64,000 nucleotides of DNA from Catajapyx aquilonaris (lineage: Eukaryota). The stretch spans positions 1-64,000 of the forward strand of contig KZ538048.1 in the NCBI GenBank assembly GCA_000934665.2, written 5' to 3'. Below the pieces are notes generated by a model, which was given only the letters and a program-made list of their open reading frames with translations, searched no databases and was not told where the DNA came from. Position 1 is the first letter of the stretch. The number at the start of each line of letters is the position of its first letter. Shown here in pieces: positions 1 through 64,000 of the stretch. The translations under genes and the position numbers were made by a program.

Positions 1-326
1 GCATTATTTACCAAGACACAGCCTTTTTAGTGCAGTTGCCAATGCTGCTTATGGGGGGCTGGTTGGGCGGGGTGGATGTCACGGATTCCTGGGGACGCCG
101 TAGGTGCTGGATATCTCGGTTCATTTCACCATACACATTGTTTTTAATGATTCAAATAAAAAAGACGCCTCATCCATCAAACAAACCTGCCGTAGAAGTT
201 TCATTTGTTCAGCCTCCTAGTGTGCGAATGCGAAGTCTTGAATGAGATGCCCAGCCCCCCTAAAAAGCCCCCCTAGCCCCCCTAGCCTCCCTAGAAGCTC
301 AGATCTTACCCCGATTGACTTTTTTG

Positions 327-560
327 CATGGCTGCACAAATAAACTAAACTAAACTGAAAGAAACGTATTGCGTTTCTGTTCACAGAAACGATTCTGGAA
401 CCGAAACGAAATGCAGGAACGAAATGCTGGAAACGAAAGTGAATGAAACAATACTCCGGGTTCTGGGAACTAAACGATTCGGGAATGGAAAGTGATTTAG
501 GTAACCACTGACATGGTTACCGAACCGATTTGGTTTCTGTCCGAACTTGGACTGATGAAC
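327..560. repeat. GAAACG/GAAC-rich degenerate repeat, likely hAT-type element remnants
   Basis: Multiple GAAACGA/GGAAC motifs; palindrome GGTAACCA-ctgaca-TGGTTACC at 500-521 resembles two abutting element ends. Confidence 0.4.
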
Positions 561-765
561 ATTTCGTTTCCTGTGGCATGAGCTATGACGTAGCTGTAAC
601 CAGCGTGCCGTTCCATTGCGGCCGCGTTGGGACGTACCGGTACCTGCAGTGTTGGCTGCCCGTGGTGAAGGAGGCCGACTTGCGACTCATGCTCGTGTTC
701 TCGCCATGTTATTTATTTCCGTTCTCCTGGCGTGTCACGTGTCACAGGCTTCACTGTTCGGAGTT

Positions 766-1043
766 CGGATAGAGAATTTTTTTCTGGGGGGGGGGGGGGG
801 NNNNNNNNNNNNNNNNNNNNNNNNNNNNNNNNNNNNNNNNNNNNNNNNNNNNNNNNNNNNNNNNNNNNNNNNNNNNNNNNNNNNCCCCCCCCCCCCCCCG
901 GGTTTATTTTCTATTTTTTCATTTTTTTCCCTCTGGGGGAGTTCTGGGGGGGAGGGGGATTCCCCTGTGCCCAAGGAACAGTGAATAGGCCAAAGGCCTC
1001 TAATTCTCTCATCTTTGCCTGTGCCCCCCTAAATCCGCCACTG
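766..1043. mobile_element. Probable hAT-type MITE spanning the assembly gap
   Basis: Right end CCCCCCTAAATCCGCCACTG resembles hAT MITE termini; left end is degenerate and no TSD is identifiable. Confidence 0.35.
801..883. other. Assembly gap (83 N)
   Basis: N run between poly-G and poly-C. Confidence 0.99.
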
Positions 1044-1070
1044 CATGGAGGTAGGAAACTACGGAGGTGG

Positions 1071-1162
1071 TGTGACGTCACGATCTTGACACCTAAGTTG
1101 GTTCCCCCCTACTTTCTGGTCCATGGTAAGATGGCCGCCGTTCCAGATTAAGCCACGCCCCT
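1071..1162. promoter_or_regulatory. Candidate promoter motif cluster
   Basis: CRE palindrome TGACGTCA (1073-1080), YY1/Pho-like AAGATGGCCGCC and KLF/Sp-like GCCACGCCCC within 90 bp. Confidence 0.35.
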
Positions 1163-2273
1163 GGCACGATTTTTCATATGGATGGGGATAGGGGATAAAT
1201 ACCACCTCATCCCATATAGTATTCCTACTTCCATGGTTTGTGCTGATTCTCCTTGTACATGCGGGCTCGTCGTTTGTATATGAATGAATGTGCTCATCAT
1301 GACAGTGTCTCATTTGTGTTATTTGTGTTAATCGTAATCAAGGTTTCCGGAAACAAAGTAGGCTATAAACCTGTCTGAAACTGATTAACCGGGTGTTCCA
1401 CGAAGATAAAAGTGCCGCAGTTGGCAATGCAGCAAGTGGACTTATTGGTGTGGGAATCAAACGCAAAATACTTTCTGATGAAGTCTAATGGGGGTCGTCC
1501 ATACCTCTTCCCTTGGCCGTAACTCATCTTGAAACAATCTTTCGATGCAGCCTAGTCTCGTCACCAGCAGGATGGAGGTAGTCAAATAAGACCGAGGAGG
1601 CCATCGCACGCATGACAACGCTAATGATAATATTCCTTACTGCCAACCGTCCAGTATGGCCTGTAGGCTACTCTTGGCCAGGATTTCTCAAAATGTGGCA
1701 AACTGGCAACACAACATACCAGTGTGCTGCCTCTACGTAGGTGGCAGAGCACTGGTTTCAAATGGAGCTCATATCGAACAACTTATGGTAAGACCAAACC
1801 TTTAGACATTTCTTAGCATTTCAAAAGTTAAAATCATTTATATATAATTATGTCTAAATTTTCGAGTTACAGGGTTTTAAAATCCGGGCGTTCTTTTTTG
1901 ATCACACTGTATTGTCTATTAATTGGCGGACCCATCATCCGTGTGACGCTTCAAATCAATGACAGTAATGGTTTTAAATCATCGAGCAGCAGTGCTATCT
2001 GACCAGGAAGGGAAGCCCTTTTGCCTATTAGTATTTGAAGTTAGTGGCACCTGAATTGTCTGCTGCCAGAAAAAAAAAAAAAATCCAAGCCAGAAGTACG
2101 GTGCTGGACATTAATGGTGACGTCCTGGTGGTGACATGATGAGCCGCGCGGTGGCAGCAAGAGAATCAAGGTGATGAATTAGCAACCAATGCATCGCTTC
2201 GATTCGCTCTTTTGCCCCCAGAAGCTCATGGTGCCACAAGTATACAACACCATTGGGGCTGTTGGGCAGCATT

Positions 2274-2482
2274 CCCCAGTTTTGAAACCAGCAATGCTGG
2301 TATGCTGGTCTACTGAAAATTGGCACTGCAGGAAAAGTTCATGGCTACTCAACTTCCAGCAGAGACCAGCAAAGGATCGAGTAAAATCCCAGGGACCAGC
2401 AAAGACCAGCAGCCATTCCAGCAACACCAGTAAATTTTGCTGGTATTTGCTCAGTATTTGGTGGCTGGTTTCAAACCTAGGG
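2274..2482. mobile_element. Non-autonomous TIR element (CCC..GGG termini, CACTA/EnSpm-like)
   Basis: 19-bp TIR with 2 mismatches (CCCCAGTTTTGAAACCAGC), TT on both flanks, many internal CCAGCA/TGCTGG motifs. Confidence 0.65.
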
Positions 2483-2731
2483 TTGGCTGGGACAGTCCTT
2501 ACCCCCCATCCCCTTTAGTACCCAGCACCACATAAAGCATTGGAGGAGCTCCACCAGGTGATGCTAGTTGTGCGCAGCCATTATTTTTGAACACATACAA
2601 TAACACCTGATCACATTGTGACGATGAGTGCAAAATGCCACAAGAGGGGATGAAAAATCACACCATGGCCCTAAGTTTTATGAGTGCCTAAAGAACGAGC
2701 CGTTTGTCTATCTTGCACATGAGAACAGGTT

Positions 2732-3068
2732 GGTAAACACAGGCCAGTAAAATCACATTTTTGCAACACAAAAGACGCCTATCTGCAATATGAGGGGAGA
2801 GGAAATTAATGTCATAATGAGGAAGTTCCCTGGGACATGCCTTGCAAATGAGGTCTGTGCCAAGGCATGCAACACAGTTAGAACAAGCAAGACCAAGACC
2901 TGGGTGATAGGGCCAAGTATATGTGCCTGTAGTGTGACCCGACCGAGTGTGACACAGGAATGAAAAATCAATCTGGCCAGAATAATATTACCTGAATGAG
3001 TGGCCATCAGTCACGCCAGCAGCCTTCCGGTGGGGGCTGTTGGAGCAGCTGTTGGGGCGGCCCCTGGG
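2732..3068 (+). repeat. Dispersed direct repeat, copy A
   Basis: Aligns by eye with 9561-9857 (GTAAAATCACATTTTTG; AATGAGGTCTGTGCCAAGGCAT; GACCAAGACCTGGGTGA; TGACACAGGAATGAAAAATCAATCTG). Confidence 0.85.
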
Positions 3069-4969
3069 CGAACAATGGGGACCGATTCCTGTGGGAGGGA
3101 GGGCGAGTCAGAGACTCAGAGTCGGTCAACACATTCTTCCTTTGTTCAGGGGGGACGGGGGGTTCAACGGTGGCGACTGACGCCAAAGACGGTATGGAGT
3201 CACACTACACCAGAGAAAACACTATTACCGCATGTGTACCGCATAGTAGCAGCATTTGCCCCCAATGCAAATGCCTGGCCGAAGGTAGTCGCGCCTCTGG
3301 TGAAAATAGGTGGAAAATGTGTGACAGCATCATGCTCGATCATGCTTATAAAATTACCAGGCAATCCTGCCTGGTGCAGAGCTTATTGGTATTAACCACA
3401 GTAAGTCCACATCGTACGATTTTTATATTGTTAATTAACCAATAATGTCTGTGGTTAAGTTAAGTAGAGAGATCATATTGCCACGTCATTTGCGGGGGTG
3501 TGGCTGCGTCTGTTGCAAAGACAAGGTCATGCGTCTAGTTACGCCAGGTTTAGACTAAATATGGCCGCGCCCACATGGCACCGGCGAACAACTGGCTGTG
3601 CATTTGTTCATCAGCCGTCCCCAGCCGTCGCGTCGCCGACAGTGGACTGCAATTATTGCTCAGTAAGGTAAGTGGGGGCCATGCCATGCCTAATATATAT
3701 AATATAGCTATATATACTAAATAATGTTTAATCTAGATAATAACACTTAACCATACATTATTTTTTAATTTGTCTCCTGAAAAATTGTTATAATTCTTTG
3801 TTTGCGAGACACATTTACAATCTTTCGGACCTTTATTTCTAACGTCTTTTTCTTGGCGATGCACAGATAATAATCTTCACCTGGATCATCAGGAGTATAG
3901 TGTACTTTCACTTCACTGGCAATGGCACTCAGATGTTGCAGTACAATGAACAGTACTTGAGTAGTTGCTTGTTTTCATTGCGACATTGCCACGGCTCTAT
4001 ATCAACCAGGTATTCATGTACCGGTACTGTACAAGAGTGGCATGACAATAGCTGCAAGTTCTTGACCTCTGCATTTGAGTATAAATTGACCAAAACTATC
4101 TCTATTATAGATACTTCAAAAAACTTAAGATTATTGCACTTTTTCTGCCACCCTCTATGACACAAAAATTATGTGCACTCCTCAAAGTATGAAAGGGGAA
4201 AAAATGTTTTCTTTGACACTTGTGCTCAACAGAGCCCACATTTCCTTGAGCTATTACCTGGGTTGTAGTGAGCAAGTCAGTTTCTTTCCGCCTTTCCAAT
4301 CAACTGTAATACTCAGCAGTATCCACTGCCCTTAGGAAGAAACAAAATATATATGTGGTCTCCATTTGCCTGGGCAAATTCACTTAAAAACGACCATTAT
4401 TGTCTCACTGCTTTCCATGGTGCACGTAATTATTTACAGGGGAAAAAAGTATACTGTACCAAGAAAAATTAATTGGTCCATGAAGCCACATGAGCATGCG
4501 TTAGGTGATTAAATTTGGATTCAACCATTGCATTGCAATGGGCACAGCATTTACTCCCAACCATGCATCACTGCCCTTTGGGAGAGACGAAAGAGGAGTA
4601 TGATGTGGCACCCCACTGCTGCCAAACGATTCATCCCAAAATGTAACATGTCAAGGACTTGAAGCTTTGTTCAGTCTTTACTGACATCTTTGCAGGCTGT
4701 GACTTTTGGTCCCTTCTTCACCTGCAATGTCACATTCACGCAAATACTTGTATGTCAGTCATTAATCCGACCCTGCCATGGTTGTAGTGATTTTTACGAA
4801 GCCAAGCAACATCGCATCTCTCAACACGGAGTGAGACTGGAGGTTGCTTGACTTGGACCACCCTTCTTAATCTGGAGTATTTTCTCATTGAGCAACCCTG
4901 CAATCATCCCTCAAATGTTACTAAATACAAGTACAACCAACAATATTTCCTGAACAATTGCACGCAAAA

Positions 4970-5620
4970 TTACATTCTGTATACATTCTTCATGATGGTG
5001 GTCATGTTACACTTTTTGCAATGAACCGTTTTCGACCAGTCAGTGACATCATACGAGACGTCTAGGGGCAGTTTCGTCCCACACCGAAGACATATCTCGA
5101 TGCTTCCAATGATGATGAAAGTGTTCCCCTGTTCCTCGCATCTCTTGGCCTGCACTACTTCCATGCGTTTTTTCAATTCCCAGGATTCCTCCCCGGGCAT
5201 CCTGAACAAGGTCTTGCTCAATGGACCTGGTCTTCTAACGCCAGATTTTGTGGCTCCAACCTTCTTCCGGATGGGCCCAGTAGTAACAGTGGCAGTGTTG
5301 GTGGCAGTTGCATCTTTTGTCACCTTTCGCTGCGGCTTCCGGATGGGCTGAGTAGTAGTGGCAGCAGTGTTGGTCACAGGCACAGTGGCATTTTTTTTCA
5401 CCTTTTTTCCTACCTTGGCAGCTTCCTGCTCAATAACAATATCATAGTCTGAACTGGTTGACGAATCTCTCTCCGAACTGGTTATAAGAATGACCTCCAG
5501 GGCAGCTCCCTCTGAGCCCCCTGTTGAGGTGGATGCCACTGAAGCGGTTGACTCTGCCTTAGGCGGAGAGCTGTCAGGAATGTCATCCCGGACCATCTCC
5601 ACCCACGGCTGTGGTTTTGC
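4970..5620 (-). CDS. PIAS: PIAS-like terminal exon: SIM-like/acidic segment, Thr/Lys-rich repeat, C4 motif
   Basis: Strong acceptor ccttctcttttcgaag|GCA in phase with the preceding donor; 216 open codons to TAA. Confidence 0.78.
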   Translation of the reverse strand, partial: AKPQPWVEMVRDDIPDSSPPKAESTASVASTSTGGSEGAALEVILITSSERDSSTSSDYDIVIEQEAAKVGKKVKKNATVPVTNTAATTTQPIRKPQRKVTKDATATNTATVTTGPIRKKVGATKSGVRRPGPLSKTLFRMPGEESWELKKRMEVVQAKRCEEQGNTFIIIGSIEICLRCGTKLPLDVSYDVTDWSKTVHCKKCNMTTIMKNVYRM

Positions 5621-7680
5621 CTTCGAAAAGAGAAGGAATGCAATGAAACAAATAAAGCTGGTGACCAACAATTGCACAATTATGACCAATTGTAGACATT
5701 CACCACTGTGATTGAGTTGACGCTGTGCTCCTTCTTGATGATCAGGGTAGACCAACTCCCATCCCCGTGCAGCTGAATCTCATTGCCATCTTTGGATCCC
5801 AGTGCAGAGGATGCCAACACCTCATGGAAGTACCCGTCAATGACAAGGTTGTCAAAGAGGGCAGGCTTATTGCAGACGGGGCAGATCCACGTGGGCTTCC
5901 TCTCATTCATTTTAATATATTGGCTGGCGTCAAAGCACTGAAGGTGGGCGCAGGTGCTGGCTCGACACGGTACCTCCATTCGCAGCATTCCCAGGGGACA
6001 GGCCAATGTCACTCGAAAAGACGTAGTTTCTATCTCACAATCTGCATCCTCCTTCAGTTTCTCCTTAATCAGACCCCGGGTTATGTCTGCGTGCCGCACC
6101 TGTGATCAAAATCAATTCTTTTAATGTTGGGGCAAGGGGAACATACCTACTCAAAGCTAATTTCCTCTCTATACTCACCCCTTTGCTCCTGAGCTTGGAC
6201 AGGAGGTCGGCTGAACTTAGTCGCTGCACCAAGTAAGCTGACACAGTGTAGCTGAGGCCAAATTTAGGTGTCCAGGTGACGACGATGTGATTAGGAACGG
6301 TTGGGGATAGCTTCACTTGCTCTGTGATGTTTATTGGATGAGGAGGACGCTTGGGCTCTACCCCGTGCCAGTTAGTTGGGATGGGATTGGGCAGCGGAGT
6401 GATCTTTCCATTCACCTTCACGCAGAGAGACGGTGGTAAGCTATCTTCTTGCTCGCAGGAGGTCTCCAGCAAGCAGAATCTGAGCTGCACCTTAAAAGTG
6501 AGAAATCGCATCAGTTATTGTGCACACCCCAAAATACTTGTATTATCTTAACATTTAGGCCCGCATGTACCAACACACTGATTAGTTAGTCACACTGCCT
6601 CCAGCTCCGTACCTGTGTGAGAAAGTCCCTTTTCGACCCAGACTGCATGTCCCTGGAGGACATTATGTCAGTGGCCTGCTGGAGGGTGAGGTGAAACTGG
6701 AAGGTAGCCTCATGATAGCGGCGGCTAGCCCCTTGAGGCACCAGTGCTGTGGGCTTCACAAGTTCCGCTAAAACTTCGTAAAACGGAAGGCGAGTAAGTC
6801 GCACGTCTGGGTGAACCTAAAGGAAAATAAGGATTTAATTTGGAGTTCACAATAAGATTGAAATTTTTACACGACCCAAGCTACAGGGTGATTCTCTCGA
6901 ATGGAAACCCAAACATTCCTCAATAACATTTTAACTATGGTATGGCTCCCGATGAAAATTGACCTGTACTTACCTTGTATCGTCATGCCAAACAAGGTCT
7001 AACTAAAGAATATACCAAAATTGGTCCCCTTCAGCATCCAAGAATTTTTAAATCCGAGTTTGCATATTGCCGAAGACTCCTGCCAATTGAAGGCGGCGAT
7101 CCCATCCATTCCCACCTGTCCCTGCTTGGCGAGAGGGTATCTCAAGGCAACGGGACCGGGGCCTTGCGATCCCCTCTCACCAAGCAGGCGGCGGGCGGCA
7201 GTTGATCGAGCCATTCCCGCCGGCCATTCTGCAGAAGTCGGCAATATGCAGACTCGGATTTAAAAATTCTTGGATGCTGGAGGGGACCACTTTTGGTATA
7301 TTCTTTAGTCAGACCTTGTTTGGCATGATACAAGGTAAGTACATGTTAATTTTCATCGGGAACCGTACCATAGTTAAAAAGTTACTGAGGAATGTTTGGG
7401 TTTCCATTCGAGAGAATCACCCTGTATATCCTGCAGTTTCAAAACAATCTGACTGGTGGACAGGACCAATTACCAGGTAGGTATTGTGTCCAGCTGACGC
7501 CGAGTACATATGTGCAATGGGCCTGTTGGAGGTTGCCACGTTCCCTGCCGTCCCATATGGGTGTAGGTATGGGTTTCCACGCGTCTGCATAGCCCTGGAG
7601 CCCTGCTGGGTGGCATAGCTCAAATACCCCTTTGAGCTACTCATAGTTGAGGAGGATGACGAGTTCCTGTTGCTTGGCAT
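4970..7680 (-). CDS. PIAS: PIAS/Su(var)2-10-like E3 SUMO-protein ligase, 5 coding exons: join(7680-7474,6816-6613,6490-6179,6099-5704,5620-4970), about 589 aa from ATG 7680
   Basis: Spliced translation contains VHPDVRLTRLPFY, VQLRFCLLETSCEQED, KRPPHPINIT (PINIT motif), SP-RING CPLG..PCRASTCAHLQCFD..MNERKPTWICPVC and a SIM-like LEVILITSS. All four introns are GT-AG and phase 0. The true start codon is uncertain. Confidence 0.93.
5704..6099 (-). CDS. PIAS: PIAS-like exon, SP-RING (MIZ) zinc finger
   Basis: acag|GTG ... GTG|gtgaat; Cys/His pattern of the SP-RING is intact. Confidence 0.93.
6179..6490 (-). CDS. PIAS: PIAS-like exon, PINIT domain
   Basis: taag|GTG ... GGG|gtgagt; VQLRFCLLETSCEQED...PINIT...KLRSKG. 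Confidence 0.93.
6613..6816 (-). CDS. PIAS: PIAS-like exon, PINIT domain N-terminal part
   Basis: ttag|GTT ... CAG|gtacgg; 68 codons VHPDVRLTRLPFYEVLAELVKPT...DFLTQ. Confidence 0.92.
6884..7424. mobile_element. Tc1/mariner-type MITE (541 bp) with long TIRs, in a PIAS intron
   Basis: TA|CAGGGTGATTCTCTCGAATGGAAACCCAAACATTCCTC ... GAGGAATGTTTGGGTTTCCATTCGAGAGAATCACCCTG|TA; inverted arms about 190 bp. Confidence 0.92.
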
Positions 7681-7725
7681 GTCAAGCTTGCTGGTGAGTG
7701 TGTTGAGTCTGAAGAACGGCCTTGC
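7474..7725 (-). CDS. PIAS: PIAS-like first visible exon (Ser/Tyr/Pro-rich linker; ATG at 7680)
   Basis: Acceptor tcttctgtag|G at 7725, open frame, donor CTG|gtaatt at 7473; phase 0 joins HNTYL|VHPDV. Confidence 0.75.
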
Positions 7726-7996
7726 CTACAGAAGAGGAGAATGGCTACTCTAGTCTTACAACCTGACCCCCTGGGGGACTGCACACGACCCCCAACATTA
7801 AGACAACGCACTTGCACAAGTGTCCCCTCCTCACAAATCCCTATCCTGATCCTTGTACCGGAGAGAAAAATGCGAAGGAAAAATTCGTAAGAAAAAAATG
7901 TGGTAATCCACTCCCCTAAAAGGGCTTCGTTCCCTCCAATAATGGTCTGTAAAAACAACAAGAGGGGTTCAGCAAGAATCAAGATTTTCTGGTTAA

Positions 7997-8143
7997 GGGC
8001 CGTTTTCTCGAACAGTGGTTCAAATGTAAACCGGGTTCAAAGCCAGTTTAATCCCGGATTTGATTGTTATTAGGCTGTTGTCAAGGGTTTAAACCGGCTT
8101 TGAACCGGGTTTACATTTGAACCACTGTTCGAGAAAACGGCCC
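7997..8143. mobile_element. PIF/Harbinger-type palindromic MITE (147 bp)
   Basis: GGGCCGTTTTCTCGAACAGTGGTTCAAATGTAAACC... near-perfect inverted arms of about 60 bp; flanks TAA / TTA. Confidence 0.85.
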
Positions 8144-8725
8144 TTAGTCACCCTGCCCATTGCTGGAGGCACACTACTGGAGAAAATAATGATTTTTTCA
8201 GCCATAACTTCATAGAAACATATTGATACTGGAATAGACTTGTACCTGGCAAGTACCACCTAGCTCGGATTTATACAAGTTCCCTTAACACTAAATGAAT
8301 TTGAGGCTGTGAATTATCTCCTTGTTAGCTGTAAGCACATTGACACTGATACCTATTACAATATGGGCTTAGAAGGCTGCAATGTGGTTTTGAAGGTATA
8401 CCAGGAGTTAACATTATTTATATTCATGAAGACCTTGTCACAATATAATGAGCTTCAAACACAAGATATAAAATCTCCAGTTAGTGTCCCTCTGTGCAAC
8501 CTAACCCTTTTCATTTAAATTCAAGTAATGATGCCAATAAGACTAGTGTAGAAGGCAATGAAAATGTCATAAGCTGTATCCACAACATAGAAGATGCTAT
8601 AATGTGCTTTATTAAATGCTACTTATCTGGGTAACTATGCTGCAGAGTTACAATAATCGTCTAGAACCTCTCTGCCATCCCACAAAGCAAAGGCATGCTA
8701 AATTTCCACACCCTGTATAATAGTA

Positions 8726-8889
8726 CAGGGCAACCCTAAAGTCTGGACACATAGGTAATTGGACTGTATTGTTGGTTGCCAGTTGTTCCAACGCAACCTT
8801 TACTGGCTGTCAACAATCTGCTAGTTGGCACAACTGGAAACCAACAATCCAGTCCAATTACCTATGTGTCCAGACTTATGGTCACCCTG
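8726..8889. mobile_element. Tc1/mariner-type MITE (164 bp)
   Basis: TA|CAGGG..AAGTCTGGACACATAGGTAATTGGACTG ... CAGTCCAATTACCTATGTGTCCAGACTT..CCCTG|TA. Confidence 0.87.
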
Positions 8890-9560
8890 TATAATAGTAA
8901 TAGTACAAATAATATAACAAATGTATAGTGTAGTGCCCCATGATGAGTACCTCAGAGACACCACAAAATAACACACGGGGAAGGGTATAAGAACCAATTT
9001 GGAACTGTATTCCAGGACAACAGGCTGCAAACGTCCGTCCCAAAGGACGTCAGGAATAGAACACTAAACAACGCAAAACAATCACTCAGGATCCCCTGAC
9101 CACATCAATAACGTAGTGACCTGGCTACCATCAACAGCCAGCTGCCTGGTCACCACAATAGTCTATAATGTAGTGATAGTGTATACAGTAAATTCCAGGT
9201 GTAACAAACTTCAAGGGATCTCGGAAACCTCTGAAAATATACTATGCTATGAATGCAACCCACAAGCCCTCTTCAGCAAAGCATAGGATTCGGGGCGGGG
9301 GGAGGGGGGGGGGGGAAGTGGTGTGGCCAAAATTTTGACTCAAAATAGTATATGTTTTATTATTAAGAGATTTGTTACAAGCAGTGGCAGTATAGCTGTG
9401 GACCCTTGCTCACAGTTGGCATTTTGTTTCATGGGGATAAAAATATGTTTTCACGTATAATGATGTCTAGATTCTGATGACAGCAAAATGTCAAAAGGGA
9501 ATGGTCCTGCGTTTCGAATCACCACTAGTGTGTGTCCCCCAAAAAAAATGAGCCAAGGGA

Positions 9561-9857
9561 GGTAAACCCATGCACGTAAAATCACATTTTTGAAAAACAA
9601 AAACCACCTGTCTGCAATGAGGGGAGAGAAAATGCACTAGAGGAAGTTCCCTGAGAGGTGGTGGGACATACCTTGCGAATGAGGTCTGTGCCAAGGCATA
9701 TGCAACACGGTTAGAACAAGCGAGACCAAGACCTGGGTGACAGGGCAAAGTAGCCGGGTGTGTCGGGCTGACACAGGAATGAAAAATCAATCTGCCCATA
9801 ATAATTACCTGAATCAGCCAGCCGATGGTGGTGGATGTTGCTGGCAGCCCCTGGGCA
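9561..9857 (+). repeat. Dispersed direct repeat, copy B
   Basis: Same blocks as 2732-3068, with indels. Confidence 0.85.
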
Positions 9858-10447
9858 GTGGAGAGGGCAAAGATGCGCCTGGAGAGATGCACATTGTATT
9901 GGCCTCTCACTAACAGTTCCAGTACTTGCCTGTTTAACATCCAAAATGTAGGTCTCTATGCCTTGTTCAAACTTCCTGCATTTTGCTGATGCCTGAGATT
10001 GCAGGGGATGGAGGACTTGTGGTGACTGATGGAACAGCCTGAATTAACTGAGGCTGATCAGGTTGAATGCAAGAAAGCAATATACCACCTCCTGGGAACG
10101 GAAGCTCGGTCTGAGGTACTGCCTGCTCAGAACAATAGACAATGGGGCAAAGGACCAAGAAGGTATGTAGGCTATTCATGAATGTTCAGGAATCTGTTGC
10201 CACGTTTGTCACCAATAGGAAGCAACTGCTTGATGACACACAAATTTTTCACTGCAGAGAAGAGCAATACAGGGCATTTTGGAAGGAGCTGGAGACTTAC
10301 CTGCGAGCTCATGGAAGGCCGCACAGGCACAGGAGGGTCCTGGAGTGTCTTATGGATTGCCGGAACAAACCCATGGAGGAAGACAGGGAAGAGTGTGTTG
10401 AGTTGGAACAAGCACTCAGGGAATTGGACAGGTTAGCTTCCAACTAA
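9825..10447 (+). pseudogene. Possible decayed or small unknown gene: reading frame with two TGA interruptions and a 56-bp intron
   Basis: Frame 9825-10162 is broken only by TGA at 9987 and 10023. AG|gtatgt (10163) ... aatag|G (10218) joins in frame to the helical ORF ending at 10447. No family recognised. Confidence 0.35.
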
Positions 10448-10557
10448 TGCAAATTTTGAAGGTTTATGTTCTCTGGGAATGCTTGTGGGCTTGAAATTGC
10501 ATGGAACCCCTGAATTGTTCAAATCCAGCTGACATGCAATTATGATACGGCTGTACC

Positions 10558-10660
10558 CAGGGCCGGAGAGAGAGAGAGAGGGGGGGGGGTCTGTATTCGA
10601 GCGAAGGGGGCCCAAATCTTTGCCATCCCTGGGGCCCGGCTAGACCTCTCTCCGGCCCTG
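10558..10660. mobile_element. hAT-type MITE (103 bp)
   Basis: Perfect 15-bp TIR CAGGGCCGGAGAGAG; perfect 8-bp TSD GCTGTACC at 10550-10557 and 10661-10668. Confidence 0.9.
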
Positions 10661-13254
10661 GCTGTACCCATACCTACCCTACCCATCCATACCTTCTTTA
10701 TGAAGTATCCCTTTAAGCTCACCCAAGGCATGGTGAATGAACCGTAGGACAGGAGATGAAGTCATTTCCTGGCAGGAAACCTTGCACAACATGAACAATG
10801 AATACCACTGACAGAAACAACCACGCAAACAATGCCACCTAGTAATAGTACTAAAGAATGTCCAGCATTATCTATAAGGATGGAGAAAATGTGTATGAAA
10901 ATCCTGTAAACAACCACTGTAATAAAGAATGCTTGAATATGGAAGGTTTTTATAACTCAGAAATCATCCAGGCATTAATATATTGCGAACTTTTATTCCA
11001 ATCTATTTTCTATAGCACAATCACTTGTAGCCATCCGTCTTTGTTTTTTAATATTATTTTTCAATGACAATGTGATATATTTTCAAAAACACTGCATCAG
11101 GCCTGCGTAAAACCAATAGTACCACGTTTCTTTTTGTTCAGCCAATACGCAATACAACAGCGGAACCTCAAGGCAACCATATTTGACGGATTATGTGTAT
11201 GTCTGCAGCATCTTCTCTCTCATTGGCAGCACATGTCATTGTTAGCTGTTGGGTTTCTTCATGGCTCAGTAAAAAAAAAGGAGGTTCAAAATGAACTACG
11301 ATATGCTGACCAAAACTTGTTCAAAACGTGACAAATTCAGAGATTCACACTTTCTACAGTATAGCCTGTAGGTTTCAAGCAAACAGGACACCATATGCAC
11401 TGTACTGTACATGGTAACAGCATTACAAGTAAATTAAATTGCCACATAACACACTTTTTCACACATGCGCACATTTGACTTATTTTTTCTCCTCGACTGT
11501 GTGCAGGGCGAGTGACTGATCAGTGGTCAAGACCTCGCCAAATAGCGTTGAGGAGACTGAAAGTTTTCTGGTACTGGTACCAGTGATGTCAAATAACTTA
11601 AAGCTCAACTACGCTGGCGAAACTTGACTACCGCTTTTGCAACTGAGGGTTCCGAGATCTCTTAGAACAGCCAAACGAATGGTGAGAAATTGTTGACTTG
11701 TTCCATACAATACATAAAAAATAATGAACAACTTTCATCTGATGGCTAGATGCAACTGAATGACAGGAAGAACAACACTCATTTCGGAACAAAAATACAT
11801 AATTATGCATTTTACATAAATGCACCCACACTTTTTCTCGCACATTCATTCATGTCCACTCTACATGCATCATAGTAAAGACAAACAGACATAACAAACT
11901 ATGGAATTCAATCACTCAACCTCCCATCTGGCCTTATCCTTTCTCTTGTTCAGTTGAGAAGATGGAGGGAGCTTCATTCCGGCGGTGTGCAAGAAAACCG
12001 CTATAACTATATTTACAGCTCAAGCAGTTACGTTCATTTTTCAATCGTGTTTTACGTTGTGTGGAAGATTACGTGGACTTTCATTTTAAATAACATTATT
12101 ACCAATTATGGGTACAGGAACACCCTCTTTTCATTATGTACAACTTGTACTCCACATCGAAGATTCCAAACCTTGGTTGCTCTTGTACATAATATTCGTG
12201 ACACATTCTATTTACAAGCACCACCCTTTAGTTACACGACTGTGTCGGGCTAAAACTCCTGGATGTTTTGGCTCGCATTCATCCTAACAAATTACTTCAC
12301 TCTTGTTGCTTCCCTGGTACCTGGGACACCACCTTCTTACATTTCTGTAGTTAGAGGTTTAAAATTTGGGACTGCTTTCCTTTAATCAGGGAACGGGTCG
12401 CGCTATGCAAACACGGAAACTCCGGGCTCATCTATCCACAAAAAAAATCTAACATAACATCACCTAACCTCCTTCACTCATAATCTAAGGATGCTACATG
12501 CCAAGTTTGAGCGCTATCCGATAAATAGAAGCCAAGAGAGAGCAAGTGCCCCTCCACATATGGCCACTCCCCTGCCTCCCCCATGACTACTGGAAAGAAG
12601 TACCAAAATTGTTGCACATTTGGAAGCTTGAGACATTCCAAACAGCTGCTCCACATAATAAGCATTAGAAACACCCAACTGTTGCCAACACACACTGAAT
12701 AAAAAGTCCTTGAGTGACGAGAGAAGCAACATATGCAAAGGCACAAACTCCAAATTCTTGCTATGTTTCCAATGCAGCTACACACTGCCACCCAACAGCA
12801 TCCACTTTCAGCCTGAGATTGTACATTTCCCTGACGTTGCTCGTAGCACTCTATAGCCTCGGTTCCTTTTTTTGCTTTTACTCTTTTTTTGATTGATAAA
12901 AGAAGTTAAAACCAGTACAAATGTAAAACACGGTCTCGCTCATATTCAAGGTTAAAAATGTCCGCCAACCACACCATGTAGAAATTTGCTACTGTGACAT
13001 TTAACAGTGAGAGTGACTAAAAGTCATATAATTTTGTCACCACTCCAACTGGACCTAATGTGTTTCCAAAAAAATGCAAATTACAACCACTTCATTCCTG
13101 CAAGCCTTGTTTAACTCTGAGGGGAAACATGTAGATCTTAACTCTCTCTCATCTTCAAAGATTTCTCTCCTGACCTGTCAGAGAAGGAGATTAGTGACAT
13201 TTTCAGAAGATGCCAAATTGAAGTAAGAAAGCTATGGACCTACCTGAAAACTAG

Positions 13255-13364
13255 TTATAGGAAGAGAAGGGATAAACTGCCGACAACAATCACAGCCATC
13301 ACATTCTGTCCTCTCAAAGTGCTCTCTGCACCATTAGGCTGCATATTTGCACTGTTGGCTTCTG
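13255..13364 (-). CDS. IgSF last coding exon, GPI-anchor-signal-like tail
   Basis: tcttttttctcaacag|CAG (NAGNAG acceptor), phase 1; EANSANMQPNGAESTLRGQNVMAVIVVGSLSLLFL* ends in a hydrophobic stretch. Confidence 0.8.
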
Positions 13365-16300
13365 CTGTTGAGAAAAAAGAGGGAACTTTGCAATCACGTT
13401 GAGTCGGCTGATCAACATCTCCTAGGCTGATCAACATCTCCTAATTTTTACTTTCAGGAATGTGGTTGTAACAAACAGAAAAAAATAGAAATGTGCTTAT
13501 TAGTAAAGGACCTCTTTTGTAATGCATCTGCAGAACAATTAGAAGCAACAGAACCTGCTAGCATATTGATTAGGGCAGGTATTTTAAGATGCAACTCATC
13601 TGCAAAAAAAAACAACTGATGATCAAGTTATCCAAGTGACCAAGTCCCTTCAAAATATTCTAGGAATCTATGGCATCCACTCACTTTTTCTCAAGTTATT
13701 TGTGTGCAATAAAATAACATTTGCTTTCTTTGTGTCCATGACAATACTTAGGTTTATATCTCGTAACATGAACTGCACCAGTTGTGCTTTCTCAAATCTT
13801 GGGTCTTGGGTACATTGACTTCTTGACCATCATGACAAGCAGCAATGCTGTCCCATCTAACATTTCATATAGCCGAGTCCACTGCTTGGTACTACACTAG
13901 TCACACACCACACATCCAATGCATATTGGAGATGTCATTCCAGATATATAATACACAACCAATCATTTATCGCAGCAAGCAACAATACCATCAAGGAACA
14001 ATTACTGATCATTTTAGCAACCAGCAAAACCAAAGGGAGAAAATACCACCTTAGCCAACCAAGACAATTAAAAATAAGGAGAAACAGCAGGAAGGAACTA
14101 GAAGAATGAACAGAAACCAACCTGCCATCCCGCGTTCGGGTGCAGCTTCTGCTGACTGATAATCTAGAGTGAAAAAGCAATAAAGGCTTAGTGGTGGTGA
14201 AAAAAAGTCTACAAATGAAAACCACACTCAGAAAAGGACATGTACTCTGCCAAACGTTCTCCACAAATCTGCTCATGCACTGACCAGATTGGCATCTCTG
14301 TAATGAGGTTAACCCAAGTGTAAAGGATCCTCATGACAACATCTAAACCTCATCTGTGGTAGGTAGTACACAATAACTCTGGACCTGTCAGTCATTCTAG
14401 CAGGAGATAAGCATGTAGCATGATAGCATGGTAGCATGGGGTTTAGGTGTTTAATATCATTCTGTGCTGCTGATAGATTTTGAAATGGGAGAACCCGGGA
14501 GAACCCCAAGGAAACACATTTATGCAAACCCGGACTGAACCCATAGAAATTCTTTCCGCTAGTGGAAAGAATTTCTATGTATTATGTTGAATGTAAGCAT
14601 TCAGTCAACTATTCAGGCCCTAAATTTTTATGAATTTCTATGACAAAGATGAGATATTTGATAATGACAACTCTTGACCCCACTGGCACCTATGCTCAAT
14701 GGAGAGATTAAATTTAACAAGGCTAGACTCTTCTGCATTGATTTAAAGAATGGACCCATATAACCTAATTATTATTAGCGGCTAAATATTTTCTAGTGTC
14801 TCCATGGAAGCACATCTCAAATGCATCTCAGTGTCAGTTGTGTTTCCTGTCATGGTGTAAACACACCGAATTGATATGTATCTAATGTCAACGTGTTAAA
14901 TAGTATTTAAATTGTTAATATTTATACGTATTATGGGAATTGACTGTGTCAGTGTCCTGTGCATTTTTCAAAGCTAATATTTGCTGTAACTGCAAGGAGT
15001 GTTCATACTTATGTTTTGTGAGTGAAATAAAATTCTGTGATTTTCACAAATTAATATTGACAATATAATTTGGGTGCCTATGGGATGCTGATGGGAAATG
15101 TTCTAAGAACTCTGTACTGCCTCACATATTCTTTGGATAATTATTTGAAACAGGAATAGAAAGGGTGCACCATGACAAGTGTGACAACTGCCACCTTAAT
15201 ATAGTCACCTGGCCTCTTCACCCATGTTTGCACTGCACAACAAAATTCTGTGCAAAACAGGAAATGACAACCCATATTACATTCAAAACCAACAAAAGAA
15301 ACAATAAAAGCTGGTAGCAGTTCCAAGATCGAGCAAAACATGTAATAACATTGTGTCATTCACAAAGCAACATGCTTGACAATGCATATAGTGTCTTCCA
15401 ATTTGGAAACTCACCCCTTCCATTAGTGTAGATCTTCTTAGTGTCTGAGGCAACTGACATTCCATACTGGTTCTCAGCTAGCACAATGACCTCATACTCT
15501 GTGCCCTGGTTCAGATCCTTGAGAGTGCTGCTTCCACTGTACTTGGTCTCGGCAGCAGATACTTTGTCCACCTTCACAGTTTTCCAGTCAGAGCCTCCCT
15601 GTAACGCCAAAGCGTCATAATTAATTCTGCCAAACTGGTGTGCCTTCTTGTCTATTTACCTGGAACTTTCGATATTTGACCTCAAACCCGGAGACTGGTG
15701 ACAAGCTTTGCACTGACCAGGCCACATAGTAGCTCTTCATGTCATCTCCTGGATTTGTTTCATCAATGACAGGCTTTTTTGGTGCTCCTATTGCAAAAAT
15801 TACCATAATAATAATGTGCACACAAGCATTGGCCCCATGACATTTTTTAAAACAATACCTGAGAATTCGATAACACCAACACTTTGACCCAAAGAGTTAT
15901 TGGCATGGCAGGTGTAGGTTCCAAAATCACTTTTTTGAACATTCTTCATGTTGACAGTGTATGATCTGCCATCATGTTCAAGTCTGTAGATCTGCTGGTT
16001 GATAGGCTTGTGATTCTTCAGCCAGTACACCTAAATGAAAGATTCAATGTGAGTGCGAACATTTAAACATATACATTATTCCTTTGTTATAAAAGAAAGT
16101 CAATCAACTCTCAATAAATTGGTAGTTACTAGTTAGACATCAACTGACAAAGCAATTCACATTCAATTGATGGCAATAATTGAGTCAGTTCAGGTCAATT
16201 GGTATCAGTCTTAATTTTAAAGGAAAAATGCCCACTGGAACCACTTACAGTTAGTCATATAGTACCTCAAGTTATTCATAAATCGAGGAATTAATTACAT

Positions 16301-19300
16301 TGCAATACACAATATACCAGGTGTTTCACAATTTTACTCGAATTTGTATAGGCCTCAAACCCCCCCCCCCNCCCCCCCCCCCCCACCCCCAAGTCCCATT
16401 GCTGCTCTGTGGAGGGCAGTGCAGTGTAAGGAAAAGAGAGGGAGCTGCACGAGATATGCATTCAGTTCCTCTTGTTGGCTCATATTTGCCAGGAGCACTC
16501 AGGATTGGTAGTACCAATTATTAAAGCAAGCACCCATGATATTTAAATTTATATTGATGTGAGTTAATTATGAAACACAGTAGCCTATACAGTAAAACTT
16601 GTGTATACTAGAGTCTGACTAGAGTTAAACTATTTCAAGAAAATTTTATATAACGTACTGAAGAGGTTTCTGCTCGTTATAATTGAAATAGAGTATATTG
16701 TAATAATCCTCTGCCAGCTAGTGTGTAATACTGTAAGAGTAGCCTAATATATACATATCAATTTATGACTTGGAGCCAAGCATCAATGGTATGCAGATTT
16801 TCCAGTTTATGATGTGTTTCTTTGGACCTCCTGTATTTTCATTTGTGACTGATAATACTCATACACTTGGCCATCAAAATATTCTACAATAGAAAGTTCA
16901 AGATTTGCTAAATCCAGGACCCGCTACAAACAGGCATTTTACTGTATGGCAGCTGACAAAACAATAGTGGCAATACTGCCCTGTTGACATACCGTAAATA
17001 AATCACATATTCACCAATCATGTACAAAATTTGAAAGTACGGTGATCATGCAACCAATGAAAACCACATTTAAAAAGTAATGGAGCATTAGCAGGTACTG
17101 CATCGAGACAGTCCTGACCCACCTTTGGTCTAGGCTCTCCATGAACGGTGCATCGCAGATGCACATCATCTCCCACGTTCTTGTGGACAGTCTCCTCGTG
17201 GGTGTCTATCTCAGGTGGAACTGTATCAAAAGGAACGTGATTAATACACAGTACCTAAAACATCCAAAAGATGGCCTGTGCAGGTGCAAGACTACCGCGC
17301 CCCTTGAAATCACTCCACTAACTACCATTCCAAATAATTTCGCGCGCACCAGACAAATTGCGGTAATCATCGCAATGTTTCCATTCAAGATGGTAGTACT
17401 CACACAAAACTTTGAGCTCAAAGGTGACCGAAGCTGGTTGTCCCCTGCCATTGTCGGCCACACATTCATAGAAGCCGCTCTGCATGCGAGTCACCTCGTC
17501 GAAGATGATCTCCTTGCCCTGAGTTGGCTGGAAGTGCTTGTCGCCATGCTTGCCCTGGAAGATAATGAGGAAAGTCAATCGCCACGTTCAACTGGAATCA
17601 GCACGTTCCGTGGAGAATTCAAAGGCGTGAAATTTAAAACCGGATGGATGGGTGTGACGACTGGATGAATTTTCTGAAAAAAAGAGATGGGTAGGGGGGG
17701 GGGGGGGGAACCTTGAGCTTACAGTTTAATCATGTGGGGGAGGAACAATTTTTGCAAATCCTCTTTGGCCCATGTTCCAAATTACTCTCCTTCAACGGGG
17801 AAGCCAAACTGATTGCTGATTCACACAGATTGGGTACGTTGCCCGGCCCAACTGCACCTAATCATCCCAACGGAAAGACCATTCGCGGGTGATTGGGTCC
17901 ACACAAGGGGATTCCAAAGGGAGGGTGGGAGAGAGAGAGAGTGAGGGGGTCTTTGGAACCATCGGTGTTGTCCTTCTCGAGGTCACTGTTTACCGTTGCT
18001 CAGTTGCCAGTTTCCCTCCAACCCAGTAGCTTTGTTGTTGCCAGCGACCGATAATGAGTTCATACACAGTGACTGACCTTTCGAGTCCAAGTGATGGTTG
18101 GAGTTGGGTAACCAGTGGCGTTGCATAACAATGTGGCTGGATTTCCCTTGAGCGCCTCGATGGTAGTTGAAGCGTACTGGATTATTGGAGGACCTGCAAA
18201 AGCGAGCCTTGTACTAAAAAAATATTGAGCACAACTAGAGGGTGGTCATTATTACACCAGCTATAAAACAGTTACTCCGCCTTTTTTGCTACCAAGGCTC
18301 CGCTATCGATGTCCAGTACACAGTCGTAGCTAGAGCAACTCTGGTCGTGTTTGCCGGTACTTTGCATACTCGGACAACATTACCCGGCTGGAGTGGGCTA
18401 GGCAGCTTCACAACACGGAATGCTACTGTGAGAAATGGGCCGTGAAGCACGTTATTTTGGTCAGCAGACTTCCTCTCTAGGGAGAGGACACGACTCAGAG
18501 ACGCAAACTTTGTGGCCCATAGCAGATAGCTAATATTCATTTCTTGCCTTCGAGCAATGTCGCTAATTAGTAGAAACGGCTGCATTTTCCTGGAGAAACC
18601 TAGCTCCCAGACGAAAATTTTGTTGAGGCTTGCAAGTAGTGCAGCAACTTGGACCCCCCCGACCCGAACCCGTCGGCAGTCAAGTGTTCAAACATCTTCA
18701 CATCAAACATATTATCGTGTTGACTCTGGTGGCAGCAGTTGACGCAAGTTCTCTCTTGATAACATTAGAAACTGGCGCAAGCTATGTTTCCCGTCTGCTT
18801 GTCTGTATTTGCGACAAACTTGGACCCCCCCAAAAGTTGTCCGGAACAATCATCTCTCAATTTTCGAACTTGATTTTTCTCCTCTTCCCAACTTTTGGCG
18901 GCCATTTTTGTGGGTCGGAAGGTTAATCCCCAGTGTGGGTAAATCCCATTTTCTCATTAAACTTATCTTCTTTTTTTTCTATCCGGCTCTTCGAATCGAT
19001 AAATAAGCGTCAGAGGGCCAGCGCGTTTTCGGATCGTTAACCTATTAACGACCAATGTCCTAAGGCACTTGATCTTTCCTACGGCGAATCCCATTATCTG
19101 AATCAAATGGCAGAGGGCAATCGTGATTTCCAGTGCGCCGGAATTAAACCGCAGCTTTTACTGACACGATTCCAGTTAGATATGGCGTTAATGGCGAGGT
19201 CAGGAACCGTTCATTCCAGTCCAGACGAAATTAGACAGATTCGGACTGCTAGTTTCGCGACATTTTTTATTATGATTCCCACCGAGAGCCAGGTTCGTCA

Positions 19301-20123
19301 CGGCAATTAACCCGATTTTTAATCAAAAATTACGCACTCTCTGGGAGGTTTTTTTTTACAGCTTTTTCCCTTCAGGTTTTTATCTAGCTCAACTCTGCCA
19401 ATCACAGGATGAATACATTGGTCGTAACATCGACAACTTCAAAAGTTCTTTGCTCTAACCCTAGGGACCTTTTTGGAGCTTGGAGCTTGAAACTTACCGT
19501 AGACTGTCACACTGTGGACCAAATGGATGGGAGGCACCACAGCGATCTCGCAGACGTAGTTGCCAGCGTCACTCACACTCGCGTTCACAATTGTCAAGGA
19601 TGTCATGTTCTTGTCCACCGACACTCTGTTGTCACTCGTTGTGATGCTGGTGCCGACTGCCAATAGGGATGTGCCCTTCTTCCACATGACAATCAGGTTC
19701 TCTGTCATAAAAATACTTCATTACTAGTACTGTACAGAATGGCGGGCTGGACTCAAAAATATTTAAAAATTTAGTTGAACCAAAATTGTGTGTCTTGAAA
19801 CACTTGCATATCCGATATGCAAGTGTTTGAAGACACATGGCATGCCAAAATTGTAGTTAATGTTTGACCTAAAATTGGGTCCAACCTAACTACAATTTTG
19901 GATGAAATAACAGTTGCGTTCAACCTGATAGGTTGTCTTTTCAGTGTGGTATGGTCAAAAAGTGACTTACGTAGATTTTCACCCTCGCATGGCAGTTGGA
20001 TGGTTTCCCCTGCGGTGACATTCCGGTTGAGGGGTTTGCTAAAGAGCTTCGGCTGCAAGACGTTCTCGTCCTCACTCTCGTCGTAGTTGTTGTCGCTGTC
20101 GTCCTGGAAGTCGTCGTTGCAGT
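13255..20123 (-). CDS. Ig-superfamily cell adhesion protein (3 Ig + FN3 + probable GPI signal; Klingon/Wrapper/Lachesin-like), 5' incomplete: join(20123-19971,19701-19498,18193-18078,17554-17404,17220-17123,16030-15859,15787-15660,15598-15415,14163-14122,13364-13255)
   Basis: Ig motifs LPC..W..DAGNYVC, LLC..W..QSGFYEC and LRC..W..DFGTYTC; FN3 W..V.Y..LNQGTEYEV; hydrophobic C-terminus. All introns are GT-AG with matching phases; about 452 aa without the signal exon. Confidence 0.92.
13406..13443. repeat. Perfect 19-bp tandem duplication
   Basis: GGCTGATCAACATCTCCTA x2. Confidence 0.9.
14122..14163 (-). CDS. IgSF 42-nt symmetric (phase 1-1) stalk microexon
   Basis: ttgctttttcactctag|AT ... 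GCAG|gttggt; open frame DYQSAEAAPERGMA. Confidence 0.65.
14542..14579. repeat. 38-bp palindrome, probably a minimal MITE derivative
   Basis: CATAGAAATTCTTTCC-gctagt-GGAAAGAATTTCTATG; perfect 16-bp arms. Confidence 0.75.
15415..15598 (-). CDS. IgSF exon: second half of FN3
   Basis: ttacag|GGA ... G|gtgagt; W...LKDLNQGTEYEVIVLAENQYGMS. Confidence 0.9.
15660..15787 (-). CDS. IgSF exon: first half of FN3
   Basis: aatag|GA ... CAG|gtaaat; GAPKKPVI...YYVAWSVQSLSPVSGFEVKYRKFQ. Confidence 0.9.
15859..16030 (-). CDS. IgSF exon: second half of Ig3
   Basis: tttag|GTG ... G|gtattg; VYWLKN...VQKSDFGTYTCHANNSLG. Confidence 0.92.
16590..16944. mobile_element. Degenerate pogo/Tigger-like MITE
   Basis: TA|CAGTAAAA ... 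TTTTACTG|TA; only 8 bp of inverted identity inside the TA. Confidence 0.3.
17123..17220 (-). CDS. IgSF exon: first half of Ig3 (absent from the ORF track)
   Basis: atacag|TT ... AAG|gtgggt; FPPEIDTHEETVHKNVGDDVHLRCTVHGEPRPK. Confidence 0.92.
17404..17554 (-). CDS. IgSF exon: second half of Ig2
   Basis: ttccag|GGC ... T|gtgagt; IIFDEVTRMQSGFYECVADNG. Confidence 0.92.
18078..18193 (-). CDS. IgSF exon: first half of Ig2 (absent from the ORF track)
   Basis: ttttgcag|GT ... AAG|gtcagt; PPIIQYASTTIEALKGNPATLLCNATGYPTPTITWTRK. Confidence 0.92.
19498..19701 (-). CDS. IgSF exon: second half of Ig1
   Basis: gacag|AG ... G|gtaagt; VMWKKG...SLTIVNASVSDAGNYVC. Confidence 0.92.
19971..20123 (-). CDS. 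IgSF exon: acidic N-terminal tract + first half of Ig1
   Basis: ttcacag|AC ... C|gtaagt; CNDDFQDDSDNNYDESEDENVLQPKLFSKPLNRNVTAGETIQLPCEGENL. Confidence 0.9.
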
Positions 20124-23100
20124 CTGTGAAAGGGCAAAAAAGTTCGGGCGTCATTTTTAGACCGGTATAATGTGATGAAATATCCGGCTCCGGTCCGGGA
20201 GAGGTTTATAACCGCGGCGAGTTAGAGTTTCTGTTATTGCACCACAGTGGCCTGTACATTGCGACATTAATCCGTTCTGCGAAAGACATCTGCCGGATTT
20301 ACCACCATTAAGATTAATTCGCCGGGACCTCCCGCAAAAAAAAAACTCAGGCTGAAACAAAACCCGTATTTCACGGAAGAGGTTATGTCACACTGCCACT
20401 TGCCAGCATCTGCGGAATCGCTCGCAAAAAAAAAAAAAAAAAATACAGCGAGCTCGAAAAAAGTGACGGGGATTCTCCAGTACGTCCCCATCTGTCACGA
20501 GCATTCCTGCATCCGACAATTTGTCTTACCCCCCTGGTCCTCCCAGCCTCCCATCTGACGGAGCTCAATGAAATTAAGGCATCTCGCGCGTTCATCGTAC
20601 CAAGAAGAACAGGGGGGGAGTCCGTTTCCTTGGACCCCCGAGACGATCATAAATCAGCCTAAAATTTAAGCCCCAGAGGCATTATCTTCATTGGACACAC
20701 TATTCTTCTCCCACGTGTCGCGTTAGCAGCCAACAAATACAGTACGAAATGGGCTTTAGCGACACCTGTGCTACGGATAATTCATCCCTAGGTCTCAGTT
20801 CAAAGCGTTCAACTTGATCTTTCTAGGGCTATTGTTACCAGCCCGGATAATTCATTGGCCCTGCGGATGGCGAGACAACAAAATGGTGCATGTGGCCAGC
20901 CATTACCCGTACCCGCCGACTCTTAATTAGTAATTCTCTGGCGACGCCTTATCGACACCAGCAAAAAGTAGGCCAACTGCCCTTTTATTGGCATTATCAA
21001 CAGACGCCTATTATTGTACGTATATCTTGGGGCGTCAGAGAGGACAATGATGGCCATTATTGATGCGGATGGATCTGACACGTGTTGGCAATGCCACCTA
21101 TGGATGGCGTCGAATGCACCTTTTGCAGTCGGAAAAGTGGCACATGTCCAAGCTTTCTTGTCGTCTGCAGGAAGAATGGAAATAGATGACTCGGTAAATG
21201 GCCCGCTGATGTAAAGATAGATCGTTGCAGGTCAGTCACATTCGCGTGTTGGCAGTCAGGCACTGTTAACGTTTCAATCTCTGGCCGGAATTTCCAGAAA
21301 GAATTTTTCTTTCCACAGGGAGGGTTAGGTGCGGATACCAGAATTCCACCCGTCAACTTTTGGTCACTAATTGCTTTAATAACTGCAGACACTATACTTT
21401 CGGGGTCTGTGTCTCTGGACCATTCCCGACTTGCCAGGCCCCACAAGAAGTGGCATCTGCAGCAGAAGGAAGGGTTAGGGAAGGGGACAAAAAAAAAATT
21501 GGGGAGAAAAAAAAGGAGATAAGGAGAACAGAGCGGTCCACTGCAAGGGGTGGGGGGGAAAAAAGTAGAAAGCAGGTTCCTAATAAACGGTCCTTTGATA
21601 AGCTCATTCACGTACTTTTTGGTCGAGTGGGAATAAAAATAATTCGTCTTCAGCCTTGTTCGTGGAGAAAATGGCTCATTGCATCTGCTTTTTTTTTTGG
21701 AGTTCGTGATAAGGTCCTTGACAATGTGAATTACAGCCTGGCGTCTAATCGCTTACCCTACTTTTTGGAACAATATTTGGTACACATATTTTTGACTCCA
21801 TTTCCTTCAAGCCCTCCAGCACTGACACTTTAATTATTTGGCTGAATCAGTAGAATGAAACCTATTCACAGTTGAAGACAAGCGAGAAAAGACGGTGGCT
21901 CCCTCTTTAAAAAAAAAAGTCAACGCCATTTCCAAAACCCGACTCCGGGGATTGCAATTAGGTTCCTTCTGCTTCAGAACGACATTGGCCGGACAAAGAT
22001 CCCGGACCCTGATGGAGACACAGCTCGAATCCGTAGATTTTCACGAGAGGTCACTCTGAGGTTCATTTCGTCTAACCCTTTTCCGCCAGTAATCTTCTGG
22101 CAGACGGCTGCAAAAAAGCTGAAAGAATATAGGGAAAAAGCATAGAACAAATTGGGTGTAGGGCAGGACGTCCTTGGCATCTGATTTGACTGCTTGATTA
22201 TCTCCACGAGGACAAAAGAGCAGGGAACGTGACAAAGAAAGTTTATGGCCACGGATCATAAAACGGACAGTGCTTTTTCGTGGTCAATGCCAAGGCAGGG
22301 GAGCAGGGAACTTGGTGACCTTTGCCTAATCGAAAGTTGCGTGATGACATCCCTACCAGACATAAGCAGTGATGACTCAGTCTCCCAAGTATTTTGTATC
22401 CTAATAGGATGCAACCCACCACACAGGTTTTATGCATGTAGTGTTGAGAGCTGTTTACACGGTTCCCAACCACGCGACACGTGAAAAGTACGTGGGGGCA
22501 GGGTCGTGCATGCGAACCATTTGAATGAATCGGGCCAGGACAAAAGATGTATTAACGCTGTTGGATCAATCGATATCTACAGAAAAAAAAAGAGATTACG
22601 GCTGACGAATCAAAACGGGTGGGCGACTGTGAACAAGTTGGAATAATGATGGTGCGGTACCACCCTTTAAAAAAAATGGAGGTTCGTGTCATATGCAGAG
22701 GTCATTTTTCATTAGCGAGACAGCTTGAACATGGGGTTGTGAGAGTCTTGTGTCAAAGGGCAAAGAACTGAATTTCCGTTGAGGTTGGAAGCACAGGCGC
22801 GGAGGCAATTGAACTCCCGCGTCCTTTCATTACATTCCATCAAGCCGCCAATTTTGTGCGTGAAGAGGGAATGAGGCGAAAGAGCGGGTTTGGGTTATGT
22901 GATAGGGTGGAATCGAAGTATTTTTTTTAGGGAACCCCCCCCCCCTCTCTCTCTCTCTAAATTTCCCCCGTTGCATACACAGTTGCGGGTAAATTGATAA
23001 AACCAACCTCAACTAACGACATGACGAGCTGGCCAAAAGCGGGCATACACGGATGGGTACCGAGCTTCCATATGTGACCCCTCACCTCTTTTGGGAGTAT

Positions 23101-26100
23101 GATTCTGCCAACCAACCAGAATTAATTGGGTTGGGCCATTCCGAGCTACCCCCGGCAACTCAATGAGGAAATCACGTCCAGCAGTTTATGGGGATGTAAA
23201 AGCGGGCAGGTCTGATTTAGCCCACCACCCAAGCCACAAGAATTCTCAACAACAGCCAAGAAGGCTTCCGTTTTTTTTTGTTTTTTTTTTTGTCTTTTTC
23301 TGGGTAGTGTTCGGAGGGAATTTTCAGGGAAGGGCCAAATGCTGACGGTGCAAGGAAGGGAAACAGGCGAGCATAAATTTGTCTGGCAGCCACGCATGCA
23401 AAGCTCTAGTTCTCTTCCCCTTTTGCTGCTTCATCTGGACCCCTCTGTAGGGGGAAAGAGTGCAATGAAGGCGGCCATCTTGCTCCGGATCTCTTGATAG
23501 GTCTGGACCTCTACTACGGATAGGATGGAGAAAAAAAAAAGTAGAGGGAAAATTTGCCACTTTTTTGCTCCCCACACCAAATGGTGAACACGAAGGAGGA
23601 AGGGCTCGTTGAGAAAACACGCAGGGAATTCAAGGGGGGGGTTAGGGACACCCCTCGAGACCTCTGCTGGGCAAAAGGGGGAAGTTTTCTGAGGAACAAT
23701 GTCGTTCTTTGTGAAGGGCTCCAAGACGGGCCATCCAGATTCCACGCTTCATTGGTCAGACCCATAAATTATGCATCTCGAAACATCCACGTCCGGTAAT
23801 GGCAACTGACACTTGGAATTTAATGAGGCTTTTATTTTAGGATTCGGTATAGGGGGGGCCAGACGAGATTGAAATCCGGACCGTGCATTATGCATGTGTG
23901 CTAGTTAAAATTATTTTTTGAGCTGTTTATCTTTTAGGGGCTGGACCCCACTGGTCGATGCGCCAAAAGTGCGCAAAAGGCTTGACACGCTATAGGGTGT
24001 ATGCGCTGGGCCTTTTATTTCATTATTCTCTGTTTATCATCCGCATTGTCTGAGCAACTATCCGTAACGCGACGTCCAAAGCAACGTTTCATTCCATTTA
24101 GCTCCAGAATTGCTCTATTTATCAAAGGTTGTCTAGTAAAGTAGGTTTTCTAATGGAGAGAAATTGCTTTTGTTGTAGTCGATGTTCTCAGCAGGAGATA
24201 AATTTCTTTAATCCTGTAATCCATTTTTTCGCAAATAGTACCAAATGAGTAAAACCATTAGCCTATTTTGTTGGAAGGTGTTTTTTTTTAAAAAAACGAT
24301 AAGGTATGGCCAAATATCGATTGCGACATATTTTGAGAATTTTCCTTTTTAATGACATTTTGAAAGTTTCATCGCGGCTGCTTCTTTTTGTGTCGTACAT
24401 TTGCTTCCCCGAGGCCGGTTTTCTGTCAGACTAAAACAAGCAGTTTATCAGAATTATGTACACAGAGGGGCTTGCTTCCCTCTGCCCCGGAGCATCACTT
24501 TTCCACTTCCTGCCCTACATGACATCAATTAAACATTCAAGGTATACGAGGTACACAACAAAACTTTAAACTCTTCGAAATGAGAATATGCACCCACAAG
24601 GACAATATCCTTCCAAAACTTTAAACTAACTCTCATTAGTTATCCAGAAATGAAGACTTTGAAGCGAGAAGGATCGAAGACACTTTAGAAGCAGAAGGAG
24701 AGAAAAAAAAGAAAAGAAAGTTCCCTCAGGATGAGTCTTTAGACTACAAGTTGTCAAGTCCTTTTCCTTTCAACTTGAGTAAAAATCCCCAAAGCATGGT
24801 AGACAAGAGAGAGTGTAGTGCCCCAGGTCCGAACGGCTTTCCGCCAACTGGCAAGGGGCCTCTTACGCACCCAGAGAAAATAACGTATCGTGAGGCAAAA
24901 GGCTCTCAAAAATCGGGTGGTGTCACCTCGCGGTCACGTTGTGGTGGATATGGCATTCGCATGCTCGGCGAAGTCTCACTTGCTACTAGAAAAAAAACAC
25001 AAAAAAACAACACAAAAAACACAAAAAAATACTAGGCTTTAATTTATTGATGGAACTGTTCGCAACCGTCTCGTGCAAAGTTTTGGAATTTGAATTATTC
25101 AAAAGTGTTCAAAGTTTGTGGGGCTGCACGGATAGTCTTTACTTTGAGCTTATATACGACCAAGAAGGGTGGTGCTGGGAATAAGGGGTGGGAAAAGAAG
25201 CTGGGGGGCGGGGGGTTCTAAGGGGAAAAAAACGTGCGGACGCCCCCCTTCATTCCACCGCAAACCTTCCATTCACGTCTTCCATGGCTAAGGAAGAGCT
25301 CGAATCTAAAAATATCGGCGCCACCTCCCAAACTCTCCTGTTTACTTTCTTTGCTGGATATGGGGGCCGTAACCTCCCAGACACAGGGCTCAAGAATGGA
25401 AGTTGTTTTTTGACTCCCCTATGTTTTTGCAATTTGGTGCTGTTCAGTTTTTGCAGAGGGGGGGGGGGGGTGATAGAGCAGAAGGGCTCCCCACAATTCA
25501 TCCAACCCTGCCCGTTGCTCAGTGCAATCTCTTCGTGATGATGTGTTTAGACCACGCCCTTGGCAATATTCGCTAGGTAAATATTGTCGCAAACGTTGGG
25601 AGTGGCAGTTAATTAAAGTGCTTGATGGTAGCAATGTAGCTCTGCTTACACTCCAGGATGATAAGCAAACTGATGATTTGCGCATTCTCGATTTCCCCGA
25701 CAAAAGCCTGATTCCTCCCATTTGTTCGGTTTAATTAGTGCGGAATCAAACCATAGATCACAATGTAGCCGGCGTGATGTATGAGTGCCTCATTGCACTC
25801 CGCCTCTTTTGGCAACCACACCTCCAAAGTTTTCTAGCCCGCTCGTTTAAATCAATGAAGAGTCGTTTCCGACGAATTACCGTCGCTTTATAATTCGGAT
25901 CAAGTTGGGATGTGACTGAATAGATGTAGGCCTACACGGAGCGCCCAGACTAAATTCCATAACGACAACTGAGCGTCAAAATCCGACCAGATCTACATAA
26001 TAGGCCATAAATGCATGAAGTTAAATATTTGGCCCGGGGAGGGACTCCAGCGATATTCGGCCAATCGATAGGCGGCTATGCAAAACTCTGTAATTACCTA

Positions 26101-27174
26101 GTGCGACGCACTAACACACTCAATTATATTATTTCACCCGGCAATTTCTGAGTTTGTCGACTGTACTAGTCCGGCGCCCCTGGATCCGTTGACATTCACT
26201 GGGCAAACATTGGTACTAATGAAATTAGGCCTCTGCTCCACATACAGTACATATTGCGGCCTATTTGGTATCGCCAGCAAACTGGCCATACGCTCAACTT
26301 GCATTCGGCAAGGCTTCCTCATTATTGACCCCCCCCCCCTCCACCGACATTCATTGCCTCAAAGCTAAATCCATGCAAATCGTTCATTTATGCGAAAACC
26401 CCTAGCTAGAGACCAAATGATCCAGTCCCTGATTCATTCACATGTCGGATGCGTTTAAAATGGGTGGCACGTAGACAATTTTTTTTATATCCAGAATAAA
26501 AAAAAGGGAAAAGGAGTTGAGATAGCGGACATTTTGTAGGAAATTATGCTCCTAATCCAGGCTTGTATTATGAATGTTCCGAGTCTATCTGCAATTCCAT
26601 CTTGAACCAGGATATGGGGAGGGTTTTTTAAAATATAAAAAAGAGGAAACGTCTAGTGGATATTGTTACGGCACCAGGAAGGAATTATTTATAGCCGAAT
26701 GGTCCCCCTGGCTTGTACACTGTATTTTGACTAGATGATCGCTGGAGCAACTCTGAAAGATCTCCAGCTCATTTCCTCTCTGATAAGCTTTTTCCCCTTT
26801 TCCGAAATTCTCTTCCTCCCTGGGCTTCATGTCGCTTCCAATTTGGCGTCCGTTAGACCCGGTGAAGCATACGCTATGACCCATACTCTCCTCGCGAAAT
26901 AGGCCACCCTTACATTTGGAATGTAAATGAAGGATGCCCAGTGTGCCTTTCATCTGACGACCCTCCCCTTTCATATATATAATTTTTTTCTTCTTTTACT
27001 CCCTCATCTCCACCATTTGCACAGAGCTCCCTGCATAATATACCCGTCATTCCAGGGAATATTAAATATGCGGGTAGATAGGGTCAGGGTTAAGTAGTCC
27101 TCCTTTAGTCCTGTGTGGCGCAATGGGGTCAGAAGGGAAGTGTTTCGATTAATTTTTTATTCGTTTGTCAATGT

Positions 27175-27188
27175 CGCCATCTAGTGGC
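27175..27188 (-). promoter_or_regulatory. CTCF-like motif
   Basis: Minus strand GCCACTAGATGGCG is close to the CTCF core consensus; motif match only. Confidence 0.4.
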
Positions 27189-30100
27189 AAAGGACCAGCG
27201 GCTAGAGCCAGCCCCAGAAGAAGAAAAAAAAATAGAAAGGGAGAAAAGAGAAGAATGGTTTCTCGCGGTATCCCGTGATTAAACTCAAAGGCAATGTTTG
27301 TAGACATTTCCACGACTCTGGCCGCGACAGCCCGACCAATGCGACCGTCCTAAATGAAAAATTCAGGACGGCAATTTGCACTTCCCTGGCATGTATTGGC
27401 ATTTTGAGCCGTCCGTTTTCAATTCCGCACTTTCGGAGAAGTGGGGGGTGGGGGGATGCCTTCAGTCCCAAATTATGCCAAAATGGCACATTCTAAATCT
27501 AATCTAAAGTTGTGGCGAGTTGGAAGAGGAAAAAGAACTTTTTATCCGCAATGGTTGCTTTGATGGCTGGCAGAGAACAAAAGCATACTAATGCATGCAT
27601 GAGACCTTTATCAAGCAACCTAGAGAAAAGGAAAGGATACATGTTCAGAGTGCCGGTTCCTTTATACATGATGATCCGTTCAGACTGGGGCTGACTTTAC
27701 AATCTATTAGTGATTTCTCATCACTATGTAACGAGGCTATTAACTCTCAAATTCCGTTTTAGTCTACGTGATACACCAGAGGGGATGATGGTGGGAGGAA
27801 TATTGTGAAGAAGCCTTAGGGGAACGAAAAGCCAGCCAAGTTTTTTTTTTTTATCAAGCTTCAGGCACAAAAACTCTCTAGCACACTAGCCTGTCCATCA
27901 CTCTATAATCAGATTATCTCCCTGAATGTTAATTGCACAGTTTCGTTCCTTGCATTCAAGAGCAGCTTTAACCACTAACAGCGATCTGAGGGTATTGTTA
28001 TATAGTTTACAAGGTCTTGGATTATTTACAAGGTCACGATTTTCCTTTCTAATAGGTTAATTGAAGGGATGAGTCTGGAATGAGTTTTTCCCTTCTAAAA
28101 AGGAGTAAACAAGCACATTTTGCTGTAAGAACAATGCGCATTGTAATAGGGATCGGTACACACTGTTTCCTCCAACCAATTTTCTACCACTTTGTCCTAT
28201 GCCGCCTGCAGGATCAAGATTCGGACCTAACTTTTTCCAGCCCAAGATTCTCCCGAGTTTTGTCGACCGGAACAAAAAAAAAGTGAGAGAAAGACGAATA
28301 GCATCGTCTTCCCAATTTGCCGGTGGAATCACTATACCCTCTGGCACAAAGCCTTGGCAACTGTCGCAAACAAGCCCTTCAATGCAAATGATAGCCGTTC
28401 CCTCCACGTTTAACGCCTGTCCAGTTGGGACGAATGGTCCGATTGCCGCAGTCCGACGATCCGCCAAGATCATGTGGCAACATACGAATGACAACTCTTC
28501 CAGATTCTTCAGGAGACTTTCGGGTTCACTTCTTTTTTTTTTTAGTGTTATACTCGGAGACCATCGACCCGCACCATCGCGATCGACCTCCCCTTTTCCT
28601 CGAGCCCAAAATGGGTCACAGTTTGTCCGAAGACGAGCTGATATGAGAAGAAGGTATATAAAGAAGGTGAGGGAAAAAAAGGCCAAGGGGCAATCCTGGA
28701 CCGACAGCAGGTGTACATGCTTGGGTGAAATATGAGGCACCTCTTCACGTCATTTCCATTTTGAACGGCCCCACTTTCCCAGGCGCAATCTTCAGTTTGA
28801 GTGCTTCATTCGCCATTTTTAGTCCGTGTCGAGCCCCTCTTATTACACCCTTTCGTCTCTCATTTATGTCTCTTTGCAGACTCGTTTTCTAGCCGAGTGT
28901 TTTTTTTTTTCTCACTTTTAGGCTAGATGTGTACATTGCGCGTGAATTTGGCTGTACCTTCAAGGCTTCTTTTTTTTTTCATTGTTCCGGATCCAAAGGG
29001 TCGAAAGAGGATTCATGCCAAGGTTGTTTAAAATTATAGAATTTCGTTGGCCCGTGTCGACCTTCAACCAGCCTCGTACACGGTCTCTCAAGCGTCTCTT
29101 TTTCTGAACGTTGCACCAGGGTTTGCGGCGAATGAGGTTAAACTCCACCGCCGGCGCCGATTATTTGCCTGTCCGGAACCGTGGTAGTTAAAACCACGGC
29201 CACGTCTCCCTAGTGATTCTTGGCTCCTCTATTATTCAGCCTATAGTTGCCCCGTAGCCCCCCCCCTTCTCTCTCTCTCGTGGGTGATTTATAGTCTGAA
29301 TTTTTTGGGCGGCAAGGGGATTGTGTCTCGAAGGAGGAGCACACACAAAAAAAGGACGTAATCCTGAAAATGCCGAAGAAAAAGTGATGGACGTCGCTTC
29401 ATCATACGCGTCTCAAAAAAAAATATATAGGATACATACGATATCATGTGGTTGAAAGATTCATTCGGTTTGGGGGTATGGGCATTGATTGGTTTATTTT
29501 TGGTTACCCCAAATCGATGGGCTACTGAAAGTCCAATAGAGTCTGATCATGAGAGTGTAAAATGGTTCGGAAATGTAAGTTATTGCTTTCCGTGTGGGAA
29601 AACAATTTTCAGGAAGGGTTATTGCGTATGGTGACCACGTTTTAAGAGCAATTTGCATTCTAGACCGATAGCTTCAGGCGGCATAGTCTGGAACAAAGAT
29701 GTCACTGCGTATGTAGAAGTTGACTGACAGCGACTTTAAAAAATAATAATAATAATTTGCAACTCCTATGCCTATACCGACTATTTCCTTTTCCAGACCA
29801 GGCACCCTCTCCACCACTTTTCCGGCACTCGTAATTCAACTCAGATAACTGTTATGGATGGGCAAAAGCACGTTTCCATTCTTCAGAAAGAGGGAGCATT
29901 TGTCCGAGAGTCGTTTCGGGAGTTTTCAGATTCGTTTATCACTAAGGCGATTATTTTCAGGAAGTTGCCGTCATTTTGGTTTTATGCAGTTAAAGTTAGG
30001 GAGGGCCACACAGCGTTTTGACACTCTTTTTCTGCAGCCGCCACCTTCAAAAGGATGGAACAATAGTTTCTGCGGTGCTGCTGGGAAAGGTAATTTTATC

Positions 30101-33100
30101 CAACTCTTTCCACTCGTGTCGGAGTCATTTTAGGGCTTATTCCTGTCACGGTTGACTCGAGTAAGAACAACAACTTAAAACCCGCTTTTGGACCAGACCT
30201 TCTCCAAAATGCTACCAGCTTCAAATCTGCGCAATTATTCAATTTACCCAATGGGATAGCAGATTTCGTTGAGCAATTTTGCCACGGGCTCGGATCTAGC
30301 CGCGATTCAATTACATTTTTTTTGGAGAGGATGAGGGGGGGAAAGGTGGAAAAAAGCGATCCAGTTTCAGACTCCTTCGGCTATACTTCGAGTCTGGAAA
30401 GAAATCCCATTTGTATCGTTTGCTTTTAGAATCATTACAATGATTTTCTACTCATTTATATCGGTCCCAAAAGAACGTTTCATATTCAGAGGCCTAGAGG
30501 TTTCCAATTCTCTGTACTAGCCTATAGCTGGGAAAGCTTTGTGAGTGGCAGATACTGTAACTTCTGGTGCAGCCTGTAATCCCCCATCTAGGGTGCCCAG
30601 GTCGAACCGATCCTTTCTAGTCTCCTTTAGCATTCTGCAACACAAATGCCAGGGCAAAAGGAGGAAGAAAATCTATACGAAATGCCAAGGCCAGCAACTC
30701 TGTTTGAAATATGCTGAGAATAATGACTCCAGATGCAAAGGATTTAGCCAAAAGTCTGCGGATTCGTTCCCGCTCGGAATATCAAAGGCTACCCCCTCTT
30801 TCTTGTCGAATTGTTCTCATAGCCTGGCAAAAAAAAAAGGTGGAACACGAGGAAAAGAAGCCTGTAGGCTGATGGAATAATGGTATCTGAAGGAAGCATC
30901 AGTAAGGAGGGGGCTAGTTGCTCATTTATAGGAGATGGGAGGCATATTGCTTTCTGGAGTCTCTTCTTCCTGGTCTTTTCTTCAAGTATAGGATGGCGTG
31001 AGGAGAAGCCATGTTTCATGTGCAGCAGACGTCCTCCGAGGGCCGCTCGCCAACTCCCAGCTTCATACGGGGACGTTTCCAATGATACATGAAGGGCACT
31101 CCAGACTTTCGAGTGCAGAGAGGCGGGGTTCAGCCAGCAGTTTGCCATTGTGGGCTTAATGCAGAGCTAATGCGCATAAATGTGGTTGGTTTCGAACCGT
31201 TACTTCCTGACGTTTTCACGCCTGAGATGGGATTCTATGCTTTCTAATTTAAGCAGCACAGTGTGTGATATATTGTTGGCTGTTGCTGTATAGCCCTGCA
31301 GGGTGGTGCAATTGAAATATCCTAGGGGGGAATGTGCAAAGTGCCGGTTATTACCTACACACTTGATCAAGCTGTACAGCAATAGTGGGGGCCTGCCAAT
31401 TACTCTTTGTCAGGCGGGAAAACTGGCCCGCTCTGTATAGCCCCGGAGTCGTTTCAAATTCAAAACATCAACTGTCATATAGATTCATACCGATCATTTG
31501 CCCGTGACACAGGGCGATACAGTATACGCCTGTTTTTTATTGCGTTATAAAAGCCAGGCATTAGAAGCAAACAACTTGGCATGCCTGACATGCCATCCTG
31601 TCGGATAGACACACAGTGTTTGACCGTGTGATGAACCGGTTGAGTCACAGAACGACATAAAACAATTTCATGCCTGTCACGCCGAACAACCAACCAAAAA
31701 AATATTTCGCCACCGGCAAAATGGGCCAAATTCCACCCGAATCCCTATCAATGTCCACAATTAGCAGTGGAGGAAGAAATGTCTCAGCCTGGCCCAAAAC
31801 TCCAGTCATTCAATTATCTGGGCGTTAATATAGCTGGAGGAGTTGCAGCCTGCATGAGTAAGAAGGTGGCTTTGCGAGTTGGAACGCTATTAAGCGCATC
31901 ATTGAAAAGGAGACGTGGGTTGGCGATTGAAGGAGAGTGGGCCGAGAAGGAATGTCTTGCACCAGAGAGAACTGGAGAAATTCAACATAGCCCACCCCCT
32001 TCAAAGCGGGTCTTCTGTTCGGAAGAGACGAGGGTGAGATCCTTTGAGCACTGACACATGACTACCTCACTTCCTTGCTCGTGGCGTTGTCACCTTGTGT
32101 AGGTGAATATCTTGCCCTCTCTCTTTGTTCTAGGAAGGCCCATTCTATACAAGGTAGAGAGAGACCGCACCGCAATTGCTTTAATATTGCATTGTCAAAG
32201 GAATCATATGCCGCTGAACTCTCTTGTCGGAGGCCGCAAACGAGATTTTCTACCAGCAAGACTCCGGGAGTAGTAAGAATAAGAGGAAAGATGGGAAGAA
32301 GAAGAAGAAAAAAGTTTGAAACTTTCAAGAAAGTTTGCAGGTTCTGCAGAAATGGACTCGCCTTCTCGGGGACAAAGAGAGGAAAAATAATAATGTCTCC
32401 ATATTGATTTGTTATGGTTCTGCTGGTAGCTTTTCTGCATTTTCTCCAGCACAGGCTTAATTGGATAAGAAGGCCCGTTAGTGCCCGAAGCAGCTGTTAC
32501 ACTTGCACGTTTCTCACCCTCTTTTTTTTCTTCTGAAAAAAAAAGAAGTTTTCGCAAGAAGAGAGGGTTGCCCTTCCTTCCCGGGTTGGAAGAAACCCAG
32601 TATTGACCGAGGAAAAATAAAGAGGCAGGAGGATTTGCAGAAGTTAGCCACCAAACTCCCTGCCAATAAATCCACGTCCAGTGAGGGATCGATTTAATCT
32701 CTCAATAGAAGCAGGTCATGGCATAAAACTGGGCTGACACATAAATTTTACAATCCGCAAAGTACTTCCCGGTTTGGTCGAACAAGCAACTCATCCGACA
32801 CTTGAATGAATCGTTTGGGGTGTGATTTTGCTGCGAGTCCACCATAAACGTCCTACCGTACCGTCTCCTAGTTCACAGTCAAGCAATTGGAAAAGAGGAG
32901 GCTTTTGAGTGGTGCCTAGGGGCAATACCCTGGTTCAAGTACCGACACTATTGCGCTTTCCCATCCAGTTGATGCCGACTGTCTAATCCCAAGCACTGCG
33001 CGAAATACTAGTAATTGAAATCCGTTTTTTGGGGGGGTCCGGAATATCCATGGTTTTTTTTTTTTTTCATTTTTGAGCTTCTTTACACGTAATTTTTTCA

Positions 33101-36100
33101 TGGCGGTGCAAACATTCGGCGAACCCGGACGCATAATATAGTGATTTATACGGTGGGATACGGAAAAAATACGGGAGCTGGGAAGGCCTCGCAGAGTGCA
33201 AAAACAATATGCTGTAATTTAGTTATGGCGGTATTTCAATGTTGCTAATGGAGTAACAGCATATCCCATGCGTCAAAATGTACCACCGGTACGGTAATTC
33301 GTTTGTTTCGAGCTTTCAGAGAGAAACATACTAGCATTCCGCCCATCGAGCACTCGTTGAACAATTCCAAATATAATGGTTACACCAAGTATTTTTAGCG
33401 CATAGTTTTGCAAACGCACGTGTCCACTGGGAACATTTTTTTTAAAGGTTGCCAACCCTCATCGTTTTCCCATGATCTCGAACTGTATGTAAACGAACTC
33501 GACATCCGTCCTCGTAATATGAGCCACTGGCTAATGAAAATGCCAATAAAATCATCCTTCAGTCGGAATGTCATAGTTACACCATCCGACTCCGACTCCT
33601 GTGGTAATGGTGATCAACGTCCATCGGCCCCTCTATATACCGCCACCCTCTCTAACATTATTGTCATTCAACACGGCGGATTTCACGCATTTAATATGCC
33701 GACTGCAATACCTTCGGCGTCAGACTCGAGTAATGCCTGTTCGTGCATTGGAAAGACAAGCGACAGGTATTCCAAAGTCTATTCCAGTAGCTTCCGTAGC
33801 GGGAACTAGAATCAGACAAAACTTAGTAGCTCGATTCCTTCAGCACACCGACAAATCTCTAAGGATTATACCCAGTGTATATGGAATGCCGTGTAAAATT
33901 TCTGAAGCCCCTGCAAGGGTGGTCTAAAGCTTAGGAACAAATGCGACAAACGGTAAAACCTGGGCGCGAAGACACCCCTCCTCTGCCTTGAGTTATCGCC
34001 GCAGGAATTCAAGGGCTGGTTGGATTGCTAGGGAAAAAAGCAGTGGTTGGGACAATGGGATACGACGACCCAACGTCCTTGGTATCTGACTGTCCTCTAT
34101 TTCAGGATTAGTTTTCCTCCGGACCCTCCATCACCCGGAGACCATTGTGGGGGCTTCTACTATCGATTGCGTCACCTACCAAGTCGCATCGTGGGTCTTA
34201 GAGGTCATTTACTTGGGATTAGGCCAGTAGCCTATTATTCCATGTTTAAAACGTGCTCGGGTCGCTTAATTAGACGTGGGACTGGCCGGCACAACTCTAC
34301 AACAACTGCGCCGAGTAATGTGTACCTCGTTCAGATAGGATCTATTGTCGTTGTTACATGGCCTCAAATAATGTGGGCTCAAGGCTTAAACAAAAGAGTA
34401 GGAGAGGATGGCCCCACGGAGTAGTCGTTAGGAAACAAGTAATGGATCTTCCACGTGGCTTGCACACTAGAAAATTGTACGGTTACTGAACTTGGGGCTG
34501 CCCCAAGAATTCTTGACACAATAGCTCATGTCATCAAAGATAATAGGGGAAGCTGGAAGGATCATTGATTAGCCGCCCATTTCCCTGACGGACCAAATTA
34601 ACGGCCGCAAATCGTATGTGAAGAACGTAAATGACGAGTGCTCTCCAATTTGCATATTATCAATCTCTTGAAAGTTGAATCGGAAAAAGTGGGTTGGTCA
34701 GATTTTTTTTTGTGTGTGTGTGTGGGGGGGGGGGNGGGGGGGGGGGGGGGTGAGCCCCTCCAGTCCTTTTGGAGAGCTCCACAAAGTAATTACTCCTTTA
34801 GGGAAGAAAAGTTGCATCGGCTCTGGGGCCAGTACAATAATCCAAGACATGGCGAACGGCGAAGGCAGTGAAAGGGTATCGAGTAGCTATTATTCGCAAC
34901 TCTCCCAAGATCGATTGGGGGGATTGAAGCGGGATGAAACTCTCCTTCTTGGGCTGGAAGGATCGTGGAGCTTAACAAGGGAGTTGGACAACCTCCGAAT
35001 CTCTTCCTAGCAAACTTTGCTGGGCAATGAGACCTCTCCGAAGGACTTTGCAAGTGTAATCTGGGTGTTGGAAATGCCTCGAGGGCACAATAAATTATCG
35101 ATTTTGAACTCTTCATTAGACCTAGGCAGCCTCCGAGTGTGGGGCAACCAGCTGGAAATTTCGCAAGGTCTTTAGCATGACCAGATTTTCAAGGGCTTAT
35201 TTTCTCATTTTCAAAAGGAATTTTTTAAAATATTAATCAGCCTTGATTGAGAATTGAGAGCAAGAAGCAGCTGAGCATGTGACCTCGACCTTGACCCATT
35301 GCCTAAGGGGGAACAGCTCCTTTTCATTCCAATCCGTTGTGCATCTGGTTTGACTGGATGCCGTCGGATGGTATTCAACCGTGTACAACTTTTTGCCTGT
35401 CACACGGTGTAATACCACTGCAGATTGTTCGATACCAGAGTGACTGAGGGCACAGGAATTGTCCAATTTGTAGCGCGGAAAGAGCTTTCTCGTTATTTTC
35501 ATGCCTCATTATGCTTATCCCACATTCCTGTGACGAACAGATAATATTTCACAAATTCAGTGGGCGATATCTGCGGTGAACACAATGCGAACAGAACACA
35601 GGACAAGCCCGGAAAGTTCCCAGTTGATCGGTTTACTGGATAGAAAAAAAAATCGACAAAAAATTGCGAGTATTCCACATCACAGCCACACCTTGTGTAA
35701 CCGAAGAGAGCACTCAACATAAGGGGGCATTCCTGAACGTTAGGACCGTTTTTGTAGCTCCCATTTTAATCACCACTACAGCCCAAACATAAACAGTGAT
35801 AAAAAAAATTTTAATGGTAAGTGACTGACAGGAAAAACAAATAAGTATGTCTGAATCAACGCATGAATGGACGCTTACCCTCTGGTAAAAGGCGCAGTCT
35901 AATCGTAAATAAAGAAAAGATCTGTTATGGGGGAGAAGCTTGAAGCCCAAAATGGCGCTTCCCGGAAAAAGGTTCTATAAATCAGAGAAAAAAACTAGAG
36001 GGGGGGGGGGGGTGGGGGGCAAGACCGTGATTCACATGGGGACCATCCCCCGATGCCAAATCACTTTATGACCCGAGAGAAAGCTCCGGTTATCACTAGG

Positions 36101-39100
36101 GCTACTCTCGAAATGTTTGTGGATCCGTGCCTCCAGCTCTAATGCAGACAGTAGCAATCACCAGCCATATCGCTCCCAGAACACTTCCAGAGGGCACGTC
36201 ATGATGAATTGCGCTACAGACTGCCTTGTGTTTCGGACCCCACACAGAATCAGGAAGCCATTCCCAATTAGACCCTCCGCCATCTTCCTTTTACGATTGT
36301 TTTCTCACGACACCTCCTTGGGGGTTGGATGTGGCAACCCTGAGTCTGGAACATGAAGGCACCGACGATGTGGCGTCGAGCTGGGGAAAGAACCCACAAT
36401 CCACTAGGGTTGAGGGGGACGGACTCTTGTCTCATCTACTCTATCATCTGAGGACTAATGTGTGCAAGTTCCCCCCATCCTTTGTTTTGCGTTCTTTCAC
36501 CCTCCCTCCCCCTCAGATTGTATTTCACCAGACTACGTATATATGAATGAAATTCAAACCTAAAATGTATACCATATATGCGGAAGAAATGGTAGTTGGT
36601 TGAACGGCCTGATGATCCGCAGCAATAGTTTTGCTTCCGCATCGTGTCAGCGCAAAGCACGTGGACGAATATAATTATGAAGCATGTGTGTGAGCCGTCA
36701 CGTTGGAATATGGCACGCATTTGTTAGGCCAGCAGCTAGGCAAACTTCATACATCATCCTTAAGAAGTGTGGAGGGGGATGAAAGGGCAATGAAGCACAT
36801 GTGCGTGATGCGTTAATTGCCATATTTTACCCCTTCGCTTCACAAATTGTGAGCTCAAGATGGGCGGATGACCTCGGTATGGATTTTCTAACCCCTAATA
36901 TCAAGAGTGAACGGTGATGAGTAAGAATCATAATGAGCTGCACGTCATCACTTGCAATAGGGTGTATTATTATTATTTATTATAATTAATAACAATAATA
37001 ATAAATATGCGTATTATTATAATTTTATTTCCGGCAGGTGGATACAAATGCCTTGATATTACTAACGGTCAAATCCACCTGTACTTTTTCACGGCATTTT
37101 GTATATTAGTCTGCAACAAGCTACAAACATGGGCTGCTACGGCAAAACGAAATCATTAGACTACCAGTACATAGAGGGGGGAAAAGTGCCAACTGGAAAA
37201 AGCAGCTTTTATGAGCAAGGAACAATATTCAAAGCCTGGTGGGCATACAGAGTATTTTTTCAAAAAAAAAACACACACACACACACCGGGGCCTATACAT
37301 CATTTTACTCCGAAAGTCAAAAGCTGTAATTACCTCTCCCAAAATCACCTGCCTCTTTTATTTTGCACTTTTTCCCCCTGAATGAAGTGCTTTGTTATGC
37401 AGTTGTAAATGCAATTAGCAGAATATCCGAGTCGTGTTTCAGAGCAATCGTGTTTTTTAACAACGGCCGTAACACCACAGGAGCACAGCAACCAAACATA
37501 ATCCGTTTAACTGCATTTGGAATAAAGAGGGCCGGATTATATCCACAAACAAACAAAACCGAACGGATATAATTGCTTCTTGCCATGGGTAATTCTATTC
37601 TCTCAGCGACCATACTTACCGTGTATTTATGGGCATTACGTTGAGGTTGCCTGCCGGGCATACCGTCTCTCTGGGCGCTTACACAATGCATACGTGCGTT
37701 GGCGCTGACTATAATCCGCATTTTCAGGCCAAACAACACAAAAACGGCAAAACACTCTTAGTATGATGATGGTGCTCGTCTACAAAAGAGGCTCGTAATG
37801 ACTTTTGTGATAAACATTTTAGGTATACCATGGCTGCTGTCAAGGGACAAGTTTTTTCCCCTTGGTAATGTTGTCACGTTAGATGTCGGTTTATAAACGA
37901 ACGATGTATCGTTATAGTTGATGTGTTTTATGAGCAAGGAAAAAAAACTTGCGCGGTTTATTTTTACGTCGGTCCATTCTCTCTGATGACTCTCGACTCC
38001 AACTATGTCAACAGTCAAGTCCTAAAATAGCAGGCGACGCAATATGTACGTGGCATGCAGTAGCATCGAGGAACTTGTGTCAATCCTTCAAGGTTCTTCC
38101 GCTTAGTCAATCCTCCTACGCCCCTCAATCCATAATCAACTCCTCTTATATTCCTCCAGTCATATCACGGCATAGGGAAACAAGCCATGTTTATTTATAG
38201 CCGGCCTGGAGGAAAATTATTGCTGTCATTACCGTATTCATTGCGCGGAGTTGATTTTGTAACGTCTGCTAGGCTAGATGCTGCAAGTGAACATTTTGAT
38301 TAAGGAGAATGCCGTAGGCGGACTGTGGAATAAGGAACACTGCAATTTGTGCATTTTGCTTCCTTCATTTATTCGCTTGCAACGAGGTCACTGCTTCATG
38401 GCGGGTAGGTGGGTGGTGATTCATGGAGATAGCCTCAGACAACATGGCGCTCCTAGTGGGTGGGTTTGTTTGAAGAGCACCAGCTATCTACCCTCGAGGT
38501 GAAACGGGACCTTGGTTGCTGAAGCAGGGTCAACTGAACCCACAGTGTCCTTAAAAACACACCTGTCTCCCCATGTTACATAAGACGCCTCTTTCAGGTA
38601 AACAGAAACCCACGTTAGACAAGGTAGACTAAACAGGAGTTTTGCAATGAGCCTCCACCCAACTTGATCCTTTTTTTAGAGCCGAATCTGGAATAGACGA
38701 TGCGTAAGGAATTTGGTAAAAGACGTCTGCGTCCTTTTAGTTAAAGGGAAGTCTTATCGACTTTTTTCCGTTTTTTTTTTTTCAAAAAAAAAATAAAAAA
38801 AATGTGGAATCGAAGCTTCGGGTACAAATTTTCCTTGCCAATAAGCTTGGGTCCATAGTTGCTTCCCGTGTGACGAATCCTCAGGAAACTTTGTCAGCCT
38901 CAGACTAGAAACTTGAGATTTGGCTAACCCAGTTAAGCCAGATTTGATGTCAGGAGGGGAAGTTGTATCTGTCTTGCCTGCCATCCTCATTTTTTTATAG
39001 CTTACATGTATATATTTTTTTTTTCTTCAAAAAGGAGGGGTAACTCAGGAGCTCTCTCGTCTCTTCTGCATCCAGCATAACTCGAGTTTGAAGAGTGCAT

Positions 39101-40886
39101 TACGCAAAAATGAGATAAGGGAAGCCGATATGGCGCGGACAGAGGGTGCAGCCTCCTTCAGAAATCTCTAGTTGGCCCACTTCCAGGAGAACAGGAAAAG
39201 GCGGAACGGGAGAAACCAGAGAAAACTTTGATGGATTCTGCGGGCTGGCCAAGAAGAAAGGCAATAACCCTCTCTTTTCTTCTTCCCCAAAAAAAATATA
39301 AATTTGAACTGTACAACCCCATTTTCTTCATACTGAACTTATGTCAATCAGAGTGTAGAAGTGCCAAAAAGTGGGGTTGATCCGATTGCAATGCCACGTG
39401 TAATCTACCGAGTTGAAAATCATGCTCCCGGACTTTAAATTTACGCTTTTCATCAATATGACGAGCACGTTTGGGTAGGAGGGGATGGAGAGGGCAGTCC
39501 GGATGCCTTCATCAAGGGCGCTCCGAGGGTCTCAGAAGAGCGCACACAGGTGGGCGAAAGGAGCGGCCCCTACCACTTTATACGGGCTCCGGAAGAATAA
39601 CCCTGAACCTCTTGTCAATCTCTCTTGCAGCTGGTACTTCTATAGGGATATTGGCCGATTCACCACACCATTTACATGCATATTTTCAGGTAGTGCCGAG
39701 CGAATGGGATGCGTAGTATGTAAAGTAATATTCGACCCACGCAGCTCCAATAAAGGCAATGGAAATAATATTTATACTCAGATGTTATGTAACGGACCAC
39801 TTGCTGGCGGGAAATGGGCATAGTTATTGAAGTATGGGGTTGGAGAGTAATGAGATTATGAAACATTAAAGTTATACCAGGCGGACCATATTTTTTCAAT
39901 AATTTTAATAGAGGCGGTGTTGAGTCAAAAACGCAAAGCGGATAACAATATTGATCTGATTATACATGCATATACCAAATGAAACTCGCCAGACTAATGC
40001 AGGGAAAACACATTTAAGCATTTTGTTATGCAGTATATACGCTGCTTGTACAGTATAGCTAATTTTTTTTACTCTTTTTCCTTCCCTTTCTACAGAGAGC
40101 CCCCTCTGCGCCATTTTCTACTCTTGAAAAGTGCAAAAAAGTGCATTACCCTAATGAAAAGTGTGAACCCATTTAGGCATTCAGACTATATCTGTCGCAA
40201 TGTAGGACATGGCAAGAAAATTGAAATGGCGTTGACTGAGTCGTGAATTAATCTTATCTGGAAAAGTCTTGTGCTCCACCAGCACAGACTCCTTGATCTT
40301 GTTTGAAAAGGAAATGGGGCTTTCATCAGTAGAAGCAAAGCTGCTGTTTGCAACGCCCTGGGGTCAATCAAGACCTGCGGGAGAGACACCAGATCCTTAC
40401 CTGGGTTTTTTTCCAGCATTTTTGTTACAGTGTTTAGAGTGACGATCCATCACTACACCGTCGGGGCGACAACTGGCAAGAATTTCGAGCACGAACTATA
40501 CAAAACGCGTCAAGAGAGCTCCCGTTTGAAGGGGGAGAAAAAAGGAACCCTGCAAACATTATTTTTGGGCAGTGCAGCGTCGCGACGTAGGGCGCCAGCA
40601 TAAATAGTCCCCGCCATGTCTATGGGATCGGTTGAGCATGAGACAGTTTAGTGAAAAGTTGTCACGGGATATGGCAAGGACCTCGCACGAGGGCAGGTCG
40701 TCCCCGAGTGGAACTTCGCATGTCCTTGCCGATACCTCACGCAATCGTAAAATGGATGGGCCACACGTCAATTGCACCTCTTTTCAGTATTCAAAAAACT
40801 GTTTGGCCTCACCTTTGTGATATCGCCCTCACTAGAGGGCGGCATCTTCTGGGTGTGGACCTACAGTCATTAATTCCGTCATACTA

Positions 40887-41111
40887 CTAGCGACAATTTC
40901 CGGTGCGGCAGACGTGCAAATGGAAGTGATAGAGTGCGAGCCGTCCGAGTAAGAAATGGTAGCCCTTGGGTGACGTCACTGGCTCGGAACAAGCCTGTTC
41001 TCCATTTCCCCCCAGCCGGTGACGTCACTCAAGGCCTACCTCTTCTTACTCGGACGGCTCGCACTCTATCACTTCGATTTGCACTTCTGCCGCATCAGAA
41101 AATGTCGCAAG
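40887..41111. mobile_element. Palindromic MITE-like element (about 225 bp)
   Basis: Inverted arms of about 98 bp sharing GAAGTGATAGAGTGCGAGCCGTCCGAGTAAGAA; no clear TSD. Confidence 0.82.
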
Positions 41112-44100
41112 CACACGATTAATGTCCAACACTGTACTAGGGGAGAGAGTCGTGAAACGGCCTGGAAGCGGGCCGGTCTAATAAATGGGTTGTTCCTAAC
41201 CTTTGTACTATTGGACCACGACCCTGAGTGACCTGAGGTCAACCGTCGCACCTCTCACATGCTGAAGAAGTTTGATATGCAGCATAGTTGCGGTACAGCT
41301 AACGTAGCTTCTGGACACACAAAAAAGTCGGGTGCGACTGACACTTGGAATGCCCGAATAATGAGAGTTTGTTCCAACCCCGTAATTAAAGTTTGTCCAA
41401 TCAGTATGCTGGGAGGGGCCCGGTGGATTTTCAACGACAAAGACAACCTGTCGTTCAATATTAATTTCGAAAGAGTAGGCTAGCGTGTATGGTTGTTCAT
41501 CCAGCCCTGTCTATCTGTTGAAGCTGTTGACTGCGCCACGACTCCTGTTAATTACTCCGCATGTCGCGTGAGAGATTGATAAGGAGTCTAATTTTTGTGC
41601 AACTCTTTACTTGATGTGTTTACAAGTATACAGGCGCGTACTAACATTTTTAACAAATATTTATGCCAAACTAAGCCATATCTCTAGTAATTAATCAGAA
41701 TTCGGCGCAAATTCACCCTAGGGGAATGCGCTGAACGATAATTTTCCAGCAACTGCAAAAGTCCTATAACCGAGCCCAGTGTCAAGGTAGAGAGCTAATC
41801 GGCACGGAGTTCTAAAAAACCACCTAAAAAAGTTTCTGCTCGAGCTCATTCAGCCCTCCCCATTTTCATTACTGGCCGGTGCCTACCGGGCATGTAGCCG
41901 GACCTTTCTCAAACTGGGAGACTCTAGAAATAGACGGATATTAGTCGAGACGTTGGCACCGCCAGGACCGCACCCTCCCCAAAACGAAAGCCAGCGCCAG
42001 AAAATGTTGTGGTCACTGTCCGCCTTTTTACTTCCAAAATGAACGAGGGAAACGGACGGCATGTTGCAGGCCAACGTCACCCAAAGTTGAGCTAACAAAA
42101 GGGGAACTGATGCTCTCCGGCCGCGCCTTTAGAATCTTTTGCTATCGGCGAGAGAGGAGGGGGGGGACTAACACTCATTAGCACAAAATGTCACGTTTTC
42201 ATTAGCACCACCCTCTGGATGACCCCGGCAGACAGTCGGCACACCAGCAGACTCCTCCTCCTGTATAATTGCAAGTGAAGCCATTACTTGAAAGCAAACA
42301 GTTTCCGTCCCACGTTTGTTCCCGGCGGCCCTGCAGTTAAGTGCCGTATCCGTTGCTATATCCCATCTGGTACTAGGCTCTATTCATTATTTATCATGTA
42401 ACCTGGATTCAAAATGGTGCTCTCTAATACTATTCAACCCTAGAAGAAGTGGGCTGCTGGCATTCCGCTCCTAATAAGGAAAATACCCAGGTCGCGAAAT
42501 GTGATATACGATGCTGGAAGTAGGAGCATCTCAATTCATGCTTATTTCATGAATGTTCCAAGATTGAGTCGAATTTGCTTTGTGTTACGTACTACAAATT
42601 GCGGACAGCCATTTTTTGTACCGGTACATCAAATGTTTAACTGCCTAGTGCATTCAAGGAATACATTTTCAAAGAGCTTTTGTTGCTGTCCTATAAATCA
42701 GGTTTAAAATTCGATCTGGTCGCAACAGTTGAGCGAAGCACTTTGCTCTGGTAGTCATGACATCGGCAGTCAAGTGCGTCACGCACTCTCAAAGGACCTG
42801 CGCTACTTTTAAGGTCGTTTTTTTTGTTACCTTTAGTATCCTGAAAAGTTACGAGCGTGTTTGGAATTTATATTTTTTTTGTCTGTTTCTTCGTTCTTCT
42901 TCTCAAAACGTGTGAAAGTGGTCCGTGCAGTTGGTGAACCTGAAGTTTTCTGAGCTGGCACGAGAGTCTGACTCTATTCTTAGTGTCAACTTCTTGGATG
43001 CTGCGGGGGCCAGCAGCTTTCCTCATCCCAACTCGCATCCTTTTTACCACCACGAGGGAATGCAATAGGGAACGGGGCCAAATAAAGGTGCCACAGCCCC
43101 TTCTTCCTTCCTTCTGTTGCATGGGATGGAACCAGAGGAAGAAGGAGGCGGGCCAGAAAATGTAAAGGACGCATGTTGTCCAGAGGATGCCCCCAATATA
43201 TCCTCAGAAGGAAGGCGGGGATTTGGGATTTCCCATCACGGTTCAGATTGAAAAGCAACAAGATCCCGCCCTACTTACCGCTCAAGCCGTAAATCAGGGG
43301 AAACAAATTCCACCAGTTCCGGGCGCAATCCGGAAGCGTTTGTTTGTATCCCTCAAAGGAGGAATAAAGTAGCATATTGCATAGTGTTACCCCCCAAGGT
43401 TGCGTTGCTTTCATGCCGCAACCTTGTTCTATTGTTCGGTTTTTGCTATGTCACACAATCCGCTTCTAAAAAAAAAATAGAGGAATCAGCATAATAGTAC
43501 AACCTGCTGAGCCGGATTATTTGTACACCATAAAAAGACTCAGCATGCTGTCGCGCCCATGTAGCCCATTAGCTGTATCCATACGTCCATATAAATATTT
43601 CTATTGTTATTACCAGCATCGCAATCGGCGGAACAGGCGCATCGCATTATTATTAATGAAGGAGTCTGCAGAGTCTATAGAGGCAAATCCTAGTCAACTT
43701 GTTTTCGTCGATACCACACGACAATCAATATTTGACGAAACCGGCCATTAATTATTCACAATTTTCCGTGAGTAGTCTTCCCTGATGTGCATACGGTATT
43801 CTCTTTCATCAAATATTGATCAAGGCGTTAATTCGTGACTCTATATATATGATAGGGAAAAGGCCCCGGCAGCTATGCCGTCTGACAATCATGCCGACTC
43901 GTTTAGTGCGCTTTTTGGACCCCAATGCCTGTGGACACTGAACAGCAGTCCAAATGGCCATCATTCTGCCCCCAACTTTTGCTTGCGTGAAGCACGTTGT
44001 TGTGGAAGCCCCAAACTTTTACCTGCTAATTACAACGAGAGGGTTATTCACTCAGAGTAGTCCGGTCTACATGCTGTCCGGGAGTACTCCGAACAGGGAC

Positions 44101-47100
44101 ATAGCTCTTAACCATCTCACTCTGAAAGAAGTGTCAATTAAAGACTAATGGTTATTCCGATGCGAGGAAAACTCATAATATATACCTACTTGTAATAAAT
44201 GGAAGGAACGGTATTATGCAACTGATACGACCTTGATGAAAACGGGCTTGCAACTAAGACTGGGGTTTCATACTGCTAATTTGCTGCGCAGCACCCACGT
44301 ATGGGGGTATCAGATATTCTTATTATCTTCAAACACTATACTGAACTGGATGTGCTGACCCGAGACTGTCATAAAAGCATAAATTCAGCAGTAAATTCGC
44401 ATAATTTACTAATGCATTCTGCACTACGTAATTACAATATCCGCATAAAATGAATTATGATTATCACACTCTGAGGCCCAGTTGCACACTGAGCGTAGAG
44501 CATGAGTATGAGATTTATCTTTGCTAGTGTTATGTTCATTGCCAATAATAATTAATAATTCGTTGCTAATTCATGGCAGCTTTAGCACTAATGCTCATTT
44601 ACATACATACACCACGACATCTCTCTATAAAGGGTAGTCAGCGATAAATAAGGAAACGCAAATGAATCCCAATTATGAGCTACAAAATTACACACATTCG
44701 ATACAATCAAACACGGTATAAATCATCAAAACAGCTCGGAATACCCGGAATAATAAAAATCTGAATATGCTCACGTGACTCTCTTGAGACACACTCGACC
44801 TGACCCAAGTCCTACTTTGTACCTGCTTATATGCTTTTGTAGCCGCTATATACGATTCGCCAATTATTCGAATTTCCATGATCACCATTGCATAGAAAAC
44901 CACTAGTTCATCCTGACGTCCTAATTTACTAGTCAATTCAACCCAAGCAATCTCATCACGAGAAAAGGGCACTTAGATATTGACCTGATTAGAAGCTTCT
45001 GCTAAATCGCATCCCCCAATTAATTTAAGTGCTCAAATTTATAGCCATTTCAATGCCACCCATCTAAACCACAGTAAGGTCCTATATATTTCAATATATG
45101 GTTTAACAGTCTGTTCAAAACTGGCATAGTCAGGTAGTCCGAGAGTAGTCCTGGGTAATCCGGGTAGTCCTCATCCACTCAAAAAATTAGAGCGAATAAC
45201 CCCCTAGAATAACACCAGCAATAGCGACCGGAAGGAAGCCCGTAAAAAGCTTCAATTCAGACCCCCGAAATAACCGGCATTAAAACTAATAGTCTACAGC
45301 TGGTGGTCAGGCTACATTGGCCACTCCTGGCCGAAATTTGACCCCTTACAACAGCACACACCTCCTTCCTCCTCCTTCCACAGACCAGCTGCCGACACGT
45401 CTCTATTCTCCCAGGAAGGATGAACTCTTTACCGCCTGCTTCTTGTCGAAGATTCGAATGCATTCCGGACTCGGCTCCCACGATGGTGTATATCTATCTA
45501 TCCATGGGCTGCGACAAGAAGAGTGTTCGGGTCTCCCTAGTCGTCACCGGAAGATGGGTGTCGGGGATTTTTTTTTTTTCTTCTTCCTTTTCTTCGACAA
45601 GCGGAAGTGCTAGGAGGGGGAAGTTGGCTAAAGAAACTCGTTCCGCTGGCAAACCTTTTGCTAGAAATAGAAAATGTGTGGCACCGGGTCCGCTTTCCCG
45701 CTCGTCCGCCGCAAATTATGGTACTTTGAGCCTGTTGAAACATTTGTAAAGCCAGAGAGATTCAAGCTAGTACGGGGTTCCCTTCCCGAATCCTCCATCG
45801 TTACAGTTTACCGACGTTTCTCAGTGAAGTGCAAACAGATTGTCTAGTATCAGGCCTTACCGCGTATACAGGACAAATATGAGAAAATCTTGTGACAACT
45901 GGTGCAAATGCACATTTAATTAGATATGTGCTTGAAGCGTGTGCCGTCTCTTGTGAATACTGGAAACCTGACTGAATCTTTGCTCGAATTCTGATACACG
46001 GTAAAGTCCTTGCGGATTTCACTTGCTGCACAGCCACCGTGTTGCTGTTGAATGTTTCACGTCCTGAGGAAACTGCCGCCTATACTAGTCCTGCTGCCAG
46101 TTGGATTTATTATTAAAAGCCAGCCAGCATTCCGGAGTGGACAATGTACCGCGCGTACTTGGTCATTCCTCCTCTTTTGTTTTTGGTTACGCTGAGGAAC
46201 GCTTGGCAAACCTGAAATGCTGGCAACCAACTGTAGCATTTCCACAGGGAAGGTTGCAAAAAAAAATGTTGACTAGGACTGGAAAGAATCTTGGTATAGC
46301 TGCTAGTGCAACCCTACCCTTTGGTGAAGGACCTCAGGAATTCTTACGAGCTTGAATATATTACAAGGAGGCGAGAACACTGCAACGGTATAATAATATT
46401 AATATTCAAACTAATATTAATATTTATTGTTGTTGTGTAACAATGCGGTAATTGAATGTAAGCGTGGCGTGGCAAATTTGCATAGATAGAGAAATTCTGG
46501 GGAATTTGTGCTGCCCTGTTCTGATTTCCAATGCTTTGTTGGGAGCAAGTGCTAATTCAATATGGGTCTACAATACAGCCGAGCGGTATCTCCAGAAAGC
46601 AGACCGAGGTCTCTCCTCCTCCACTCCTCGAGTTTCATCTTTAGCCTAATTTTGCAAACTTCATTAGATGTCGTGATGGGAGAAGAGCACGTGATGCTCC
46701 AAGTGGGTCAAACACCATTACCTCAACAGCCGGGGACGTCAATAAACAATGTGATGGCGTTTTATGATTGATTAGTAGGAAAGTAGAGTGATGGGCAACC
46801 GATAGTAGTTTCCCTAGGGGAAGTCAAGCCTCTGGTGGAAAGGTCGACGCTTCCATTGTGATGCCTTCATAATATCGCTAGAGCGACCTTTATTGTCCCT
46901 GGCGATATTAGCCGCAACTTTAACCTCCTTTGTCACCATTATAGTTGTTGCGGATGAGTTTTTATGTTGGCGTCGTTCGCCCATCTCTTGAGGAATTAAA
47001 TGACCGAATCCAGGGGACGTGGGGAAAGGGTAAGTTAAAGCCGGAAGGAATCCCAATAATCTGCGCATTATGGCGTGGGCCATCAGACTTGACACTTTAA

Positions 47101-50100
47101 CCCTTCCGTAAATCCCCCAGTTAGATCGCCTACGTCTAACGGCGTTAGTTTAGTAGCCTACGGACTCGGCCTCTGGGGGTTAATATTCCAAACGCAAACA
47201 GCCAGAGAGACGTCAGCAGAATGTTCCACTCGGTGTTCATCACCGCTGACCTTGGGCACGACAGACTTTGTGTGCTCAAATACTGAGGACACACACCATC
47301 CCTCTCGTTTTTTACCAGGGTTCCAAAAGATGCTTCGAGCATCAGCATTCGAGAGACAAACCGTCTGTACTTGTAATCCCCCACTGGCTTTTAGTGGATT
47401 GGCTGGACATTGGCGAGTTTTGTTGCGGAGAGAGCCCGGGAAAAAAAACGGCCAACCCGTGGTGCATGCTAACTCTCGCTTAAACCGGAGCCAAGAGCCA
47501 GAAAACGGCTTGGATTTCTTCTCTCTTTTCTTTACCTCCCGTCCCCACCTAACCCACCAGCTTTCCATCCAATGTAGCGGATTACATGGGAACTCCGTCC
47601 CTTAATTGACTTCACCCTGGATCCTCTTCGCCTGCGAGGGCAAAGTGATATTAAACCGAAAGGCAAGCCGTTCTTCCCGATTAAGCCAGAGGGTCCCGTC
47701 CTTGAACTCCCCTCTATTCCGCCAATAAATCGCCAAATACCTGTACCCTTGCCCTAGAGGTAAATACAAGTGTCATTTCATTCAGTGTGTACAACGAGGG
47801 CAAATTCCAGGGATAGTGACCCAGGGAGAGAGAAAAAAAAAATGAAGGCAAGGCCGAAGAAAGAGGAGCATCAAGGCTCTTTTCGTCATCCACTTTAAGG
47901 CAATGTTCCTTCGGTAAGTCGGCCTCCGACTCGGTCTTATTTTCGTATCTCCTCAACTGGGGCGGCTATTCCTAGCAGCTCCAGGCAACGCGTGGCCTTC
48001 TTTCTTCCCTGAGCCTTCTGTCTCGTTTTCCCAGGAAGAATCAGGAGGGAATTGAAGAGCTTTCGCGGAGACATTTCCCCAGGCAGAAAATCGGTGGAGA
48101 GAAATGGCACCAAAAGGACGGAATAAAATAAACATTGCTGTACCTGCTTCCAGTTGCCTTTTTTTTAGGACGATCAATCATTCACTAGTCCGTATCGACA
48201 GATTGGGGGGGGGGCTTGTTGTTGTTTGTCCTAGTACTTTGGCACCCAGGCTCAAAAGAAGAGACGGAGAAGAAAATCGGCAGGTTAGAGATTTGCTTCA
48301 TTAGCTGGAAGTAGTTTCGAAAGGTCTTTTCTACTTTGCTCTAGAGATTACGCGCTTCATTGGCCCTGCTGAGGAGGAGGTCCGTCTATTGGCTCGCGGC
48401 TATAAATCACATCCACGTCCTCAACCTCCGGACTCTAATGTTATGTAATGATCCTCCTGTTCAGCCTCTAACCCTGTCACACGTTATGAGCACATCCGTC
48501 CATCGGTTGAGCGACGTCATTTTTTTTTTTTGGTTCCGGGTTTAGGTACTCGTACAGTACTGACAAAATATGAAATCCAGGTGGATTTCTCCTGGAAAGT
48601 TGAACCAGGATCGCATTGATCGTCCCAAAGCCTATTTTCCCCAACCTCTAAAAAAAAGTATGGGGACGATGCAAATGACTGAATGGCCATTCACGTTCTG
48701 TGGCAGTCTCCATGGTAACCAAAATCGTCCGAGATGTTAACATACCCCCCAGACTCAACCCCTCGAATTCTTCCATTCCTAAAAAGCTTATGCCGGAAGC
48801 TTCCAGGCATAAAACACCACCTACTATATGCCTTTTTTTTGACGGAAATGTAGAACCGAAATAAAGCACATTGATTCCAGCCCATCACAAGTGCGCGCTC
48901 TGGCAGCGCTGTGTCATAATCGCAGTGTGACATCCCACCAGGAGTAAAGTTGTAGGCATACCCAGAGGCATATAATTTTTGCGGCCGGGACCGGTTGACA
49001 GGAAACACATGGAGCATGAAACAAGCAGTCCGGTGGCGCAGTGCGGCTGACACCATGCAGTCTACTCTCCACTGGTCCTCTTCTTTTTCTATCTATCCTC
49101 CGACTGGGGCACTGGGCCATTTGGGATAGGAGCCTAGAGCGAGTACGCCACGGCCTTTTGCTTCCTTATTGAATGTCAGCCAGGGCAGGTCCTTCCACTT
49201 CTCACGCCTCCATTTTCCCAAACTACCCCAAATCCACTCATTGCTGGCCCTGTTCAATTTGCCTAAATGGGCTCTAACTTGTGGCCCCCCCTCCTCCGGG
49301 CGCTGACTGATAAAATCATATTTTTCTTCCTTCCTTCCTTCTTGAAGGAGTTGGAAGTGCTGCACTTGTTAAGGTTGTCTTAGTTGTGGATTAATGGTGG
49401 ATGCCTCCAGATGCTACCCTCTACGAATAGTACGCGATTGTATTTGCGTTGCAGAGACGTTGATATCAGTCTCTCCACCTGTTTCTTACTGACATTCCGG
49501 TCTGGATATCTTTGCCGCATTTAGAAGCCGTTTGTATGCTGCTGCGCTTCTCAGCCAGAGTCGCATTCGGCTCTTAAACACAGCCGGTTATAGCATGCGA
49601 AATGAAACTATATGCTTATCATCTGTATCTCAAATTCCAGACTCGAAGTTCATATGAACAAGCATCGCCTCTGATTTTTAAAATATGTAGCAGTTGGTAG
49701 ATTTTTTTTTTATTTTAAAAATACAGCATTTGGGATATACTCTGCACAGTTTTTTTTCTCTCTAAATGAAGGATTTGGGGGGTACACTACTTATAGGTTC
49801 AGGCTTGAACGGTCTTTCAGGGAAAATCCTATTACAATTTTTCAAACGTCCGATTGGTTTGCGTGCGAGGTGCAATTGCCCGGATTACACTGTCCAATAA
49901 AATGTCTTCTCGGCGGGACTGGTTCTAGTAGGTGATAACCAGATTCCGATATCCTCTTCTGGTTTTATCAGATGTCGACTACTTCTCCAGTGAAAGCAGC
50001 CTACACCCTGTACTTCTCCAAAGAAAAGACGCTGCAGCGCGCGAGAGGGGGCGATAATTGGAAGTGAAAGGAGCTAATTACGTCTGGTATATATAGCGTG

Positions 50101-53100
50101 GCACGTAATTTTCAACTTGAATATTCACGACCTGGGAGTATACGTTACAGGTACCGGGTAAAGGATCGAGCTAGATCCGAGATGATATGAAGGATATCCG
50201 CTTTATTTTTTAACACACAAAAAAAATTGGTAGATAGAACATTTCCGCCAAGCCCTAATCAGCTTTCGGCATGTATAACTGATAACGCTTATCTAAAGGG
50301 TCGAGGCATCGGAACCGATCAAAAAGCATTGGACGATGATCTTTCGACCGACAAGTTGCACCCTTCCCCTGTACATTTTGGCCCTTCAATATCAATATAC
50401 ATCGATTAACTATGGCCAGCCTGCCGTATCGTTGGCGCTTTTATCTGGCAGTATACAATATATTTCCCCTATCCTACTTCCTTAGGGGAGTGCTAGGGGA
50501 CCCCCCACTGTATCCCCCGCCTTTCATTCATCACGCCAAAGTATAAGGCCTGCGCCTACTTGTTTACTTGCCGGACCAGCAAAGATAGATCTCTTCCCAA
50601 AGAGTGAGTCGTCACCAATGACGACACCACACACCGTTGCCAAATTTTTCAACGAAGCAGCTAGAAGTGATTCACTAAATCTTCTACCGGTCTAAATTGG
50701 ATGTCCAATATCATTTAGGGCGATTCAGTATTATTGCGGATGGTAGAATCGTCACTAGCAGTTTAGCAGAAAGTGTATTACGCTGCAGCGTTTCATTACT
50801 GAGGGGAAGTGCGTTTGCATTTTTTTTTTGGTGGTGTCTGGCCATAATGAAACAGCTCTGGCCGTAAAGCTCACACAATATCATTTGGCAAAACAGTGAC
50901 AAAAGACAGGGTCCTCTGTAAACGACACGCGCGACCTTACCATAGCCAAAAGAGTGTATTTTTAATACAGCCGAGCTGTGCACAAATTTATGAATGCTAT
51001 TTTTGCGAAAGGACTTCTCGGCAGCCAAGGCAAGCGACTTCCGTTCTGCACCTTTTTTTTTCTCTCGCCTCTGACACAATCTCCGGAGTGGCATTCTAGG
51101 GTAAAAAAAAAAAAAAACGATATCACAAATAGATTGTATGCTCGGTAAGTGTACAGTTAGAATCCCATCCCCGCATCCATCGCTCGAGAGCCACAAAGTG
51201 GAGGATCCCCGAGAGTGTATGAGCTCCCCGACACTTTTCCCCAGACATGTTTTGATTTGGTTAGAAATGATGGATTTGAAGGGGTGGGCCAGAAAGTATA
51301 TGGAGTTCGATATACAGTCTGGTGGTATCACTTGGGGGGTGATGCAGTACCATCCTCCCAATCTCGCCAATTGTATCTCACCATACAAATGGTTGGGAGG
51401 GCTTAATGAAACCGCCAGAAGATCACCTTGGGGCGTGGACGGATCGATGTCCTAATAGTTGTGGAACTGTGTCGTATCATCAACATGTTGACAGGCAGAG
51501 TGAGACTCGGCTCATTAGCAGCCGCACTTTGAGAGGTCATGCCTGAAGTCAGGAGATAAGGAGGCTTTTCCATGGAGCTAGGTTTCTAGGAGCATGGTTG
51601 GTGTACCTCAGAGGCCATTGTGGAAACCCGGCACCAAACACCGCTTATCTTCCTTCCAAGCAAACCGTTTTCAAGTGTGCTGTCTGCTTCACTACAGCTA
51701 GATGTGTACCGAATGGAGGGTTTTTTTCTGGTCAAAATTTGGACGGGCGTTGATGAGATGTGAGTTGATGAAACGTAATTGCGGCCCTCGATGATGGAAC
51801 GAACGCCTATCCCATCACTCATCCGTTGAGCATCAATAATAGATCCTGGGTGCTCTCATGTTCCACCAAAGTGCTTATGGGAGGATACACACCCGCAACC
51901 CCCGCTACTAAACGCTTTCAAATATTCTGGGGCAACCCTGGCTCTCTCTCTCTCTCTAAAAAAAAATGGCAATGTGCACTCTTTTTTACTCGTTTATGCT
52001 TGGCTGGCTAAAACGCCATCCAAGCCCGAAGCAGTCAACTTTATTGACATATATGTAACTTGTTCAGTGTTTTCAATAACTATAGTAAGGTAACAAGAAA
52101 ACAACCCTTGGGTTGTTTTAAGCCCCTTGTACAGCTTCAGCCCCCCCAACAGTTTGTGTAACATTATGCACACATTTATTAATCATTCTTGCTGCCGGGA
52201 CAATCCATTTAAAACTTTACGCAAACAACAGCTTGTTTGCACGTAGCGGTCTCATTCTTTGTGCAAAGTTTGAAATGGATTGCGCCAAGTCAGGGATCCG
52301 GAGTAGAAAACTGCGCCAAAGCAACAGTCACATGTCGATGTCATGCATGAAGCCCCACCGTTAAGTATACGCAGTTTGAAGCCCTATTTGCATATTTGTG
52401 AGCTTCCATCATGTAATCCACTCGATCTCCCAGCACGGGTAATCCTAATGGCCCTATTTATCCGGGGGTCAAAACCTGCATTTTTGTCGCTCTTCCACCA
52501 CTTGACTTTTCCCAGACCGTGTCCAAAATACGAGAAAAAGATACGATTGACACTGTCACCCAACAAAAGTCCCAAACAACAAAAGTGTGAGAAACCAGCC
52601 AAAAAATTTTTGCAGTGTCGACTCTAGTGGTTCCGTATTATTGACCGACGTTGAAGCAGCTGACGTTTGCAACATGCGGTGCTATTCACCTCTCAAAACA
52701 CCTAATGCATTCCGCTTCCTTGGCTCCAGCTTATAGGAAGGGGTTGGCACACAGCAAGCCTGCAGATGAGGCCCAACCCATGGAAAAAAAGATGAAGCCT
52801 CCATGAAAGAATAAGCCATTCTCAGAAAAACATCGTATAAGGACAGGACAAGCCCAGCTTGGATACACAAATCGCAATCAAGTACGGCGGGCTTGACGCG
52901 ACGCCGCCGACGTTGACGAGCGTGTTTAGTTGGTGAGATGGACGTGCGGACAGGCAGGCCCCAAACCAGCGATATTATGAATGAAAAAGAGATTTTAAAT
53001 CTTTCCTCGCTGACAGCGTAACCCTTGAAAATGTTGGGCTCCGGCTGACCCGCATTCCACATTTGTCATGTCCCAATATACGATTTCATGAGCCTCCAAG

Positions 53101-53419
53101 TCGTTTCTCTCAGACCTGCAGCCTGTCAAGCTTGCCGTCAATGTTTACTCTGTGCGGGCCTTTCAGGGAGCAAGTTTCACGCCGAAGACTTCCATTTGTT
53201 GGCCCCCTTGTGTACCTAGTTTTTTTTCCCCCTCCCTTCCCATTCCAAGCTTACATTTACGTACCTTCAAAGGTTGTTACCTGCTGAAAACGCCGATATT
53301 GGGAGAAAAATCAACTATGTGCGAATATTCTTCCGAATCTTATTGGCTGCTTGTTCGCACCTGCGCAGTACGATTGTAGACATTTTGGAAAATTATAAAA
53401 GTATATAGGTTGCCAACAA

Positions 53420-53874
53420 CACTGTAAAACAGCAATACATTAAAAGAGCATCACTGGTGGAGCATCAATTTTTAATGCTCTTAATGTTTTTGTTGCTTTT
53501 AGCAACAAAAAGCATTACAAGTGCAACATCAATGCATTAAGGTGTGTTTACATGTGAGCGATTTGACGAGCGAAATCTTCGCCGAGGCTGAAATTAACAA
53601 TCGATTTTCGCCTCAAACAATATTGGTTACTTGGGTTACTCAGCCTCGGCGAAGACTTCGCTCGTGAAATCGCCCACATGTAAACGCACCTTTAAAAGAG
53701 CATCACTACTGAGCCTCTCATCAATAACATCAATAACGCTCTTGTGATGCTCTTGTAATGTTTTTGATGCCTTTTAGCAACAAAAACACTAAAAGAGCAT
53801 TAAAAATGGGTTTTCTATGGGGATACACTTTTGATGCTGTTTTAATGCTTTGTAGCGATTTGCGGTTTACAGTG
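53420..53874. mobile_element. CACTG-terminated (CACTA/EnSpm-like) non-autonomous element
   Basis: CACTGTAAA ... TTTACAGTG termini; repeated subterminal unit CATTAAAAGAGCATCA in both orientations. Confidence 0.72.
53540..53691. mobile_element. PIF/Harbinger-type MITE nested in the CACTG element
   Basis: TTA|AGGTGTGTTTACATGTG ... CACATGTAAACGCACCT|TTA; arms about 55 bp; 3-bp TTA TSD. Confidence 0.88.
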
Positions 53875-54948
53875 TAGCCTCATCCAGGTCGGCCACCCGC
53901 CATCCCTCCAGCATCAACTCCATCTAACGGCAATACTGCCAACTCGCAACTAACGTCATCTTGTGGCCATTCCAGTATCTGCTGATTGTTCCTTTTTACC
54001 CCCCCAATTTTAATGTTTAATGCACCAGCATACTTCTAAAAGCGCCTATATCACCCTTGTAATAATAAAACGCTTTAAAAAAATATTGTAAAATCGCGTC
54101 ACGTTGGCTGAAACAACTTTTTTTTTTCCAAGTCGAACGCAGCGGACGTGCAAACTGACATTACAGTCGCCCGAGAGACTCCGGCAGCACAATAGGGGCT
54201 TCGGAATCCAGCAACAATTGAACGTCAGCAATAGAGTCCACCCCCTCCCCCCCTTATCTGTGGGTCCACTGTTGGTGCCTGCCGGCGACCTGATGCCACG
54301 TCCAGCTCGGGCTCGGGATAACCAAAAAAAAAGGACCGGCGTAATTTAGCTTGTCTCTAGTTTCAGGNCCCCCCCCCAACTGTTATCTGCAATTCAGGGA
54401 GATTCGGAGAAAACAAATGGCCCGGTTTTATTCTTTCTGTCGTGGCTCGTGTGCCGCATTTTTTGGACCCTCCTGAGCACTATTTTTTCGCATTCAGTTT
54501 GATGGAAAAGATGGGAGGTTTTAGAACCCAGAATCAATGCGAAAGGGTCAGCAATCCTGACACAATAGGAGTTAAATTTAAAGGGCTATTTTGGTATATA
54601 GCCATTTTCTTACCATTGGCACTGCTGAAATATGACTTGGGTTATATGATAAAGGGTTTTTGGTATCGTCTGTAATTTTAGAGCCTTACAGCCGTTTACC
54701 AACTCTGAACACTAAAACGAACCTAATTGTACCCTTTGAAAACTCGTTCTCTGGAAATTAATCTGCTTAAACACCGTCTTAGACAAAGGTCTTTTAAGCG
54801 GCTGGGTTTTCCAAGTAAAGATTATGAGGATAATTAGAATTTTAGTAGGTCATCCGATGTAACGAAATTAGACGGCCAAAACATCAACACGCGAATGCGT
54901 GAATAATTTTGCGGTGTTGGATATTGCGGGGATTCCCCCCCCCCCCCC

Positions 54949-55252
54949 NNNNNNNNNNNNNNNNNNNNNNNNNNNNNNNNNNNNNNNNNNNNNNNNNNNN
55001 NNNNNNNNNNNNNNNNNNNNNNNNNNNNNNNNNNNNNNNNNNNNNNNNNNNNNNNNNNNNNNNNNNNNNNNNNNNNNNNNNNNNNNNNNNNNNNNNNNNN
55101 NNNNNNNNNNNNNNNNNNNNNNNNNNNNNNNNNNNNNNNNNNNNNNNNNNNNNNNNNNNNNNNNNNNNNNNNNNNNNNNNNNNNNNNNNNNNNNNNNNNN
55201 NNNNNNNNNNNNNNNNNNNNNNNNNNNNNNNNNNNNNNNNNNNNNNNNNNNN
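54949..55252. other. Assembly gap (304 N)
   Basis: N run between poly-C and poly-G. Confidence 0.99.
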
Positions 55253-55730
55253 GGGGGGGGGGGGACGAATCAGAATTCAGCTTCCCGGGAGTCCTTGAAT
55301 TAATTAACGAAAGAGCGGATTTCATGGAATATTCAGGGCGCATCGTGGCAATCCATCTTCACGATTTATGCATTTTGATCCCGCCACTTAATGAATTCCA
55401 GCAGCGATAACTATATGACCACGTCGAGGGCAAATGATGGCGGCAGTGCGGCAAGCAGGCAAAAAAAACTTCAGCTTTTTCCGTATGCAAAAAATGGCGT
55501 CAGGAAGAGTATTAATTAGGTCACGTGTAGTGCAAGCAAGTACAGTAACCTTCCTCACCAGAAATAAACACAGCTCTTTTCCTCCCAACATTCCACGGAA
55601 CCGATGCCAAAAAGTTGAAAAAACCAGTGTGGGCTGGATGTTTCTAGCCAGCGGTCATCAACTTTTAGAGAGTCCGGTGCCAAAATTTTATCGCTTAAAT
55701 CCTGCGTTGAATCTATAATATTAAAATCGG

Positions 55731-55965
55731 TGGGGAGGTGCGGTGGCCAAGCTGGTTACGGCTCTGCTTGCTGATCGGAAGGTCCCGGGTTCGATTCCCG
55801 CCCGGGATTGCCCTTTCGGCTGCGTCAGGAGGGTCTCTGACCCGCTCCTTGGAGGTGTCTGGCAACCTAACCTCCTGGGGGACTGACATGACCCAGTTGA
55901 TGAAATTGCACTGCTTCACATCAGCACTGATGAAATATATGCAGCTTGCTAGGCGTTAATGCCAT
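55731..55965 (+). mobile_element. tRNA-derived SINE (3' end approximate)
   Basis: Pol III A box TGGCCAAGCTGG (55744-55755) and B box GGTTCGATTCC (55788-55798); no proper cloverleaf; continues into a tRNA-unrelated body. Confidence 0.75.
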
Positions 55966-58900
55966 ACTGACACCCCTTATCATGCAGCCACAAATGGTCA
56001 AGTGGAAAAGTTTACTATACGTTAATTGGGCCACCGCCACACACTGCACCTGTGTCCCCTCCCCAAAAATCCACATCTCTATACCCCCATGTCCCTTCAT
56101 CCTTGCACGGAGCTGAAGAAAAATCAAGAAAATAGAAAATATGGTGGTGTTCCACCCCCCTAATAGAGTGATGATCTCTCAATAGGGTAAGATAATAAAT
56201 TAATAAATTAATAAATAATATTAAAATCGTAGCGGGCCTCCTGATTGTTACCGCGACGCTTCCTATTGGCCCACGTTTTACGCATGTGCAGTGGGTGGAA
56301 ACAGCGCCTCTGGTAGGTGGGAGGGGAAACTATCCATTCGTTCGCTGACGGCCGGCGGGTATACTTCGCTCCTCCCACACCCAGTCCCTCCACGACGAAG
56401 CGATTAACAATATGGCCTCATTGATGGCTTAGAAAAAAGTGAGCGAAGCGAGGGTTTTTCTAGGCTCCCTCCGGTACCGGTATATGATCCCAAGGACAGT
56501 GTGCGATACTTGAGAATGCCAGACTGTAAAAGGTCAACAAGGCCACTCCCCAGTTTTGGACACAGTCATTCATAGAGTCCAATTGAATAGATCAGGGACG
56601 TCCTGTTCCTATAGTTGGGTAGCTAAGACACCATTAGGTTGACATTTAGCGTAATTGCCTGATTTTGGGAAGTCCTTTGGCCATGCCGTCCGTGTGGTGG
56701 GTTGGGACAGACTCCCAAACAAGACTCCATTAGTCATCTGCAAACCGTAGGGGGGAAGTCCCTGCCACCTCCTCTGCCGCCGATCCGGGTGCTTTGCATT
56801 AGTATTCCAATCCGGCCTCATGTTCCCCCCCTTCCCCTACCAAAACTCGGTCCCTTTGGAACGGATTAGAGGATGGGCCCGGTCCTACCCAAATCCTTTC
56901 CACTACACTCGGCTTGTCCCTAGGGCGGGGTGGGTGAAGGGAGGAAAAAAAAAAAAGTTTTTCTCTGAGTTGAAGTTTGGATTTCTGGTGCCTCGTTATA
57001 CAGGGTGCCTAATCACCCTGAAACTAGCTGACATTGACGGTATTGCTTCAAAGAGAAGGTTGTCCTTTTTAATATTACATGCAGCGCCACACGACATTGT
57101 ATGCAAGGTCGACTTTTTTATGACTGTTATTACTGGCTTGTAAAGAGTCGTGATTTATACGCGCACTTGAACCGGTACCTTGAATGCTGTGTAAAAACGG
57201 TTCTAAATGGTGTATACGTAATCATCCTTATCCGCAAGATGTACGCAGTATTTTTTTTTTTTTTTCAAGGGGGTATGGGTTAGGAAGGGGGGTTAGGAAG
57301 GTCCCAAAGCCTCTTTTCCTTTCTCATCTCCGCAATGAAGTACAGAGCAGCTCGTTAAAGGATAGGGAGGTCTCGAAAAGCCCATCCCTTTCGTTTCCTC
57401 CACGGGAGCTTTTGGAGACGACGACACGGGTGCGTTTTACGACCTTGCGCATCCAAGAGATTCTTCCAGTTTCGGTCCACTTGGGACACACAAGCGGCCG
57501 TTATAAAAGGAACGTGCGTAAGGATACAAATGTGGGGACAGACCCCCCCCCCCCCCCGGTTTTNTTTTTTCTGAAGTCGAGCTTTGCAATCATACGTGGC
57601 AGGCTGCAACAGGAGATCATCTTCTTTCGGCCATCTTGTCCCCATTTGGGTGTTTCCAGTTGCGGTATACCCAGCGCATAAATGTCCCATTAAAATTTTT
57701 CTAGGGGGGAACGTTACAGCCTTGACTGCGGTTATCGCATTACAAACATTGCAGACGGTTTTATTTTCACGGCTGCCACTACAGTGGTTTTCATTCGTAA
57801 GACCATCAGGCTTCTGGAGAATATTTTTACACATGTTATATAACACTGCGCAGTTGAAATAATATCTAGTGTGAACAACAAGGCTCTTTTTACTTCCCTT
57901 TTTAAGTTCGAGCATTCTTGGTGAGTGTGTGGATATGTGAAAGTGTAATATTACTACAAGGAGTTGGTTTGCGTATTTATATTTCTCGATTAGGTTCGGC
58001 AGGAAATGAATCAATATTTTCTTGGCTCGCTAGCAGCGTGCGATTTTTGACATTTTGGGATACGGCCAGTAGGCCTCTCATTTTTTTGTGTGTAGTTCCG
58101 GCAGGCCAAGACTTGGCCCCGGTTTCAACCATCGGAAAATTTCCATGGCATAATTTCATAAAATCCGAGGCTGCCTGGGGTTACATATTTTATTCCGGCT
58201 GTGGCTCCCGCACTAAACAGTATCTCCCATTAAACTCCACTTATCTCCCACAATACAGACGCAAAACACACACATGATTACGTAACCAAGAACATGTTGA
58301 GAATAAACGATGAACCGTTTTACTACCTCTTTGCCTAGCTCTTTTATAGTATGTTGATCTATGATGATAAAAAAGTCCACGTATGAAATTCCGCCATTAG
58401 CAATCACACGCATTTGAATTTCATTAGTCCGTCGCACCCAATAAACCGTTTCAGGTCCCACTGCCTAGTTGTTTCTACAGTCAGCTTTGCATGAAAAGAG
58501 CCATTTCTGTCCGGTGTGAACCGTGTTAAAACGCGTGTAAAGTTGAAAAGGTTCCGGCCGAGGGTGAAAAAGGTGAGAGGAAAAGGGTGGATTTTCCGGA
58601 AGAGGGCGACCCCCTGTGGCCATTCTCACGGCCACGGGCCGTTTTTTGGCCGGTGGCCGTGTTGAAAGAGAGCCGGTGTGGCACCCTACCCCCACCCCCT
58701 CTTTTTGCGGCAGGGCATGACGGGAATGCAAAGGGCCGTCGCTAATCTTTTCCAACATACACACACACGGCTCCGAATTATTTGTCAGGCCTTTGAGCCG
58801 AGGCTCTAGGACTTGGGGTTCGGTATTACCCCACTTATCAAAGCGCGGCAGTGGCTCTCGCTCCGCTGCAAAAATTTTAATGAGCGACGGAGAGTGAGAG

Positions 58901-59405
58901 GAAATTTGGCTATCCCCCCCCCACCCCCCCTCTAGCAATATTGTTTACAGGGGGGAAATCCTTTCACATTGCGGCAAACGTGATGAGCATCTCTTCTGGA
59001 TACGCCTGTCACAAACTCTGGACAGATTTCAATCCCCTAGATATATTTTTTTTGATGCAAAAAAAATGTCGTGTCGTTTGACAAAAGTAGCAGGGACAAA
59101 CATTCTAATTGGATGTGCAATTTAATGTATTTGGTGAAAGTGGTTTAAAGATTAGCGTAGTGCCATCTTCTGCCTACAGCCACCGGCCTGCTGCCTTTTC
59201 TCTGCCGGCTGCGAGCTAATCACCCGGCGCCTGCCAAATTAATGCTCTAGATAATAGGATCCTGCTGCAGGGCTTCTTGGAATATAAAACGTAGGGGCTT
59301 TATAGTGGGGAAATTACTAGTACGATGAGAATCGTTATGTGCCACACATGGGAGCCAGTTCGAACGATTGCTGATTCCTTTGGAGGCTTTAGGGATATAA
59401 ATTTT

Positions 59406-59510
59406 GGCCACAAAAAAATGAATATCCAGGCCAGAAAATGAATATCCAGACTGTACAAAAATGGATTCTGGGCCACAAAAATATACTGGCAGCAAAAATT
59501 AATATTCGGG
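59406..59510. repeat. Degenerate minisatellite, about 21-bp unit, about 5 copies
   Basis: GGCCA(C/G)AAAA..TGAATATCCAG-like units. Confidence 0.6.
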
Positions 59511-62500
59511 TCATAAAGATGCCATTTTTCGGGAGAACTGCCGATTGTTTCAGAAAATATATCCACCGAGTTTGGAGAAGCCGCACAAATCGGGTTGTAC
59601 TTCCAGGAGGGCAGAGGAGTTGTAGCGAATCCAGGGATGAAATTGAGCTAGATAATTACCTGCAGTGATTGACTGTTCCCTTGTATTGCCCTGTGTGCTG
59701 TTTAAAATAAATCTCATCCTGTTGGAACCGCTTAAATGAGTTCTATAAGGCGAAACGGAGGTTGGAATTACCTCCAGAGTGTATTGCTACCCAAGCAGAC
59801 TGCTGCGTATATTTTGGCCAGAAGACAAACAAGAAGGCGCTTAATTGGTGCTACCCATCAGACGAATTTGATATCATTGTTGGCTACACATCAGATTACG
59901 TCAGTTGGCGTTTGTTTCAAGGATAGAGCGATTGTAATCAGCGGGTGCACGCTTTGGCACGTCGCGTGGAATGCATAATGCAGGTATGCGAAGGTCTGCC
60001 GATGTGATTACACCATCGAATCGGGCCAGATTTCGTCCACAAAATAATCGCGTGCCCCCCCCCCTTCCCCCCACCCCCCAACGAGAGCTGACTCGATCAC
60101 TTTCATTATTTCCAATCGCGATGGGACCCAGGGAGACCAAGCTTTTATTCCAGGTCAGCCAAGCAAAAGCAAAAGTGCTGCATCCATTCTGGTGGGGGAC
60201 TTGAAACATGAATTTCCTGTTCTCAATTCACCGGAGCGACCAAACCATTCCTCCAGCGTCTATTGTTAAAGGTCAGCCCCGGCCTAAAGTGGGGCGCCAT
60301 TAGCAGCGGGCCTTCATTTGCGATTCGGCAAAAGAGCCATCAGCTCCCTGCTATGCAGACATTAGCAAAGAGCCATTGGGGAAAAAGGTTTCCTCCGTTT
60401 CCTCCCACCCCTTTTTTTTCCATACCTTCTTTCTAGCCTCCTGATCCTAATCAACCGCGCTTGAGACTCGGCTACACTCGTGTTAACCGCCAGCTTATTG
60501 CAAGATTAAGAGACATAATCAGCTGCGAACACTTTCCTTCTAATCACAGGTGGCAGCGACGGGGATCCATTAATTCCAGCCTTGCTTGCTTATCAGGATT
60601 CTACCACCCACCCCCACCTTCCACACCGTGCAGCCTGCCAGTCGATTACCACCAAAGCTCATCAGGAGCGCCTGCTTCCACATATATAGAAAGTCCTCCG
60701 AGTAGGAACTTTCAAGGAGGCCATTTTTCTAGCTTTATGACTCCTAGTCGCAGGATTGTCGGGGGGAAGACGAGCTGCGGGTTCCTCGGTGGACAATCAC
60801 CCTCAGCAGGAACGCAATGCGGCCCTAGTCAGAAGGCCAATTTGAATGTGCTGGCTTTTAAAAGAAACACCGATTTCCAGATTCATCAGGACAGGTAATT
60901 GCCTGTCATCTTCTAAATCCGGCTGGCGTGACCATATCATACGATGGTGAGGGCTTAAGAGTCTATCGCATGGCGTCCTATATACAGTACACTGTACCGA
61001 TATAGGGTTTCCTCGGCCACAGGCATGGAAAAATGGCGCAGTCATACTAATTATCCCCTCAAATATGAAGGTATATGCTGCTAACCTTGGTACAGGAGTA
61101 ATTGATAAAAATGTAATTACGGTTGTTTCTTTCAACCTAGTTGTGGGAACTGGGGGAGGTTTTAAAAAATGGTTGCACGAGAGCATCTCCCCCTCTATCC
61201 ATGGGAGTGGAAAAGCAATTACTCATAGCCAGTGGGCAAGTGCGGAAATTATCTATGTGCAGCCAGGACTTGACACCACTATTCTCTAGGCTACAAAGAC
61301 CATGCAGGAGTCTTGCAGGATGAGCCGTGCATGCAAAACCAATAACTGGAGCCAAGTGACCCCCTTTTAGGGGCACCACGGACTAATGGAAACTAGTCAC
61401 GAAAGTTGGCAATGTTCACGTAACATTAGGGCGCAGTCTTTTCAACTGGAAATCTCCCCTTTTCATACCGGCCTGCTGGGGACAAACAAGAGGAGGGGTT
61501 CTCAAGGTGCTGGTTGGAAGCACCTTGAAATGCTACTTTGTGTATGACAAGTTGCCACCATTCAGTTTCCGCATGGAAGCCTGCCGCTGTTTACCTAGAT
61601 ATAAAATAACAGGGCGCGGCTTTGGCAGCCAAGAGCTGGAGAAAAACAGCCTGGGTTTTTGTCACATGATATGCATCTGTATAGAACTCGTAGAATTGGC
61701 TCAAATCCGGTGAATTATTTTTCAGGGAGTCCCTTCAGCTCCGGTTTCACATTTGCGCATATCTCCTCTCTACAGAAAAAATATATATACGTATATTCTG
61801 CATCTTCCTCTTTGTCATCCACAAGTACATACCCGCAGTATGAAAACAGATGCGGCGTTTCTAATTTCACAGCAAGGCCAACTTTTGCAGTTTTGACGCT
61901 CCGGCATGATGTTATATAGTGCGAATTTATCCTCATCACCATTGCCAGGGGCCAAGATAATGTATGAACAAAGTGAGGCATCGCAGTTTTCCCAAAGTTG
62001 ATACCCGAAACGTAATGCCTCGAGTTGATGGAGTAGTTGCGCAAGGCGTGGCTGCTCGTCTTTTGCGAGTAGTGCATCCGTCTGATTATCTAGCAGGCCC
62101 CTAAGAGTACCATCGTGGAAGCCAAGAGGCACTAAAAAAGAGACGCCAAGCTTCGGGTCTACCCCGCCTCTAGAGTATACGCAACCTTCTTTTGCATTTT
62201 TTTTTCTTTTGCTTCTTCCTTCGTCTTCTTTCATCCGACATCTCCTCCGGTTCTCTCTGGGACAAAACAGATATATAAGGCCGCCCCACGGAAATCACTA
62301 GTAATGTATGTTATATCGCCGTGCCGATGTTGAGCCGAGAGCGGCTCTTTTCGTCGCATTTGCAGGGCGTGCCTGCAGCTCAAGTAGTCGAGCATCATGC
62401 ATGTGAATGGGGCTTCTGGCCCACCCCTCGGCCAGCCTACACTTTTTTTTTATTCCAAGTCTGCCAATGTGTACCCAGTCCAATCAGCTCAAAAAATCCG

Positions 62501-63024
62501 CCGCTAAGCCCCTATCAAGCCGTCTAATTATTCTATAATGGCTTGCTGGATCAATTTCCCAATGCATGACGAAAGCCCCTCTGGTAATTGGAATCCTCCA
62601 ACGTCCACAGCATGCACTAGGTCAAAACTGTCACACCGATACCTCTAATCTACAAATTGGCAATGCGATACCGATATCAAGACACGTTTAGGCCCCCGAG
62701 AGGTGCAAATTAGGCACGATTGTCCACATGGGCACATTTCTACAAAAATTCCCCCATATGTCAGCACATGTCCGAAGATCATGAATACGAAATATTACCC
62801 ATTTCCATTATACCGGTCCTCCCTTACCATCTTCCCCCTCCTGCTAATTTGTCCCTTCCTGTCCACCTCATGCTTCCCCCTTCCCCTCTTCCCCATCTGG
62901 CCATGACCCTACGTCCTTCTGCCAACCCTATCTGCCCCAACTTGACCCCCGGAGAGATAAACCTTCCCTTCCTTCATTCTCCTGCTGTATTATAGTGTAA
63001 TATGTATCCAATATTATTGTAAAT

Positions 63025-63025
<1 letters not shown>

Positions 63026-63056
<31 letters not shown>

Positions 63057-63260
63057 TATTTGTCACCCCGTGATAGGGCCATGGGCCCTCTTGGGGGNGG
63101 GGGGGGGTGGAACATTCCATTTACTATGATTTTTCTTCAGACACCATGCAGGGATGAAAGGGTATAGGGTAGGGATGGGGATCCAATTGTAAATATAGTA
63201 GTTATTGGCCAACATATGCACTTTACTCCCCGATCTCACATGGTATACCACCAAAAATTA
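63026..63260 (-). repeat. (TAAA)n tail with adjacent C-rich segment, possible LINE 3' end
   Basis: (ATTT)n at about 63026-63057 on + strand; minus strand reads ...GGGGTGACAAATATAAATAAATAAA. No RT motifs recognised. Confidence 0.35.
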
Positions 63261-64000
63261 TTCATTTCAAATTTCAAATTTCCCTCCTGCCACCGGTCAA
63301 TCCGCGCCCTCTATCAACACGGAAACGAACCAAAGGGCGATGTCCGTAAACTTGTGTCCCTGACACGTCCAACAGTGACCCCCAACAAGCCACAGGCCAT
63401 CAGCAGCCCAATTTCCTGTCACACTGCAGTCGATCCTGNCCCCCAACACCTCATGGTGCAGCCATTAATCAAGGGAGCCCGAGTCAAGAATAATCTGAAT
63501 CGGACATTAAACCGGCCGGGGCCTCACCTTGCAAATCACGTCAGTAAGAGGAAAGCTTCCCGTTCGCTTACACCGCTTTCATTGCGATAAATGGAGGTGG
63601 GCTCAAAAGGGGCCTCACGCGAACTGGCTTTGCTTGCGTGGATATTATAGAAAGAGCAGAATGCCGACGGCCAGCTTATGCAAACTGACGTGCAAAAACC
63701 TCCGCCAAGTCGCATCATATTAACGGGGCTCGCCTCTGCCAAACTGCTTGTCATAATTGTACGGATTTATGCAGGTTTCCGGAAGAAAAGCCGGGGCCTG
63801 CTCGTTACGACCCTAGACTAAAACCCATTGCTTTATGCTTTACAGCGTGTAAAACGTCGTGGCAATTCCAGCCTGCAAATGGACACGTAAAATCTCAGGT
63901 ATAGTCGGTTGTCGCAAGGATGGGTCTTGGGGAGAATTAATAAACAAGAGTAGTAAGTTTACCACTTGAAGGACGGACTGAAGGCCAACTGGACCGCATG

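Follow-up and report, generated by a model that had tools for sequence, protein, structure and literature searches.

The minus strand of the window, the whole 64-kb stretch of DNA that we analysed, carries between positions 7725 and 4970 a PIAS-like gene for which we detected no SAP domain. With moderate confidence, we take it for a copy of the organism's PIAS gene that arose by duplication at the DNA level, is truncated at its 5' end and in all likelihood retains its capacity to encode a protein. The gene, as read off the sequence, consists of five open exons (Table 1); every intron runs from GT to AG, every junction is in phase 0, and the introns measure 79-657 nt. The span of the original prediction, 4970-7725, agrees with the stop codon and with the first base past the acceptor AG, and the in-frame ATG that it placed at 7680 is present at 7680-7678, within the predicted exon A. 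From this putative start codon the spliced frame comprises 589 codons and a single terminal stop. Fifteen further codons are open ahead of the ATG, up to a TAG (7728-7726) that serves as the in-frame stop bounding the exon A frame as well as the predicted acceptor. Exon A is linker-like in composition (rich in Ser, Thr, Tyr and Gln) and closes at the donor CTG/GTAATT; its likeness to the Timema PIAS linker was not significant (E 1.7). Neither a poly(A) signal nor a promoter could be assigned to the gene by eye, and the output of a scan for bacterial-type promoters and terminators (7.6-11.2 kb) was set aside as inapplicable to a eukaryotic gene.

Table 1. Predicted exons of the PIAS-like gene and features of the surrounding DNA (window positions).
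Feature	Position	Strand	Remarks
Exon A (predicted)	7725-7474	-	84-codon open frame, read from sequence
Exon B	6816-6613	-	N-terminal part of PINIT (VHPDVRL...)
Exon C	6490-6179	-	Remainder of PINIT; PINIT motif intact, PTNWHG derived
Exon D	6099-5704	-	SP-RING/MIZ finger; Pfam match 5863-6012; derived loop GMLRM 5977-5991
Exon E	5620-4973; stop TAA 4972-4970	-	216 codons and stop
Acceptor AG (7727-7726) and pyrimidine tract ccattctcctcttctgtag	7726-7745	-	Directly upstream of exon A; predicted site
Palindromic MITE-like insertion	6882-7426		Within the intron between exons A and B
Repeat-derived DNA	7766-8146		Begins 41 bp upstream of exon A
3' terminal exon of the Ig/FN3 upstream neighbour	11100-13172	-	3,591-nt contig of run X1

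The core of the gene is recognisably that of a PIAS protein. Pfam assigned PINIT (PF14324, cut-off 27) to exon B (29.9 bits, E 8.7e-7, profile 2-54) and exon C (63.2 bits, E 4.6e-17, profile 53-142), and zf-MIZ (PF02891, cut-off 33.5) to exon D (78.3 bits, E 3.7e-22, full profile 1-50). These matches, all on open frames, bear out the intact PINIT and SP-RING exons of the original prediction; exons A and E matched no significant Pfam family. By tblastn, exon B was 52-60% and exon C 57-64% identical to insect PIAS. The PDB matches of exon D included PIAS2 (4fo9, E 9.6e-42) and PIAS3 (4mvt, E 1.8e-41), and every Cys and His of the SP-RING stretch, together with the Trp preceding CPVC, is identical to 4fo9 and 4mvt and to the consensus of at least 95%. 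The SP-RING and PINIT matches place the gene in the Siz/PIAS-type SUMO E3 ligase family, and the encoded protein would be expected to have Ubc9-dependent SUMO E3 activity.

Canonical PIAS proteins start with a SAP domain. The original prediction had found no SAP exon ahead of exon A and had suggested HMM and tblastn searches upstream of 7.7 kb; these found no SAP either, and the absence held across the 64-kb window by Pfam, tblastn and a custom profile. With Pfam, SAP was matched at E <= 1 by none of the 148 stop-to-stop frames searched on the minus strand (at least 25 aa, 7644-18764), out of 252 listed up to 26 kb. A tblastn search of the window with 58 SAP-bearing N-termini gave no HSP above 24.3 bits among the matches listed. 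The list gave the top HSP of every 100-bp bin for the 25 bins with the most hits, and no bin of this set fell at 7.7-11.1 kb. The custom profile, built from 67 distinct PIAS SAP regions, found nothing better than E 1.8 when run on the 3,793 six-frame peptides (at least 8 aa) of the window; two of its source homologs scored 102.6 and 90.0 bits, a self-check and not an independent control. Runs of N (801-884 and 54949-55252) lie far from the PIAS-like gene.

The space for a PIAS 5' exon is bounded by an Ig/FN3 gene, whose 3' end at about 11.1 kb leaves 3.4 kb, partly repeat-derived. Ten CT..AC joints in a contig of run X1 trace this neighbour up to 19971, and Pfam matched I-set, Ig_3 and fn3 at 15.4-19.7 kb. 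In the repeat-derived stretch next to exon A, loose ends of X1 contigs lie at 7765/7767, the X1 cover of 7853-8056 is mismatched, and a hairpin is formed by 7994-8055/8085-8146. The arms of the MITE-like insertion pair 6882-6981 with 7327-7426 (94%) and 6983-7073 with 7238-7328 (96%), and related copies occur in X1 contigs. Outside 4.9-18.7 kb, Pfam searches of 150 of 173 frames of at least 75 aa, up to 58.2 kb, matched only an Ig exon at 19442-19717, and Rfam gave no matches. A search with an Ig exon yielded no hit from 42 candidates.

The three motif substitutions listed in the original prediction were confirmed: in sets of up to 178 relatives, the window's residues are seldom or never found. 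At CPLG-xx-R, 168 of 178 relatives have KM and none the ML of the window copy; at EI-x-TT, A is found in 167 of 171 and the window's E in none, nor does any relative have its F at the second residue past TT; and at PTN-x, K occupies the position in 74 of 76, with W, as in the window, in none. Overall, the window copy departs from the insect consensus of at least 95% at 19 of 153 columns, the highest count in 115 rows (next 15, median 0), and these departures include K>M and M>L in CPLGKMR, A>E in EIATT and K>W in PTNK. A gene tree gave it the longest terminal branch (0.404), part of which may be taxonomic distance because the tree holds insect PIAS only. Some of the 19 departures may be older than the duplication. 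In a search of 5.8 billion proteins, exon D reached 75% identity at best (to insect PIAS) among longer proteins (521 of 630 candidates, E <= 0.001); among near-length proteins (113 of 115), identity was 71-73% in the best matches covering at least 80% of the query and up to 80% in short partial ones. No same-species or sibling protein was among the exon D matches listed. Pattern searches of metagenome contigs with exon D gave 12 confirmed matches of 364, the best at 57%.

Two contigs of run X1, a run of unrecorded kind whose contigs are spliced, point to a second, more canonical PIAS copy in the organism. Over exons C and D they are about 92% identical to the window copy, and they carry the canonical residues LGKMRM and AE-GR where the window copy has derived ones. 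One of them has 14 mismatches in 174 nt; their depth is 3.3 and 4.0, and single-contig differences at depth below 5 may be errors. Among the differences listed, 8 of 12 on exons C and D are nonsynonymous, and at least five of these (M>K, L>M, P>A, K>E and L>R) yield the amino acid that insect PIAS usually have at that position. Further differences on these exons are possible, because the 12 are a selection from 40 listed over the whole stretch, with 22 further. Contigs below 99% identity are the only ones on exons C and D among the X1 pieces listed, and no transcript of the exact window copy was seen; at 4836-5419 there was no X1 cover among the pieces listed, which says nothing on expression. 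The intron between exons C and D (6100-6178) agrees with a joint in a spliced X1 contig, the shorter side being 26 letters at low depth. An X1 contig that spans this intron with small indels fits a DNA-based, not a retro-copied, duplication. The original prediction had spoken of a lineage-specific duplicate with altered targeting: the canonical residues of the contigs at about 92% identity and the top-ranking divergence of the window copy support the duplicate, and the altered targeting stays conditional.

Exon E combines a SIM-like element with an orphan tail. At 5441-5494 it encodes a SIM-like VILIT and a Ser/acidic tract, which can be set by eye as VILIT-SSERDSSTSSDYD beside the insect VIDLTLSDSEDE. 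The tail holds a pair of Thr-rich basic repeats (5264-5327 and 5336-5405) and, towards the C terminus, a CxxC-x20-CxxC motif (5009-5092). A search of 1.84 billion representatives found no relative of exon E apart from two matches to proteins with internal repeats, which we dismissed as spurious, and none of 308 pattern matches in metagenome contigs was confirmed. A single-sequence AF2 prediction, a poor model, gave the tail a mean pLDDT of 46.8 and rendered it mostly disordered, and the best score in an atlas comparison, 0.80, was at chance level. A zinc-ribbon identity found no support (Pfam DZR E 0.17; pLDDT below 50 over the second CxxC).

We propose that the duplicated copy would have retained the exons for the linker, PINIT, SP-RING and SIM along with the short introns between them, that the SAP exon would not have been carried along or would since have been lost, and that a new basic tail with CxxC...CxxC and no detectable relatives would end the duplicate. 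An exon border just behind the SAP region is normal for the family, since annotated SAP-less isoforms in Hymenoptera join the common part directly past ...ELYKTIQ; the acceptor of exon A sits at the same relative place. The most likely product would be a protein of about 589 aa starting at ATG 7680, perhaps behind a non-coding upstream exon. Its SP-RING would bind the SUMO-charged E2, its SIM would bind SUMO, and its PINIT would bind substrates. It would lack both the LxxLL contacts of SAP and the SAP tether to AT-rich or matrix DNA, so that its targeting would differ from that of the canonical copy. We infer that the copy is expressed, and its new tail may have a role. It is improbable, in our view, that the gene goes further and represents a lineage-restricted, fast-evolving paralog that has swapped SAP for a basic tail with a zinc knuckle and remodelled its SP-RING loop (KM>ML), making a re-aimed ligase, for example in germline or transposon control. 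Drosophila Su(var)2-10 has a role in piRNA silencing.

A more serious contender, though still an unlikely one, is a young unprocessed pseudogene: a partial duplicate without promoter or SAP exon, unexpressed and drifting neutrally, that has yet to acquire a stop or frameshift. Such drift would suit the 8 of 12 nonsynonymous differences from the sibling, which approximate the neutral share and, where they can be polarised, fall on the window lineage. It would also suit the near-invariant columns that have changed, K>M and M>L within the SP-RING included, and the repeats lying both 41 bp upstream of exon A and within the intron between exons A and B. In simulations of neutral substitution (2,000 replicates each, indels ignored), the 589-codon frame survived in 26.6% at 2% lineage divergence, in favour of the pseudogene, but in 7.9% at 4% and 0.7% at 8%, against it. 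Against drift, all five exons are open with every splice site intact, the Zn ligands and PINIT motif are preserved, as the SIM-like stretch appears to be, and the orphan stretch of about 156 codons past the SIM tract is open, for which rough arithmetic at about 4.5% stops per codon would give a chance near 0.001. The 19 accepted changes were also milder than random nonsynonymous ones (mean BLOSUM62 +0.37 vs -0.49, P = 0.0135). These are signs of retained constraint on the window copy.

Because exon A starts at a strong acceptor, an upstream exon is possible, which might be non-coding or might be a SAP exon outside the window. The latter would make this a complete PIAS gene, with a SAP exon spliced to 7726 from more than 56 kb upstream (the Ig/FN3 gene then being nested in the first intron) or from unassembled sequence, which we consider unlikely. 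First introns of PIAS genes can be long, the acceptor has a good pyrimidine tract, 15 codons are open before the ATG, and in canonical insect genes the SAP region is directly followed by an exon border. Yet SAP was found on neither strand of the 64-kb window, the intervening DNA is occupied by a gene of several exons on the same strand that has a 3' end of its own, the other introns of the PIAS-like gene are far from this length, and the residues ahead of the ATG, ARPFFRLNTLTSKLD, do not resemble ...IKELYK..., the conserved end of the SAP region. Very improbable is the reading that dispenses with a duplicate and takes the 92% contigs as a divergent allele, assembly noise or another organism, with the window holding the sole, unusually divergent PIAS. 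The contigs are indeed short, at depth 3.3-5.1, and such differences, like joints with a side below 30, are unreliable; but differences that mostly change the protein and repeatedly restore a family-typical residue are unlike errors or alleles, and X1 is exact on the neighbouring gene, without mismatch across the listed pieces of the 3,591-nt contig.

If expressed, the truncated duplicate that we favour would be a domain-deletion experiment of nature, in which a PIAS core lacks SAP and its SP-RING loop is altered, and its contrast with the sibling would show the part of SAP in substrate choice and nuclear placement outside vertebrates. If not expressed, it would be an ordinary young partial duplicate. 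For annotation, the fitting label is PIAS-like partial duplicate, and not the organism's PIAS.

The window copy shares with canonical arthropod PIAS, including Su(var)2-10, the PINIT, the SP-RING and, as judged by eye, a SIM-like VI-x-LT with a Ser/acidic tract, in the same order, and keeps all Zn-ligand Cys and His; unlike them it has no SAP, departs at the 19 near-invariant positions and ends in an unrelated C-terminal tail. Against Zootermopsis nevadensis PIAS2 isoform X2 (P0001), identity was 76% for the SP-RING exon and 63% and 56% for the two PINIT exons. Compared by sequence only, exon D aligned over 124-125 residues with human PIAS2 and PIAS3 (E 1e-41) and more distantly with yeast Siz1/Siz2 (3i2d, 5jne and 6u75; E 1e-18 to 1e-20). 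A literature search, which is no proof of absence, showed no SAP-less arthropod PIAS paralog among the matches listed; SAP-less PIAS copies are nevertheless known elsewhere, with trout paralogs and insect isoform models as precedents. The insect models (Nomia melanderi X3, P0030; Harpegnathos saltator X3, P0047; Polistes fuscatus X4, P0071; Aedes albopictus X4, P0120) resemble the predicted product in beginning in the linker, past the exon border following ...ELYKTIQ. Their SAP exon, however, lies in the same gene and is skipped via an alternative first exon, whereas the window has none within 56 kb upstream. In rainbow trout, a published report describes Pias2a1 and two Pias4b ohnologues as duplicated PIAS that keep SP-RING and SIM and in which the N-terminal SAP is absent, much as in the window copy (PMC8657546). 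The trout paralogs arose by whole-genome duplication in a vertebrate, whereas the window copy would be an apparent local partial duplication in an invertebrate-like genome, with an orphan tail. The SAP-less trout Pias2 is reported to be still nuclear, in a dot-like pattern, and still to reduce NF-kB activity (PMC8657546).

The PIAS-like gene lies at 7725-4970 on the minus strand, where five exons (A to E in transcript order, table below) each hold an open frame and are separated by four introns of 657, 122, 79 and 83 nt, bounded by GT..AG throughout and with every junction in phase 0. The in-frame ATG at 7680 that had been noted opens a spliced frame of 589 codons with one, terminal stop. The PINIT and SP-RING exons were, as noted, intact: Pfam splits the PINIT domain between exon B (29.9 bits) and exon C (63.2 bits), which jointly cover profile positions 2-142, and exon D is the SP-RING/MIZ finger (78.3 bits, cut-off 33.5), matched by the solved cores of human PIAS2 and PIAS3 (E ~1e-41) and by yeast Siz1 and Siz2 (E 1e-18 to 1e-20). 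Five insect PIAS proteins matched exons B, C and D at 52-60%, 57-64% and 68-76% identity (tblastn), and had no match elsewhere in the window. Downstream of the SP-RING, exon E encodes VILIT and then a Ser/Asp/Glu tract, which by eye would correspond to the insect SUMO-interaction motif (SIM) VIDLT-SDSEDE. Among the domains that define the Siz/PIAS family, the predicted product has PINIT and SP-RING and, within the window, no SAP.

Exons of the PIAS-like gene and inverted repeats upstream of it
Feature	Position	Strand	Remark
Exon A	7725-7474	minus	borders read from sequence
Exon B	6816-6613	minus	borders read from sequence
Exon C	6490-6179	minus	borders read from sequence
Exon D	6099-5704	minus	borders read from sequence
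Exon E	5620-4973	minus	borders read from sequence; stop TAA 4972-4970
Hairpin-forming inverted repeat	7994-8146		upstream intergenic space
Hairpin-forming inverted repeat	8739-8877		upstream intergenic space

The absence of a SAP exon held in three independent searches (Pfam, tblastn and a purpose-built profile), the latter two run over the whole 64-kb window and with it the 7.7-13 kb at which the suggested SAP check was aimed. Pfam gave no SAP match at E <= 1 in any of 148 minus-strand frames at 7644-18764 (stop to stop, at least 25 aa; 148 of 252 listed). In tblastn against the whole window (word size 2, E up to 50), 58 N-termini that carry SAP produced only noise, at most 24.3 bits among the matches listed; of the 25 bins with the most hits, none fell in 7.7-11.1 kb. 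The profile, built from 67 distinct PIAS SAP regions and scoring two of its own homologs at 102.6 and 90.0 bits, reached a best E of 1.8 among all 3,793 six-frame window peptides of at least 8 aa. The only long N runs are 801-884 and 54949-55252, so an exon close to the gene is not concealed in an assembly gap.

The three motif substitutions also proved real. Of 178 relatives, 168 have CPLG-KM-R; EI-A-TT is present in 167 of 171 and PTN-K in 74 of 76, and the corresponding window residues (ML, E and W) in none of the 178, 171 and 76, respectively. A consensus (>=95%) was taken from 114 insect homologs (6 of 120 were dropped for more than 10% gaps); the protein of exons B-D departs from it at 19 of 153 conserved columns, the maximum of 115 rows (next 15, in Timema models; median 0). 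In the gene tree (FastTree, LG+gamma) the window copy has the longest terminal branch of the 115 rows, 0.404 followed by 0.312; the median, 0.007, is kept low by numerous near-identical isoforms. The tree holds insects only, so that the long branch by itself could reflect taxonomic distance. Among these insect rows it sits beside Ischnura elegans (support 0.81). The Timema protein models P0012-P0015 themselves show 13-15 departures from the consensus, and P0191, a second fragment from Timema, is more canonical; a diverged PIAS copy of their own may thus exist in stick insects.

Spliced contigs from sequencing run X1 (depths 2.2-5.1) supported the proposed duplicate. One differs from the window at 14 of 174 nt over 5927-6100, another covers the end of exon C, a further one, with small indels, the C-D intron, and one joins 6099 to 6179; spliced joints with a side shorter than 30 letters, like this one (26), call for caution. 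Eight of the 12 differences listed on exons C and D are nonsynonymous (40 of 62 differences are listed overall, and 45 contig pieces lie beyond those listed). Read from window to contig, the SP-RING loop has M>K, L>M, E>Q and V>I, while those in PINIT are P>A, K>E, L>R and V>A. For at least five of the eight, the contig has the residue usual in insect PIAS (LGKMRM; AE-GR). The simplest reading of these sequences is a putative second, more canonical PIAS copy sharing an intron with the window copy; on this reading the gene would have been duplicated at the DNA level, and the derived changes would have arisen in the lineage of the window copy.

Directly before exon A stands a strong acceptor (pyrimidine tract and TAG/G), and 15 codons are open ahead of the ATG. 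In SAP-less isoform models of Hymenoptera (Nomia X3, Harpegnathos X3) a short alternative exon replaces everything up to ...ELYKTIQ; a border between exons immediately after the SAP region is thus characteristic of the family, and the exon A acceptor is plausibly that inherited border. A non-coding exon or a far-off SAP exon may now be spliced to it, or it may have no partner.

Farther upstream, a 3,591-nt X1 contig, whose listed pieces match the window with 0 mismatches, has ten CT..AC joints (GT..AG on the minus strand) between 19971 and its terminal exon, which occupies 13172-11100; the introns are 61-1304 nt long. Its exons match I-set, Ig_3 and fn3 (Pfam), so a same-strand Ig/FN3 gene (11100-19971) ends 3.4 kb upstream of exon A; one Ig exon of 68 aa had no relatives in a protein database search. 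The intervening 3.4 kb is in part repeat-derived. Loose ends of X1 contigs mark a repeat edge at ~7766, the two hairpins have arms of 62 and 54 nt that are 94-95% complementary, and a dispersed repeat at 9548-9817 recurs at 2719-3000 (76.5% identity over 294 nt), flanking the PIAS-like gene on both sides. The stretch 10005-10432 resembles, at ~93% and with two segments replaced, a portion of a 3,420-nt X1 contig that is abundant (depth 83.6), and is probably a transcribed repeat or gene-family member; a 102-codon plus-strand frame (10139-10447) overlaps it. Intron A-B holds a 545-bp palindromic MITE-like element (6882-7426; arms 94-96% complementary), related copies of which occur in X1 contigs at depth 20-31. 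At 4244-4502, 470-730 nt past the PIAS-like stop codon, a 259-nt X1 contig (depth 2.1) matches exactly; it may belong to the gene's 3' UTR or be unrelated. Scanned frames of at least 75 aa in 20000-58000 contained no Pfam family, and outside the two genes described the window is poor in genes.

We give an even chance that the gene is a SAP-less paralog which works or did so until recently. That it is instead a young pseudogene seems doubtful: the nonsynonymous share of the listed differences is about neutral and the 5' side is crowded by repeats, but every frame and splice site is intact, and in simulations (2,000 replicates per divergence) the 589-codon frame survived in 26.6%, 7.9% and 0.7% of cases at 2%, 4% and 8% divergence with substitutions only, which indels would lower. 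Moreover, the 19 changes are milder than random single-base nonsynonymous ones (BLOSUM62 mean +0.37 vs -0.49, P = 0.0135), and the Zn ligands are all conserved, as are the Trp preceding CPVC and the PINIT motif. A SAP exon lying at a distance, which the exon A acceptor could accommodate, is unlikely; the searches cover the window. That no duplicate exists is very improbable: single-contig differences at depth below 5 may be errors, but errors or alleles would not be expected to give the residues usual in insect PIAS.

Behind the SIM tract, exon E encodes two basic Thr-rich repeats (5264-5327 and 5336-5405, 77% alike) and ends in CLRC-x20-CKKC. This tail had no relatives among 1.84 billion representatives, barring two matches to internally repetitive proteins; 0 of 308 metagenome-contig pattern matches were confirmed, Pfam DZR gave E 0.17, and the best Atlas score, 0.80, was at chance level. 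An AF2 single-sequence model was poor (mean pLDDT 46.8); in it, values of ~70-79 were confined to the helix and hairpin of residues 147-179. A zinc-ribbon-like module would be a guess from the Cys spacing.

If the SAP-less paralog works, its PINIT, SP-RING and SIM would still bring SUMO-charged E2 to substrates. The KM>ML change occupies positions 9-10 in the MIZ profile (50 positions), where, by analogy with RING E3s at large, it could contact the side that binds E2. The basic tail may provide nuclear import or a new tether; the results lend no support to a link with piRNA silencing. Without SAP, the product would lack the N-terminal region that in amphioxus retains PIAS in the nucleus (PMC5719053). 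A trout study describes SAP-less Pias2 as still nuclear, in a dot-like pattern, and still repressing NF-kB (PMC8657546). SAP-less paralogs are already described in trout, and insect annotations often include isoform models that lack SAP: of the 120 insect homologs listed, 41 have no precomputed SAP match, some being fragments or having divergent SAPs, and seven of the 41 are named 'isoform X' models starting in the linker. The PIAS-like gene is therefore of a kind already known, and its orphan tail is its only unusual feature.
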